A stretch of 64,000 nt of DNA from Octopus sinensis. Its lineage: Eukaryota. The stretch covers positions 7,687,360-7,751,359 of the forward strand of contig NC_043019.1 of the NCBI RefSeq assembly GCF_006345805.1. Direction: 5' to 3'. Below are positions 1-64,000 of the stretch, in pieces. Below the pieces are notes generated by a model that ran no database searches, had not been told where the DNA came from, and saw nothing but the letters and a program-made list of their open reading frames with translations. Made by a program: the position numbers and the translations under genes. Each line of letters starts with the position of its first letter. The first letter of the stretch is position 1.

Positions 1-599
1 GAAAGAAATGAAGAACTACGAATGAATAATGAATAAAAAATAAAAGTAAAATAATGGAAAATAAATAAACTATGAATGAAAAATATTAAAGAAGTATGAA
101 ATAGAAAAACAAATAAATAGATTAAAATGTTAAAGAAGAAAAAATATAGGAAAAGCAGCGCGGATTAGACAAGAGATGAAAACCGAATGAAAGAGAGAAG
201 AAAAGTGGATTAATAAATACGCTACGAAAGGAAGAAAATAAAGCAAGATGGAAAGGTATGAGAAAAATTAACGATTAAGAGAATGAGCAAAAAAAAAGAA
301 GGCAACGGGATATCAGTGGAAACCTCTGGAAGGAATTAAGAGTTAGGCAATGGATGAGTATTGATGCTGCAACGTGCGTTACCAAAAGAGAATTATTTGT
401 AAGAATTTGGTCAGATACATGACATACGTTAATACATACATGCATACATACATGCATACATACATACATATATTACGACCTCGAAGCGAATGTATTTATC
501 TTTCAGGTTAATGCTCGCTGAATCTGCGTTTTTGTGAATAAAAATTAAAGGGAAACAGCAAAATAGATAGAAATCTTTTTGACAAGGATCAATTACAGA

Positions 600-2400
600 G
601 GAAACTGCTAAAGTGTTTAAGAGCTGAATGATGCAGGTAACTAGTTTCGTGGTTCTAGTAATAAACTCGATGATGTTCCAGTATAAAGGAAACCGTATTC
701 AGTTTTAGTTTTCGGAAATGTCCATCCGCGACAGTTCTTGCTCCACTTGTACAGCTTCAGCATAACTGTGAGCTAAAGGTTTAAGATACCTGAGGGACAG
801 GGACCTGTGATGTACAAGGTGCGGGTGTAAATGCCTGGAATGATAATTTCAGACATACACCCCTTACATTTCGAGGAAAGAAAATATACTACCCGGGGTT
901 GTTGGTTTTAAATAAAGGTTTTGTATTTCTAGGGTTTAAATATCTTAGATTGTGGTCAAATGCAATGAGATTGTGCTTGTTTCATTGGGTTTTGCTGGCA
1001 AATTCTTCCCTATGTCGCTTCCGTGTATTTGACTCTTCCAACGCCATGCAATTCGATGGCTTGGATTTCTGTCGGTTGCCGAGCGTTGGTAGAATTTTCA
1101 TGTATGTGGATATTTATTAAGTAGTTGCAATGAGACAGTGATAGGATTACCTGATAAATGCGGTTAGCGTTTTAGTTCAGATTATGTTCGAAAGGGAGAA
1201 ATAAATAGTGTTTAAATTACTGATTCAAGACCAGCTATATTGCCTACCAGCGTTATTGTTACAATAAATTACTTATTGGAAATAGTAAGATTTCTTTTCA
1301 ACAAGTGATACAGAATACCTCTAAACTAGAGACACATTCATATTTATATAACATTTTAGTAATTTATAAACCAATATAAACTCTTTTTGAACGATGAATT
1401 CCAAACTGCCATAAAGTTTTATGAAGACATAATCTACAACACAGAATGGAGAACAATACGATTTTGCTTGCCTATGAATTCTATCGTATTATATCATGTT
1501 ATAATGTCTTTTAATGGTAGTTCTATATGAAATATATTTAACAAATGTTTTCAAAGACTTGGGTAAATATTGGTTTGAGTTTCTACTTTTAGTATATATA
1601 TTATATAGGCTCCTCCTCAAAGGAAAATATTGGTAATTGAACCACTAAGGAAGTATTGATCATGTATATTCGAAGAACAATTAGAAACAGGAAAAGAAAT
1701 TGTGACCAAGGTATTTTTGTTCCTTACAAGAAAGAGCGGATGTAGGAAGGATATAATGAAGAAGGGAGATGAAAGGTGAACAAATGAAGGTAAAAAAGAA
1801 ACAATTTATATAAAGCATGTCACGGTGAACAGGTGACTCACAGGTTAGAAATCTAGGCTGATGAGAGAAAAGATTCAACGAAGATCATCATGAAAAAAGT
1901 ATGTTGTGAATTATTCAGTGAATGGTGTATTTGGACCACATTCCTATGGACAAAGCGAATGCTTTGCCATTTCCGTAATGCAAAATATTTTACTGCAGAA
2001 AATTCAAGTTATGGATGCATCAGCAAATGAGATTATGAAACCTGGCTGTCACCCTCAATATGATCAGAATCATTTTATTACTAGACATCTCTCGTAAGTG
2101 ATCCTATAAATTCATTTCACATTCGAAATAAATATTAATTCCCACGTTTATCTTTCTGCTTTGTGTCAGGTGAGATCCAGTTTCCAAATACTGAAGGACG
2201 ATCCCTTCATTGTGCACGTCCAATTGCGTCATACGCCTTTATTTTTTCCATCCAGATATAGGTTACTTACTCAGGTGTGTGCATGTTACACCTCTCAGGC
2301 TAAAGGATTTAGAACTCCTAATGAAACTTGCAATCCATGTAACGTGTTTCGCGTGTTCATATACTGCACCATCCTGAAACGATCGTAAATTTATTTAGAT
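600..2400 (-). mobile_element. Heavily decayed PLE RT/GIY-YIG remnant (tentative)
   Basis: Fragmentary minus-strand peptides (KWQS..V...NNSQHTFFMMIFVESF; RSFL*GTKIPW; FDHNLRYLNPRNTKPL) loosely resemble PLE RT and endonuclease. Many stops. Confidence 0.35.
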
Positions 2401-3199
2401 AACTTATTGATGTTTCACATGTTAGAGCTGCAGAGTGTATGTGGATTCTGCTGGAACACAAACTACATGATGAGTGATACTTTAGTATTAATTACCAATG
2501 GTTTTCATCAGTTAGAATTTATAACTACGTGGGATATATCTATGAGATAATGAACAGAAAAATATGCACTGCTACGCTACCTGGTGTACAGTCGAAGAAT
2601 CAAATGAAAAGTAAAGAAAGCTGAGTTAATACTACAATCGTTATCTTTACGTTTTGTATTCTTTATAAAATAAATGTTTAAACTGTGACAGAATGGAATA
2701 ATAAAAATTATATTTGAATTGTATAAATTGAACTCCCAAAACAGAGAAATATATTTTTTATCAGGTTTATTATTAGTTCATATTACGGGATCTCACACAT
2801 TTGGGGATCTCCGAACTGTTGACGATGTATTGTACTCTGTCTAATATAAAGAAGTTGCGCGAAGAAGAAACCCATCCCAAATTGAATTATGAGAGTAATG
2901 AACGACAGAAGCATCATTAGAGAAACATACTTTTTCAGCTCAGTCACTTTGATTTTTGTTTTGAATGCAGCTAAATAACATACCTAACACTTCGGTAAGT
3001 GTGAAGAACAAATTATGGAAAACTGCATCAGAAGAAAAGAAAATTCTAAAGATGGAGCTACTGATAAAAAAAAAGCAACCTAATAAAAACAAAACTATGA
3101 ACAATGTAAAATCAAGTTTCTTACTTTTCACATTAAGTTGCAGCGACCTAGGAGTTCCTTCTGCGAATTATTCCCTCTATAATAAAATGAACGAAAATG

Positions 3200-3620
3200 G
3201 CAAGGAATTTCGCAGACAAATTCAATTGAACCGTTAAAACCCATCTCCAAATATAGTTTGCATGGCTTATTATTCAGTCGAATACTTAGTTGTGCAACAC
3301 ACATTTTGGTCCTGAGTAACTTTTTATGGAATGAAATAACGATATTCGTTTCTTAGTTCAAATTTTAAAATTCCATTGATTGTCCAGATGTTCGGATGTC
3401 TGGTTTCAAATAAAGGATTTGTATTTCTGGCGTTTACGTAATATCTCAGATTATGGTTAAGCGAAAGTCGACTGAGTTCTGTTTCAACGTTTTTAATGGC
3501 ACATTCTCTCCAGAATTACTTCGGTGTGGTTCATTCTTGTAATTCTCTCCTATGTGACGCACATGTTTAAGAAGGCTGTTGTGGCTGATGTGTTCCTGTA
3601 GAAGTTTGGTCTTGTTGTTT
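3200..3620 (-). mobile_element. Decayed PLE GIY-YIG endonuclease fragment, paralogous to 900-1010 (tentative)
   Basis: 3401-3510 is roughly 70% similar to 903-1010, with synonymous changes and an in-frame 3-nt indel in the frame NHNLRYYVNARNTNPL; downstream KSYSGPKC..IISHAN. Confidence 0.4.
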
Positions 3621-4885
3621 GCATTGAAATTTTTAAAGGATCTCTCATTACCTCAAGTTTGCTTTATCTCTCTCTTTCTCTCTCTCTCTCACACACACAC
3701 ACAGTCCGTGGGTAAGGACTATTAGTGTTCTAGCTAATTCGATCCATGGATTTGCCTGCTCGTGCTATTCAAATTGAAAGCGAGTGAACGCCCACGCATT
3801 CGTGTAACGTGAATGTAGTTCTCGGCAAAATTCCTCGTGACACCGAATGTGGCAAGGCAGGCGCATTGGATTATATGCACAGCTCATTTTTAATTACCTG
3901 AGTACACTGGAAAAACGTGGAATAAAATATCTTGCTCAAGAACAGAAAGTACCACCGAATAACGAACCCTCGATGATACGATTGCAAGCCGAATATTGTA
4001 AATATTGAGCTACGCGCCTTTACATATGCGCACACACATGGTCACACATGCACACATGCAGTCACACACACGCACAGGCACACATGCATACTCGATAATG
4101 GAAGGAGGATTGTGTGAATGTGGAAAAGGGGAGAATAAGTATTTGTTGAACTGGAAAGTTGAAAGAGGTCAAAAGAAAGCCTGATAGAATGTATGTTAAA
4201 TGTCTACATCCTACAAGCATTATATGTTGTTATATTTTCTGAAATCTATGTAAGTGTTGACGAAAGTGTGCGCTTGTGTGCATCACGATGTTTTAGACAA
4301 GGAATCTCAATCTAAGTGCGAACATGAAAATGATTTCGTTTGATAATTTAATTTGTGCAGCTAATGATTTTCGTGTCACCACGCAGGATTCCATTTAATT
4401 TACGTTTCACACTCAAGTGACGTTCATCGCATTAAAAACCAAATTGAAATGAGTTGAAGACGATGTCAGTATAATATGGACATTGTGTTGAAAGGTAAAT
4501 TCCATGCACCTGCTTATGTCTTTTATCTTGTACTGGTTTCAGTCATTAAAGTGGGGCCCTGCTGGAGCACCGCCGTGAAGAATTTTAGTCGATCAAATCG
4601 ATCCAGTAATTATATTACGGATTAAAAGCCAGATATTGGCTCCATTGGTCCCTTTTCTCGAACATCTTGGTTACAAGGTATAGGTAAGCACAGGAAAACC
4701 GCTTGTCAAGCGGTATGCGTGTGTGTGAGGGTGAAACACAGACTCACACACAAATGTGAGTTCGGAGACTTATATAAATATTTATATTCATACGTTTGTA
4801 TTTCCTGTTCATTACCGTAGGTCGGGAACAAAGAGAAATTGGCTCTGGACTTGCGCATTTCACGTAAGTTCAGATTAAATTCCTC

Positions 4886-4925
<40 letters not shown>

Positions 4926-5271
4926 GCACATCACATTTGTAATGTAGTGACACAAATGTCATACAATGTAAGAGAACATACCAGAGGGCATTACTTTAGA
5001 GAGCATGACGCTGAATGAATTTCAACTTTATATATATATATATATATATATTAATCAATTTAGGGTAGCAAAAAATTCAGTAAAAATTTATCGCTACCAG
5101 CGGCCTAGTGGAAAAGAGAAAATAGTCAAAGACTAAATATATATAAATATAACAATTTAGGAATGGCCTAAACAGGCCATTCGTCCACCAGAAAGAGCAG
5201 CCAGAACTCAAACCGCCAAGTAGTGCAATTCGGAAATAAGGTGAAAATTTAAAAACGTTTACCCTAATTCA

Positions 5272-5372
5272 TCTTTTATACGATGCATCGTTTCGGTGTT
5301 TTTAATGATAGACCAGCTTAATTAAATTAAATTAAGCTAGTCTACCATAGGTCACACTTCATCAGTAAAAGA
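5272..5372 (-). ncRNA. Type I hammerhead ribozyme, copy 1 of the 475-nt unit
   Basis: Reverse complement of the motif at 6215-6315. Predicted GUA cleavage between plus-strand 5279 and 5278. Confidence 0.85.
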
Positions 5373-5746
5373 AACCTTGGAGAGACGAATATACACGAGG
5401 CGACTGTATCAATGCCTCGGGAATATCTGTCTTAAAATTTTCAAGACCAACGCATTCGCGCCAAACTTATCGGCAGCAAATATAAACTGCCGATTCAATC
5501 TCAGAATTAGTCAGAAAATTATCAATTAATCAATTTAGGGTAGCAAAAAATTCAGTAAAAATTTATCGCTACCAGCGGCCTAGTGGAAAAGAGAAAATAG
5601 TCAAAGACTAAATATATATAAATATAACAATTTAGGAATGGCCTAAACAGGCCATTCGTCCACCAGAAAGAGCAGCCAGAACTCAAACCGCCAAGTAGTG
5701 CAATTCGGAAATAAGGTGAAAATTTAAAAACGTTTACCCTAATTCA

Positions 5747-5847
5747 TCTTTTATACGATGCATCGTTTCGGTGTTTTTAATGATAGACCAGCTTAATTAA
5801 ATTAAATTAAGCTAGTCTACCATAGGTCACACTTCATCAGTAAAAGA
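5747..5847 (-). ncRNA. Type I hammerhead ribozyme, copy 2
   Basis: Identical to copy 1. Predicted cleavage between 5754 and 5753. Confidence 0.85.
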
Positions 5848-6214
5848 AACCTTGGAGAGACGAATATACACGAGGCGACTGTATCAATGCCTCGGGAATA
5901 TCTGTCTTAAAATTTTCAAGACCAACGCATTCGCGCCAAACTTATCGGCAGCAAATATAAACTGCCGATTCAATCTCAGAATTAGTCAGAAAATTATCAA
6001 TTAATCAATTTAGGGTAGCAAAAAATTCAGTAAAAATTTATCGCTACCCTAAATTGATTAATTGATAATTTTCTGACTAATTCTGAGATTGAATCGGCAG
6101 TTTATATTTGCTGCCGATAAGTTTGGCGCGAATGCGTTGGTCTTGAAAATTTTAAGACAGATATTCCCGAGGCATTGATACAGTCGCCTCGTGTATATTC
6201 GTCTCTCCCAGGTT

Positions 6215-6315
6215 TCTTTTACTGATGAAGTGTGACCTATGGTAGACTAGCTTAATTTAATTTAATTAAGCTGGTCTATCATTAAAAACACCGAAACGAT
6301 GCATCGTATAAAAGA
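6215..6315 (+). ncRNA. Type I hammerhead ribozyme, copy 3
   Basis: Stem I TCTTTTA (6215-6221)/TAAAAGA (6309-6315); core CTGATGA 6222-6228; stem II GTGT/ACAC plus an 18-bp hairpin 6239-6256/6265-6282 with two G.U pairs; GAAA 6293-6296; palindromic stem III CGATGCATCG; GTA cleavage at 6308/6309. Confidence 0.85.
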
Positions 6316-6689
6316 TGAATTAGGGTAAACGTTTTTAAATTTTCACCTTATTTCCGAATTGCACTACTTGGCGGTTTGAGTTCTGGCTGCTCTTTCTGGT
6401 GGACGAATGGCCTGTTTAGGCCATCCCTAAATTGTTATATTTATATATATTTAGTCTTTGACTATTTTCTCTTTTCCACTAGGCCGCTGGTAGCGATAAA
6501 TTTTTACTGAATTTTTTGCTACCCTAAATTGATTAATTGATAATATTCTGACTGATTCTGAGATTGAATCGGCAGTTAATATTTCCTGCCGATAAGTTTG
6601 GCGCGAATGCGTTGGTCTTGAAAATTTTAAGACAGATATTCCCGAGGCATTGATACAGTCGCCTCGTGTATATTCGTCTCTCCCAGGTT

Positions 6690-6790
6690 TCTTTTACTGA
6701 TGAAGTGTGACCTATGGTAGACTAGCTTAATTTAATTTAATTAAGCTGGTCTATCATTAAAAACACCGAAACGATGCATCGTATAAAAGA
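6690..6790 (+). ncRNA. Type I hammerhead ribozyme, copy 4
   Basis: Same motif shifted by 475 bp. Predicted cleavage at 6783/6784. Confidence 0.85.
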
Positions 6791-6910
6791 TGAATTAGGG
6801 TAAACGTTTTTAAATTTTCACCTTATTTCCGAATAGCACTACTTGGCGGTTTGAGTTCTGGCTGCTCTTTCTGGTGGACGAATGGCCTGTTTAGGCCATT
6901 CCTAAATTGT

Positions 6911-6959
<49 letters not shown>

Positions 6960-6989
6960 ATATATATATATATAGAAATAGAGAGAGAG

Positions 6990-7275
6990 AGGCGCAGAAA
7001 TGGCAGTGTGATAAGCAGTTTCCTTGCCTACCACATTGATCTGGGTTCAGTCCCACTGCATGGCACCTTGGTCGAGTGTCTGTGTGTTTCCTCCCTAACA
7101 TCTCTCGACAAGTGATGTTGGTGTATTTACATCTCCGTAACGAAGTGCTTCGGCAAAAGAGACCGATTGAATAAGTACTAGGCTTACAAAAAATAAGTCC
7201 TGCGGTCCATTTGTTCGAATGAAGGTGGTGCTCTAGCAAGGCCGCAGTCAAATGGCTAACACAAATAAAAGAATA
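6990..7275 (+). mobile_element. tRNA-derived SINE (family 1, diverged)
   Basis: Colinear with 7466-7854. Other family-1 pieces lie near 4530-4720, 24585-24740, 25950-26135, 34050-34400, 37290-37450, 39895-40040, 43590-43770 and 53310-53430. Confidence 0.75.
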
Positions 7276-7420
7276 CATACATCATATGCAATGACATATT
7301 ATGGCCATCTATCTGCCTCTCTATATATCTGTATATGTATCTATCTGTCTGTCTGTCTGTCTATCTACATTAACTAAATATCGGTGTTTTTATCCATAGA
7401 TCTGTATATACATCGCCCTC

Positions 7421-7465
<45 letters not shown>

Positions 7466-7466
<1 letters not shown>

Positions 7467-7599
7467 GGCGCAGCAGTGGCCGTGTGGTAAGTAGCTTGCT
7501 AACCAACCGCATGGTTCCGGGTTCAGTCCCACTGCGTGGCACCTTGGGCAAGTGTCTTCTGCTATAGCCCCGGGCCGACCATTTGGTAGACAGAAACTG

Positions 7600-7630
<31 letters not shown>

Positions 7631-7854
7631 GTGTTTGTGTGTCTGTGTTTGTCCCCCTAGCATTGCTTGACAACCGATGCTGGTGTGTTTACGTCCCCGT
7701 CACTTAGCGGTTCGGCAAAAGAGACCGATAGAATAAGTACTTGGTTTACAAAAGAATAAGTCCCGGGGTCGATTTGCTCGACTAAAGGCGGTGCTCCAGC
7801 ATGGCCGCAGTAAAATGACTGAAAGAAGTAAAAGAGTAAAAGAGTAAAAGAGTA
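7466..7854 (+). mobile_element. tRNA-derived SINE (family 1)
   Basis: Head AGGCGCAG..GTGGC.GTGTGGTAAG, B-box-like GGTTCAGTCCC, 3' GGCGGTGCTCCAGCATGGCCGCAGT and (AAAAGAGT)n tail. Confidence 0.85.
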
Positions 7855-8459
7855 TATATGTATATATATATATATGTATGTATATATTTATGTATATATA
7901 TATATATGTATGTATATATTTATATATATGTATATATGTATGCATGTATTACACGCCAACTTAGTGCTTAGGCACATATATTCAATATAGCAGATGATAT
8001 AACACAGAGGCAAAATCAGTAACAACTCCATCAAGACTTAGAGCCCCGCCAACCCAAGAACACGAGCAACATATCAAACACAACAAGCAGTACCACAACA
8101 AGAACAGCATGAACAAACAAAAATAAATATGTAATACCAATTATTTACCTGACTTCAGTAAATATTCTATAGTCTAGAACTTTTGTATAGACAGCTTTTA
8201 GCATTATTGCAGTTTTTGAAATAAAACACAAATATAAAATACGAAAGTAATCAGAAGCCAGGAAAGAAGAAAAGAGAAAAAGGTAAACATGGAGAATGAT
8301 GAACAGAAGTCATTACAATTCTCGAAAGAAATTCCTCTGGGAAATCGAGAGATTGTTTCGAAAATATATTTTCGCTGGGTTTGTTATATATTTTCAATTT
8401 AATTATTTTTCTACTCTGTGTGTAAAGATACATATATATATACATCTATTATGGATGTA

Positions 8460-8475
8460 TGTATATATGTGTATT

Positions 8476-8508
<33 letters not shown>

Positions 8509-8731
8509 TATATATATATTATATATATATATATATATACACATATATGTGTGTGTGTGTGTGTGTATACATACACACTAACACATAAATATACCTCCAT
8601 GCCTCTAGACAATTCTGTGTATATGTATATGTGTGGGTGTATATATGTATATATATATATATATATACATATATGTATACATATGCATGTATATATATGT
8701 ATATATATTTATATACATATATATATGTATA

Positions 8732-8778
<47 letters not shown>

Positions 8779-8911
8779 AATATATATATATATATGCATA
8801 TATGTATAAATATATATATGCATATATATATATATAATATATATATATACATATAATATATATGTGTCCATCTATATATTTATGTATATATATATATATG
8901 TATATATATAT
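8460..8911. repeat. (TA)n-rich microsatellite (one of >30 such tracts)
   Basis: Direct reading. Confidence 0.95.
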
Positions 8912-8968
8912 AAGTAGAAAACAAAATGGAGGTAAGAAAGGTAATTATTGTTTAATTGGTCAATTTCG

Positions 8969-9065
8969 CTTCTTACAACCGTTTCAATAAATACTCAATA
9001 ATTTAATTAGACATTTTACATTAAATTTATAGTTATGTGACATGAGTATCATCTCATCAGTGAAA
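8969..9065 (-). ncRNA. Type I hammerhead ribozyme, partly degenerate (second family)
   Basis: Minus strand: TTTCA-CTGATGA-GATGATACTC...GAGTATTTATT-GAAA-CGGTTG-TA|AGAAG. Stem II ~10 bp with G.U pairs; stem I has an A.A mismatch at its first pair. Confidence 0.6.
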
Positions 9066-9116
9066 AAATGCTGTACCTGTGAATGTTATATGTGGCCCTG
9101 TCAATTCCTTACAGTA

Positions 9117-9213
9117 GACTCTGATGAAATTATACTAATTTCACATAAATATAAATTTAATGTAGACATTTGTAATTAAATTATTTAGTATTAATGGAGA
9201 CTGCCGTAAGAAG
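9117..9213 (+). ncRNA. Degenerate inverted copy of the 8969-9065 hammerhead
   Basis: CTGATGA at 9121-9127, GAGAC in place of GAAAC at 9197-9201, then GTA|AGAAGCGAA. Colinear with the reverse complement of 8960-9065. Confidence 0.45.
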
Positions 9214-9415
9214 CGAAGATGACCAACTTGTTGATAATAAACAATTATAAACTTCCTTATCTCTATTTTCTTTTTTTCGTGTATAAGTATATAAACTATA
9301 TGCTTAATATATCCTTATTGTTTTAAGAGAAATACATCCCCCTAAAATACAAGATATTGAACCAGTACTTCCTTGGATGTAGCCATCTCTTCACGAGGTC
9401 AATAGACTATATATA

Positions 9416-9453
<38 letters not shown>

Positions 9454-10235
9454 TTGAACATCACTTCGGACACACTATATAGAGTACCTTTATATACAAT
9501 GTGAATGTCTAAATTAACAAGAGTGAACATTTTCACTTAACCAGATTGCAGGTGTGTGTATAACCATATATTCAGCAAGTATGAAACGTGAATATATTTT
9601 TATTTGGCCAAATGATGTCCATATTTCGGATGTTTCACAACCTTTCTTCGCGGAGGATTAATTTAAAGTTGTAAATAATTTTGCGTACACGTTTGTATGA
9701 ATGCGTGTGTTCAGCATCTCAGAACGCTACTGGATTATCACAAATCCAAGCAAATGAATTGACCTCAGCAGATCACCAGAAGAACCCGATTTCATCAATA
9801 GATAAAATTAAAATATATCCCAACTCATGTCAATTAATATTATGTTGTATATAGGGACCAAATGAATCACTAATCTTAATTTATGCAAAATAAGGATAAT
9901 GAGAGACAAAGGAAATAAATGGACATGAAGTAAAAATAAAATGACATAAACATGGATTAGTTTTAACTTTTGGTAAAAGGGCAGAAGTTTTGTGGAAGGG
10001 GCCAAGTCGATTAAGTCGACCCTAGTGTGTAAAATGGTACTTATTTATTCGACGTCTAAACGATGAAAAGAAAAGTTGACTTCGGTGGAATTTGAACTCA
10101 GATCATAAAGACGGACGAAATACTACTACGTATTTTTCCCGGCGTGCTAACGATTCCACCAGTTCACTACCTGTGCATATATATGGCGGTGCCCCAGCAT
10201 GGCCACAGCTCATGAGCTGAAACTAGAATCAATCA

Positions 10236-10674
10236 TATGTAATAAAATGATATAAAAGATCCGTTTACTCAAATTAATTACACAGGTGGATTGTCAGGGG
10301 CCAAAGACCTCATGACTTTAAAGATTCTGCAGAATTCATGGATGATATCTTCAAGGAATGGAGGTAAATCTAGTTCCGAGAAACTGTGTACTTCAATAAA
10401 AAATATTTTCTATAAAAGTCCACCAAAGAAAAAGAACACATCCACAGAAGGAATTTGAGCTTTCAAGAATATCACCGACGTATGAAACAGACCTAAATAA
10501 GCTTTTCATAAATCGACAAGGTATTAAACGGGACCACGTCAATTACACTCAACGCAGAATCACTTCAATAAAAACATATATGTATAGAAATAAATATAGA
10601 TACACACACGCGTGGGCACACCGAAACACGCATACACACACATATGCATGCGTACATGCGCACACACACATATG

Positions 10675-10706
<32 letters not shown>

Positions 10707-11710
10707 GTATGTATGTATATGTGTATATATATATATGTATGTATGTATATGTATAACTATCTGTCTATATACACATACATATTTACACAAACACACACAC
10801 ATATATGTATAAAGAGATTCCTATTTACAATAATATCAAGTGTCATAGTATGCGTCAAAAGATACCTTGACGTAAAAAAAAAATGATTAATTAATAATTA
10901 ATGCCATTACAGGTAGAAAACATTACAGGTAGCACCAGCGCGCTACAAAATATCAGTCACAAGACAATTACAAGCGCAAATTTCCACTGATACACATTAA
11001 CTGAAGCAAGGGTAAGGGGAAAAAATTATAAGCTCGCGTACCAATAACGAAAAGAGTCGTAAATCGAAAAGCCAGATATACCCATATCGTCACGATTTCG
11101 AATTAATGGATATCGGTGAATATTTGTGGTTGTAGTTGTCTCTGACTACTATTTTTAGCGGGTCGGTGCTACGTGTAGTACACATAACTATATACATACA
11201 CGTGAAAGGTAAATTTTATATCAAACTTTTTGTGAATATTTTGGTAGAAAGCCAAATATTTTGGTATTCACTTTAAGAGATTCTTAAATATGGACGTATG
11301 CTGCACAAAAGACCATATAGTTAAATAGCTGGAAGACGAGAATTGTCTGCTAGCGATGCTGGAACTGACTTATTCCCATAAATGTATAATAAGATGAAGT
11401 AAAATATACGTTTACTCAAATTAATTACACAGGTAGATTGTCAAAAGCCAAAGAGCTCGTGACTTAAAGATTCTGCAGAATTCATGGATAATTTCTTCAA
11501 GGTACGGCGGTAAATCTATCTCCAAGCAACTGTATACTTCAATAAAAATATTTTCTATAAAAGTTCACCAAAACCAGAATACATCCACAGAAGGAATTTG
11601 AGAGATTCTTTAATATGGACGGGTGCTGCACAAAAGAATATACAGTTACATAGCTGGAAGACGAGAATCGTCTGCTAGTGATGCCGGAATTGCCTTATTC
11701 TCATAAGATC
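10236..11710 (+). repeat. Diverged ~326-bp tandem/dispersed duplication, possibly decayed PLE RT (KDSAEFMD...EGI)
   Basis: 10236-10470 resembles 11386-11602; 11277-11385 resembles 11603-11710. Confidence 0.55.
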
Positions 11711-11896
11711 TGATAGAGTTGTAGAGCTGCCGTCGACGCACGACGTCATATGTTTTATATGCATCTTAAGAGGGTCCTTTTGGAAGAATTAACGCCGACA
11801 ATTTTTCCAAGTTAGAGCAAATTTGGAAGGCTCGAGAGAAAAAGAGGTAAAAAGAGAGTGAGAGGGAATTAAGGTCTGGGAGACAGGGAGACAAGA

Positions 11897-11948
<52 letters not shown>

Positions 11949-12454
11949 AAAAGCAAGGAGAAAACATGAGAAGAAAATAAGACAGAAGAAACATAACATT
12001 GATTTCAAATTTTGGCACAAGGCCTGCAGTTTCAGGGGAGGCGTGATGTCGATTGCAGACACCTACACTCAAATGGTTCTTATTTTATCGACCCCCGAAA
12101 CGATAAAGGGTAACGTTGATCTCCGCAGAATTTGAACTCAGAACATCAAGATGGGAGGAACAAGCTAAGCATTTCGTCTAGCATTCTATCAATTCTCTCT
12201 TCTGGTCGCTTTAAGAAGAAAGAGAATATTCAGAGTGACTTGTAGTTCGGAGTTTCATTTCTTGCTCCCAAAACGATGAAACCGGGTTTCGATGTGGATA
12301 GAATTTCAGCTCATTACGGAGAGACATAGCACCAACTCCCCAATTCCACAAAGCTCTCAGTCCAATGCTTTTACAGGAGAATCGATTTTCACACACACAT
12401 GTGCACACACACACACACCTCTGTGTGTGTAAGTGTACTCCTTGGTGTATATAT

Positions 12455-12485
<31 letters not shown>

Positions 12486-12913
12486 CATGTGTATGTATAT
12501 ATGTATATATACATACATATATACATATATATGCATACACACACATATATATACGTGCATACATACACATATATGCATATATACACACACATATGTATAT
12601 ATAATGTGTGTATGCATGTGTGTGTATATGTCTATAATGTAATTAAGTGTGTTTGGATATATAGACCACACGTACATATTAACGCAGACACATGTATGTA
12701 AGAGCTTTTTAATATTTATTAAAATAAAACATGATTCATTTACTTGTTCTATGCCTACAGTAAAATCGTCTAGTCTCTGTCAGTTTATTGAGATTAATAT
12801 CTCGATTCGAACACATATGTTCACGTTAATATACACACGTATGTATATATCATACGCACATACATGCCCACAAACATACGTACACACATGTATGTTTACA
12901 AACAAAGACAGTC

Positions 12914-12981
<68 letters not shown>

Positions 12982-13734
12982 TAATAGTAATAGTAATGAT
13001 AATGTTAATAATTCATTTATTGGCTATCGGCGGATGTATATATGTATACAACAATAAAATAATCTGCAAACAAAGTTATATATAATCGATGTAAAGGTGC
13101 GAAGTGAAGTTGTAACACAATAAACAGATTAGAATGAAATAAAATTTAGATTTGAACATAAAAATATTGTAAAACACAATAATTATCACAGAATATAATA
13201 TTATAATATAAAACAAAATTGGAAATTATGTGTTTCTGGCACCACCTAGGTGAAAAAGTAACAGTCGTCTGCCACACGACGGTGTTCGAATTGCTGTGGC
13301 TTCACTGATTTTCTGGTAGGATGTGTGTGTGTGCGTGTGTACGTGAATGTTATTTATGCACGTCTACAAATTAGCACGCATATCGCTCCAATTTTAGGAG
13401 GACATTCGTCATGATCCTAGCTGTATTTTCGTCCACTTATTTTCCCCAGAGACACCAGCGAAAAGTAGTAAAAGGAATTTTCAGCCAATATTTAACAATT
13501 TTCAAGTCAGAGTAATCACCATTGTTTGCAAACAGGAGTTAAGTCCCCTTCTAGCGAGGAGTAAGTTTTTGTTAAGGCTTGTTTATTTTTCTGTCTCGGA
13601 AAAAAATGCATCACACACACACACACACACACATGGACATGTATGCTTACAGAAAACATGTATGCAATAAGTCTACGTACCTATGTGTGTGTCTGTGTAG
13701 CGCATATATATATATATATATATACATATATATC

Positions 13735-13855
13735 AGATTTCAACGGATTTCACCCAAATTTGAGGTGGATGTTACTTAGTTTGGTTTGAAATAAAGAACT
13801 TGATTCGCTTAATAATCCTAACTTAATCCCGGGTAAAGCCGTGTTATACTGCTAG
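13735..13855 (+). mobile_element. Helitron 3' end fragment
   Basis: CCCGGGTAAAGCCGTGTTATACTGCTAG|T, similar to the end at 24291-24318; 5' boundary uncertain. Confidence 0.5.
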
Positions 13856-14862
13856 TTTCAATATATTTTCTGATTCTACGATGAAGGAAAGTTTCATAAT
13901 TTCGTGCTTAAACATACTTTATATATATATATACGAACTCTCTCATGCACCAAATGGCAATTGCTAAAAAGCATTCGTGAAGTAAAATTATGTAGCAACA
14001 CCAAATGGCGGTGCCCCAGCATGGCCACTGCTCGTGAGCTGAAAGTAGATAAAATAAAATAACAAATATTTAAAAAATAAGGCAAGTTGGTGTGTGACTC
14101 AATACAAAACAAAACCGTAGTACTTTCAAACGATCTGCAGGTCTAATGTCAATAAAGACGGAATGCAAACACGCTTTATCCCGAGGTAAACCTCCTAAAA
14201 TTTCCTTGCTTTTCTTTGAATAATTATACAGATACAGTTTGGTTTGTATTGAGTCTTTTCAACGTAAACAAACTAGCGCCAGTGCTAAATACCAAACTTG
14301 GAATTTACCTGAAATACTTTGAAGTTTAATGCAATGCATTATGCCTATATATTACTATACATTACTTTCCCCACGAGACATTTTGTGATTATATATATAT
14401 GATACGCAATACAATACTTACGTATGTGGAGAACATTAATACATAATAAAGCAACAAAAAAAGTTTTGTCACGACATTATGGCGTAGAAACGAACGAGTC
14501 GAAGAAAGAAAAACGATCGTGCTTTACAGAAAGAAATGCATTTGATAATTTGATACCATTCCATACACTCGGATATTGCTTATATATATATATATATATA
14601 TATTAAATAATGAGGGTAGAAATTGATATTAATCGATTAAAACGAGTGGTTTAGCATATTTAAGAAATCCGAAGATTAACAATTATATTACATACAGAAT
14701 TAAGAGGAATGACCACCAACGTGGACTCCTAAAACGCTAGATATAGACGTCAAACTGCCTAACCACGAAGAATGTGTTTGGAAGAAAAAAAATTCAGTAA
14801 AACGACAGATTGTAAAAATGAGCAAGGCAAATGAAAATATACGAAATGCAAAAAACTATTAC

Positions 14863-14928
14863 CTACATACCAATGGTTTCGCTTCTTAATATTTACGCAT
14901 GTAACTATCTGCAGGCTCATCAGCGTAG
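14863..14928 (-). ncRNA. Type I hammerhead ribozyme (third family)
   Basis: Minus strand: CTACG-CTGATGA-GC...GC-GAAA-CCATTGG-TA|TGTAG. Stem I has 5 bp including G.U, the core is intact, and stem II has only 2 clear bp. Confidence 0.6.
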
Positions 14929-16831
14929 TCTGTCGTTTACAAAACGTAATTTCCAGAGCTAGACACACAACGCACATGTATAAAGTTTTGCAAATTATAT
15001 TTGGTGTATTTTTCGAATGTCTTCATTTTGGAGCGCTGAGACCGGAAATAACTCTGCAGTTAATAAATTTCTGCAGCTAATTTACCGGTTAGAGAACATC
15101 GTTATTTAAAAATTAAATAATAAGCGTCTTACTGAAGCAAACAACAAATTCCACTGCTGTCGACATTGCCTTTCGACCTTTCGGGGTCGATAAAATAATT
15201 ATCAGTTTAACATGGGGGGCAATGAAATCGACTTAATCCCCTCTCCCAGGTTGTCCTTGTGGCAAAAATTTGAAATTATTATTCTTACTATTCTTAGCGT
15301 TTTTCGTTTTGATTATTTATTTATTTATTTATTTCCTTTATCATTTGCATCATTCCTGTTTTGTTCTGCTCTGTAAATTGCTAAAAGTGTGTTGCTAGTT
15401 TGTCCGTTTGGGAATTTAGTTTTGTCGATTTTCTTACAAGTTGTTGCCGAATTGACCTCCACCCCAAGGTGCTCGTTGCTTCTATTGTTCTCACTCCAAT
15501 GGGGCTATACATTTGAGAGGAATTTTTATTTAACAGAAATTTTCAAAACATAAATATGAACGATAAATTTGGCAGCCGACCAACGAGACAGAATGGTGTC
15601 AGGAAGAACAGTAGAAGCAACAGGAAACCTCCCATTCGCGTCTTGCAATGACGACGACGACAACGACGATCTTCACTCATTTAGGCGCCATTACAACCAG
15701 AACTACCACCACCGAATAAGTGGCGGTTGAAGTGGTAAGGGTTTGTAGAAAACAAATAGAACAATAAGAATGAAGGAAAAATAATTAAGAACAGTTACTC
15801 TGAAGGCGGGGAGAGCCACAATAAGAGATATGAGTTCTGTAGTAATGAGGGCAACGATGTGTCGACCGAATATTTGTAAAAGTCACCTTCCCTATTGGAA
15901 CTGACTCTTTGGGGCTGGTTTCCCGGTTTTTATCTAGCGGGAAAATTCCGCGCCTGGATGGGACACCGGTCCATCGTACGGTTACTCATTTTTGCCAGCG
16001 AAGTGAACTGAAGCCAGGTGAAATGAAGTGTTTTGCTCAAGAGCATAACGTATAAACCAATCGAGAAATCGAAACCACAACCTTACGATCATGAGTCCGA
16101 CATCCTAACCACTTTGCTACGAGTCTCAACTCGACTGAATATTGCAGTCGCAACACGGTACATCATTACTAACATCAACAACATTTTCTAAGCAGCAGCC
16201 GGCAAAATGACCCTCAGTAGTAATTATATTAACAAGAACTGTTAGTAAGATGGGAAATGAGAATGTCAAGTGAAGGCGCGTATCTTTGTGGTTAGGGCAT
16301 TCGCCCACAATCGTAAGGTCATGAGTTCGATTCCCATCGGCGTGTTGTCTGCTTCAGTAAGGCGCTTTAGTTCACGATGCTTCCAGCCACTAAGCTGGCA
16401 AATATGAGCAGTATTTATATTATAAGGGTCCAGCCTGATCACATCCTGGATCTTCCTGAAATTACTTTAAGGTTTCCGCGGAAGTGCGCAGCCAATTGCA
16501 CATCAACATTACGAGCAGGCTTTTCCGTTGATGGGGTCAACTCGAACCCTCGTCGTCGTAACCGACGGATCGTCAGTAGCAGAGGAGAATATCACCCAAA
16601 GGGCACCAAATCTCATACATGTAATGCGCCAAGGACACTATTCAAACGAAACGTAGAAAAAAAATCGTTTTAACTAACCATCGACTGGAAATCGACACAA
16701 AGAAACAGCCCTGGATACCAACGGCCCTGGGAACCATAAACCAACTGAAGAAGCATCACAATTTTGTCATGTGTAATATAAAGGTATTATAGAAAGGAGG
16801 GCATCGGTTTCCTCTCAAACACCAAGATGCC

Positions 16832-17100
16832 AATTTGAACTCAGAACGTAGCGGCAGACGAAATACCTATTTCTTTACTACCCACAAGGGGCTAAACACA
16901 GAGAGGACAAACAAGGACAGACAAACGGATTAAGTCGATTACACCGACCCCAGTGCGTAACTGGTACTTAATTTATCGACCCCGAAAGGATGAAAGGCAA
17001 AGTCGACCTTGGCGGAATTTGAACTCAGAACGTAACGGCAGACGAAATACCGCTAAGCATTTCGCCCGACGTGCTAACGATGTTGCCAGCTCGCCGCCTT
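16832..17100 (-). mobile_element. tRNA-derived SINE (family 2), full plus partial tandem copy
   Basis: Reverse complement GGCGGCGAGCTGGCA..CGTTAGCACG...GTTCTGAGTTCAAATTCCGCC..GGTCGACTTTGCC. Other pieces near 9990-10170, 12060-12210, 30540-30660, 37840-37990 and 56215-56330. Confidence 0.85.
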
Positions 17101-17344
17101 CGAACGACCATGTAGATATTCTGTCTCAGATAAGTGGTGTTTTTTTCCTGTTACTGTAATCATCCGGTATATAGTCAAAGACGTTCTAGTTATGACAATC
17201 CTGTGTTTTGTTTGATAATCTTCCCCCATTTGTATTATTAAAGATGGCCTGGTGAAGATTGGGGAAGATATATCGCGGATTTATGATTACAGATATTTCA
17301 CCCGCCGCAATGGATATTTTGTCCTTTCTATAATAAACGAGTGA

Positions 17345-17656
17345 GGGCGCGTGGCTTAGTGGTTAGGGCATTCGGCTCATGATCGTAGGTTGTGAGTTCG
17401 ATTCCCGGCGACGCGTTGTGTCCTTGGAGACACTTATTTCACGTTGCTCCAGTCCACTCAGCTGGCAAAATGAGTTGTACTTGTATTTCAAAGGGTCAGC
17501 CTTGTCACTCTCTGTGTCACGATGATTATCCCCGAGAACTACGTTAAGGGTACACGTGTCTGTGGAATGCTCAGCCATTTGCACGTTAATTTCACGAGCA
17601 AGCTGTTCCGTTGATCGTATCAGCTGGGACCCTCGTCGTCGTAACCGGCGGAGTCT
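17345..17656 (+). mobile_element. tRNA-derived SINE (family 3)
   Basis: A box TGGCTTAGTGG, B box GAGTTCGATTCCC, 3' CCCTCGTCGTCGTAACCG. Related copies at 16274-16575 (+), 15900-16125 (-) and 3710-4020 (-). Confidence 0.85.
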
Positions 17657-18489
17657 TTAAAGATAATAAACGAAAATACAGAATTCCTTTCCAGGGAATT
17701 TTACCTACTGTTTCTAGCAATGTGAGTAAATTTACATAGTTTCCTCATTGACATGTAGAGACTTGGACAGACATATTTTTAGTAAACTAGGATACCATTT
17801 TGTTTCATAACAATAAACGATATCCCACATGAAATATTATATATCAAAGACATTCGATATTGTGCAAATCATTATTTCAAATGCAAATTTCTTTTAAGTC
17901 AATAAATATGAAACAACTGGTTGTATTGGTTGCTATGTCACGAGGATACATATTTCATTACACGAAGCATTGATAATAACAGGTAATGATTTCTACGAAG
18001 CGAAGTCTCTTCTGCTACCATTACAGAGTTTGGCGAAAATCTGTGAAGCTTCGGACACAGAACTTTACCGTATTTAGGGCACGTCACTTCACGTTCTCAG
18101 TTCAAATTTCGCCAGCGCAAGAATTGATCTTTCATTATTTCCGGTTCGATCAGTTATGTATTGGGGTCGATGTCATTCACTTACTCCTCCCTTCAAATTG
18201 CTGGAATTGTGCCAGAATTTTAAAATTATTATTACTATTCTGGTTGTCATTGTCTTCTGCTTTTATTGTTGTTGTTGTGAGCGGTATTTGACCGCAGGTT
18301 TTGTAATACGATTAAATCTCACCCAACTCGAAGAAACAATTAATAAGAACCAGTTGAGTATTATGGTCTGTCTAACCAAGAATGACAAATCCATGTGTCT
18401 CAGAAGATTATTGTTCTCCTACGTCCCGCCTATGTTGGTTCAGCCAGCTTGGTCCAGATCAGAGATAACCTCTCTGAGGACTTCATCAT

Positions 18490-19290
18490 CAGGACACGAT
18501 GTTTCACAAGGAGATATGGTTTTCCCTCTCCTGTTCAATGTTATCATTGACGTCACCATACAGCAGTTTTGGGACGGAAAAGGGGCGTACAATTCGAAGC
18601 CAGCTGATCTGGGACCGACATCATTTTCATCACAACAGTTCCATCTTCGCCGCCTGTGACGTCAACGCTATGCATATCTCGTACAAGATCGATCACATCG
18701 CTCAGCTTTATGGCTTGAAAATCAACGAGGACAAGATGAATGATCACATAATAGATGGCGTCTTGACGGCATTTAGTTTGGGCAGGACCGGGAGTTCAAA
18801 TATCTCGGCCTCACTGGATGCGGAGTTACAATTTGTATTGCAATCGACTCTGCGACTTCTGCGATTGTCTACCTTCGATGGTGTATCTAGAGGAAATCCA
18901 AATTCTCCTTAAGCACCAAGATCAGTCTTTTCCGCCGTTGGTTCTGCCTGTGTTCCTCAGCAGTGAGGAGACAGGGACCATCCTCAAATAAGCTACAAAC
19001 CAGTGCATTCATCAGATCCTTCGTGTCTCTGTACGCGATCGGTTCTCAAAGGAGAGCACTCGTAAAAACATATGCTAGAAGCAGCAGCCGACCATTCATG
19101 ACGAAGTACAACGGTGCAGGCTACAGTGGATTGACCACGTCTGTAGGAAGGGCTCTGGAAGATAACCACACTAACGTTTGTAACGGCAGCGACCCACGCA
19201 CTGGAGAATCTAGCTCAGCGCACCAAGAAAGACAGCGCCTTGAACTCGTATATGCTAAGGCCGGTGCCATTGATCGAAAAACGTGAAATA
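18490..19290 (+). mobile_element. RTE-like LINE reverse transcriptase remnant
   Basis: QGDMVFPLLFNVIID (RT domain 4) and YGLKINEDK (domain 6), with frameshifts. Confidence 0.7.
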
Positions 19291-20244
19291 TCATCATCAC
19301 TAGAGTCTGTGATCTAGCGGTACCCATAGCCTTCCCCACTCAACTATCAAATTTGAAGTGACAGAGAAATCGTTGAAAAAATTTTATTAATGGTAATTGT
19401 TTTGCTGAGCCATGAAAGCCTTTCTTCCGGTTGTGGCATTCTGATTTCAATTCCCGTCGGAGTCAAATTTGCCCCTCATTCTTCAGGATTTATTTTAGTT
19501 GTCTGAAAATACTGACCAAAATTATTGTCCTTTAATTGCGAGAGAAATTAATTCACTCCCTTAGATTTTGTTCCAAGTTCGATTCCCCCTGTAACGTGAT
19601 CGAAATACACAATTCCCTTTCGAGTTTGCTAGGGTACTACGAGGAAAGGACTGTAGACGATTTCTTCAAATATTTAACCAATTCAAATATATATTTGACA
19701 TTGCAACAACATATGTAAAACAAACTTTATTTTGCTTTTTAGAAGTCTTATCTGTATAATATATGACATTGTCTTGTTTGCACTAAAACAGCATGGTCGC
19801 TAAAAGGTTGGATGATAAAACATTAGATAAATTATAGCATTCTCAGTTCGAATTTCAACGATGTCGTCCATCCATTCAATTTGATACATAAAAGTATCAT
19901 TCCAGGGCGATGGGTTGCTAGATTTGTTTGGTTTTACGATGAGATGTCTAACGTTATTTTGTTCAATAAATCTGAATTGTGATTTCAAATTTAACCCACA
20001 TAAATGCGATTTTTTTTCGATGAAAATATTTAAGAATTACTCTTTGTCGAGTGGATGCTTATCGAAATTTGAAAACGAATTACGTCGTTTAATGGTTGGC
20101 TCTTTGCGACAGACGATCGAATGGTATCTAGATATTTATATCACTATGGCGATCAGGCTTAACCATCTAACTACGTGACGAGAATTAATTATGAAAACCA
20201 AAACGGTATTGTTTTAGCTATCTGACACTCTTGGCAAGCGATGA

Positions 20245-20278
<34 letters not shown>

Positions 20279-21329
20279 GGTGGTGACTTCGTTCGGAACC
20301 AAATATCATTGAAAGACAGAAACATAAACACGTCAGGAATAATTCCTTGTGGTATTTTATGAAGCGATTTTAAATGTTTGTTCTGATTTCGATTTTGCAT
20401 TTTATTAATCCGGGGGCGATTTGTACCACTATTTTCTGGCTCAAACATTTATGACCTTCTCACTATATTAGAAATGAAACCAATTTTGTAATATTATTAT
20501 ATTATATATTCATGATATTTTCATGTAAGAGAAAATATTCAATCTTATTTTACATTGGAAAATTCTGAGTTGAAACTTGAATCGAACAAAGACTACGTTT
20601 CCGGCAAGTGAATTATCACGATTTTTGACAATTCTCGACATTTCTCTATCTTTGCTGAAGGCGCTCAATTTCTAGCTCTCGTGAAAAATTGTAAAGACGT
20701 ACATCGATTCCTTAAAGAGCTCCCTGCTGTTGGTATATATTTAAACTATAAAAGTATCGCACGATAGTTTTGTGGAATGATAACCCAAGGCAAAGTTAGC
20801 AAATATAAAATGTTCATGCGCAGAAATGAAGCTGTGTGTGTATGAGTGTGCTTGTGTGTGCGTGTGAGAATGTGAATGTGTGTGCGGAAATATATTTCCT
20901 TACTTGATATCGGAAGTTTTCTCATTTCAATCGAAAAGGTAAAGAGAAAAATGAACAAGATCATCAACGAGATATCCACGTATATCCGTGTATTGTTGTC
21001 TCTTAATATATTATTGTTGTTACACGATCTCATTACATTATCATTTCCTAACATAGCTTGAAGTATAACAAGTGGAACCTTTAAGGAAATAGAATATCTC
21101 TCATATACATACAGAAATACACAAATACACACACACACACACATACACACACACACACATACACAGACACACACACACACACACACATGTATATTAAAGT
21201 TAGATAAGGCCGATTCATGTGATTCCTTTAGGTTTCACATTTATAGAGGACTTAAAGGAGCTGCTGCAGTGGCCCCTCACTTGGCATCTGTTGCGATCTC
21301 GGCATGAACATCCCTCCGCTCTGGTCTAG

Positions 21330-22430
21330 TGGTGCTAACAAGAATGCTCTTAATATTGGGTCACAGCGAAAAGGGACCCTAAGGTTGTGCCTGATGAAAA
21401 CGCCTCCCTGAACTAGTGAACTGTTTATCTATGAACCTACGGAATGTCCTAACTACAGACATTTTTACGTTGAGAGAAGAGGTGCGGGATGCAACCAAAA
21501 GATATTTCTGTGGCGCTTCCTTCTACGGATGTTGGGGTCCGGTATATAGGAGATACGGTCTCTAAAACGGCTAGAAGTCACGGCCTCGTTATAGTAAGGG
21601 GTTGTTGCATCAGAAATCTCTTGGCTTGAGGAAAGTTTCGTGATCCTCTTATTAACATCCTTCACCAGGTTTGGAACACCATGGGTTGCTGACAAGAAGC
21701 TCTGTCGATGTACGTTAACTTCTCACTTGACTTGCGGTGGGGCCGGCAATTACCGGAGCCCAAGCTGAACGTGACGTCTAAGAATTTCGCAGTGGTGAGG
21801 TTGGCTTCAATGGTGATTTTTAATCCCACGGAGGCAAGTGTGCTAATTAGATCTTTCCTAAGCTTTTCTAGTGTGTGATCGTTTGCGCCTCAAGAGATTG
21901 CCGAGGCGCCATATCTGTAGAGACCAAAGAAACCAGAGGGGAACTCTTTCTTAAGGATTTCAAGGATATATAACCCGATGAGGTTGCATAGGTCAGTGCT
22001 GTCGTATTCCCCCATTGTTACATCAAAAGAGATCAAGGGATCGGATTGCTTGACCCAGGTCGAAACTTTATTGAACGAGACTATTTTCCTGGCGTGCAAA
22101 ATGACACCTCTATCCCTGTCACTAATGCCACTCATACCCGTTGCGAGGGTAAGAGGGTAAGAGCCTTGACCAGAAACTCTTTAGATATATACGGGAAAAA
22201 ATGTCAAACTGGGCTAATCTTACTCTACCTCTTCCCTTGTTGTTAAACCATGCAGTCACCTCGTTGGTGCCACGAAACAGGGAAATGTCAGCGGTTCTCT
22301 GTACGTCGTTATTGGTTTTTCTCAATTATACGCTTGCTCGCCAGACCCAACTCGGATTTGGCTCGGTTAATCAGGCGGCAGTTAACGTTTCAGGCAAAGT
22401 TCTGTTAAATGATCTTTGATGGTATTCATA
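21330..22430 (-). mobile_element. Penelope-like element reverse transcriptase, decayed
   Basis: Across frameshifts: TIKDH, CRLINRAKSELGLASKRIIEK, AWFNN..AQFDI, FDVTMGEYDSTDLCNLIGLYIL, GLYRYG (YRDDG lost), GLKITIEANL..FLDVTF, RRRKRHRNIFW. These motifs are typical of GIY-YIG PLE RTs. Confidence 0.85.
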
Positions 22431-22437
22431 TGTATTC

Positions 22438-22438
22438 G

Positions 22439-22530
<92 letters not shown>

Positions 22531-22531
22531 C

Positions 22532-22566
<35 letters not shown>
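22438..22566. repeat. (TATC)n microsatellite; similar tracts at 40454-40748, 41770-41960, 43330-43550 and 61620-61730
   Basis: Direct reading. Confidence 0.95.
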
Positions 22567-22568
<2 letters not shown>

Positions 22569-23380
22569 ATGCGGTCAGAGCGACGAAACCGTTCTGCACG
22601 CACTCGTTCAGTGTCCAACAATTTCCGACCTGTGGGCTTATGTCGAACAACTGCTGTCACGTGTTGGACGAGTCGGTTTATCAGCTGAGTCTATCGTCAA
22701 TATTGTCACGCCTCCTTCCTTCAAACGGGAAGGAAGAGCTATTTTCATCATCCTTGTGGCTATGGCGAAAGAATGTATCTGGTGGACGCGTCTGAAAGGA
22801 TTGGAGACAAACACTTTCCTCTCTGGTCAATCTCTCATCAACTTCTTCAAGTACCACTTGAAAAGGAAAGTGAGAGTAGAGAGGCAAGTTTTGTCTAGCG
22901 AATGTTTTAAAAAAAGATGGGTGAATGTAGCAAGAATGGCACGTATGAATGACGAAGCCACCTTGAGCATAGTCCTATGAACCCAGAAATCGAAAACAGA
23001 GAGTTGCTTATTTGCAAAAAAAAAAAAAAAAAAAAAAAGAAATATAAAATGTGACTTCATTGACCGAGGTTACCGTGGTCTTTTCCGTAGGCTTTTCTTT
23101 CCACGGGTAAACCTCACCTGTCCTCCCCTTTACACTTCATATTGACATTTCTGTGATAACGATCCCTATTGATCAATTTTTTTTCCTCTCCCCCCCCTTT
23201 TTTTTTTTTAACACCCCCTTTCTTTTGTCCTCTTTCTCTCCTTTTACGATCCCTTTTGATCGAAACTCCCCCTTCCTTTTTTTTTTTTTTTTTTTAAAAC
23301 CTTCAAAAGAAAAGCTCTACCTTGTAATTTGTTCTATCTGTGTGCAGCCCTGTGTGGCTAATAAAGAAACATATCTATCT
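22567..23380 (+). mobile_element. L1/Tx1-like LINE 3' end (ORF2 C-terminal zinc-finger region plus 3' UTR) in (TATC)n
   Basis: GQSDETVLHALVQCPTISDLW...LVAMAKECIWWTRLK...* (stop 22978-22980); 3' UTR ends AATAAAGAAAC-ATATCTATC. Confidence 0.75.
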
Positions 23381-23408
23381 TTCTTTGTTTCGCTCTCTGT
23401 CTCTCTAC

Positions 23409-23452
<44 letters not shown>

Positions 23453-23920
23453 ATATATAAAAACATACAAAATGGGACAAGAACGCAAAACATCTGGAAA
23501 ACTAGGTGATACAAAAAGGGACAACAAAACATCCAGATAGACGATACAACAAAAAAAAAAAACACGGACGGGACATTTTATCTTCAGTCAAGTATCATCC
23601 TCGCAATTTCGGCTGATTAATCTTGAGATTGCTCCAATCTGGCCAGCCCCAAGGAAAAACTAAGCTAAGAGCATATATATATATATGGCCTGCTCGCTTA
23701 GCCTGCGGGGTGGCGTCATTCGAAGGCTAAAACAACGCGAACGCATTGTGACCAGCGATGTGTAACAACATCTAATGATCTGGTCGGTCACGTGATCACG
23801 TGATATAAATATATGAACCCTGCGCATTCTCTCACTTCTTATAACGAATATGTCAGATCGCCGAAGTCTCTAGTTAATATGATATGTATATAATTGTGCA
23901 TGTAACCTCTATGAGAAATA

Positions 23921-24318
23921 TCTTTATATATAAAAGTCAAGTTGTGTGTCTGTCTCCTACGATTTAGATTCCTAACTACTTCCACAGTTTGCGGTGCAGT
24001 TTAACCAAAAGCGGGTATCTTATAGTCGTGATTCATATCGAGCCCTTCTGGGTATTAGCGCGCGTCTACGATGAGTCTACGATTTTAAAAATAATTTAAC
24101 ATCATTTGTTTCCATTTTAATGCATCTTTTTCGCTATTATATAAGGGAAGTAACTCTCTAAAAATGTCTACGATGAGTCAACGATTTAAAAAAAAATTTA
24201 CCATAATTTGTTTTCCATTTTTAATGCATTTTTTTGCTATTTTTGTGTTATAACTCACTAAAAATGCTTTATAGTTATTTCCCTTACAAACCCGAGCAAC
24301 GCCGGGCGATACTGCTAG
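23921..24318 (+). mobile_element. Non-autonomous Helitron
   Basis: 5' A|TC start, 3' hairpin CCCGAGCAACGCCGGG followed by CGATACTGCTAG|T; inserted between A and T, no TSD. Confidence 0.8.
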
Positions 24319-24751
24319 TTAGAAATAAGATTTACTCCGTTTGACACATCTCTCAAACACATACATTACCTGCTGCAGCACGAATAACTTACAATGCGGG
24401 CAGCGGTTTATATTTATAGAAGTGTTAGGCCAGCATGAAGACTGATATATTCTGTATTGAAATTATTGATAAATTTATGTTCATACCGAATGATTGGTTC
24501 TGATCAATAAAACTGAGAGTTAAAAAGCAACTAAAATAGCTGAAGCAACGAATGATGTAACTGGAAATGTTAAACATTGGCGCAGGCGTGGCGGTGTGGT
24601 AAAACCTTTTCTTCCCAATCACATGGATCAGGGTTCAGTTCCACCGAGAGGCGACATGGGCAACTGCCTTCTTCAAGAGCCTCAGGCATACCAAAGGCTT
24701 GCAAGTGGATATGGTAGACAGAAATTGATAGCATCGTATCTTATATATATA

Positions 24752-24790
<39 letters not shown>

Positions 24791-24793
<3 letters not shown>

Positions 24794-25720
24794 CAATTTT
24801 AAACTTCTGAGACAGAAGCAGTAACAGCGCTAAATCGTAAATATGGCAATCCCAAAGAGGATGATGCAACTGTTATTTTTAGCCCCAAGAGGACATCTTC
24901 TCCAGTTGGTCAACAGCAGACCGTCTGTGACCGATTAGTATTTTGGAGGAGAAATCATCGTTCTCATCTCCAGCCTTACTTGATACACACAGACCTGGGT
25001 GTCTGAGTAGTAACCCATCCTCGTCATCTGTTAATCATCAGCTTTCTCTTTATTACAGACACAAGGCCTGAATACAGAGGGGACATACACAAACATATGA
25101 AAGAATGAATTATAATGAATACGAGACGATTTTCTCGGTCCCGCCCCGAGACGAAACTGCGATTGCTTTTTTACAATTAAACGTTCTTACAGTCTTTTCT
25201 TTTTTTTCTTTTTAGCTCATTCTTTTTCTTAGTCTTTTACGATAAATTTTTTCCTTTTTTCTTTAAACTTTTTAACAGTCTATTTTTCTCATTTTTTTTT
25301 TAATATGAAAGTACAAATTTTACTTACTTATTTTTAAATGTTCATAAAGTGTTTCAAATTTTCCAATTCCACTAACGGTGGGAGCCCGTCAAACTCGACT
25401 TCAACCCCCAGAGGGTCTATGAAAAGTCCGTACATCTCTCTTAGTTTAAAAAATCTCTCTTTATCTATGACTATTCCGTTTGTGTATTCCTGGTATTCTC
25501 CTGGCGGCAGCTTTATTCTTATTACCGATTTATATTAAACAATCGTTTTTTTCTATTTCTTTACTTTTGGAATACGTGACCAAATGCCGCTTTTATCTCT
25601 TCCTTTTCACTCCTGCTTGCTTCGGCTCCCGTTCTGATCTGTTCGGGCGTGCAGAAACAGCGTAACCAATTTTATGAACGCTTCTTTTCTCTCCCTGTTG
25701 TAATGCGAAGCATCCCCTCG
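24791..25720 (-). mobile_element. Second copy of the same HHR-bearing family
   Basis: 24880-25040 resembles 38360-38520 and 25045-25560 resembles 38770-39300; (TA)n on both flanks. Confidence 0.55.
24986..25030 (-). ncRNA. Degenerate copy of the 38464-38508 hammerhead
   Basis: Minus strand: ...CGAGGA-TGGGT-TACT-ACTCA-GACA-CCCAGG-TC|TGTGTG. Core mutated; flanks homologous to 38370-38520. Confidence 0.45.
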
Positions 25721-25828
<108 letters not shown>

Positions 25829-25851
25829 ATATATATATATATATATATAAT

Positions 25852-25894
<43 letters not shown>

Positions 25895-27601
25895 TTGTGT
25901 ATGTGTGTTTTTGTGTTTTGTGTGCTTTTATTCCACACATTGTTTCACAACAATGGTATTGGTATGTCTACATAAAAAAAAACAACCCCAAAACTTGACG
26001 GTTTTGCGAAGAGACCGATATAATAAGTATCAGGTTTAAAAAACAAGTACTGAGGTCGATTCCTTTTACCAAAATTCTTCAAGGCGGTGCTCCAGCATGG
26101 CCGCAGTGTAAAGACTGAAACCGGTAAACGAGTTAACGAATAAATAAAACAAAGAACATAAATGTCGAACAGCATAGCGATGAATGTGACGCAGAATTCA
26201 TAAGGAGGACCCAATATAAAGAATATAAAATGTGCAAAACGGACAACCACAAAAGAAAAGCGTTTCGATCACGTGGCGTCAGTGATTTAAAAGACATGAT
26301 TGCCCTGATAGGAATTCTGCGCAAAGTTATGCTGTAGAGACGTCAGCATTTGACTAAAGATCAACCACAGCTCTCCAACATTAACAATGATATTAAGAAT
26401 GCATAGGTTGTGTTATGATGTCCATAATATTCTTAAAAACAGAATGGTCACCTATGAAAGGGTTTTAATCATACTTACTGACACAAAATCCCCTGCTCTA
26501 TCTGGATCATAGGCCATCGACGACTCTTTTTTTTATATCCTCGTATATTGGATATATAATATAACGAAGCAGAGGGGAAGAAAGTATTTACTCTACCAAA
26601 CCCAAACTGCCAATCGCTCACAGTTATTTACTTTATAACGATGAGTCAGTCAACTTTTAGTCACTTGAAAGGTGGTCGGAATCCTCCTACGACACTTTTC
26701 TTCACTCTGGGATGTCTCCTTTTCTGAACACTTTCTCGAGTCTGGTTGCTTTTTACTTGCCATTTATGTTTCTGTGTCTCCGCTACTGACTAGTTAATAT
26801 TGCTGGCCATGGTATGACTTCCTTACTTCAACCAGCCGAGCACGGAAGGCCGTAACAAGAGCTTGCCTTCCGCCGGTATAGTTCTCTGGCCCATTGCTGT
26901 ATACAACCATGAACACAGTAACAAGAACTGGACCTTGCGTTGGTTGATCATGTTTGTTCAATGATTTTTATTCGGAACTCTGACTAGGGTTGAGCATTTA
27001 ATAAGGTATTTCAAAGTGATTGAGCCTGCGGTTTCCAAACGTTGAATAATATAATTCTAGATAATCGAAAACATAAATGAAAAAGGCACGGCTGGAGCGC
27101 CTTTAACAGTTTTTTTAAACAACGTCAAATGTATACGACATCAACCAATGCTAGCAAATGGCGTCCCACAGAACTCTGCAGATTCGGCTGAGGGCGAAGC
27201 GGTAAAGTGTTTGGTGATAGATTCGCTCGACGAGGGACGATCTGAAGGCCTAAATAAGAGTAGTAAAAATAGCAACAACAACAACAGTGACAAGAAGACT
27301 AAAGCAGACAGACCGAAATCTATTTAGGATTATTGTGTGATAATTCTGCTGGAATACTAATGGAATCCATAAATATTTAAAAAGCCACTTCAGTAGAAAA
27401 TAATAGCAATAACAGTGACAAGACTTTCTAAATTAAAGTGACAACCTAAACTACTATTTCTAGACACCTGTTGAATAATTAATTATGTTTTTCACACTGA
27501 AAATCAATTAAGCAATTTACACACGCACACACACACACACACATACACTAACGCCATCCCTCCCGCACATACAAACACACAAACACATATATTATGCAAA
27601 C

Positions 27602-27659
<58 letters not shown>

Positions 27660-28558
27660 CATATATATCAGTATATACTGAGTTAATCAATTTGTTAATA
27701 AATATAAGTCGCTCGGCGTCCAAGGAACCACATCACACGTACAAACGTACCAACAAGCACCCAGACATACACACCACACACGCACGCACGCACACACACT
27801 CACACACAGCATTTCACATCACTACCCACAAGACAATTATTCACACCAGGTATCTACTTTGATCACATGTCTCTCTCTTTCTCACCTCTGCCTCTCTCTC
27901 TCACCTCCCCTCTCTTTTTTCCACCCTTTCTCTCATCTCTTCTCTCTATCTCTCTCACGTCGTATTCAGTATGCGTATATACATCCAAACATCACACACG
28001 CAATCACACATAACAATATGTATATATACATACGCGAATGTGAGATTATATATAGATATCAGTGTGTGTGTGTTTATGCATATCTATATAAATGTGTGTG
28101 TTTGGACAAACCAACTCTCCTCATGCAGTCAAATGGCAGCAGTTGCGGCAGATTCACTGCAAAGTCGAGGAATTGTTTTACATAAAAGACGTCTATGAAT
28201 ATTTTGACACTGGAACATTCGCCAGAAGTATAATACTTAGGATATGAAGAAATTCTAACTATGTTAAGAGTCATTCCGGTAAAATTCAACATTCGGATCT
28301 GTTTCATAAGTGATCATTTTAAAGGGGAGTAGGTGTGGCGTTACAAATCCGACAGCTGTTTCTGGTGGCTCGAAGTTACATCATAACCTTGGCAGATGTC
28401 GTTCACAAAAATATTCAACCTGCCTATGTCTCCAGGATTGGTCAGATGAAAATAAATCTTACATCATATATTTATATATACACACATATATATAAATATG
28501 TATATATGCATATATATGATATATACATATATATACATGATGTATATGTGTATATATA

Positions 28559-28631
<73 letters not shown>

Positions 28632-28635
28632 ATGT

Positions 28636-28713
<78 letters not shown>

Positions 28714-28924
28714 CACGGTGCAGAAATATTTTTAGTACTGAACATAATTTTTTTGAATTATGAAAGATGGATTTTTAATCGATATTTATTCTTGAAAAGT
28801 GAACTATGCACGTCCGCAATAGTTCTTGCGCTCACAAGTACACACACACATACACACTTGCACACACATATACAATCACTCACATTTAGATACTTATATA
28901 TACGAACCTATATGTATTCTTACA

Positions 28925-28990
<66 letters not shown>

Positions 28991-29089
28991 CATATGTATA
29001 TACGTACATATGTATAAAGATATATACATATATATAAATATATATATTTATATATTTATATAATATTTTCATATATATTATTATATATC

Positions 29090-29157
<68 letters not shown>

Positions 29158-29756
29158 TTGTAATTTTATGCGGCGTACATGTATAAATACGCATATAGAA
29201 CTACTTAAATGTAGGTGTGTGTGTGTATTAGATTGTCGTTACTTGTATGCAGCAAATGTCCATGTACTGGAAATTGTGTACATTTGAAGGACATTAAATA
29301 TATCCGCAGGCAAATGAGAAGTTTCTTTAAAATGTTATGCATATTTTTTTTTAGAACTGAGAGAGAGAGAGAGAGAAGGAGAAGAGATAGAGAGGGAGGA
29401 AGAGAGAATTGGAGAGTGAAAGAGTGTACGACAGAGTCAGAGACACAGCTGAAAATAATCTCCTTGAACAACTCGACATGGAAACGTATAATTTACCAAA
29501 ACTGAAAGACGATCTCGAACATTTTGTTGCAGTTAAGATCATTTCGTTGCGTAAATATAGCAATCGCTTATACATTCTTGAGAAGTTAGTGGAATTCCAG
29601 GGACGACAGACTCTTTTCACTGAATCTTCTTGGAATTTGATTATTATTATTGTTATTACTCTTATGGCTTACATCGGTGAGGGTCGAGACGCTGCTGCTT
29701 CCGCGGCTTCAGACATATGTGGGGCAACTGGTGCTAGGTAATGATCTTTTGAAAGA

Positions 29757-29787
<31 letters not shown>

Positions 29788-29904
29788 TACTATAACGACT
29801 ACTAGCTTAGAAGACACTTGTAATGGGACTGAACTTGGAATGTTGTGATTGTTAAGTAAGGCTTTTACCACGCAGCCACGGCTGCATGAATGTACCTCTT
29901 GAAA

Positions 29905-30115
29905 AACAAGGTCCCTGGAAATATAAAGATTTATGATTGCAAATAACCGGAATGAGAAGCCTGAGGCAATGTCTTTGATAATAGAAGGTTTAGATAGGAA
30001 CAAGGAGAAAGCATAGGGACAAGCACATAGCAAAATCATAGAGAAAACAGCACAGCTTGGCACCGCACACATCATACGTAGAGTACTTTTAATAACTTGA
30101 ACGTTACGCCACCAG
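29905..30115 (+). mobile_element. R4/Dong-like extreme C-terminal fragment
   Basis: KYKDL*LQITGM and KIIEKTAQLGTAHIIRRVL; preceded by (CTA)n. Confidence 0.55.
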
Positions 30116-31913
30116 AACAAACTACACCAAACCAGCCAATGCATTTAGAAGTTCCCAAAAGTTTTACTTTTCCGTTTGGCTGATGTTGAAAAATAAAATT
30201 ATTAACTGTCTAAATGTGAAAGAACACCTCTTGCTCTTAGAATCTCTTCCCTCCGGTTTTACAGAAAAAATTATTAATAACTTGCCCAGTCCAGCTGCTC
30301 GGTGTTAAGAAGTAGAACTATTATCCTTTTCTTTTCCTTTTCACTTTCCCGCTTTAGTTTATCTAATTCCTGTCTCTGAAACTGCATTTTTGCACTGTAG
30401 GAAAATAATAAAATTGTCTAGAGAGAGAGATAGCACAATAAGTTTTCCGTTTTAAAAGTCATACTGTATGCAATCTTGCCTCAAATGTATTATGTATTCA
30501 GATTCACATCCATAATACAAGATGTTCTCAAATATCTCTTATACGTACATTCTGAGCTCAAATTCCGCAGAGGTCGACTTTGCCTTTCATCTTTTCGGGG
30601 TCTATAAATTAAGTACCAGTTACGCACTGGGGTCGATATAATCGACATAATCCATTTTAGGCGTACTAAAACGGACAGCAGGTGGACATCTGGGAGTCAT
30701 GACACTGAAGTTCCCCCCCCCCCATCCTCTCTGAACAGCTGATTCTCGGGGTTTCTAGGCTTTCGCGTATCTGCGCCATAGAACATTTACACTTTGGAGA
30801 CAACTTGCGTAATATCGAAGGGTTTCTCATTGTCAATAAAACAAAAAAAAAAAATAAAATAAAAAAATTTAAAAAAAGGAGATACGGACTATGAGTCGAA
30901 GTGAAGTACTTGCTGTGAATTTAAAGTTTTCTTACGATGTGAGTAAAATAGTCATTGTGATACATTTTTCAAAAAACTAATAGTTACCTTTGTCTTTCTT
31001 GTTATGGGCAGCTAAAAAGTAGGATGCCCTATTTAAACGCACACACAGATACATACACACACATACATATACATACATATACATATATATCCAACTTCTG
31101 AAAAGAATATATTTTAACGGCGGTGCATCAGCATGGCCGCAGCTCTAAGCTGAAACTGGAGTAAATACGTATAAATACACACACACACACCACCCCCACG
31201 ACCACCACCATGAACAGCACCCCCACCATGACTAACACCACCACTACTACTACTACTACTAATACTAATACTAACGATAATACTAATACTACTACTAACG
31301 ATAATACGAAGACGCGGAAGAAAAAAATCATTGATGGTGATGATGATGATGATGGAAGAAGAAGAAGAAGAAGAAGAAGAAGAAGAAGAAGAGAAGAAGA
31401 AGAAGAAGAAGAAGAAGAAGAAATAGCGACGATGACGGCGTACTGTGTAGAGAAGGTTTGACATTTGAATGCGTTTACACGGCATTCCTGTTCATTAAAC
31501 CTACGTAATATATGGCCGTGTATTTTATTTGGATGTATTCTTAGAAATATCAATGGTTAATTTAGTTTTTCCGTTTGGCTAATTCAGCGAAATTCATTGG
31601 AAATGTCTTCTCCATCCTACTCTAAGTAATGCATTTCAACATCGATGTTTAGTTTATTCAGATATGAACCTATATCCTCAGGTATATACTAAGGTAAGGT
31701 TCACAGCAGTTCTTTTGTCAGTGCATCAGATAACATTTTGCTCTCTTTTTCTCTCTCCCTCTCTACCTCTCTACCTCGCTACACACACACACATATATAT
31801 ATATACATACTTGAAAATGGAAAAAGAATGATTTGAATTATCAAATATACCTAACGGTACCAAGGATCTCATACATTTTCCAGTATATATATATTCACAC
31901 ACACACACATGCC

Positions 31914-31952
<39 letters not shown>

Positions 31953-31955
<3 letters not shown>

Positions 31956-32167
31956 AATCAGATCGCCATGTTGATTCGTTAGCTACTGCACGCATTTTTT
32001 TCTCTCCTTCTTTCTGTGTTTTTCTCTCTCTGTGTATCTTCTCTGTGAAGAGTAGGCTCGAAACGTTAAAGACTTGTTTTTTTATATTTCCTGAGCGCCA
32101 TACTAATACAATTGTTCGTTTGTTTTCCACCTGCCTTCGTCTTTTGTTTATTTTCATAAGCTTCCCG

Positions 32168-32168
<1 letters not shown>
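31953..32168 (+). mobile_element. Solo PLE pLTR-like element with degenerate minimal hammerhead (32037-32073)
   Basis: TCTTCT-CTGTGA-AGAGTAGGCTC-GAAA-CG-TT-AAAGAC; ~215 bp enclosed by (TA)n on both sides. Confidence 0.4.
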
Positions 32169-32252
<84 letters not shown>

Positions 32253-32344
32253 ACATACATATATATATAAATACATATATATATACATACATATATATAT
32301 ATATGTATACATATCCATCTGGTATCTATCTGTCTATTCTCTCA

Positions 32345-32382
<38 letters not shown>

Positions 32383-32700
32383 TATATAGTGTGTGTGTGT
32401 GTGTGTGTGTGTTTGTATATGCGTAGGCATGTAGTTTCACACGGACGCAATCGTATAAGAATCTCCATGTATATACATTTTTTTCGTTAGTTCGCGAGAA
32501 AGCGGTTTTTAGATAAGAAATAAAGTAGGCAACACACGATTGAAGTGTATTATGTTCTATATTTGGTGACCAGTTGATAGAATTAAATTTGTTTGGGCTC
32601 TAATTGAATATGTGTAGAGCTTATTGTGAAATGATTCAGTTAGAAATGAAACACAACACCGTACGTCATACACGAAATTATACATACATACATATATATA

Positions 32701-32750
<50 letters not shown>

Positions 32751-33265
32751 TAAATATATATATACATATATGTATGTAAATATATATATTTGCATATATG
32801 TATGTATATAATATTTACATATATAATTAAATAAATATGTATACTATAAATATATATTTAATTATATATGTGTGTGTATATATGTTCTTGTATATGTATA
32901 TATATATATATATATAATATGTATATACATATATATGTGTTTATATACGTCGATATAAATATGTGTATATATATATATAAATTAATATATATATATATAT
33001 ATCTGTATATGTATATATCCATATATTCATATACGTATATATATATTTAACTATATATATGTGTGTGTGTGTATGTGCGTGTATATAAATTGATAGAAAG
33101 ACAGATAAATAGGTAAATCTATAGGTAGATACTTAGCATTGTATATTAATATACATATATACACACAGACACAAAAACACACGCACATATATATATACAC
33201 ATATACACGCGTATGCATTGAAACCTTCTTATATGTGTACGTATATATGTCTGTGCGTATGTGTA

Positions 33266-33332
<67 letters not shown>

Positions 33333-34269
33333 TGTATTGGGTAAAATTCCTTACTGAAGGGCCTTTCCTACTTCCGGTTGAATCTCCCAAACTCCCCATC
33401 CCCTTCGTTCCTTCTCTTCTCTTCCCTCTTCTCTTCTTGCCAAAGCCAATTTCTTTTGAAGTCGAATCACATAATTTATTACTCTCTATCTTTATTATTC
33501 TCCATCACCTTTCATCATTGACCACTTTCAGCCATTTATCATCATTTGAAGTAACGTATGTTATTTATCTCACTCCGTTTATTTATTTATTCATCACTCG
33601 TCTAACTTAATTCATTGCTTTAATATAACTTAATCATTCGTTTATTATCTTTTTTTTCAAAATTTTCCTTTCGTGATTCATCGTGATTCGCTCTTCATTT
33701 CACCTTGCCCGTGTCTGCGGGTCTACGAAAGAAGCGGGCATAAGTTGGCGTTGCAACACGCGAAAATTTCTGTGTCTGCATTTGGCTGTATATTTGCACT
33801 GTACGTGTGTGAATGTCTATGACGATAGGTGTGGACGTAAATATATACGTGTGTGCGTGTAAGATCATGCAAGGTGTTGAATCTACATGGAATATAGATT
33901 ACAACGTTTTAGGTTAATGAGATTATTTGTGTTTTCATATACATGTTCACGGAGAAGTTATACCTATGAGTGTTTTTCTATATATTTCGTAACCAGCTGC
34001 ACATACCAACGAATATTTTTTTTATTCTTTTATTCTTTTATAACGTGTTTCAGTATTTGACTGCGGCCATGCTGGAGCACCGCCTTTAGTCGAACGAATC
34101 GACCCTAGGACTTATTCTTTGTAAGCCTTTTACATATTCTATCGGACACTTTTGCCGAACCGCTAATGTTACACACTCCAACATCGATTGTCAAGCGATG
34201 ATGGAAGACAAAAACACAGACATCCAAACATATACGTATGTACACACACACACACAAACACACACACAA

Positions 34270-34344
<75 letters not shown>

Positions 34345-34400
34345 ATATGTATACGACGGGCTTTTTTCAGTTTCCGTCTAGCAAATCCACTGACAAAGAT

Positions 34401-34500
34401 NNNNNNNNNNNNNNNNNNNNNNNNNNNNNNNNNNNNNNNNNNNNNNNNNNNNNNNNNNNNNNNNNNNNNNNNNNNNNNNNNNNNNNNNNNNNNNNNNNNN
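34401..34500. other. Assembly gap (100 N)
   Basis: Run of N. Confidence 1.
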
Positions 34501-34736
34501 AAGGAAAAAGGAGAAAGAAGAAAGAAGAAGGAGGAGACGAAGAAGAAAATGAAGAAGAAGGAAGAAGAAGTAACAGTAGTAGTAGAAGAAGACGAAGAAG
34601 AAGAAGAAGAAAGAAGAAGAAGAAGAAGAAGAAGAAGAAGAAGAAGAAGAAGAAGAAGAAATGATTTTGAAAACGAAACAGGAAAAAAGAGTTAAGGACG
34701 AAAATGGTGAACAAAGTGGAAAAGAGAATGATGATA

Positions 34737-34781
<45 letters not shown>

Positions 34782-35435
34782 ATGATGATGATGATGATGA
34801 TGATGAGGAGGAGGAGGAGGAGTAAATGTAGGAGGTGGATTGGGAGAGAATGAAAACAAGTTGCAAAGAAACTGAACTGGAGAAAAAATTGCTGAATGAA
34901 AATGAAGATCAAAAACTAAAACCCCAAAAAATTATGTCTATACCAAGTAAATAAAGCAACGATAGCAAAAGAATTACATAAAAACAAGACGAGGAGAAAG
35001 AAAGAAAAAAATATGTAAGACAGAAAGCAGCGGAAAGAAATATTACGTTACCGTTTAACTGCAATGAAACTGTGAATCAATTACATTGACGAATGGAGAA
35101 GATTGAACGATAAGACAAGATGGCCGTTTCGTGACATGCCACATTGCGCTGACAAGCAACCAAATAAAGGCAAATATTGGAAACGAGCTAATGCGTATGG
35201 TTTATGAGATTCAAAGGTTTCATGAAGATATGTTATATAAATCAATGAAATGTGTCGTCTTGTTTGTCGTATCAACGACAAATTATTAATGTCTGCTTAT
35301 AACAGAAGACTCTACAAGAACGAAGATAAGAAGTAAATGCTTAAGTGAAGAATGTAAAAGTGGAAGAAGAGTGATTCTACGAAAATTCCGTCCCAAATGC
35401 TTTCTCAAGAATATTTTCGAATATATATAATATGT

Positions 35436-35512
<77 letters not shown>

Positions 35513-36586
35513 GTGTGTATATATATATATGTATATGTATTTATATATATATATATATTATATATATATATATGTATGTATATATGTATATATATATATA
35601 TGTGTGTGTGGGTGTGTATATAACTATGAATATGTGTGTATATGTGAAATGTAAGTACGTAAGTATGTATGTATGTATGTATACTGTATGTAGAGTGTAA
35701 GTATGTGCATATATTTACATGCATATATTTACATGCACATAATATAACATAATATAACGAAATATGAGGCCCATATACATAAACATACATACATGCACAC
35801 CCAAACTCACGTACACGCACACACACATATGTATATATCACGCACATACAGAAATGTGCGTATGTATACATATAGATATATAAGTATATATGCGTGTGCA
35901 GATATATAAATCATTAAATTTATGGGTATAAATGTATGTAAACCTACTCAAGAAAAGCCACACACACACAGACACACACAGAGTGTGCATGGAAATACAG
36001 TTATGATATTATCTATGATCGTGTGTTTACGGTTGTATGTCTGTGTGTTCTTATATTAATATCCAGAAACTCTCAGATAACGATAAAATATGACCGAACC
36101 GGACAAAAAAATGCATTTGGAGTCAATAAGGTTGACTAGCATTTGAATGTCTTGCTCTGGTATTGAAACCTATTAAAGAATGTAAAGAACAGTTTAGAAT
36201 ATGAATGCCTGTGTGAAGACACGTGCGTGTGGTGCTATCGTTGTGTGGGTTTCTCTGTCTCAAGCGAATACGCCGTTCAATCTTTACAAATCTAGAGGAC
36301 AATAGAACTTGATGATCAATGTGCATATTCTAGCATATTTTGGTTATTCTTCCACTTGTTTACATGATCAGAAGCGTAGATATAGAATGCACTCCAGAAA
36401 AAAAATTCGCATAAAGATTGTGAATTATTTGGAGGTACGACATAAGGTTATAGGTTGCCAATATAAACGGAAATAGTCAACTTGTGATTTAAGATATAAA
36501 GAAAATAATGAACACAAAACGCAAATAGGCATGAGACATATATCGCTAAATACGTGAATACACACACATATGAGGATAACGGTTCA

Positions 36587-36627
<41 letters not shown>

Positions 36628-36646
36628 CATGCATATATATACATAC

Positions 36647-36698
<52 letters not shown>

Positions 36699-37024
36699 GT
36701 GTGTATGTGTGTGAACAAGTAGCTTACTGTTCCGTTAACGTAGTATCAAGGAACAAGTACACCGTCCAGTAAAAGATAATTCTCATTGAATGTACACAGT
36801 ATAAACGAAGACCAAGAAATAGTTTCTTGCTGTAAAGACACGTGCATGTGTAGGTTTTCCAACACGCCAAGTTTCATCAAGCGATCTTCCGATTCAAGAG
36901 TTATTGGAGACATTAGATCTGCTAGAAAAAAGCCATGTGTAGACAAGTGTCTTCAGATCAAGAAACATTTAGTTGCTCTCATCTTTATTGTGTGCACATT
37001 CAATGATACGTATGTACATATATA

Positions 37025-37230
37025 CATGGTGCGCTAAATATATGGTCGCCTAAATTACGCAATAAGGGAAATAACGTTGACATCTCATTTTAAAAGGTAT
37101 ATTTACCAAAATTAGATAAATACATTTTTAAATGACAAAGAGTAAATTTATTCAATAAAATCGTCATCTGCTTCAACCATGGCCTCCAGGCACCTTCAGA
37201 ATCTCCCGCAACTCTTCCGGACAGGTAGCA
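37025..37230 (-). mobile_element. Tc1/mariner-superfamily transposon 3' end
   Basis: VRKSCGRF*RCLEAMVEADDDFIE* (stop 37148-37150) followed by a TIR-like end next to TA. Confidence 0.55.
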
Positions 37231-38015
37231 GTATGCATTAAATGTTTGTAAATTCCACCCAAGTATAATTGTCATTATATACACACACTCATATGCGACG
37301 AGCTTCTTTCAGCTTCCGTCTACCAAATTCTCTCATAAGTCTTTGGTCTGCCCGAAGCGTTATTAGAAGACAATTGAGACAATATGCCGTGCAGTGGGAC
37401 TGAACCCGTAACCATCTGACTTGGATGCATGTTTCTGATCACAGAACAACATCGTTCTTCTCATTATTATTATTATTTATATATAAACGTCATCATCATT
37501 ATTGTTATAAGATTAGGATAATGATTGTCAATATTAATTATGTATATTAACTGGTATACATCGTTGATAATTATGTTTTATAACTTCAAGTTGTTCTGAG
37601 TAATTAGGTGCTTCTCAAAATTCATTATTGTTATTGAAACAATTGTTGAAACCCTATAGGAAAATTAAATGTGTCAACAACACTTTTGTATTTGTTATGT
37701 CTGTTCGCATTTGTGAGTGCTATTTGTGGACACACGCAGGCATATACACAGGCAGACACACACTCAAGCTCATGATTTAATACACACACGTGTATACACA
37801 TGCATAGGCATCTACATCTTAATATATTTGTGCTTAAGGCTGCTGCCAGCTGGCAGAATCATTAGCAGACCAGGCGAAATGCTTTGCGGTGTTTCGTCTG
37901 ACTACACGTTCTGAGTTCAAATTCCGTCGAGGTCGACTTCACTTTTCATCCCTTCAGGTTCGATAAATGAAGTACCCGGAACCGTGTATGTATGCATGAA
38001 TATATATATATATAT

Positions 38016-38055
<40 letters not shown>

Positions 38056-38250
38056 ATAAAAACGGTAAGATAATAAAAGAGAGAGACCTCGATATTATGT
38101 AAATAGAGGAATTTATCTGTAAATATAATATATGACAATTATTCGGAAATCCACATCGGCATCCGAAACTCGGAGTTTTATCAAGGCTACCGAATAATTG
38201 TCATACATTACATTTACCGAAAAATATATATATATATATATATATATATA

Positions 38251-39781
38251 AGCAATAATAAATCTCTGAGCGAGGTATAAATAGTAGCTGCATGACATCG
38301 TGAACTATATTTGCCACTTAAATGTGGCTAACCCCTAATGGTGGATGTTACTGTAGCTTGTAGATCCAGGATGTCTCCTCCTCCAGCTGGCTATAGACAC
38401 ACTTTCTGTGCCCTATCAGTATCTGCAAAGGGAAGGCATTCTTCCCGTTTTCAACCCATGATACACACGGACTCGAGTTTCTGGGTATTGACCCATCATC
38501 AGCGTGTGGCAATCACTGATTATTTCTTTATTATAGGCACGTAGCCTAAAGATAGAATGGACATTACAAATACAGGATCTTTTCCGTATTTGCGCGTTAC
38601 TCTTGATTTGCATACCCAACAGTGAGTAGCAACAAAACTGTTTTCAAAAATTCAACAAAAACAGTTTTCAATAACAAAATGTCGATAACTCACAATCTCA
38701 TAACCGCCAACTCAGAAAAACCAACATTCAACACCAACGACGAACATTCTCTAACGAGTGACAATCACAGTTTCTCTCTTTATGATAGGCAAAAGGCCTG
38801 AATTCAGAGGGGTCATACACAAACATGGGGGAACAAAAAAGCGTACTAAAGAATGAATTACAATGAATTAAATTATAATGAATATGAGGCGGTTTTCTCG
38901 GTCCCGCCCCGAGACGAAACCGCGATTGCTTTTTTACAATTAAACGTTCTTACAGTGTTTTTTCATCTTTTCTTATTTAATTTGTTTTTTTTGTATAGTT
39001 TTTTTTTCTTTTTTCTTTATACATTTTAACAGTCTATTTTCCTCTTTTTTTATGAAGTACAAATTTTACTTACCTATTTTTAAATGTTCATAAAGGGTTT
39101 CAAATCTTCTTATTCCGCGACCGGTGGGAGTTCGTCAAACTCGACTTCGACCCACAGCGACCAGCGGGTCTATGAAAAGTTCCTGCATCTCTCTTTAACT
39201 ATGACTATTCTTTTAGTGTGTTCCGGGTATTTTCCTGGCGGCAGCTTTACTCTTATTACCGATTTAAATTTTACAATCGTTTTCTCTACTTCTTTACTTT
39301 TTCTTCTTAATTATTATCTCTTTTAACTGCATCGTCTCAACAGACAGGCTCTTGTCTGCTGCCTGCACGTAACTTGCTTTTTGCATACCCAACCGTGGGT
39401 AGCAACAAAACAATTTTCAAAAATTCAACAACCTCAATACTTTCCACAATAACAATTTTCAATAACATATTTCTGTAACTCACAATCTCATAACCGCCAA
39501 CTCAGAAAAAACAACACTCAACTCCGACGACGCACGTGACAATCACCGTTGTCGATGAGAAGTAGGCCCTCCTTTGCAAACATATATCCTTTTGTTCCAG
39601 TGACGATATCAAAAAAAGGGTAAACTAGCAATAATAAATCTCTCAGCGAGTTATAAACAATAGCTGCACGACATCGTGAAATATATTTGCCACTTAAACG
39701 TGGCTAACCCCTCCTAGGGCTACAAGCTACAGTAGCATCCACCATTAGTTGTTAGCCACATTTAAGTGGCAAATATAGTTC

Positions 39782-39783
<2 letters not shown>
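38251..39783 (-). mobile_element. Non-autonomous PLE-like element: 3' pLTR with HHR, body with internal direct repeats and ORF remnant, 5' direct plus inverted pLTR fragments
   Basis: 38251-38335 repeated directly at 39627-39711; 38300-38363 repeated inverted at 39720-39783; internal direct repeats ~38590-38775 and ~39365-39550; (TA)n on both flanks. Confidence 0.6.
38464..38508 (-). ncRNA. Intact minimal type I hammerhead ribozyme
   Basis: Minus strand: CACACG-CTGATGA-TGGGT-CAAT-ACCCA-GAAA-CTCGAG-TC|CGTGTG. 6-bp stem I, 5-bp stem II, palindromic stem III, GUC triplet. Cleavage between 38470 and 38469. Confidence 0.85.
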
Positions 39784-39822
<39 letters not shown>

Positions 39823-40458
39823 TATATATAAAGAGAGAGGGAGAGAGAGAGAGAGAGAGAATATTATATCGTAATTATATATATTCTCCAATTTGAAGCA
39901 ACTCCATTCACACCCAAATGGCTTGGCCGGCCGAAGCATCTAACAGAAGTCACTAAATCAAGATGCCACGCAGTGGGACTGAACCTCGTACCATACGCCC
40001 GCGAAGCAAGCTTCTTACCACACAGCCTGCACCTATGTGTTAATACATACATTACCGAGATAATAACTGTCTTCTACACACTTTTGTACGTTTAATTGAA
40101 CCGTCAACGTGACAACAAGTTGATTGGTGTCTATATTGAAGCATAACGCATGTGCATATCCGATCACTTTCTCCATACAATTGGACAGTCTCTCTCAGCA
40201 TAAGGTTATGAAGATGTAGCATATTTGATTCTCAGATTCTCTCCCACGTCTCATTTGGAGTCGGTCCTAATTGTCACCAATCAATTATGTACGATCTCTT
40301 GTAGCAGAAATGAATTCAAGGAGTAAAGCACAAACACATGCAGTGATTTACACACAAAACGAACACTCTCACACACCTACAGAAATACACCGAAAAGAAT
40401 ACTCACACAAACATGCCAACCCCTTTATCAGTAGTTCTTGCTTGTGCATAATATCTAC

Positions 40459-40508
<50 letters not shown>

Positions 40509-40511
40509 CTA

Positions 40512-40560
<49 letters not shown>

Positions 40561-40589
40561 CTATCTATCTATCTATCTATCTATCTCTA

Positions 40590-40674
<85 letters not shown>

Positions 40675-40748
40675 GTCTACCTATCTGTCTGGCGGACTGC
40701 CTGTCTGTCTATCCGTACTTTTGTCTATCTATCAATATATCTATCTAT

Positions 40749-41180
40749 AAACAGAGGGTTACCCACTTGCAAACAAATGTGGTAACATATAACAATATTG
40801 ACCAAGGTTACCGTGGTCTTTTTCGTAGGCTTTTCTTCCCACGGATAAACCTTGCTTGCTTTCTCCTTTACACCATACATCATAACACTGTGATACATGA
40901 TCCCTATTGATCGTTTTTTTCCTCTTCCCCTTTTTTACTCTTTTTTCTCCTTTTTCATTTTTCTTTTCTTTTGTTTTTCTTCCTTTTTTTCTTTTCTTTT
41001 TTAGTTCTTTTTTCCCTTTTACGATCCCTTTTGATCGAAAACCTACACCACCTTTCTTTTCTTTGTTTCTTTTGTTTTTTGTCTTTTGTTTTTTTTCTTT
41101 CATCCCCAAAAGAAAAGCTCTACCTTGTAACTTGTCCCATCAGTGTGCAGCCCTGTGTGGCCAATAAAGAAACTTATCTA
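40749..41180 (+). mobile_element. Same LINE family, 3' UTR only, inside a (TATC)n tract
   Basis: GACCAAGGTTACCGTGGTC...AAAGAAAAGCTCTACCTTGTAA...AATAAAGAAACTTATCTATC matches 23060-23380. Confidence 0.75.
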
Positions 41181-41240
41181 TCTACCTATCAATTTATCTA
41201 TCTATGTATCCATCACTCTCTCTATATCTCTCTATCTATG

Positions 41241-41274
<34 letters not shown>

Positions 41275-41812
41275 TCTATCTATCTATCTATGTGTCTATC
41301 TGTCTGTCAGTCTCTCTGCCAGTCAGTCAAGCTATCTGCTGTCTGTTTGTCTATTCGTCCGTCTGTCTGCCTATTTATATCAATCTGGAGTCGAATAACG
41401 GCGGAAAATATGATTTACATAAATCAGGGCGGCTAGAATCTTTAACCAATTTTTGGAAATGGAACTCGCCTAACTCAATTTCCCATTTGATAAAACGGCA
41501 ACCGGTGCAGAATCACATTAGCTTTGAGAAGAAGAATCCGCTACCAGCTGTTCTGTATTTCTGGCTAATTAATCGATCAATTGAAGGATAGGCTAAATAT
41601 GCATAGCGCAATGTGCAACGGTTGCATAGTGCTAGGCAATTCGAAACACGTGTAAGCTAAATGAACCGATCATAATGCATTTCGTTGTTTCCGTTCTATA
41701 CATGCATCCAAGGAAGTATGTATGCATGTATATATGCATATATGTATGTGTGTATCTATGTATGTATGTATATATCTCTCTATCTATCTATTTATCTATC
41801 TATTTATCTAAA

Positions 41813-41895
<83 letters not shown>

Positions 41896-42074
41896 TTATG
41901 TATTTATTTATTTATCTATCAATCCATCTATTTACATATCCATCTATATAGTTATCTATCTATTATTTATGATTGCATGTTCTCATGCAAGTTCCTTTGG
42001 ATGTCTGTCTTTTCATATTTCTGCATTTATATTTGTTTGAACATATGCATGTATGCATGTTTTTCTTTCTGTTT

Positions 42075-42560
42075 TGCCCCTTCCTATGATGTGTGGCAGC
42101 AGAAAGGAAAAGGAAACAATCTCACATATTTTGAGTGAGTGTAGCAAGTTGGCCCAAAAGCATCACAAAAGGAGGGACGATAACATGGGTAAGTTTGTTC
42201 AGTGGAGACTAAGTGAGAAGTGCGGCTTGAAGAGATGACAATCCAATGGGACTCACTAATCGAGGCTCGGATAGAAGATATTGTTGTGGTAGATAAAAGG
42301 GGGAAAAAAAAAACTAAGATCATAAATATTGCAATACCTGGAGATGCACGCATAAGTGACAAAGAACTAGAAAAGGTTGAAAAGTACAGATTTCTAAAAG
42401 ATGAAATCTCAAGAATGTGGACTATGAGGAGCGTGTGTGTCATTCCAATAGTGGTAGGGACACTTGGAGTACTAGGAACCAAGTTCGAGAAATATGTTAA
42501 AGAATTCGGAGCAATCCCACCAAAACTGCCCTGCTGGGGAGAGCTAGGATTTCGAGATTG
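42075..42560 (+). mobile_element. R4/Dong-clade non-LTR retrotransposon C-terminus (CCHC knuckle plus restriction-like endonuclease)
   Basis: C...KETISHILSECSKLAQKHHKRRDDNMGK; IEDIVVVDK..IINIAIPGDARISDKELEKVEKYRFLKDEISRMW..VIPIVVGTLG. Confidence 0.8.
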
Positions 42561-43451
42561 GTACTTGGATGTTGAATATCTCCCATGAAAATTAACAACC
42601 AAGAGTCAATGCTTATAATGTGCGGAAAGAGACCGCGTGAGATCTCTGAAAACAAGCTGTTGTCCGCTCTAGCAGAATCTTCCAGAGCAAACAGGAGCGA
42701 AGGTCCTAAGTGGTAAAGTGATGATAATAATGATGGTGATGATGATGATGATGATGACGATGATGATGTTAATAATTAAAATAATAATAATAATAATAAT
42801 AATAACTACAACAATAGTAATACTACTACTACAACAACAACTACTACTACTACTACTAATAATAATAATAATTATAATAATGATGATGATGATGATGATG
42901 ATATACAGCCCACAGCAATGCAGAATGGGAGTTTGTCAACGAGAACACACAATAGCAAACCTCAATGTTGAATAGGTTAAGAAACACAAGTAATTTTATT
43001 AAGTGAGGGGGGGGGCGGAATGCAACGCAGATTGGAGCCGACAGCAGATACTTGTAATTACTCTTTAATCATTGAAGTAGAGTGAGTGCAACTCTGAGAG
43101 AAGAAAGGAATGAATGGACATTTAGAGACAAATATTATAAGTGCAGCATTGAAGACTTATTAGTAATTAAAGCAGGGTTAAACGCAATAACAAACAAGAT
43201 ATATCAATAGATTCTCTGTTCTATTTAATTATAACCACGTTATTAACAGTGGTTAAGTAAATTAGAAAACTTATATAACTATGCAGTACATTAGTAGGAT
43301 ACACATTAGTAGGAAACAATCCTTCATATTCATCCCTATCTATTTATCTATCTACCTATCTATGTAACTATCTATCTATCTATCTATCTATCTATCTCTC
43401 TATCTATCTATCTATCTATCTACCCATCTATCTATATATCTGTATATCTCC

Positions 43452-43531
<80 letters not shown>

Positions 43532-44230
43532 TTATTTATCTCTCTATCTCTCTATTTGTCGATCTATCAATTTGTCTCGATTCGGGCTCTGTGAATCTTA
43601 ACGTTTTGGTTGTTCGTTACAGGAGATTATTTGGACGTCTGTCCAATATCACACGTAAGGATTTCGTCGGCTCAAGGCTGCAGTTAGAGATACTTGTCTA
43701 ATGTGCCGTGCAATAGGAAAGAAACCGGAGCCGTGTTGTTTGGAAGCAAGCGTCTTACCACACAGCCAAGCCTAAACTAAAACTATATGCTTTTGAAAAC
43801 ATACTAGCAAATTGTCGACAACGCTCTGCAAAAGATACGAAAGAAGCCGTAGCATGTTATGGGTTTCCCCCTCCTGATAACTTTCAGTTTTATTGTATTT
43901 ACTTTTATGTTTTATTAAACAAGTTATAACATTTATTTAAATAACTACTGAGGCTGTTCTATTGACTGAAGAAATGTAGCGTAACCTAGAGTAATGCGAT
44001 CTTTGGTGCTGGATTTATGAAAACACGGATATTCGAAAACGTATGTAAGTATGTTTGCATCTATGTATGTATGTCCGTACGTATGTAGATATTTCACATA
44101 CCCACACACTCACACACATATGCATGTGTATGTATACATATGTATAAAAGTATGTATATGGAGATATGCACATACACCTCGTTCTTCGACACTCTCCCTC
44201 GCCATCTCTGTAAAGGTCTGTGTTCGAGGG

Positions 44231-44276
<46 letters not shown>

Positions 44277-44388
44277 ATATATATATGTTCGTGTATGTGT
44301 ATGTGCCTCAGTGTGTACGTATACATTTGTGTGCATACAAATATTTGCACCTCTCTACATGAGTGTATTGTTGTCTAAAAAGACTTGT

Positions 44389-44449
<61 letters not shown>

Positions 44450-44971
44450 ATATGCATATGCATATACATATACGTATACATATGTGTGTATACATATATA
44501 TATATATATATATACATGTCTAGTACTTGTGTTTGTGTAAGTGTGTATATGTTTGGCTATGTGTATGTATGAGTGTGTCTGTGTGTGTTTGTGTACGTTG
44601 CCAGCGGTACTGGTTCCGGTGGAGTAAAGCATCTGCAGAGAATGTCTACGACACCGACAGACAGCAGTTATCCAATATAAACAAGAAGCAGATTAGGACG
44701 ATTATTTGTCTTAGTTATTAGTATTATGTCAGAAGAAATACGAGAAAACACGGCAATGTCATACAATGGAATAGATCTTGGAATTAATCTTTAAATCCCA
44801 AGTACAAGCGAGTTTTACAATGAATCCAGGTTTTACGTGAGCAAACACAAAGAAGACATTGGCAATAACCGACAACATCTAAGCGACTCTGATCAGTAAC
44901 GTCACCATGGCAACCGAAAGCATCAGCTTTCCACCACTACAAGCACTACAATGACAACTACCACCGCCACT

Positions 44972-45003
<32 letters not shown>

Positions 45004-45917
45004 CAACAACAACTCCAACACTAGCGATAGCAATATCGGCCATCATCGTCGTCATCCTCATCGTCGTCATCATCATCATCATCATCATCACCCTCTTCAT
45101 AGTCGTCATCATCATCATCGAGGTCCTCGACGTCATCGTCGTCGTTATCATAATCACCATCACCATCATTATTTTCTTCATCATCAACATCATCATCATC
45201 ATCATCATCATCAACATCTTCAGCATCGTCGACGTCGTCGTCGTCGTCGTCATCATCATCATCATCATCATCTCCGTCACCATCACCATTATCATCATCC
45301 TCATATGCATCATAGTCGTCATCATTGACATTATCAAGAACGATAACAACGACACAAACAATAATAGCAATAACAACAACAATATCAACATCAACACCAA
45401 CAAATGCAAACATTTCGAAGACGCAGGGGAAAAACACAACATAACGGAGGGAAAATGAATCTCACAGATGCATACACAATATTCTTTGAAGATTATGAAA
45501 GAAATGTCAATTCGATACGTCTTGTAATGACACGTACAGATGATGCAAGTAGGACCATATATGGATATGTGTGTGTGTGAGAGAGAGAGAAAGATTCATA
45601 TACATATATAAAAATTTATATATATATGTACAGACACGCATATATATATATATGTGTGTGTACGTGTATATTTATATATATATAAATCTTTATATATGTA
45701 TATGAATCTCTCTCTCTATATATATATATACACATATATATGTATAAATATATATGATATAATACACATATGTACATATGTGTGGATATATATGTATATA
45801 TATATAAATCAAGATATAGTCATATAAATCTATATATAATATAATATAATGCACATATATATACATATACACATATGTATACATACTTATATATATATGT
45901 GCATGCGTGCTTATATG

Positions 45918-45987
<70 letters not shown>

Positions 45988-46681
45988 TATGTATGTACAT
46001 AACTATTTGATGTCTAACAAGACGAGACTCTATGCAAAAAGAGAAAAGAAAAAAAAACAACAACATAAATATTCGGAAGGAAAACAGTCTGAAAGAGAGA
46101 AGAAGGAGCAAAAGGAAAAAAAAATCACTTTGAATGAAGAATACTTTACCAACGCCGAATTCTACTGAATATATTCTGTAGAACCACACACTCCAAGTGA
46201 ATTGATTCCATCGGCAGTCGTATTTCCATTGGTGTCAGATCATTTGACAACATACGTCATAAACAAGAATATTTGGAGACAGGTTGAAATAATATAGAAA
46301 TAAAGTGAAGCCCAGCAACAATAAAAGAAAGGAAAAAAATTCATTGGAAAACAAGAATATTGCAATTAGAAATTCTTATATTGTTTGGGATTTCATCATT
46401 TGTGGTTTTTAATGGAATGATATTCATTATAGTTGTATTAGACATTTGTCACATTGCAGGAATCTCATTCCAGTGTTTGGTAACTATCTTCTTAAACTGT
46501 AGCACACGTGTGTATGTGTGGGTATATCAATGTGGGTGAGAAAAGAGAAGAGCGAGAGTGTAATGTTTAGAGATGTTTATATTGTCCGTTGACAGTTGTT
46601 TCGTAATATGAGTCCAGCAAATCTACATCACGCATACACACAGAGAAAGAGGGAGAGAGAGAGAGAGACAGAGAGACAGAC

Positions 46682-46746
<65 letters not shown>

Positions 46747-47439
46747 GATAGTGCTTGTAGTGGTGTACAGATATTGTACATTAACATATATTTGGATAAT
46801 TCTTTGTTTCGTCTAACCGAACTCTTCAATGAAAAATGTAAACCTATATGTAAATGTGAGATCAAAACGTAGGAAGATAAAAGCTTTGAGTCGTCCGTAG
46901 AAGTTACAATAAAGCAACTATCAGGAACAACAGTGGCTCATTCTTCTTACACACACACACAAACATACACACACGCACACAAACACACACACACACACAC
47001 AAACACGCACATGCACACATATACACGCGCAGACGCACACACAGAGGCACACGCACATACATATATCTTTTAATTCTTTTATTCATTTCTGGCATCGTCT
47101 TGCAGAATACACACATTCACTCAAGCAAATATGAACGTGGTGCTTCCACATATTTTCATTCTACTAAATTCATTTGAAAGTCCTTAGTCGATCCTGGGTT
47201 ATTCTGAAAGACACTAGTTGAATGCGTTTTACAATAGGAATACAGCCTCAATCGTGTGGTTGTGGAGCAATCTTAACAAAACACACACATAGACAGCGAG
47301 ACACGCACACACGCAAACACGCAGACACACAAACACGCAGACACATAAACACACAAAGTATATACACATAAATTATTTGGGTGACTGTCTCTCTTTTCAT
47401 AAAAAATATAATAAAACTTCATCTCATCCTGGCTTATAC

Positions 47440-48470
47440 ATAGAGTTGCATATGCATGGTCGAATCTCATTGACTAAAAACCTTCAGACACTACTATTAG
47501 TTTTTTCATCCTATCAGACAGTTAAGCTGGTTAAGATGTAGAGGTAGACATCTTCTGTTTGGCGCCTGCGATGAAATACGTCTGTTTCGCCATCTAGAAC
47601 AGACTGAGAACAACGAGTTTCATTAACCGTTCATAAATGTCTTCAAATATTCTTTGAGAAAGAATTTAAGAGTAAAGAGGGAGATGATATCATCTCAGGA
47701 AATTTGCTTTGAGTTGCTTCAACATGGCTCTCTGTGTAATTGAATTTAATCTCAACATAAATATGTAGACAAGAGAATTCCAGATGTAAAAGGTTCTTTT
47801 TGCTTTCGGTGCTAATGACGATGTATAAAATCTGGTTTTCCCCGATTTTGATATCAGTTGGCGTAACTTTTCCTCGGATGTAATGTCTATTCTTTTATTT
47901 TGCTGAGTTTCTGATATACGATTCTATGAACAACTCATTGTTTTTGTAATTTTACCTTGTAATATCCCTTTGTCCATCCTTTCTTTGGGAAAATAACGAT
48001 AACTTAACCCTCTTCTTATTTTTAACATCATCATTACAATATGTTATGATTATTTATTTAGCTTTATTTAGTATCGGTTCGTACGTTCTAAAATAGTTGC
48101 TGTTTGGTTACTGTTTATAGAAAAAATGCTAGTTGTTATATATTTTGTTGCAGAGCCGACCAGGATAAAAATGAACCAATTCCGTCGCCTCCTTATGATT
48201 TCGTAGCTTAAGTTTGGACAAAAAATAAAAAATAAAAAAAGGAAATCAAATTTAATGGAAAGTATTTTGTACAGAAGCCAGCCATCCAGTAAGTAAGAAG
48301 GTAACTTCGGAAGTGATTTTGGACACAATGTCCAACCTTAATCTTGCAAATGAAAGCCCGTTCGCCACACTTTCCATTAACAGAGAATTCCCACCTCTGA
48401 AATCCCCAAATTCCGTGAGGATCACCATAATAAGCCACCAGTCTAACATTAATAGCGACCGCAATAACAA
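47440..48470 (-). mobile_element. Decayed LINE ORF2 (AP-endonuclease end through RT N-terminal domains)
   Basis: ITSEEKLRQLISKSGK, LLHLEFSCL..EI, SLLLNSFSK, FHRRRQTEDVYLYILTSL, RFDH follow the canonical LINE order; upstream GDF..NSLLME..NGLSFA resembles APE. Confidence 0.6.
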
Positions 48471-48748
48471 TAATAACATAGACGAGATGCCAAGGAGAAT
48501 TAAATACCATCTGACAACGAACACCAACAATAGAGCGTCTATCTAAAAATAACAACATTACTAACATCTGCACGGTCACAATGTTTAATGCTGCATACAA
48601 GCATCGCCAAAACCATGAATGCTACAACTTCAGATAGTGACACAAGCAACACGACTACAGCTGCTAATACAACTGTCACCAACAACCACCGAGTCTATTG
48701 CGGCTAGCGAAAGCAGCTGCAGCAGTAACTATATTTATAGTAAAAAAT

Positions 48749-49440
48749 CGGTATTTCGTCTCCCGTTACGTTCTGAGTTCAAATTCCGCCGAAGACGACT
48801 TTGCCTTTCATCTTACGAAGTCAATAAATTAAGTACCAGTTACGCACTGGGGTCGATATAATCGACTTAATCCGTTTGTCTGTCCTTGTTTGTCCTCTCT
48901 ATGTTTAGCCCCTTGTGGGTAGTAAAGAAATAGGTATTTCGTCTACTTCGAAATACGTATGTTCTGAGTTCAAATTCCGCGGAGGTCGAATTTGCCTTTC
49001 ATCGTTTCGGGGTCGATGTATTCGATTTGCCCTCTTCCCCGCCAGCCCAAATCTTTAAGGGCCTGCGCCTAGACTAGAAATAGTTATTATTACGATTGGG
49101 CTGAAATTCCTTGGAGGTCAACTTTCTCTTTCATCATTCGTGTTCGATAAAATAAATACCAGTTGAACCATGAGGTCGACGTAATCAACTAGTCCCCTCC
49201 AACAAAAATTGATGCCCTTGCGGTAATATTTAAAACCATAATGAAGGCGGCGCGCTGGCAGAATTGTTAGCACTCTGAGTGAAAGGATTAGCCGTATTTC
49301 ACCAGTTATTACGTTCTGGGTTCAAATTCCGTCGAGGACGATTTTGTCTTTCATCCTTTCGGGGTTGGTAGATTAAGCATCAGTGAAACACTGAGGTCGA
49401 TCTAATCAACTGCCCCCTCCCCCAAATTTCATGCCTGGTG
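48749..49440 (+). mobile_element. Cluster of family-2 SINE copies
   Basis: GTTCTGAGTTCAAATTCCG repeated at ~48770 and ~48960, with a GG variant at ~49315. Confidence 0.8.
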
Positions 49441-49495
49441 CCTATAGCAGAACGGATTACTACTATCACTTTGCCTGTTGTTGTTGTTATTGGCT

Positions 49496-49789
49496 ATTGA
49501 TCGTTTTTTTTCGTCTTCCCCTTTTTTTCCCCTTTTTTCATTTCTCTTTTCTTTTGTTCCTTTTCCTTTTCTTTTTTTTCTTTTTATTCTTTTTATTTTT
49601 TATTTCATTTATTTTTTGTTCTTTTCTTCCCTTTTACGATCCCTCTTGATCGAAAACCTACGCCCCACCTTTTTTTTCTTCTTTTTTCTTCTTTTGTTTT
49701 TTGTTTTTTTCATCCCCCTAAAGAAAAGCTCTACCTTGTAACTTGTCCCATCTGTGCGCAGCCCTGTGTGGCCAATAAAGAAACTTATC
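49496..49789 (+). mobile_element. Same LINE family, 5'-truncated, with 10-bp TSD
   Basis: TSD GTTATTGGCT at 49486-49495 and 49790-49799; ends AATAAAGAAACTTATC. Confidence 0.8.
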
Positions 49790-50602
49790 GTTATTGGCTT
49801 GTGTTGTTTAGCCCCGGGTCTGCTCTGATCAAATAGATCGATGATACGATAAAAATTCGATACTAATGTGACCGGCACGTCTCTCTCTTTTTCCTCACTT
49901 TTAAATTATGCAACATAGTATCCACACTGAAAAGACATACTGTGGATGCTGAGTCGAGTAAGATTTAGCTATTATGCTTAGCAATCAGATGACTACAAAT
50001 ATGGGTTTTTAACCTTGCCGTTTATGTCAATTTTCCTTTTTTCTTTCTCTATTCTTTCCCAATCGCCATCAACATTAACGCCGTCGTCGCCATTTTCACC
50101 TCCATTATCATTGCCCCCTCCTCCTCCTTCCTCATTTTATACTCCTCCCTCTCCTCTTCATTTCGTTCTTGTTTTCGTTTGTATTATCTTTATGAAAATC
50201 GAAACACAACGCTCGTTAGTTAGATGATAATTGTCGTCACCTTTACTGATTGTTATCATTAAAAGATGATTTGCCTCTCAGTAATAGAATAGGAAATTTT
50301 ACGGAGTAACATAATTGCAATAACACTCGTTTTAATTTGAAGCTGTCAATCTGCTGAGATGAAAATTGGTTTTCTTGGGAAACGAACGAGTAACACATTT
50401 TGCTGTATAATTACATTTATATATTCACACACCCCACTACACGCATGCACGCACACACACACGCTCACACGCATACACACATATGGACTCAACACGTTCT
50501 CAGAAATCAACTTAAAGAATTTTATATATGTACATATATAAGCCTATGTATGTATGTGTATATATATATATATATGCCTATATATATGTATATATAAACA
50601 TG

Positions 50603-50646
<44 letters not shown>

Positions 50647-50695
50647 TGTATATATACTTACATACATATAATCATACATTCATATATATGTATAA

Positions 50696-50734
<39 letters not shown>

Positions 50735-50768
50735 GCAATTATGCACACACATATGTATAAATAAATAG

Positions 50769-50810
<42 letters not shown>

Positions 50811-51753
50811 CCACACACACACATATATATATATATATAAATATATGTGTGTGCGCGTGAGTATTAGGAAAAGCTCTGCTTAAATGAGTGTCTGATAAAT
50901 ATTGATATAAACACATTGTTTCTACTGTATTTATGTGCGAAATAAAAAGGGGGGATAATCACTTGACTCACATTGTTTACTTTTTTATTCAATCCCAGGG
51001 GTGCCTTGTATATTTAAGTGAATCCCACCTCAATAATTTACACTGTGCATTATGAAGCGTCTTTTATAAGCATCTGAACTATATCATTAGCAGCTGAAGA
51101 AATCCCGTGACTTCTTGTTTGGGGTGCGATCAACAGGCAATAAAACTGTCTCTCAGGAGATTACCTGCCCCAGGTATTGTGCACCACGATACCATAGTAA
51201 AAATGGTTTCTAATATTTAGAATTTTATCAAAATAGGAATATATATATGTGTGTGCGCGTCGGTGCTTCTGCCCCCAGTAACTGAGCGGTTCGGCAAAAA
51301 AGTCCAATATTCACTGGGGTTTAGTGCATTGGACTAAAAGTTCTTAGAAAGTACATAAATGTTGTATAATTTTGTCATGTTGGCAAATTTCTAGGGAGGG
51401 GCGATTGTCAGGAAGGAGAAACACCTTTATTGATCACTTGACTAATTTGAAACAAGCTGCAAGTTATTCCTAGTTTTATGAGTCTTTGATGTGAGGTGGA
51501 CGATTTGAACTGGTAAATGAACGCACAGTATAAATTTATGGTGTAAAGAACGCAGAATGTGAAGATGGCAGCCTAAACGAACAGTAAAAATATAGTCAGA
51601 TTGAAGTTAGCTAAAGAGGCGATGTGACCAGTTGAAGTGAGCCCTGGAGACGAAGAACCATGTTACACAAGATATTATTCCCTTCTCTTTAAGCAAGCTG
51701 GCTTGTCGGACGGACCTGCGGTTTCTTGGCTACTGGACAAGCAAATGATGAAA

Positions 51754-51797
<44 letters not shown>

Positions 51798-51899
51798 CAC
51801 ACACACACGCACACACACTTCCTTGCTTTCTTGTTGTGCTTTCATTGAAATATATGAAAGTGAGACTCAAGGATTACATTTATAGAATATACATTTATT

Positions 51900-52560
51900 A
51901 TATATTTATAAGAAGGTTAGTTGCGGGAGTCACTTCGAAGTTTCTATTTCCTGGCCTTATTCCGACTCTTCTACATTCGGGTTCTCTTCGTTTTATATAA
52001 TCTCTGCTAAATTTGTTTTTATTCTTTGTTTTTGTAGGGAAAGTGGAACTATGTAGAATGATAATCATATTGTGCAGAGCCTTTTGGCAGAAAGATTTTG
52101 CATACTGTTATTGTTTAAATTTGTGTTATCGGTTAGAGCTCAGTCAAGCGGGTGAAGCTCTGTAATCAGGTGTGTCTATTCAGGTGTCTGCGTTTCAATT
52201 TGTAGTGTTGTATTTTAAGGTTGAGAAAATAATGTTAGTAGGTAAATAGCTTATACGTTCAGCAGATAACTAAGTGGGGTTTAAATATGGTTGATGTTAT
52301 TTTAACACTGTTTAGAAAATTTAACCCGATTGTTTTGGTATTTTGGAGGTTATATTTCAGTGTTCAGTCAAGCGGGTAAACATCGTAACTCGATGTGTTT
52401 ATTTAAGTGTATCAGTTTTGGTCATGGTATTGAGAGTATAGGAATTGTGTTATTTTGTGTTTCAGGGTACACAAAAGAATGTAAGTCGGTGAAACGCTTT
52501 GTTGCTCTCCAAACTTCCATTTGTTCATGTTATTTGAGAACTATTTTGAAAATATGAACT
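51900..52560 (-). mobile_element. Decayed PLE RT C-terminal region (tentative)
   Basis: Fragments such as NNINHI, IETQ, SAKRLCTI..QKQRIKQ loosely resemble the PLE thumb region; internal duplication CAGTCAAGCGGGT at 52141 and 52366. Confidence 0.3.
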
Positions 52561-52589
52561 TTGTAGTATGGGAAAGTGAATTTTGCGAA

Positions 52590-52975
52590 CTGTGTGGTAA
52601 GTTGCTTCCTTAGCAAGCACATGGTTCTGGTTTCGGTCCCACTGCATGTCACCTTGGACAAGTGCCTTCTACTATAACTTCGAGCCAACCACAACATTGT
52701 TAGTGGAATTCGTAGACGGAAACTGAATGAATCCCGCTATTCATATATATATATGTGTGTGTGTGCGTGTGTATGCGTGTGTGTGAGCATATGTGTGTTT
52801 GCCTGTCTGTGTTTGTCCTCCACAATCGCTTGACAACCGATGTTTGTATGTTTCCATCCACGTAATATAGCGATTCGGCAAAAGATTCCGATACAATCAG
52901 TACTAAGCTTTAAAAAACAAGTCCTGGTGTGGATTTGTTTGACTAAAGGCGGTGTTGTAGTATGGCCGCAATCAC
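52590..52975 (+). mobile_element. tRNA-derived SINE (family 1)
   Basis: GGTTTCGGTCCCACTGCATGTCACCTTGG...CTTGACAACCGATG...GACTAAAGGCGGTG, with an internal microsatellite as at 7466. Confidence 0.75.
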
Positions 52976-53443
52976 ATTAATGTAACTACTAAAGGAATCT
53001 TTTCTACTCTTGGCACAAGGTCCGAAATTTTGAGAAAGACTGCCAGTCGATTAGATCGACTACAATGCGCAACTAGTATTTAATTTAGAAACTAGTATAA
53101 GAATAAAAGAATATGTTGATATAAATATCTTCGGTTTCAAGCTTGGCTATTCCTAATGATCTTCATAATTAATCATTTACGACCGATGCGTATAAGCATA
53201 TGAACAGCGTCGCGAAGGTGCATACATATGCCTATGTACAAATGAACACACATACCTGCACACCTCTGCATACACACGCATGCCCAGACATACACACAGA
53301 CATATCTTCTAGTGATGCGGCATAAGGAATCGATAAAAAGTAGCGGCTTTAAAAAATAAGTACCTGGGTTGATGTATTCGATTTAAGTCAGTGCTCCAGC
53401 ATGACCGCAGTCTAATGACTGAAACAAGTAGGAGGTAGAAGGC

Positions 53444-53475
<32 letters not shown>

Positions 53476-54026
53476 CATACATATAATCGAATGGACCCCA
53501 CCTCAAAAATTTCGGTCCTTGTATCTAGAGTTGAAAATAATATTTTCATAGAAATGGTCTTACGATTGTCCTGAGGTGAAGCGTGTCTATACAGATTTTA
53601 GGAATATCTGAATAATAGAAACGCAGGCATACAAACCGATTTCAATAATTAACGCGATGCAGAATTGTTTTAGTTTGGTACGAAAAAGCTTCGGGCATTT
53701 TCTTCCTGATTTTGACGTTCTTGGTTCGCATTCCACCGAGGACAACTTTGCCTGAGATTCTTTGGCAATCGATGTAATTAAACAACATCAAAGACCGTTG
53801 TTGAGGTAATCCACTGATACCCTTTCCCTCAGTATTGTTAGGTTCAAAGAGTTATGGAGTTTGGTATTGTTTTCGATTGAACTTCATGGATCATAAATGT
53901 GTTGCTATAAACCTTTAACGTTTTTTTTAAATCAATTTTTATTGAGATCTCTGCTAATGGCTTTGCAGGAAATAAATATTCTTGTTATAATTCCGAGACG
54001 TTCATAAAATGATTATTCCCCCTCTC

Positions 54027-54068
<42 letters not shown>

Positions 54069-55869
54069 ACACACACACACACACACATACATACATACAT
54101 ACATACATACATACATACATACACACACATGCATTTAGCGCATATATGTTAATACCAATATGTGTTTCTCTGCGTGAGTGTGTTTGCGTGCGCCTGGTCG
54201 AGTGTGTATCTGTCTGTATCTGTTTGCGCGTGTCTGTGTAGATGTGTTTGCATGCATTTATGAAATGCCAGAGGTCGTTCAATACGTTGTATCTGCAACT
54301 GACAAGCACTGATCAGGATTTCAAGTAATTTACATGTCAGCTATTCACTGGAAGCCATATGCAGACTCGACAGATGACAATAGCGCCATCGACGACAGCA
54401 ACGCGAACGACGATGAGCGCGATGCTAATATAAGGAAGCTGTAGGCTTGAGTATATTATATAATACGCATCCAACACCATTTGATTTGCAGCGAATATAT
54501 AAAAGGCCAGGCATGTTAAGAGTGAATTGCTAATATATTCCCGTTTTGCATTAATTATTCATTATCCTTTTGTGCATCTACGAAATTCCGCCTAATGTAA
54601 TATGATGTGATGTAATGTAATGTGATGCGATATTAGATGATATTAGACGGCCTGCTATAATACCAGCAACAATTTGAGCCTGAAATCAATACTGATAGCA
54701 TTTGAATCACACAGTCTGTTGACAGCTCGAAGAATTCCGATTTTCTAAGAAGCGAGACGCGAAAAATCGCCGCTGGAGACTTGAACTTTAAGAGAAAGAC
54801 AGAGAGTTAAGCAAACGAAATGATTATAAAATCTGAAACGAAAGTCTTCAATTATGGTCGGACAGAGGCTATTCGATATTGGCAGCGAAAATATGAAATG
54901 TTTGTGATGCTTCCATTAAATGTAAAACTTTGTTAATATGTCGATGTCTTTCTTTTCGTGTGATGTGTGTTTTGGTTACTTCACTCTTTAATGATAACTG
55001 CACTTTAACCTCGAAGCTGTCTCTTTGACTGGAAACTCTTTAATTTTCAACTCAAACTGTTCGGCGATTTAAGGAGACTCTATTATCTTCACCCGGGAGC
55101 ATATCTCGAGACAATCACCCCAGCGACCCTACTTCACAAGCTCTTATAGAGGATCGAATTTTGTTCGTTCGACCAGTTTTCCAGCCACGCCCAACCCAGC
55201 AACTCGTCGTGTTTTTTCTTATTTTTTTTTTACTAAAATGTATACAGGCGTGTGTTCTACTGTATGTCATTACTTTTTCTAAATTTTTTAATTTTTAATT
55301 TGCAATTTTTCACAAAGTGAAGAATGATATTTGGAGGCAGATAATTTACTGATTAGTCTAAGACGTCTGGTGACCTCATGGATGCTTCTTCGACTCAAAA
55401 CCATTTTCGATGTCGTGAGTTACAACGACGACCGAAGCATACTTAAAATGATTTTAAATGGAAAATTACTAAAACAATTAAATATTTGCTTTTTTTTTAA
55501 ATATTTGGTAACTACGAGTCTCCTCAATCACTGTATTGTCTTTTATTTTTGAAGAAAAAATATAATTCAACATAAGTTGACGAGTAACTATTAATTTAAC
55601 TTCCAAAATCTTCTACGTAGTAACGAGCTAGGTGTGTTACAGTAACAATGAAAGCGTTATCCCACCGCTCCGTATGCGAGAAATAGCAGCCATGTTTCCT
55701 TAAAATGAAAACACTGCGTCTTAAAATTAAAAGTACTTTTTAAATAATATGCATGAAGACCCACAATGGCTGAAATTAAGATCATGACCTAAACATTATA
55801 ATTATCGTTATGCTAAGCAAGGTCAGAATCGGTAACAAACCATTTCTGCCATTGGCACAAGGCCTAAAA

Positions 55870-56150
55870 TTTGAAGGTACAGTGGGCGGAGTCGATCACA
55901 TCGAGTTCGATACTTCAATCGTTCTTATTTTATTGACCTCGAAAAGATGACAGACAAAGTCGACCTCTGCGAAATTTGAACTCGGAACGTACAGGCAGAC
56001 GAAATACCTATTTCTTTACTACCCACAAGGGGCTAAACACAGAGAGGACAAACAAGGACAGACAAACGGATTAAGTCGATTATATAGAACCAGTGCGTAA
56101 CTGGTACTTATTTAATTGACCCCGAAAGGATTATATCGACCCCAGTGCGA
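55870..56150 (-). mobile_element. Family-2 SINE copies
   Basis: Near-identical to 16850-16990 over the TTTCTTTACTACCCACAAGGGGCTAAACAC segment. Confidence 0.8.
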
Positions 56151-56512
56151 GTTGGTAAAAACGTAGGCATCAGGGTCACAATATTTCGCAGCATTTTGTC
56201 TGTCTGTGAGTTTTGCACTCAATCACCGCAGAGGTCGATTTTACGTTTCATCCCTTCGGGGTCGAGAAAAAGGTACGTATAAGTCGAGCACTGGGGTTCA
56301 TGTAATCGACTTAACCCCCTGTCGAAGAAATTGTCCGAAAATTATTTCTAATATTTTTAGGACGTATGGCAAGGAGCGAGCCGTATTCTGTCACCACGCA
56401 GTCATCTGTCTCCAGGCAGGATTTGAGCACAGTCTCGACTGTCCGAATTGAGCCTAAATCCCCGTTGAAAGCCATCGGGTTGAATTAAGGCCTACAAACG
56501 CAGTCTGAATAC

Positions 56513-56798
56513 TTGCTTTGTTGCTTCTTGCTGGCCATGGTTTCGTAGTCTCCATTGCAGTTGTCCCATGTTACATTTTCTGCCTTAACAATATTCATTG
56601 AGCATTGAGCAAGAGTCTCGATGTCAGCGTTTTTTTCTTTTCCTTTTTATTCGGCCCAAATCACCATAATACTGGCAAATCTTTTCCAAAATTGAGATGG
56701 CTTCCATTCCACCGTATCAGAGAGGTTTTTCTCAACAATGATTTTAATGCTTATCCTCTCGAGCGCCGTTGATTCTTCACCAATAGATCTAGATGTTT
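56513..56798 (-). pseudogene. Possible death-domain (pseudo)exon with one in-frame stop
   Basis: Strong acceptor TTTTCTGTTCCTTTTTTTCAG and weak donor GTATTC; frame TSRSIGEESTALERISIKIIVEKNLSDTVE...IMVIWAE*KGKEKNADIETLAQCSMNIVKAE; TAA at 56647-56649. Confidence 0.35.
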
Positions 56799-57329
56799 CT
56801 GAAAAAAAGGAACAGAAAAATTGGTGACATAAATAATCATCAACTTTCGGGATAGCGTTGCATAAATATGCATAATGTATTTGACGTAAATAGCTGGGGT
56901 GTAACGTAAGTGAGGCGAAAATACTGATATTGCAATGTCTTCTGTGGTAGTATGATAGAGATCCTCACAGTGCCGCGTAGCTTGGAGAATATAGGCTCAT
57001 AGTGGCGGAAAGTGCTGTAGCATAGTGTCATGACAAGAAATATATTTTCTTTAATATAAGGCTTGGTGTAGTTCCAATATAACCATTGTAGTGTGGACAA
57101 TATGCGCTTAGATTGGTGCAAAGTGCTGTAGCATAGTCTCATGACAAGGATCTTTTTCTTTAATATAGACCTTGGAGTAGTTCCAATATAATAATTGTTC
57201 CATATTCTATGGCAGTGCATTTTAGCGCATAGTAAAGCGCCGTTTCGATGCCTCTTGTGACAAGAAAGACCTTAAAATTCTAAAAGCAATGAAAAAAACA
57301 ACACAACTAAACCTACATCTACTTCACAA

Positions 57330-57416
57330 GCAACAACTGTTTTCTACTAGCTCCACCACCACCACCACCATTACTACTACTACTACTAATACTACTACTG
57401 CTGCTGTTGTTGTTGA

Positions 57417-57449
<33 letters not shown>

Positions 57450-57623
57450 CACTACTACTACTACTACTCCTACTATTACTACTACTACTGCTACTAATCC
57501 TACTGCTGCTGCCACTACTAGTACTACTACCGCTACTACTACTACTACTAATAATAATAATACTGCTACTACCACTTCTACTGCTGCTGCTGCTACTACT
57601 ACTACTACTACTACCACTACTAC

Positions 57624-57663
<40 letters not shown>

Positions 57664-57972
57664 GTGGCTGCTGCTGCTTCTGTATGTTTTCACCTGCAAG
57701 CATAACTACAAATATAACATTTAGCAGATGCAATAATAATATTACAAATACAAACACTAAAGATAGCAATAACACCAACACCGCCAGTGCCACCCCCACT
57801 GTCACTACAGCCATAATCACCACCACCACCACCGCCACCAACGCCAACAACAAAATCAATAATAATGCTAAACATAACATTAATGATGATGATGATGATG
57901 ATGATGATGATAATAATAATAATAATAATAATGATAATAATAATAATGATGATGATGATGATAATAATAATA

Positions 57973-58021
<49 letters not shown>

Positions 58022-58080
58022 TGATGAGGATGATGATGATAATAATAATAATAATAATAATAATGATGATGATGATGATG

Positions 58081-58169
<89 letters not shown>

Positions 58170-58244
58170 AATAATAATAATAATAATACTGCTACTACTA
58201 CTACTACTACTACACTACTACTACTACTAATAATAATAATAATA

Positions 58245-58310
<66 letters not shown>
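57330..58310. repeat. ~1-kb compound trinucleotide array (ACT/AAC/GAT/AAT); similar blocks at 31200-31430, 34501-34825, 42718-42900 and 44950-45400
   Basis: Direct reading; explains the poly-T/N/D/H ORFs in the track. Confidence 0.95.
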
Positions 58311-58312
<2 letters not shown>

Positions 58313-58733
58313 CAACGCTGACACAAACAGGAGGAGAAAAAAAAACCGAGCCTGTAAGGCGAACATAGCAAGCGATTAATAGAGTTAAAATGGCAGCGAG
58401 GAGAAAAATAGTGGAGACATGGTGAAGCTAATAGTGAAAAATCGATATATATTTCATTTTCTTTTTGTGTAAGAGGGAAGAATCTGGAAGACTATTCCTC
58501 AAAGGAATATTCTTGAATGCAGAAATCGATAAAGAAATTCTTGTTTCCAACAGTTGATGGAATTTGTGGTGGTGGTGATGGTGGTGTTGGTGGTGGTGGT
58601 GGTTAAATTTTTTTTTTTTTTAATGTGACGAGACGGGTTAGTTTCCGGTGTACTTTGGAATCGAATGAGTTGAATGGAGTATGCTGAGGGTGATTTAGAG
58701 AATTCGAAAGGAGTGAATAAAGAGAAATAGATG

Positions 58734-58771
<38 letters not shown>

Positions 58772-59875
58772 GTGAGATGGTGTGAGAGAGAGAGAGAGAG
58801 AGAGAGAGATTGAGAGTGAGAGAGAGTGTGACATGGTGGGAGAGAGTAAGAACAAGGGTGTGAGAGAGTGAAGGACAGAGGAGAGCAAACACGGAGTTAA
58901 GGTGGAAAATGGGAATGAAAGAGCGAAACCATATATATATGTATATATATATATGTATATATATATGTATATATATGTATATATATATGTATATACATGT
59001 ATATATATATGTATATATATCTGTATATATATATGTGTATATATATGTACATATATATATATATATCTAGATAATATATAATATATATATATATATATGT
59101 ATATAATATATATATATATATATATGTATTATATATATATATATTATATATATATATATAATATATATATATATATATACATATATATATAAATGAAAGG
59201 AGGTGAGGTATAGAACTGTATAAGATGAAAACGAGGGGGATCAGAAAGAGGAGAATAAACGGATAGGAGAAAAAGCGAGAGAGACAGAGAGAGGGAGAGA
59301 GAGAGAATGAGATAAAGGGTAAGATAATATTGGGCGGCTGTTTTGTCGTGTGGCTTTGGGGGAGAGGCTGATAATGGTTGGAGACGGAAAGTGTAGAAAA
59401 GATGGTTGAAATAAAGTTAAACATACACACACAGTTGTGTATGTAAGCAGATGTGCCGTTGTGCATATATACGCGCACATGTGAATGTGTCTGCGTCTGT
59501 GTGTGTGTGTGTGTGCCTGAGTACTGTGTGTGTGTGTGTGCCTGAGTACTGTGTGTGTGTGAGAGAGAGCACGCGTGTGTGCGTATTCTCGTAGAGAGAC
59601 GCATCGATGTACACGAAACACAAATCGAAACACAAAATTCCATATACACATTCGTCCAGATATACAAAAGCGCCATATGTATGTACACTCATATACATAG
59701 ACACAAGCTCACATACACACTCACACACAACACACGCACACACAAAACTCACAAACAAGCACACATAGAGACACCTATAAATCCATAGGTATATGAATGC
59801 ATACAGGTACATATTTATATACTTATACACATAAATATATACCTACATATATATATTTATATAAATGTATAAATA

Positions 59876-59951
<76 letters not shown>

Positions 59952-60493
59952 TTACACACGCACACATGGGTACATAGACACACACATGCGCAAACCACCT
60001 ACATATGTATGTTGGAGTATTCAAGTTCGCTTCTCCTCTTCTCTCATGTTTGTGTACCGGACTACCGTAAGAAAAACATGCAAGAATGGACTCGATCGTA
60101 GTCTAGAATGAAAATATTTATATTTTCAGACAACAAATATCGATAACAAATATGTAATACGTGTTTGCATGTGTGCGCATGTGTCTGTGTACTTGCGCGT
60201 ATAAGTTTGTACATGCATGTGTGAATATGTATATATATATATATGTGTGTGTACATATACACAATTCTGTTTGTATGCATTGGAAAGCTAGACAGACAAT
60301 AGGTGAGAGGCGAAGCTGGTGTTCGTATATGGGACGTTATAGATTACTTAGAATGCGACAGATAGAAGGAAGTGGGAGGAAAGACAAACACTGAGGTAGG
60401 AGTGAAGTAGAGGATGAGTAAAAAAAAGTAGCAGGGGAGTTGCACAGCAAATTAAACGAATGAGTTGATGAGTGCAAGCTTGGAAGAGAGACT

Positions 60494-60529
<36 letters not shown>

Positions 60530-61158
60530 AAGAGAGATATAGAATGTTAGAGAGAAAAAGGAGAGAAAATGGAAAGGGAGAAAGATGGAGAGAGGGAGGA
60601 GGAAGTAGAGCTGTGGGAAGAGAGACAAATAATGAATATTGGCAGTGTGTCGAAGACACACGGACAGACGTATTGTTGAAAATCCTTGAGGTATTTGATT
60701 GAGATGGTATTTAATTAATTAATTAATTACATAGTTTTAATTATATGGTAATTCCCTAATGCCCCATGGTGGGATGTACATTACTTGTGGCTAGAGAGAG
60801 TTGCAGATGTATATTTCAATGAAGTGTATTAGCGTTGAAGTTGTTGTTCGTGCTATTTGCGACGGTAGTGTTAATGATGGTGATGATGATGATGATGATG
60901 ATGACGACGGCGATAATGAGGACGGGGATGAAGATGGTGACGATGATGGTGATGATTATGAGGAGAGCGATGCTGATGATTATAATGGTAAGCAAATGAA
61001 GCCAGTGGTGATTTTAGTAATCAGCTCAAACCAGAGTCGGTGCCCCTAGTGGTTAGTTTAATGAGGTGGTAAGACACGCAGGGCTGAGATGGGGAACGGT
61101 GGTGGGGTGGGGGGCATACGAAGGGAGAGCTAAGGATGGGCAGTTGATACACATACAT

Positions 61159-61234
<76 letters not shown>

Positions 61235-61540
61235 TAGAAATGTAGATAATGGTGGTGCTGATGTTAATCGCGATGATGATGATGATGATGATGATGGTGA
61301 TAGTGATGGACGTGAGAGTAATTGTAGCCGTAGTACATATAGATGCTATTGTTATGTTAAGGAATTTATACATACACACATACAAGCATATACATGCAGT
61401 ATATACAGGATTGCTTGTGTGTGTGAGTGCCTGTGTGTGTGTGTGTCTGTGTGTGTGAGTGTGTGTGAGTGTGTGTGTTCGAGTGCGTGTTCATAGGTAT
61501 ATATGTGTGTGATCATTTATATATGTACATATATATATAT

Positions 61541-61593
<53 letters not shown>

Positions 61594-61665
61594 GTAAATA
61601 GATATAGAGACAGTCTGAGATAGATAGATAGACAGACAAATAGATAGATAGATAGATAGATAGAT

Positions 61666-61723
<58 letters not shown>

Positions 61724-61867
61724 AAGATAGATATATATGGAGATATATAAATGGATATGGATATGTAGAATTTGTAGATGAAAATGTTGTTGTTTGCCGG
61801 TGGTTAAATTTGAAGATTGGGGCTGTTAGCTTTATTGTTGCTGGTAACGGTGCTGCAACTGTGGCTG

Positions 61868-61957
<90 letters not shown>

Positions 61958-62408
61958 TGCGCATGTGTGAGTGCGTTTGTGTCAGTGTTTCTATTTGTTG
62001 GTTGTGTGAAACAGACTCCTATGCATACATACTGAATCGAAAGTTTCTGCATAGAATTTCAGTGTCGGTGTTAATGTTGAAGACGGTGTTTGTCTGTGTG
62101 TGAATTTTGAGGGGAGAAATAATGAGATTGCGGATATAATGAAAGTAGCTATTAACGAATAGGATAATATCATTGATTGGGGTCTCTATTGTGAGCTCCA
62201 TACACATGCGCACACACAGGCATCAAGGTATAGAACATTGTACAAACTAGCACACAGGCTTTCATATATATACACATGTGTAAGAGTGCGTATTCGTCTT
62301 TGTGCAAGAGAGACGCGCGAAGTAGGTTTGCGATTAATATTATGTATCTATATGTGTATGTGTGTGTGTATACATATATGAGTATATATACATATATATG
62401 AATATATA

Positions 62409-62563
<155 letters not shown>

Positions 62564-63156
62564 CAATGTTTGAGGTGATGATGGCGATGGTGAAAGCGTG
62601 AGGCGATTCTTGACACACTCATATGCTCACATACACCCACACACCGCTCCACACCCACACACGTCTTTGTTTTTTCATTAAGTCATAGCTTTCAATACAT
62701 CAGAGAATTATGAATTTTTCGTATTCATCATCGTGGCAACAACGCTAGTTTCATGTTTAAGAGAAAGTCATTTGAGTGTTGCAGAATGGAAGCCGCCCAA
62801 GTGAGACACGCGTAGAGACATAATTACTAATGGAGATTGGACACATGATATGTAAGAAAATCAAAAAGTCAGAATCTCCAACAATATTCTACAGAGCAGG
62901 AGAGGGTAACTCATGGCCATGAACATCAATGCCGTACAGGCCACTGGAATGGAGTCGTGTTGATCCCCCCACTATTTGTCAAAATTTCTCCCAATCTGTA
63001 ATTCCATTCTTTTCTATTGTTTTCTTTCATCTCAATTCTGCCAGTAGCAAGTTATTTTCGAGAAACAAGTTTTTACATTCGAATGGATGCTTTCTTTCCA
63101 AAGCGTAGTCCATATTTAAACAAAAGATGTGCCACTTTGTTTAATATGCTTATACG

Positions 63157-63189
63157 GATCAACGAGATTCCCACTGTCCCTATCTACTG

Positions 63190-63224
<35 letters not shown>

Positions 63225-63430
63225 CGGATCGGCGGGGAAAGAAGACCCTGTTCAGCTTGACTCTAGTCCGGTTTTGTGAGGGCACACGGTAGGCGTAGCA
63301 TAGGCGGTAGCATTCGCGTTGCCCCGCGCCGGGCGCTGCCGTCACCGGCGGCGCGCTGGCGTGCTGTTCGTTGTCCGCCGTCGCCTCGCGCGGCGGTCGG
63401 TCTCGTCGGTGCGCCGTGGGCGCCGTCGGC
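63157..63430 (+). pseudogene. Retroposed 28S rRNA fragment (conserved core plus GC-rich expansion segment)
   Basis: GATCAACGAGATTCCCACTGTCCCTATCTAC...GCGAAACCACAGCCAAGGGAACGGGCTTGG...GGGGAAAGAAGACCCTGTT.AGCTTGACTCTAGT; flanked by TATGCTTATACG (63145-63156) and TAAGCTTATACG (63431-63442). Confidence 0.9.
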
Positions 63431-64000
63431 TAAGCTTATACGTACTGGTGCATGTTTTGTTGTCGCTGATTGTAATGTCTGAATATATTTGATATGTACC
63501 TGCATTCATTCATTTCGGTTACTCAGTTGTGTTGGTTTTGTTGCTTTTATTATTATAATCATTATGGAATGCACAGGTGGGGATTGTTAATTAAGTCTGA
63601 AACTAATTAATGCTTATGCGAGTGAAATGATAATTCGTGTTGTTATGGTTCTTGTGGTAAAGCACAACAGATTCTTCATTCTGCTGTCTATTCTATTTGA
63701 TCCTTTTGTATAAGACTGTATATTAGATGCTTAAGCCGATGTGCATTAGTGACCAACTAAATTTCGTTGACGCCTTAATATTTGATTCTTAGTATATCAG
63801 GAGTCCATTTGCTGTAGCCAAACTTTATGAATTTCGTTTCATATTCGTCAAAAACACGACCGGCACAACTGGGCGACTTTCTTATACCATATGCAGGTTC
63901 ATGTTTTTTGGATGCCCACACGGAGCTTGCATGCATCGCTTAAAATGATTTTACTTAATCATTTCAGCAAATATACATTTATCTCTGCAACCTTAACACC

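What the first reader, a model, noticed from the sequence alone, without database searches (positions are those of the whole stretch)
5051..6915. Tandem plus fold-back array of a 475-nt hammerhead-ribozyme unit: candidate cephalopod retrozyme / circRNA factory
Seen: a non-coding 475-bp unit (starts 5051, 5526, 6001), then its reverse complement from 6043 to ~6915, with (TA)n at both ends. Each unit has a type I HHR: 7-bp stem I, CTGATGA, extended stem II, GAAA, palindromic stem III CGATGCATCG and a GUA site. The 18-bp stem II has two non-Watson-Crick positions that are both G.U on the HHR strand, which supports selection on RNA structure. The unit has further hairpins: GAATGGCCT/AGGCCATTC, ATCGGCAG/CTGCCGAT, CGAGGC/GCCTCG and GTCTTGAAA/TTTTAAGAC. 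Established: animal non-LTR retrozymes are tandem HHR repeats of a few hundred nt whose transcripts self-cleave to monomers that circularise, and palindromic helix III allows dimeric hammerheads; PLE pLTRs carry similar HHRs. Inference: read-through would release exact 475-nt monomers (6309-6783 on +, 5753-5279 on -). I cannot tell whether this family is already annotated.
Basis: partly seen in the sequence, partly recalled or inferred. Interest (0 to 1): 0.92.

Follow-up and report, generated by a model that had tools for sequence, protein, structure and literature searches.

The report
Hammerhead-ribozyme tandem repeat, retrozyme-like insertion
A 475-base non-coding repeat with a hammerhead self-cleaving RNA motif sits as two head-to-head tandem arrays inside a (TA)n microsatellite, and it looks like one more member of the known animal "retrozyme" / Penelope-dependent retroelement class rather than a new kind of element.

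Summary
There is a 475-bp tandem (5050-6048, 2.1 copies, 100% identical). Its reverse complement follows (arms 5134-6027 / 6035-6928, 99% complementary), with (TA)n on both sides. Each unit has a complete type I hammerhead core (CUGAUGA / GAAAC / GUA), a 7-bp helix I, a long helix II and a 12-nt palindromic helix III.

Neither Rfam nor my own covariance model detects the motif.

Folding predicts a double hammerhead between neighbouring units. My descriptor puts a chance match at about 4e-6 per unit.

Both arms have their sense 3' ends facing outwards. Each ends exactly 14 nt after a hairpin-CUAAAUUG module, against (TA)n. The centre is a 6-nt microhomology (GCTACC) in the unit's own hairpin. 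This is the tandem-plus-inverted, microsatellite-targeted architecture published for Penelope-like elements. A second, unrelated hammerhead element in the window (38251-39786) has the same layout.

Best reading: one retrozyme-like insertion made by twin-primed reverse transcription. "CircRNA factory" is untested. Cephalopod origin, copy number and expression could not be checked. This is a new member of a known kind, of moderate interest.

The parts
5029..5050 (.). Left (TA)n flank, part of the microsatellite target
   Evidence: Sequence; junction alignment
5051..6048 (-). Left arm. Sense (hammerhead) strand is minus. It covers monomer positions p181-475, 1-475 and 1-229, about 2.1 units, all identical to each other.
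   Evidence: TRF period 475, 100% matches; register table; junctions
6014..6048 (.). The unit's own hairpin (GGTAGC 6014-6019, 23-nt loop, GCTACC 6043-6048), which forms the centre of the fold-back. GCTACC is the 6-nt microhomology shared by both arms.
   Evidence: the left-arm unit is native up to 6048 and the right-arm unit is native from 6043
6043..6915 (+). Right arm. Sense strand is plus. It covers monomer positions p210-475, 1-475 and 1-132, about 1.84 units. Successive units differ by about 1.5%.
6916..6974 (.). Right (TA)n flank
   Evidence: TRF
6215..6315 (+). Hammerhead copy 1 on +. Helix I 6215-6221 / 6309-6315, CUGAUGA 6222-6228, helix II 6229-6292, GAAA 6293-6296, helix III 6296-6307, A17 at 6308. 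Predicted cut is between 6308 and 6309.
   Evidence: active fold is only +1.9 kcal/mol above the MFE
6690..6790 (+). Hammerhead copy 2 on +. Predicted cut is between 6783 and 6784.
   Evidence: In a 6203-6805 transcript its helix III pairs with that of copy 1.
5747..5847 (-). Hammerhead copy on the minus strand. C3 is at 5840 and A17 at 5754. Predicted cut is between 5754 and 5753.
5272..5372 (-). Hammerhead copy on the minus strand. C3 is at 5365 and A17 at 5279. Predicted cut is between 5279 and 5278.
6309..6783 (+). The only complete cleavage-to-cleavage monomer of the right arm (475 nt)
   Evidence: circular MFE -138 kcal/mol, z -7.2, 64% paired
5279..5753 (-). The only complete cleavage-to-cleavage monomer of the left arm (475 nt)
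   Evidence: circular MFE -142 kcal/mol, z -7.8
6880..6915 (+). 3'-end module 1: hairpin GAAUGGCCU-GUUU-AGGCCAUUC (p97-118), then CUAAAUUG, then UUAUAU, then (TA)n
   Evidence: The arm ends 14 nt after the last paired base.
5050..5098 (-). 3'-end module 2: hairpin GGUAGCGA...UUGCUACC (p181-215), then CUAAAUUG, then AUUAAU, then (TA)n
   Evidence: This arm also ends 14 nt after the last paired base.

Best explanation
The locus is one insertion of a 475-nt non-autonomous, non-coding retroelement that carries a type I hammerhead ribozyme. In the literature's terms it is an animal 'non-LTR retrozyme', a presumed passenger of Penelope-like element (PLE) reverse transcriptase/endonuclease.

Shown by the sequence:
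- The unit has a full hammerhead core.
- Each arm runs uninterrupted across the predicted cleavage/ligation site twice.
- The hammerhead-sense 3' ends of both arms point outwards and abut (TA)n.
- Each 3' end lies 14 nt after a hairpin followed by CUAAAUUG and an AU-rich hexamer.
- The two 5' ends meet in the centre at a 6-nt microhomology, which is one half of a hairpin stem of the unit.

Inferred:
1. Somewhere in the genome, arrays of this family are transcribed as multimers.
2. Neighbouring hammerheads pair through the 12-nt palindromic helix III into a double hammerhead and cut after GUA. This releases 475-nt monomers that a tRNA-type ligase circularises.
3. A PLE-type endonuclease breaks a (TA)n tract.
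4. Both exposed 3'-OH ends anneal to the AU-rich tail next to one of the two hairpin-CUAAAUUG modules. Each primes reverse transcription on a circular or multimeric template (twin priming), giving more-than-unit cDNAs from both sides.
5. The two cDNAs have the same polarity, so they can anneal only at a self-complementary segment. They did so at the unit's hairpin stem (GGTAGC/GCTACC), which produced the head-to-head fold-back.

This particular locus is more likely a product of that cycle than a major source of circles.
For: Repeat anatomy.

Hammerhead:
- It has the CUGAUGA/GAAAC/GUA centre and all three helices.
- The active fold is only 1.9 kcal/mol above the MFE, and helix I continues beyond a UG bulge.
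- The helix III hairpin is worth only -2.0 kcal/mol, against -20.7 for the 12-bp inter-unit duplex.
- The unconstrained MFE of 6203-6805 already pairs the two helix III segments. Bimolecular cofolding gives a textbook double hammerhead at -94.1, against 2 x -40.6 kcal/mol.
- A chance match is about 4e-6 per unit.

Precedent for a mismatch at the base of helix II:
- The validated axolotl Ax353 hammerhead has U.U there, a palindromic helix III and a GUA site. It cleaves weakly as a monomer and well as a dimer.
- PLE hammerheads typically have a long helix II, an extra nucleotide after A9 and a palindromic helix III. They also occur as pairs on opposite strands 100-700 bp apart. Here the two central hammerheads lie on opposite strands 382 bp apart.

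Class features: 36% GC, no ORF above 50 aa, and a sense circle that is 64% paired with z -7.2/-7.8, against -5.2 for the antisense.

PLE architecture: partial tandems plus an inverted 5'-truncated copy at the 5' end, with (TA)n as a preferred target, are published PLE hallmarks. Retrozymes have been proposed to be PLE-dependent.

Independent recurrence: element X (38251-39786) has a hammerhead detected by a model of validated retrozyme hammerheads (30.7 bits, E 8e-7). It has the same head-to-head, 3'-ends-outward, (TA)n-flanked layout.

Shared 3' ends...AAATTGTTATAT| and ...AAATTGATTAAT| in the unit...TTATTGCTT| in X, and ...AAATTGCCA| in Y, each followed by (AT)n.
Against: - No Rfam hammerhead hit at the gathering score or at E <= 10.
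- My model R1 gives no full alignment of the array motif. The likely reason is the 64-nt helix II and the A.C at 10.1/11.1, but I could not show that this is the reason.
- G10.1-C11.1, normally highly conserved, is absent in the simple register.
- No relatives were found, so there is no covariation test.
- There is only one locus in 64 kb, and genomic copy number is unknown.
- The window has no PLE RT/GIY-YIG ORF.
- There are no expression data.
- The reported 30-40 bp PLE 'tail' is not evident.
- The right arm's units differ by about 1.5% while the left arm's are identical, with 5 of 6 private substitutions in one copy. A single clean event does not predict this.
- A DNA-level fold-back at a short inverted repeat would give a similar centre.
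Confidence: 0.7

Rival explanations
1. It is an ordinary satellite or minisatellite, possibly descended from a retrozyme, that was rearranged at the DNA level. A replication template switch or fold-back at the unit's short inverted repeat (GGTAGC...GCTACC) duplicated an existing tandem array in inverted orientation. The hammerhead is then a relic with no current role.
For: The centre lies exactly at a short inverted repeat with 6-nt microhomology, which is what fold-back inversions use. The right arm ends in the unit's own TA-rich tract, where a second microhomology switch to the flanking (TA)n is conceivable. The two arms are unevenly diverged. Li et al. discuss local amplification of retrozyme arrays by satellite-type mechanisms.
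Against: - The right arm is not a copy of the homogeneous left arm. It has an arm-specific base at p376 and five private changes in copy B.
- Both outer ends sit at the same offset from two paralogous hairpin-CUAAAUUG modules, which a random DNA breakpoint does not predict.
- The unrelated element X shows the same architecture.
Confidence: 0.13
2. The hammerhead-like motif is a chance match in an AT-rich tandem repeat, and the repeat has nothing to do with ribozymes.
For: Rfam and my covariance model do not detect it. Position 10.1/11.1 is A.C. At my relaxed descriptor about 20 chance matches are expected in a 2.5-Gb genome. No covariation is available.
Against: - The expectation is about 4e-6 for one 475-nt unit and about 5e-4 for the window.
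- All 15 core positions used in the field are present.
- The motif strand agrees with the sense strand implied by the insertion geometry.
- Helix III is a 12-nt palindrome, and the double hammerhead is the predicted ground state.
- Unit size, GC content and self-pairing match the retrozyme class.
Confidence: 0.08
3. The palindrome is an assembly or long-read artefact (a fold-back chimeric read), and the real locus is a simple tandem array.
For: Near-perfect palindromes are a known artefact class. Craig et al. note that PLE tandem/inverted structures often cause assembly problems. The left-arm copies are suspiciously identical.
Against: - The structure is embedded in contiguous unique sequence, and the only N gap is 28 kb away.
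- The arms are unequal (998 nt against 873 nt) and end at different unit phases.
- Both ends are bounded by (TA)n and different flanks.
- The arms differ at specific positions.
- The centre is a microhomology junction in a hairpin rather than an arbitrary point.
Confidence: 0.06
4. The fold-back acts mainly as a hairpin-RNA locus, which is compatible with a retroelement origin. A transcript through both arms forms about 0.9 kb of near-perfect dsRNA. That dsRNA feeds small-RNA silencing of the family or is edited by ADAR.
For: The arms are 894 nt and 99% complementary. Rfam's sub-threshold hits are all long-hairpin miRNA precursor models centred on 6031, which reflects the hairpin.
Against: There is no evidence of transcription or small RNAs. 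All miRNA-model hits are far below their gathering scores. Nothing in the sequence is specific to this function.
Confidence: 0.1

Closest known systems
Animal non-LTR retrozymes (Cervera & de la Pena 2020, PMC7229834), for example the mussel Mytilus galloprovincialis 350-390-nt repeats and the axolotl Rtz_353 with HHR_Amex2
   Same: - Tandem non-coding repeats of a few hundred nt, each with one type I hammerhead.
- Low GC and a highly self-paired predicted circle.
- The hammerhead centre is CUGANGA/GAAAY/RUH.
- Like Ax353, it has a non-pair at the base of helix II followed by G-C, a palindromic helix III, a GUA site and a predicted need to act as a dimer.
   Different: - The unit is somewhat longer (475 nt).
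- Helix II is 64 nt (4 bp, a 5x5 loop, 19 bp), against about 4 bp plus a loop.
- Helix III has 4 bp plus a tetraloop.
- There is no sequence similarity to the published clones.
- It is not detected by a model built from those clones.
- Expression and circles were not shown here.
- The fold-back arrangement is not described for retrozymes in the papers I read.
Penelope-like elements: pLTR hammerheads and insertion architecture (Cervera & de la Pena 2014, PMC4209133; Craig et al. 2021, PMC8557442)
   Same: - Partial tandems plus an inverted 5'-truncated copy joined at the 5' end.
- Insertion into microsatellites, (TA)n in particular.
- Hammerheads with a long helix II, an irregular nucleotide right after A9 and a palindromic helix III.
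- Paired hammerheads on opposite strands a few hundred bp apart.
   Different: - It has no RT/GIY-YIG ORF, and the whole element is 475 nt.
- Helix I (7 bp and more) and helix III are longer than in the 'minimal' PLE hammerheads.
- G10.1-C11.1 is not formed in the simple register.
- No 30-40 bp tail is recognised.
Twin priming of LINE-1 (Ostertag & Kazazian 2001; cited from my own knowledge, not read here)
   Same: Both 3'-OH ends of a staggered break prime cDNA synthesis on one RNA. This gives two segments in opposite orientation, with sense 3' ends outwards and a microhomology junction in the middle.
   Different: In L1 the two segments copy different parts of a linear mRNA, and one end carries poly(A). 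Here both arms copy the same repeated or circular template for more than one unit, and the target is (TA)n.
Newt satellite 2 and other dimeric hammerheads (discussed in PMC7229834 and PMC4209133)
   Same: A weak helix III in the monomer and an extended helix III in tandem transcripts, so cleavage is favoured in multimers.
   Different: Newt helix III is 1-2 bp. Here it is 4 bp in cis and 12 bp in trans. The sequences are unrelated.
Foldback (FB) DNA transposons with inverted arms made of tandem subrepeats (cited from my own knowledge)
   Same: Long inverted arms composed of tandem repeats.
   Different: The outer termini are not symmetrical, since the arms end at different unit phases (p229 and p132). 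There is no recognisable TSD and no transposase. The arms carry a strand-specific ribozyme motif oriented outwards.

Membership tests
Hammerhead ribozyme, type I | Conserved catalytic centre CUGANGA ... GAAAY ... RUH | tested here: met
   CUGAUGA, GAAAC and GUA are present in all four copies. The criterion is quoted from the supplement of PMC7229834.
Hammerhead ribozyme, type I | Three helices around the core, with helix I open and helices II and III closed | tested here: met
   Helix I has 7 bp, then a bulge, 4 bp and 3 bp. Helix II has 4 bp plus 19 bp. Helix III has 4 bp plus UGCA. The constrained active fold is +1.9 kcal/mol above the MFE.
Hammerhead ribozyme, type I | G10.1-C11.1 pair closing helix II | tested here: not met
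   The simple register gives A10.1.C11.1 followed by G-C. An alternative register has an extra A after A9, G-C next to G12 and a bulged C. It is possible but unproven. The precedent is U.U in the active axolotl Ax353.
Hammerhead ribozyme, type I | Score at or above threshold with the Rfam covariance models (Hammerhead_1 and relatives) | tested here: not met
   No hammerhead hit at the gathering score over the whole window or at E <= 10 over 4900-7000. Rfam also missed the canonical-looking hammerhead at 38464-38508, so the test is insensitive to these variants.
Hammerhead ribozyme, type I | Detection by a model of experimentally validated retrozyme hammerheads | tested here: not met
   Model R1 (coral, mussel, two axolotl) finds 38464-38508 at 30.7 bits. 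It gives no full alignment at 6190-6340, where the best score is 4.6 bits.
Hammerhead ribozyme, type I | Compensatory changes in the helices among relatives | not testable with these tools
   The four copies have identical hammerheads. No relatives were found in the window, the metagenome or viral collections, or the protein-indexed assemblies.
Hammerhead ribozyme, type I | Site-specific self-cleavage | not testable with these tools
   This needs in vitro transcription of monomer and dimer constructs.
Animal non-LTR retrozyme | Tandem repeats of about 150-450 bp (51-972 bp in Li et al. 2026), each with a type I hammerhead | tested here: met
   The period is 475 with one motif per unit.
Animal non-LTR retrozyme | Low GC (below 50%), no LTR/PBS/PPT and no coding capacity | tested here: met
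   GC is 36.4%. The longest ORF is 50 aa. The repeat structure is a plain tandem.
Animal non-LTR retrozyme | Predicted circular RNA is stable and highly self-paired | tested here: met
   The circular MFE is -138/-142 kcal/mol, 64% paired, with z -7.2/-7.8. The antisense gives z -5.2.
Animal non-LTR retrozyme | Many dispersed genomic copies or arrays | not testable with these tools
   There is only this locus in 64 kb, and no eukaryotic genome collection was available.
Animal non-LTR retrozyme | Expressed as linear and circular monomer RNAs | not testable with these tools
   No transcriptome data were available.
Penelope-like element insertion (non-autonomous derivative) | Partial tandem plus an inverted 5'-truncated copy joined at the 5' end | tested here: met
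   The arms are p181->229 (minus) and p210->132 (plus), with 5' ends at the centre and 3' ends outwards.
Penelope-like element insertion (non-autonomous derivative) | Microsatellite target, with (TA)n preferred by some clades | tested here: met
   (TA)n lies on both sides. The same holds for element X.
Penelope-like element insertion (non-autonomous derivative) | An autonomous partner with RT and GIY-YIG in the same genome that shares the 3' end | not testable with these tools
Penelope-like element insertion (non-autonomous derivative) | A 30-40 bp 'tail' extension at one end | tested here: inconclusive
   The left arm runs 97 nt further into the unit than the right arm (p229 against p132). 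No separate 30-40 bp tail is seen.
Foldback DNA transposon / MITE | Symmetrical terminal inverted repeats at the outer ends and a target-site duplication | tested here: not met
   The outer ends are at different unit phases. Only a 9-nt internal motif is shared. A TSD cannot be read in (TA)n.
Viroid-like / deltavirus-like circular RNA replicon (cDNA copy) | Ribozymes in both polarities and/or an antigen ORF | tested here: not met
   The hammerhead is on one polarity only. No other ribozyme family appears on either strand at E <= 10. No ORF exceeds 50 aa.

The most novel reading that the evidence does not exclude
The locus is a clean 'fossil' of how retrozyme RNA is integrated. Both ends of a break in (TA)n primed reverse transcription at a specific 3'-entry module, consisting of a stem-loop, CUAAAUUG and an AU-rich hexamer, which is present twice per unit. 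The template had no free ends. The three identical units of the left arm would be a rolling-circle copy of one circular RNA. The two cDNAs were joined at the only place where same-polarity cDNAs can anneal, which is a hairpin stem. This would be the first sequence-level definition of an RT entry site and of twin-primed, circle-templated integration for animal retrozymes and PLE passengers.
Probability: 0.25. Interest if true: 0.6.

Novelty: new member of a known kind. Interest (0 to 1): 0.36.

Why it matters
Retrozymes and their dependence on Penelope-like elements are established ideas, so another family is not a surprise. I found no paper in the searchable library that describes a cephalopod retrozyme, but I also could not verify that this window is from a cephalopod.

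The locus adds an unusually legible insertion structure:
- two arms with 3' ends at paralogous hairpin-CUAAAUUG modules;
- a centre at a hairpin microhomology;
- a second, unrelated hammerhead element in the same window with the same layout.

Li et al. 2026 and Craig et al. 2021 state that the mobilisation mechanism and the origin of PLE tandem/inverted structures are still undefined. A genome-wide survey of this family's junctions could test twin priming and circle-templated reverse transcription directly.

The hammerhead variant (A.C at the base of helix II, a 64-nt helix II, a 12-nt palindromic helix III) is also a useful test case for how much deviation the motif tolerates.

Tried and rejected
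- **Rfam.** The gathering-score search of the whole window gave nothing. E <= 10 on 4900-7000 gave only long-hairpin miRNA-model noise on the fold-back centre.
- **Own covariance model R1.** Built from four validated retrozyme hammerheads, it works as a positive control on 38464-38508 but cannot span the array's long helix II.
- **Search for relatives.**
  - blastn of the unit against the window found only TA-rich noise.
  - nhmmer found nothing.
  - Exact look-up of the two longest unit ORFs in the assembly index found nothing.
  - Two metagenome scans and one viral scan with hammerhead patterns found nothing.
- **Organism identity.**
  - Protein searches with a SINE-derived ORF and an RT-like ORF gave no hits.
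  - Pfam on ten ORFs gave no hits.
  - A literature search for a SINE string gave no hits.
  - The flank at 6990-7270 resembles, from my memory only, an abundant octopus SINE. This is not a test.
- **G.U versus A.C asymmetry as evidence for the RNA strand.** The counts are 9:6 overall and 4:0 in the strongest stems, which is too weak to lean on.
- **Possible old relative at 14.6-14.9 kb.** The Smith-Waterman score of 51 is matched by low-complexity segments elsewhere (top score 53). I therefore leave this homology as tentative.
- **tRNA / Pol III origin.** ARAGORN found nothing in 4000-8000.
- **Foldback DNA transposon, viroid-like or deltavirus-like replicon, and pLTR of an autonomous PLE.** All rejected. 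The period equals the whole 475-nt element and there is no ORF (see the membership table).
Full report

Yes. Tandem Repeats Finder reports a 475-bp period at 5050-6048 with 2.1 copies and 100% matches. The repeat finder reports inverted arms 5134-6027 / 6035-6928, 894 nt and 99% complementary. (TA)n tracts lie at 5029-5052 and 6911-6974. No other copy of the unit occurs in the 64-kb window. The only assembly gap is at 34401-34500. No ORF in the region exceeds 50 aa.

**2. The hammerhead motif**

Four copies are present. Two are on the plus strand (C3 at 6222 and 6697; A17 at 6308 and 6783). Two are on the minus strand (C3 at 5840 and 5365; A17 at 5754 and 5279). Each copy reads as follows:

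- helix I: UCUUUUA/UAAAAGA, 7 bp;
- core: CUGAUGA;
- helix II;
- GAAA;
- helix III: ACGA-UGCA-UCGU;
- cleavage site: A17, then the cut.

This meets the catalytic-centre rule used by the group that defined retrozymes, CUGANGA/GAAAY/RUH.

- The pair next to the core is A.C, not G-C. It is followed by GUGU/ACAC, a 5x5 internal loop and then a 19-bp stem with two G.U pairs.
- Helix I continues past a UG bulge for 4 bp and then 3 bp.
- The helix III segment is a 12-nt palindrome.

Folding results:

- The active conformation costs only 1.9 kcal/mol more than the MFE in a 128-nt context.
- The helix III hairpin alone is worth -2.0 kcal/mol, against -20.7 for the duplex between two units.
- In a transcript covering 6203-6805, the unconstrained MFE already pairs the two helix III segments.
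- Two 128-nt fragments cofold into a textbook double hammerhead, at -94.1 against 2 x -40.6 kcal/mol.

**3. Is the motif more than chance?**

My descriptor requires:

- at least 4 of the first 5 helix II pairs;
- helix III of at least 4 bp;
- H17 not G;
- helix I of at least 7 bp.

It finds only the four array copies in the window. In 200 Mb of Markov-1 sequence with the window's dinucleotide content it found 0 hits at that stringency and 2 at helix I >= 6. By extrapolation this is roughly 0.8 per 200 Mb. That corresponds to about 5e-4 per window and about 4e-6 per 475-nt unit on both strands, but about 20 per 2.5-Gb genome. The motif alone would therefore not be remarkable genome-wide. Its presence inside a tandem repeat of retrozyme size is.

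Model-based tests fail:

- Rfam gives no hammerhead hit at the gathering score or at E <= 10.
- I built a covariance model (R1) from the four experimentally validated retrozyme hammerheads printed in the supplement of PMC7229834: coral, mussel and two from axolotl.
- R1 finds another site in the window, 38464-38508 (-), at 30.7 bits and E 8e-7.
- R1 cannot align the array motif. The 64-nt helix II and the A.C are the likely reasons, but I could not show this.
- Rfam also misses 38464-38508, so its silence carries little weight for these variants.

A mismatch at the base of helix II has a tested precedent. Axolotl HHR_Amex2 (Ax353) has U.U there, then G-C, a palindromic helix III and a GUA site. 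It cleaves 22% in 1 h as a monomer and much better as a dimer. PLE hammerheads typically show a long helix II, an extra nucleotide after A9 and a palindromic helix III.

**4. Features of the unit as an RNA**

- GC content is 36.4%.
- As a circle, the hammerhead-sense strand folds to -138/-142 kcal/mol, 64% paired, with z -7.2/-7.8. The antisense gives -110/-109 with z -5.2.
Counting G.U against A.C positions in all local stems gives 9:6, and 4:0 in the four strongest stems.

**5. Anatomy of the array**

I number the monomer from the nucleotide after the cut (p1 is the first nt after the cut, p475 is A17).

- The left arm, sense on minus, covers p181-475, 1-475 and 1-229.
- The right arm, sense on plus, covers p210-475, 1-475 and 1-132.

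Four things follow directly from this:

- **(a)** Each arm crosses the cleavage/ligation site twice without interruption. The template was therefore an uncleaved multimer or a circle.
- **(b)** The sense 3' ends of both arms point outwards and abut (TA)n.
- **(c)** Both 3' ends lie at the same offset, 14 nt, after a hairpin followed by CUAAAUUG and an AU-rich hexamer. One is the hairpin p97-118 + CUAAAUUG + UUAUAU. The other is the hairpin p181-215 + CUAAAUUG + AUUAAU. The unit contains exactly these two copies of CCTAAATTG.
- **(d)** The 5' ends meet at GCTACC (6043-6048). This is a 6-nt stretch native to both arms, because it is one half of the stem of the unit's hairpin p181-215.

The arms are not equally diverged. 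The three left-arm copies are identical. Five of six private substitutions sit in right-arm copy B, and p376 is arm-specific.

**6. Comparison with published architecture**

Craig et al. 2021 describe PLE insertions as partial tandems, often with an inverted 5'-truncated copy adjacent at the 5' end. They report a strong bias for microsatellites and mark (TA)n as a preferred target. Cervera & de la Pena 2014 note paired PLE hammerheads on opposite strands 100-700 bp apart. Here the two central hammerheads are 382 bp apart on opposite strands. Cervera & de la Pena 2020 and Li et al. 2026 propose that animal retrozymes are mobilised by PLEs, possibly from circular templates.

The geometry matches twin priming, a model known for LINE-1, which I cite from my own knowledge. 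Both 3'-OH ends of a break prime cDNA synthesis inwards. The two cDNAs have the same polarity, so they can anneal only at a self-complementary segment. The centre lies at exactly such a segment.

**7. Independent support inside the window**

- **Element X (38251-39786).** It is unrelated in sequence to the 475-nt unit and carries the model-supported hammerhead. It lies between two (TA)n tracts. One arm (sense minus, 39712->38251) contains a partial tandem. A short inverted arm (sense plus, 39712->39786) is joined head-to-head.
- **Element Y (24765-25568).** It is a diverged relative of X. Its hammerhead core is mutated, and it also ends at (AT)n.
- **Shared 3' ends.** X ends ...TTATTGCTT|, Y ends ...AAATTGCCA|, and the unit ends ...AAATTGTTATAT| and ...AAATTGATTAAT|, each followed by (AT)n.
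- **Possible relative at 14.6-14.9 kb.** A third hammerhead-like site at 14926-14865 (-) is followed 260 nt later by CTACCCTCATTATTTAAT|(TA)n. It may be an old relative of the unit, but the alignment score is not distinctive.

**8. Rival explanations**

- **DNA-level fold-back of a satellite.** This explains the centre. It does not explain the paralogous 3' ends, the arm-specific differences or the recurrence in X.
- **Chance motif.** This is unlikely on the numbers above, but it is not excluded in the absence of covariation or cleavage data.
- **Assembly artefact.** This is unlikely given the unequal arms, distinct flanks and arm-specific bases, but only raw reads can settle it.
- **Hairpin-RNA role for the fold-back.** This is compatible with everything and is untested.

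**9. What could not be done**

- No eukaryotic genome or transcriptome was searchable. Copy number, covariation, expression and the autonomous partner remain open.
- The taxon is unverified.
- No paper in the searchable library describes a cephalopod retrozyme.

**10. Verdict**

The locus is a real, well-described feature. It is best read as a new family of a known class, retrozyme-like passengers of Penelope-type machinery, caught as a single twin-primed insertion in (TA)n. The 'circRNA factory' label is not supported for this locus. Interest is moderate. It lies mainly in the legible junctions and in the deviant but plausibly dimer-active hammerhead.

Noticed in passing
window 38251-39786 (hammerhead at 38464-38508, minus strand): This is a second hammerhead-bearing element (X), unrelated in sequence to the 475-nt unit. 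Its canonical type I hammerhead reads CACACG-CUGAUGA-UGGGUCAAUACCCA-GAAA-CUCGAG-UC|CGUGUG. My model of validated retrozyme hammerheads scores it at 30.7 bits, E 8e-7, while Rfam misses it. The element lies between two (TA)n tracts. It has a partial tandem (39627-39712 matches 38251-38336 at 92%) and a short head-to-head inverted copy (39712-39786 against 38297-38371 at 91%).
   Followed up: partly
window 24765-25568: This is a diverged relative (Y) of element X, at 66-76% identity. Its hammerhead core is mutated (CGAGGA and GACAC in place of CUGAUGA and GAAAC). Its sense 3' end ...AAAATTGCCA abuts (AT)n at about 24766.
   Followed up: partly
window 14578-14926, minus strand: A hammerhead-like site, CGCUGAUGAGC-[32 nt]-GCGAAACCAUUGGUA|UGUAG, scores 9.4 bits with E 2.5, which is not significant, and it folds poorly. 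About 260 nt downstream the sequence ends CTACCCTCATTATTTAAT|(TA)n, which resembles the unit's GCTACCCTAAATTGATTAAT|(TA)n. It also shares a 16-nt exact match, TTTTACTGAATTTTTT, with the unit. It may be an old relative of the 475-nt family, but the homology is not statistically established.
   Followed up: partly
window 6990-7270; also about 37380-37443 and 39959-40022: These are copies of a SINE-like repeat containing GGGTTCAGTCCCACTGC, a tRNA B-box-like sequence. One copy lies directly right of the array's (TA)n. From memory it resembles an abundant octopus SINE. Protein and literature searches gave nothing to confirm this.
   Followed up: partly
window 21665-22180, minus strand: Two adjacent stop-separated reading frames show reverse-transcriptase-like strings (...FDVTMGEYD...GLYRYGA...LKITIE...FLDVTF...). 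Pfam and the large protein search gave no hits, so the nature of this fragment is unknown.
   Followed up: partly
whole window: The window is extremely rich in microsatellites. It has many (TA)n tracts up to about 480 bp (for example 8428-8912), (TATC)n arrays at 22439, 40452, 41753 and 43336, and trinucleotide arrays at 57372-58312. Overall GC is 35.5%. There is one 100-N gap at 34401-34500.
   Followed up: no
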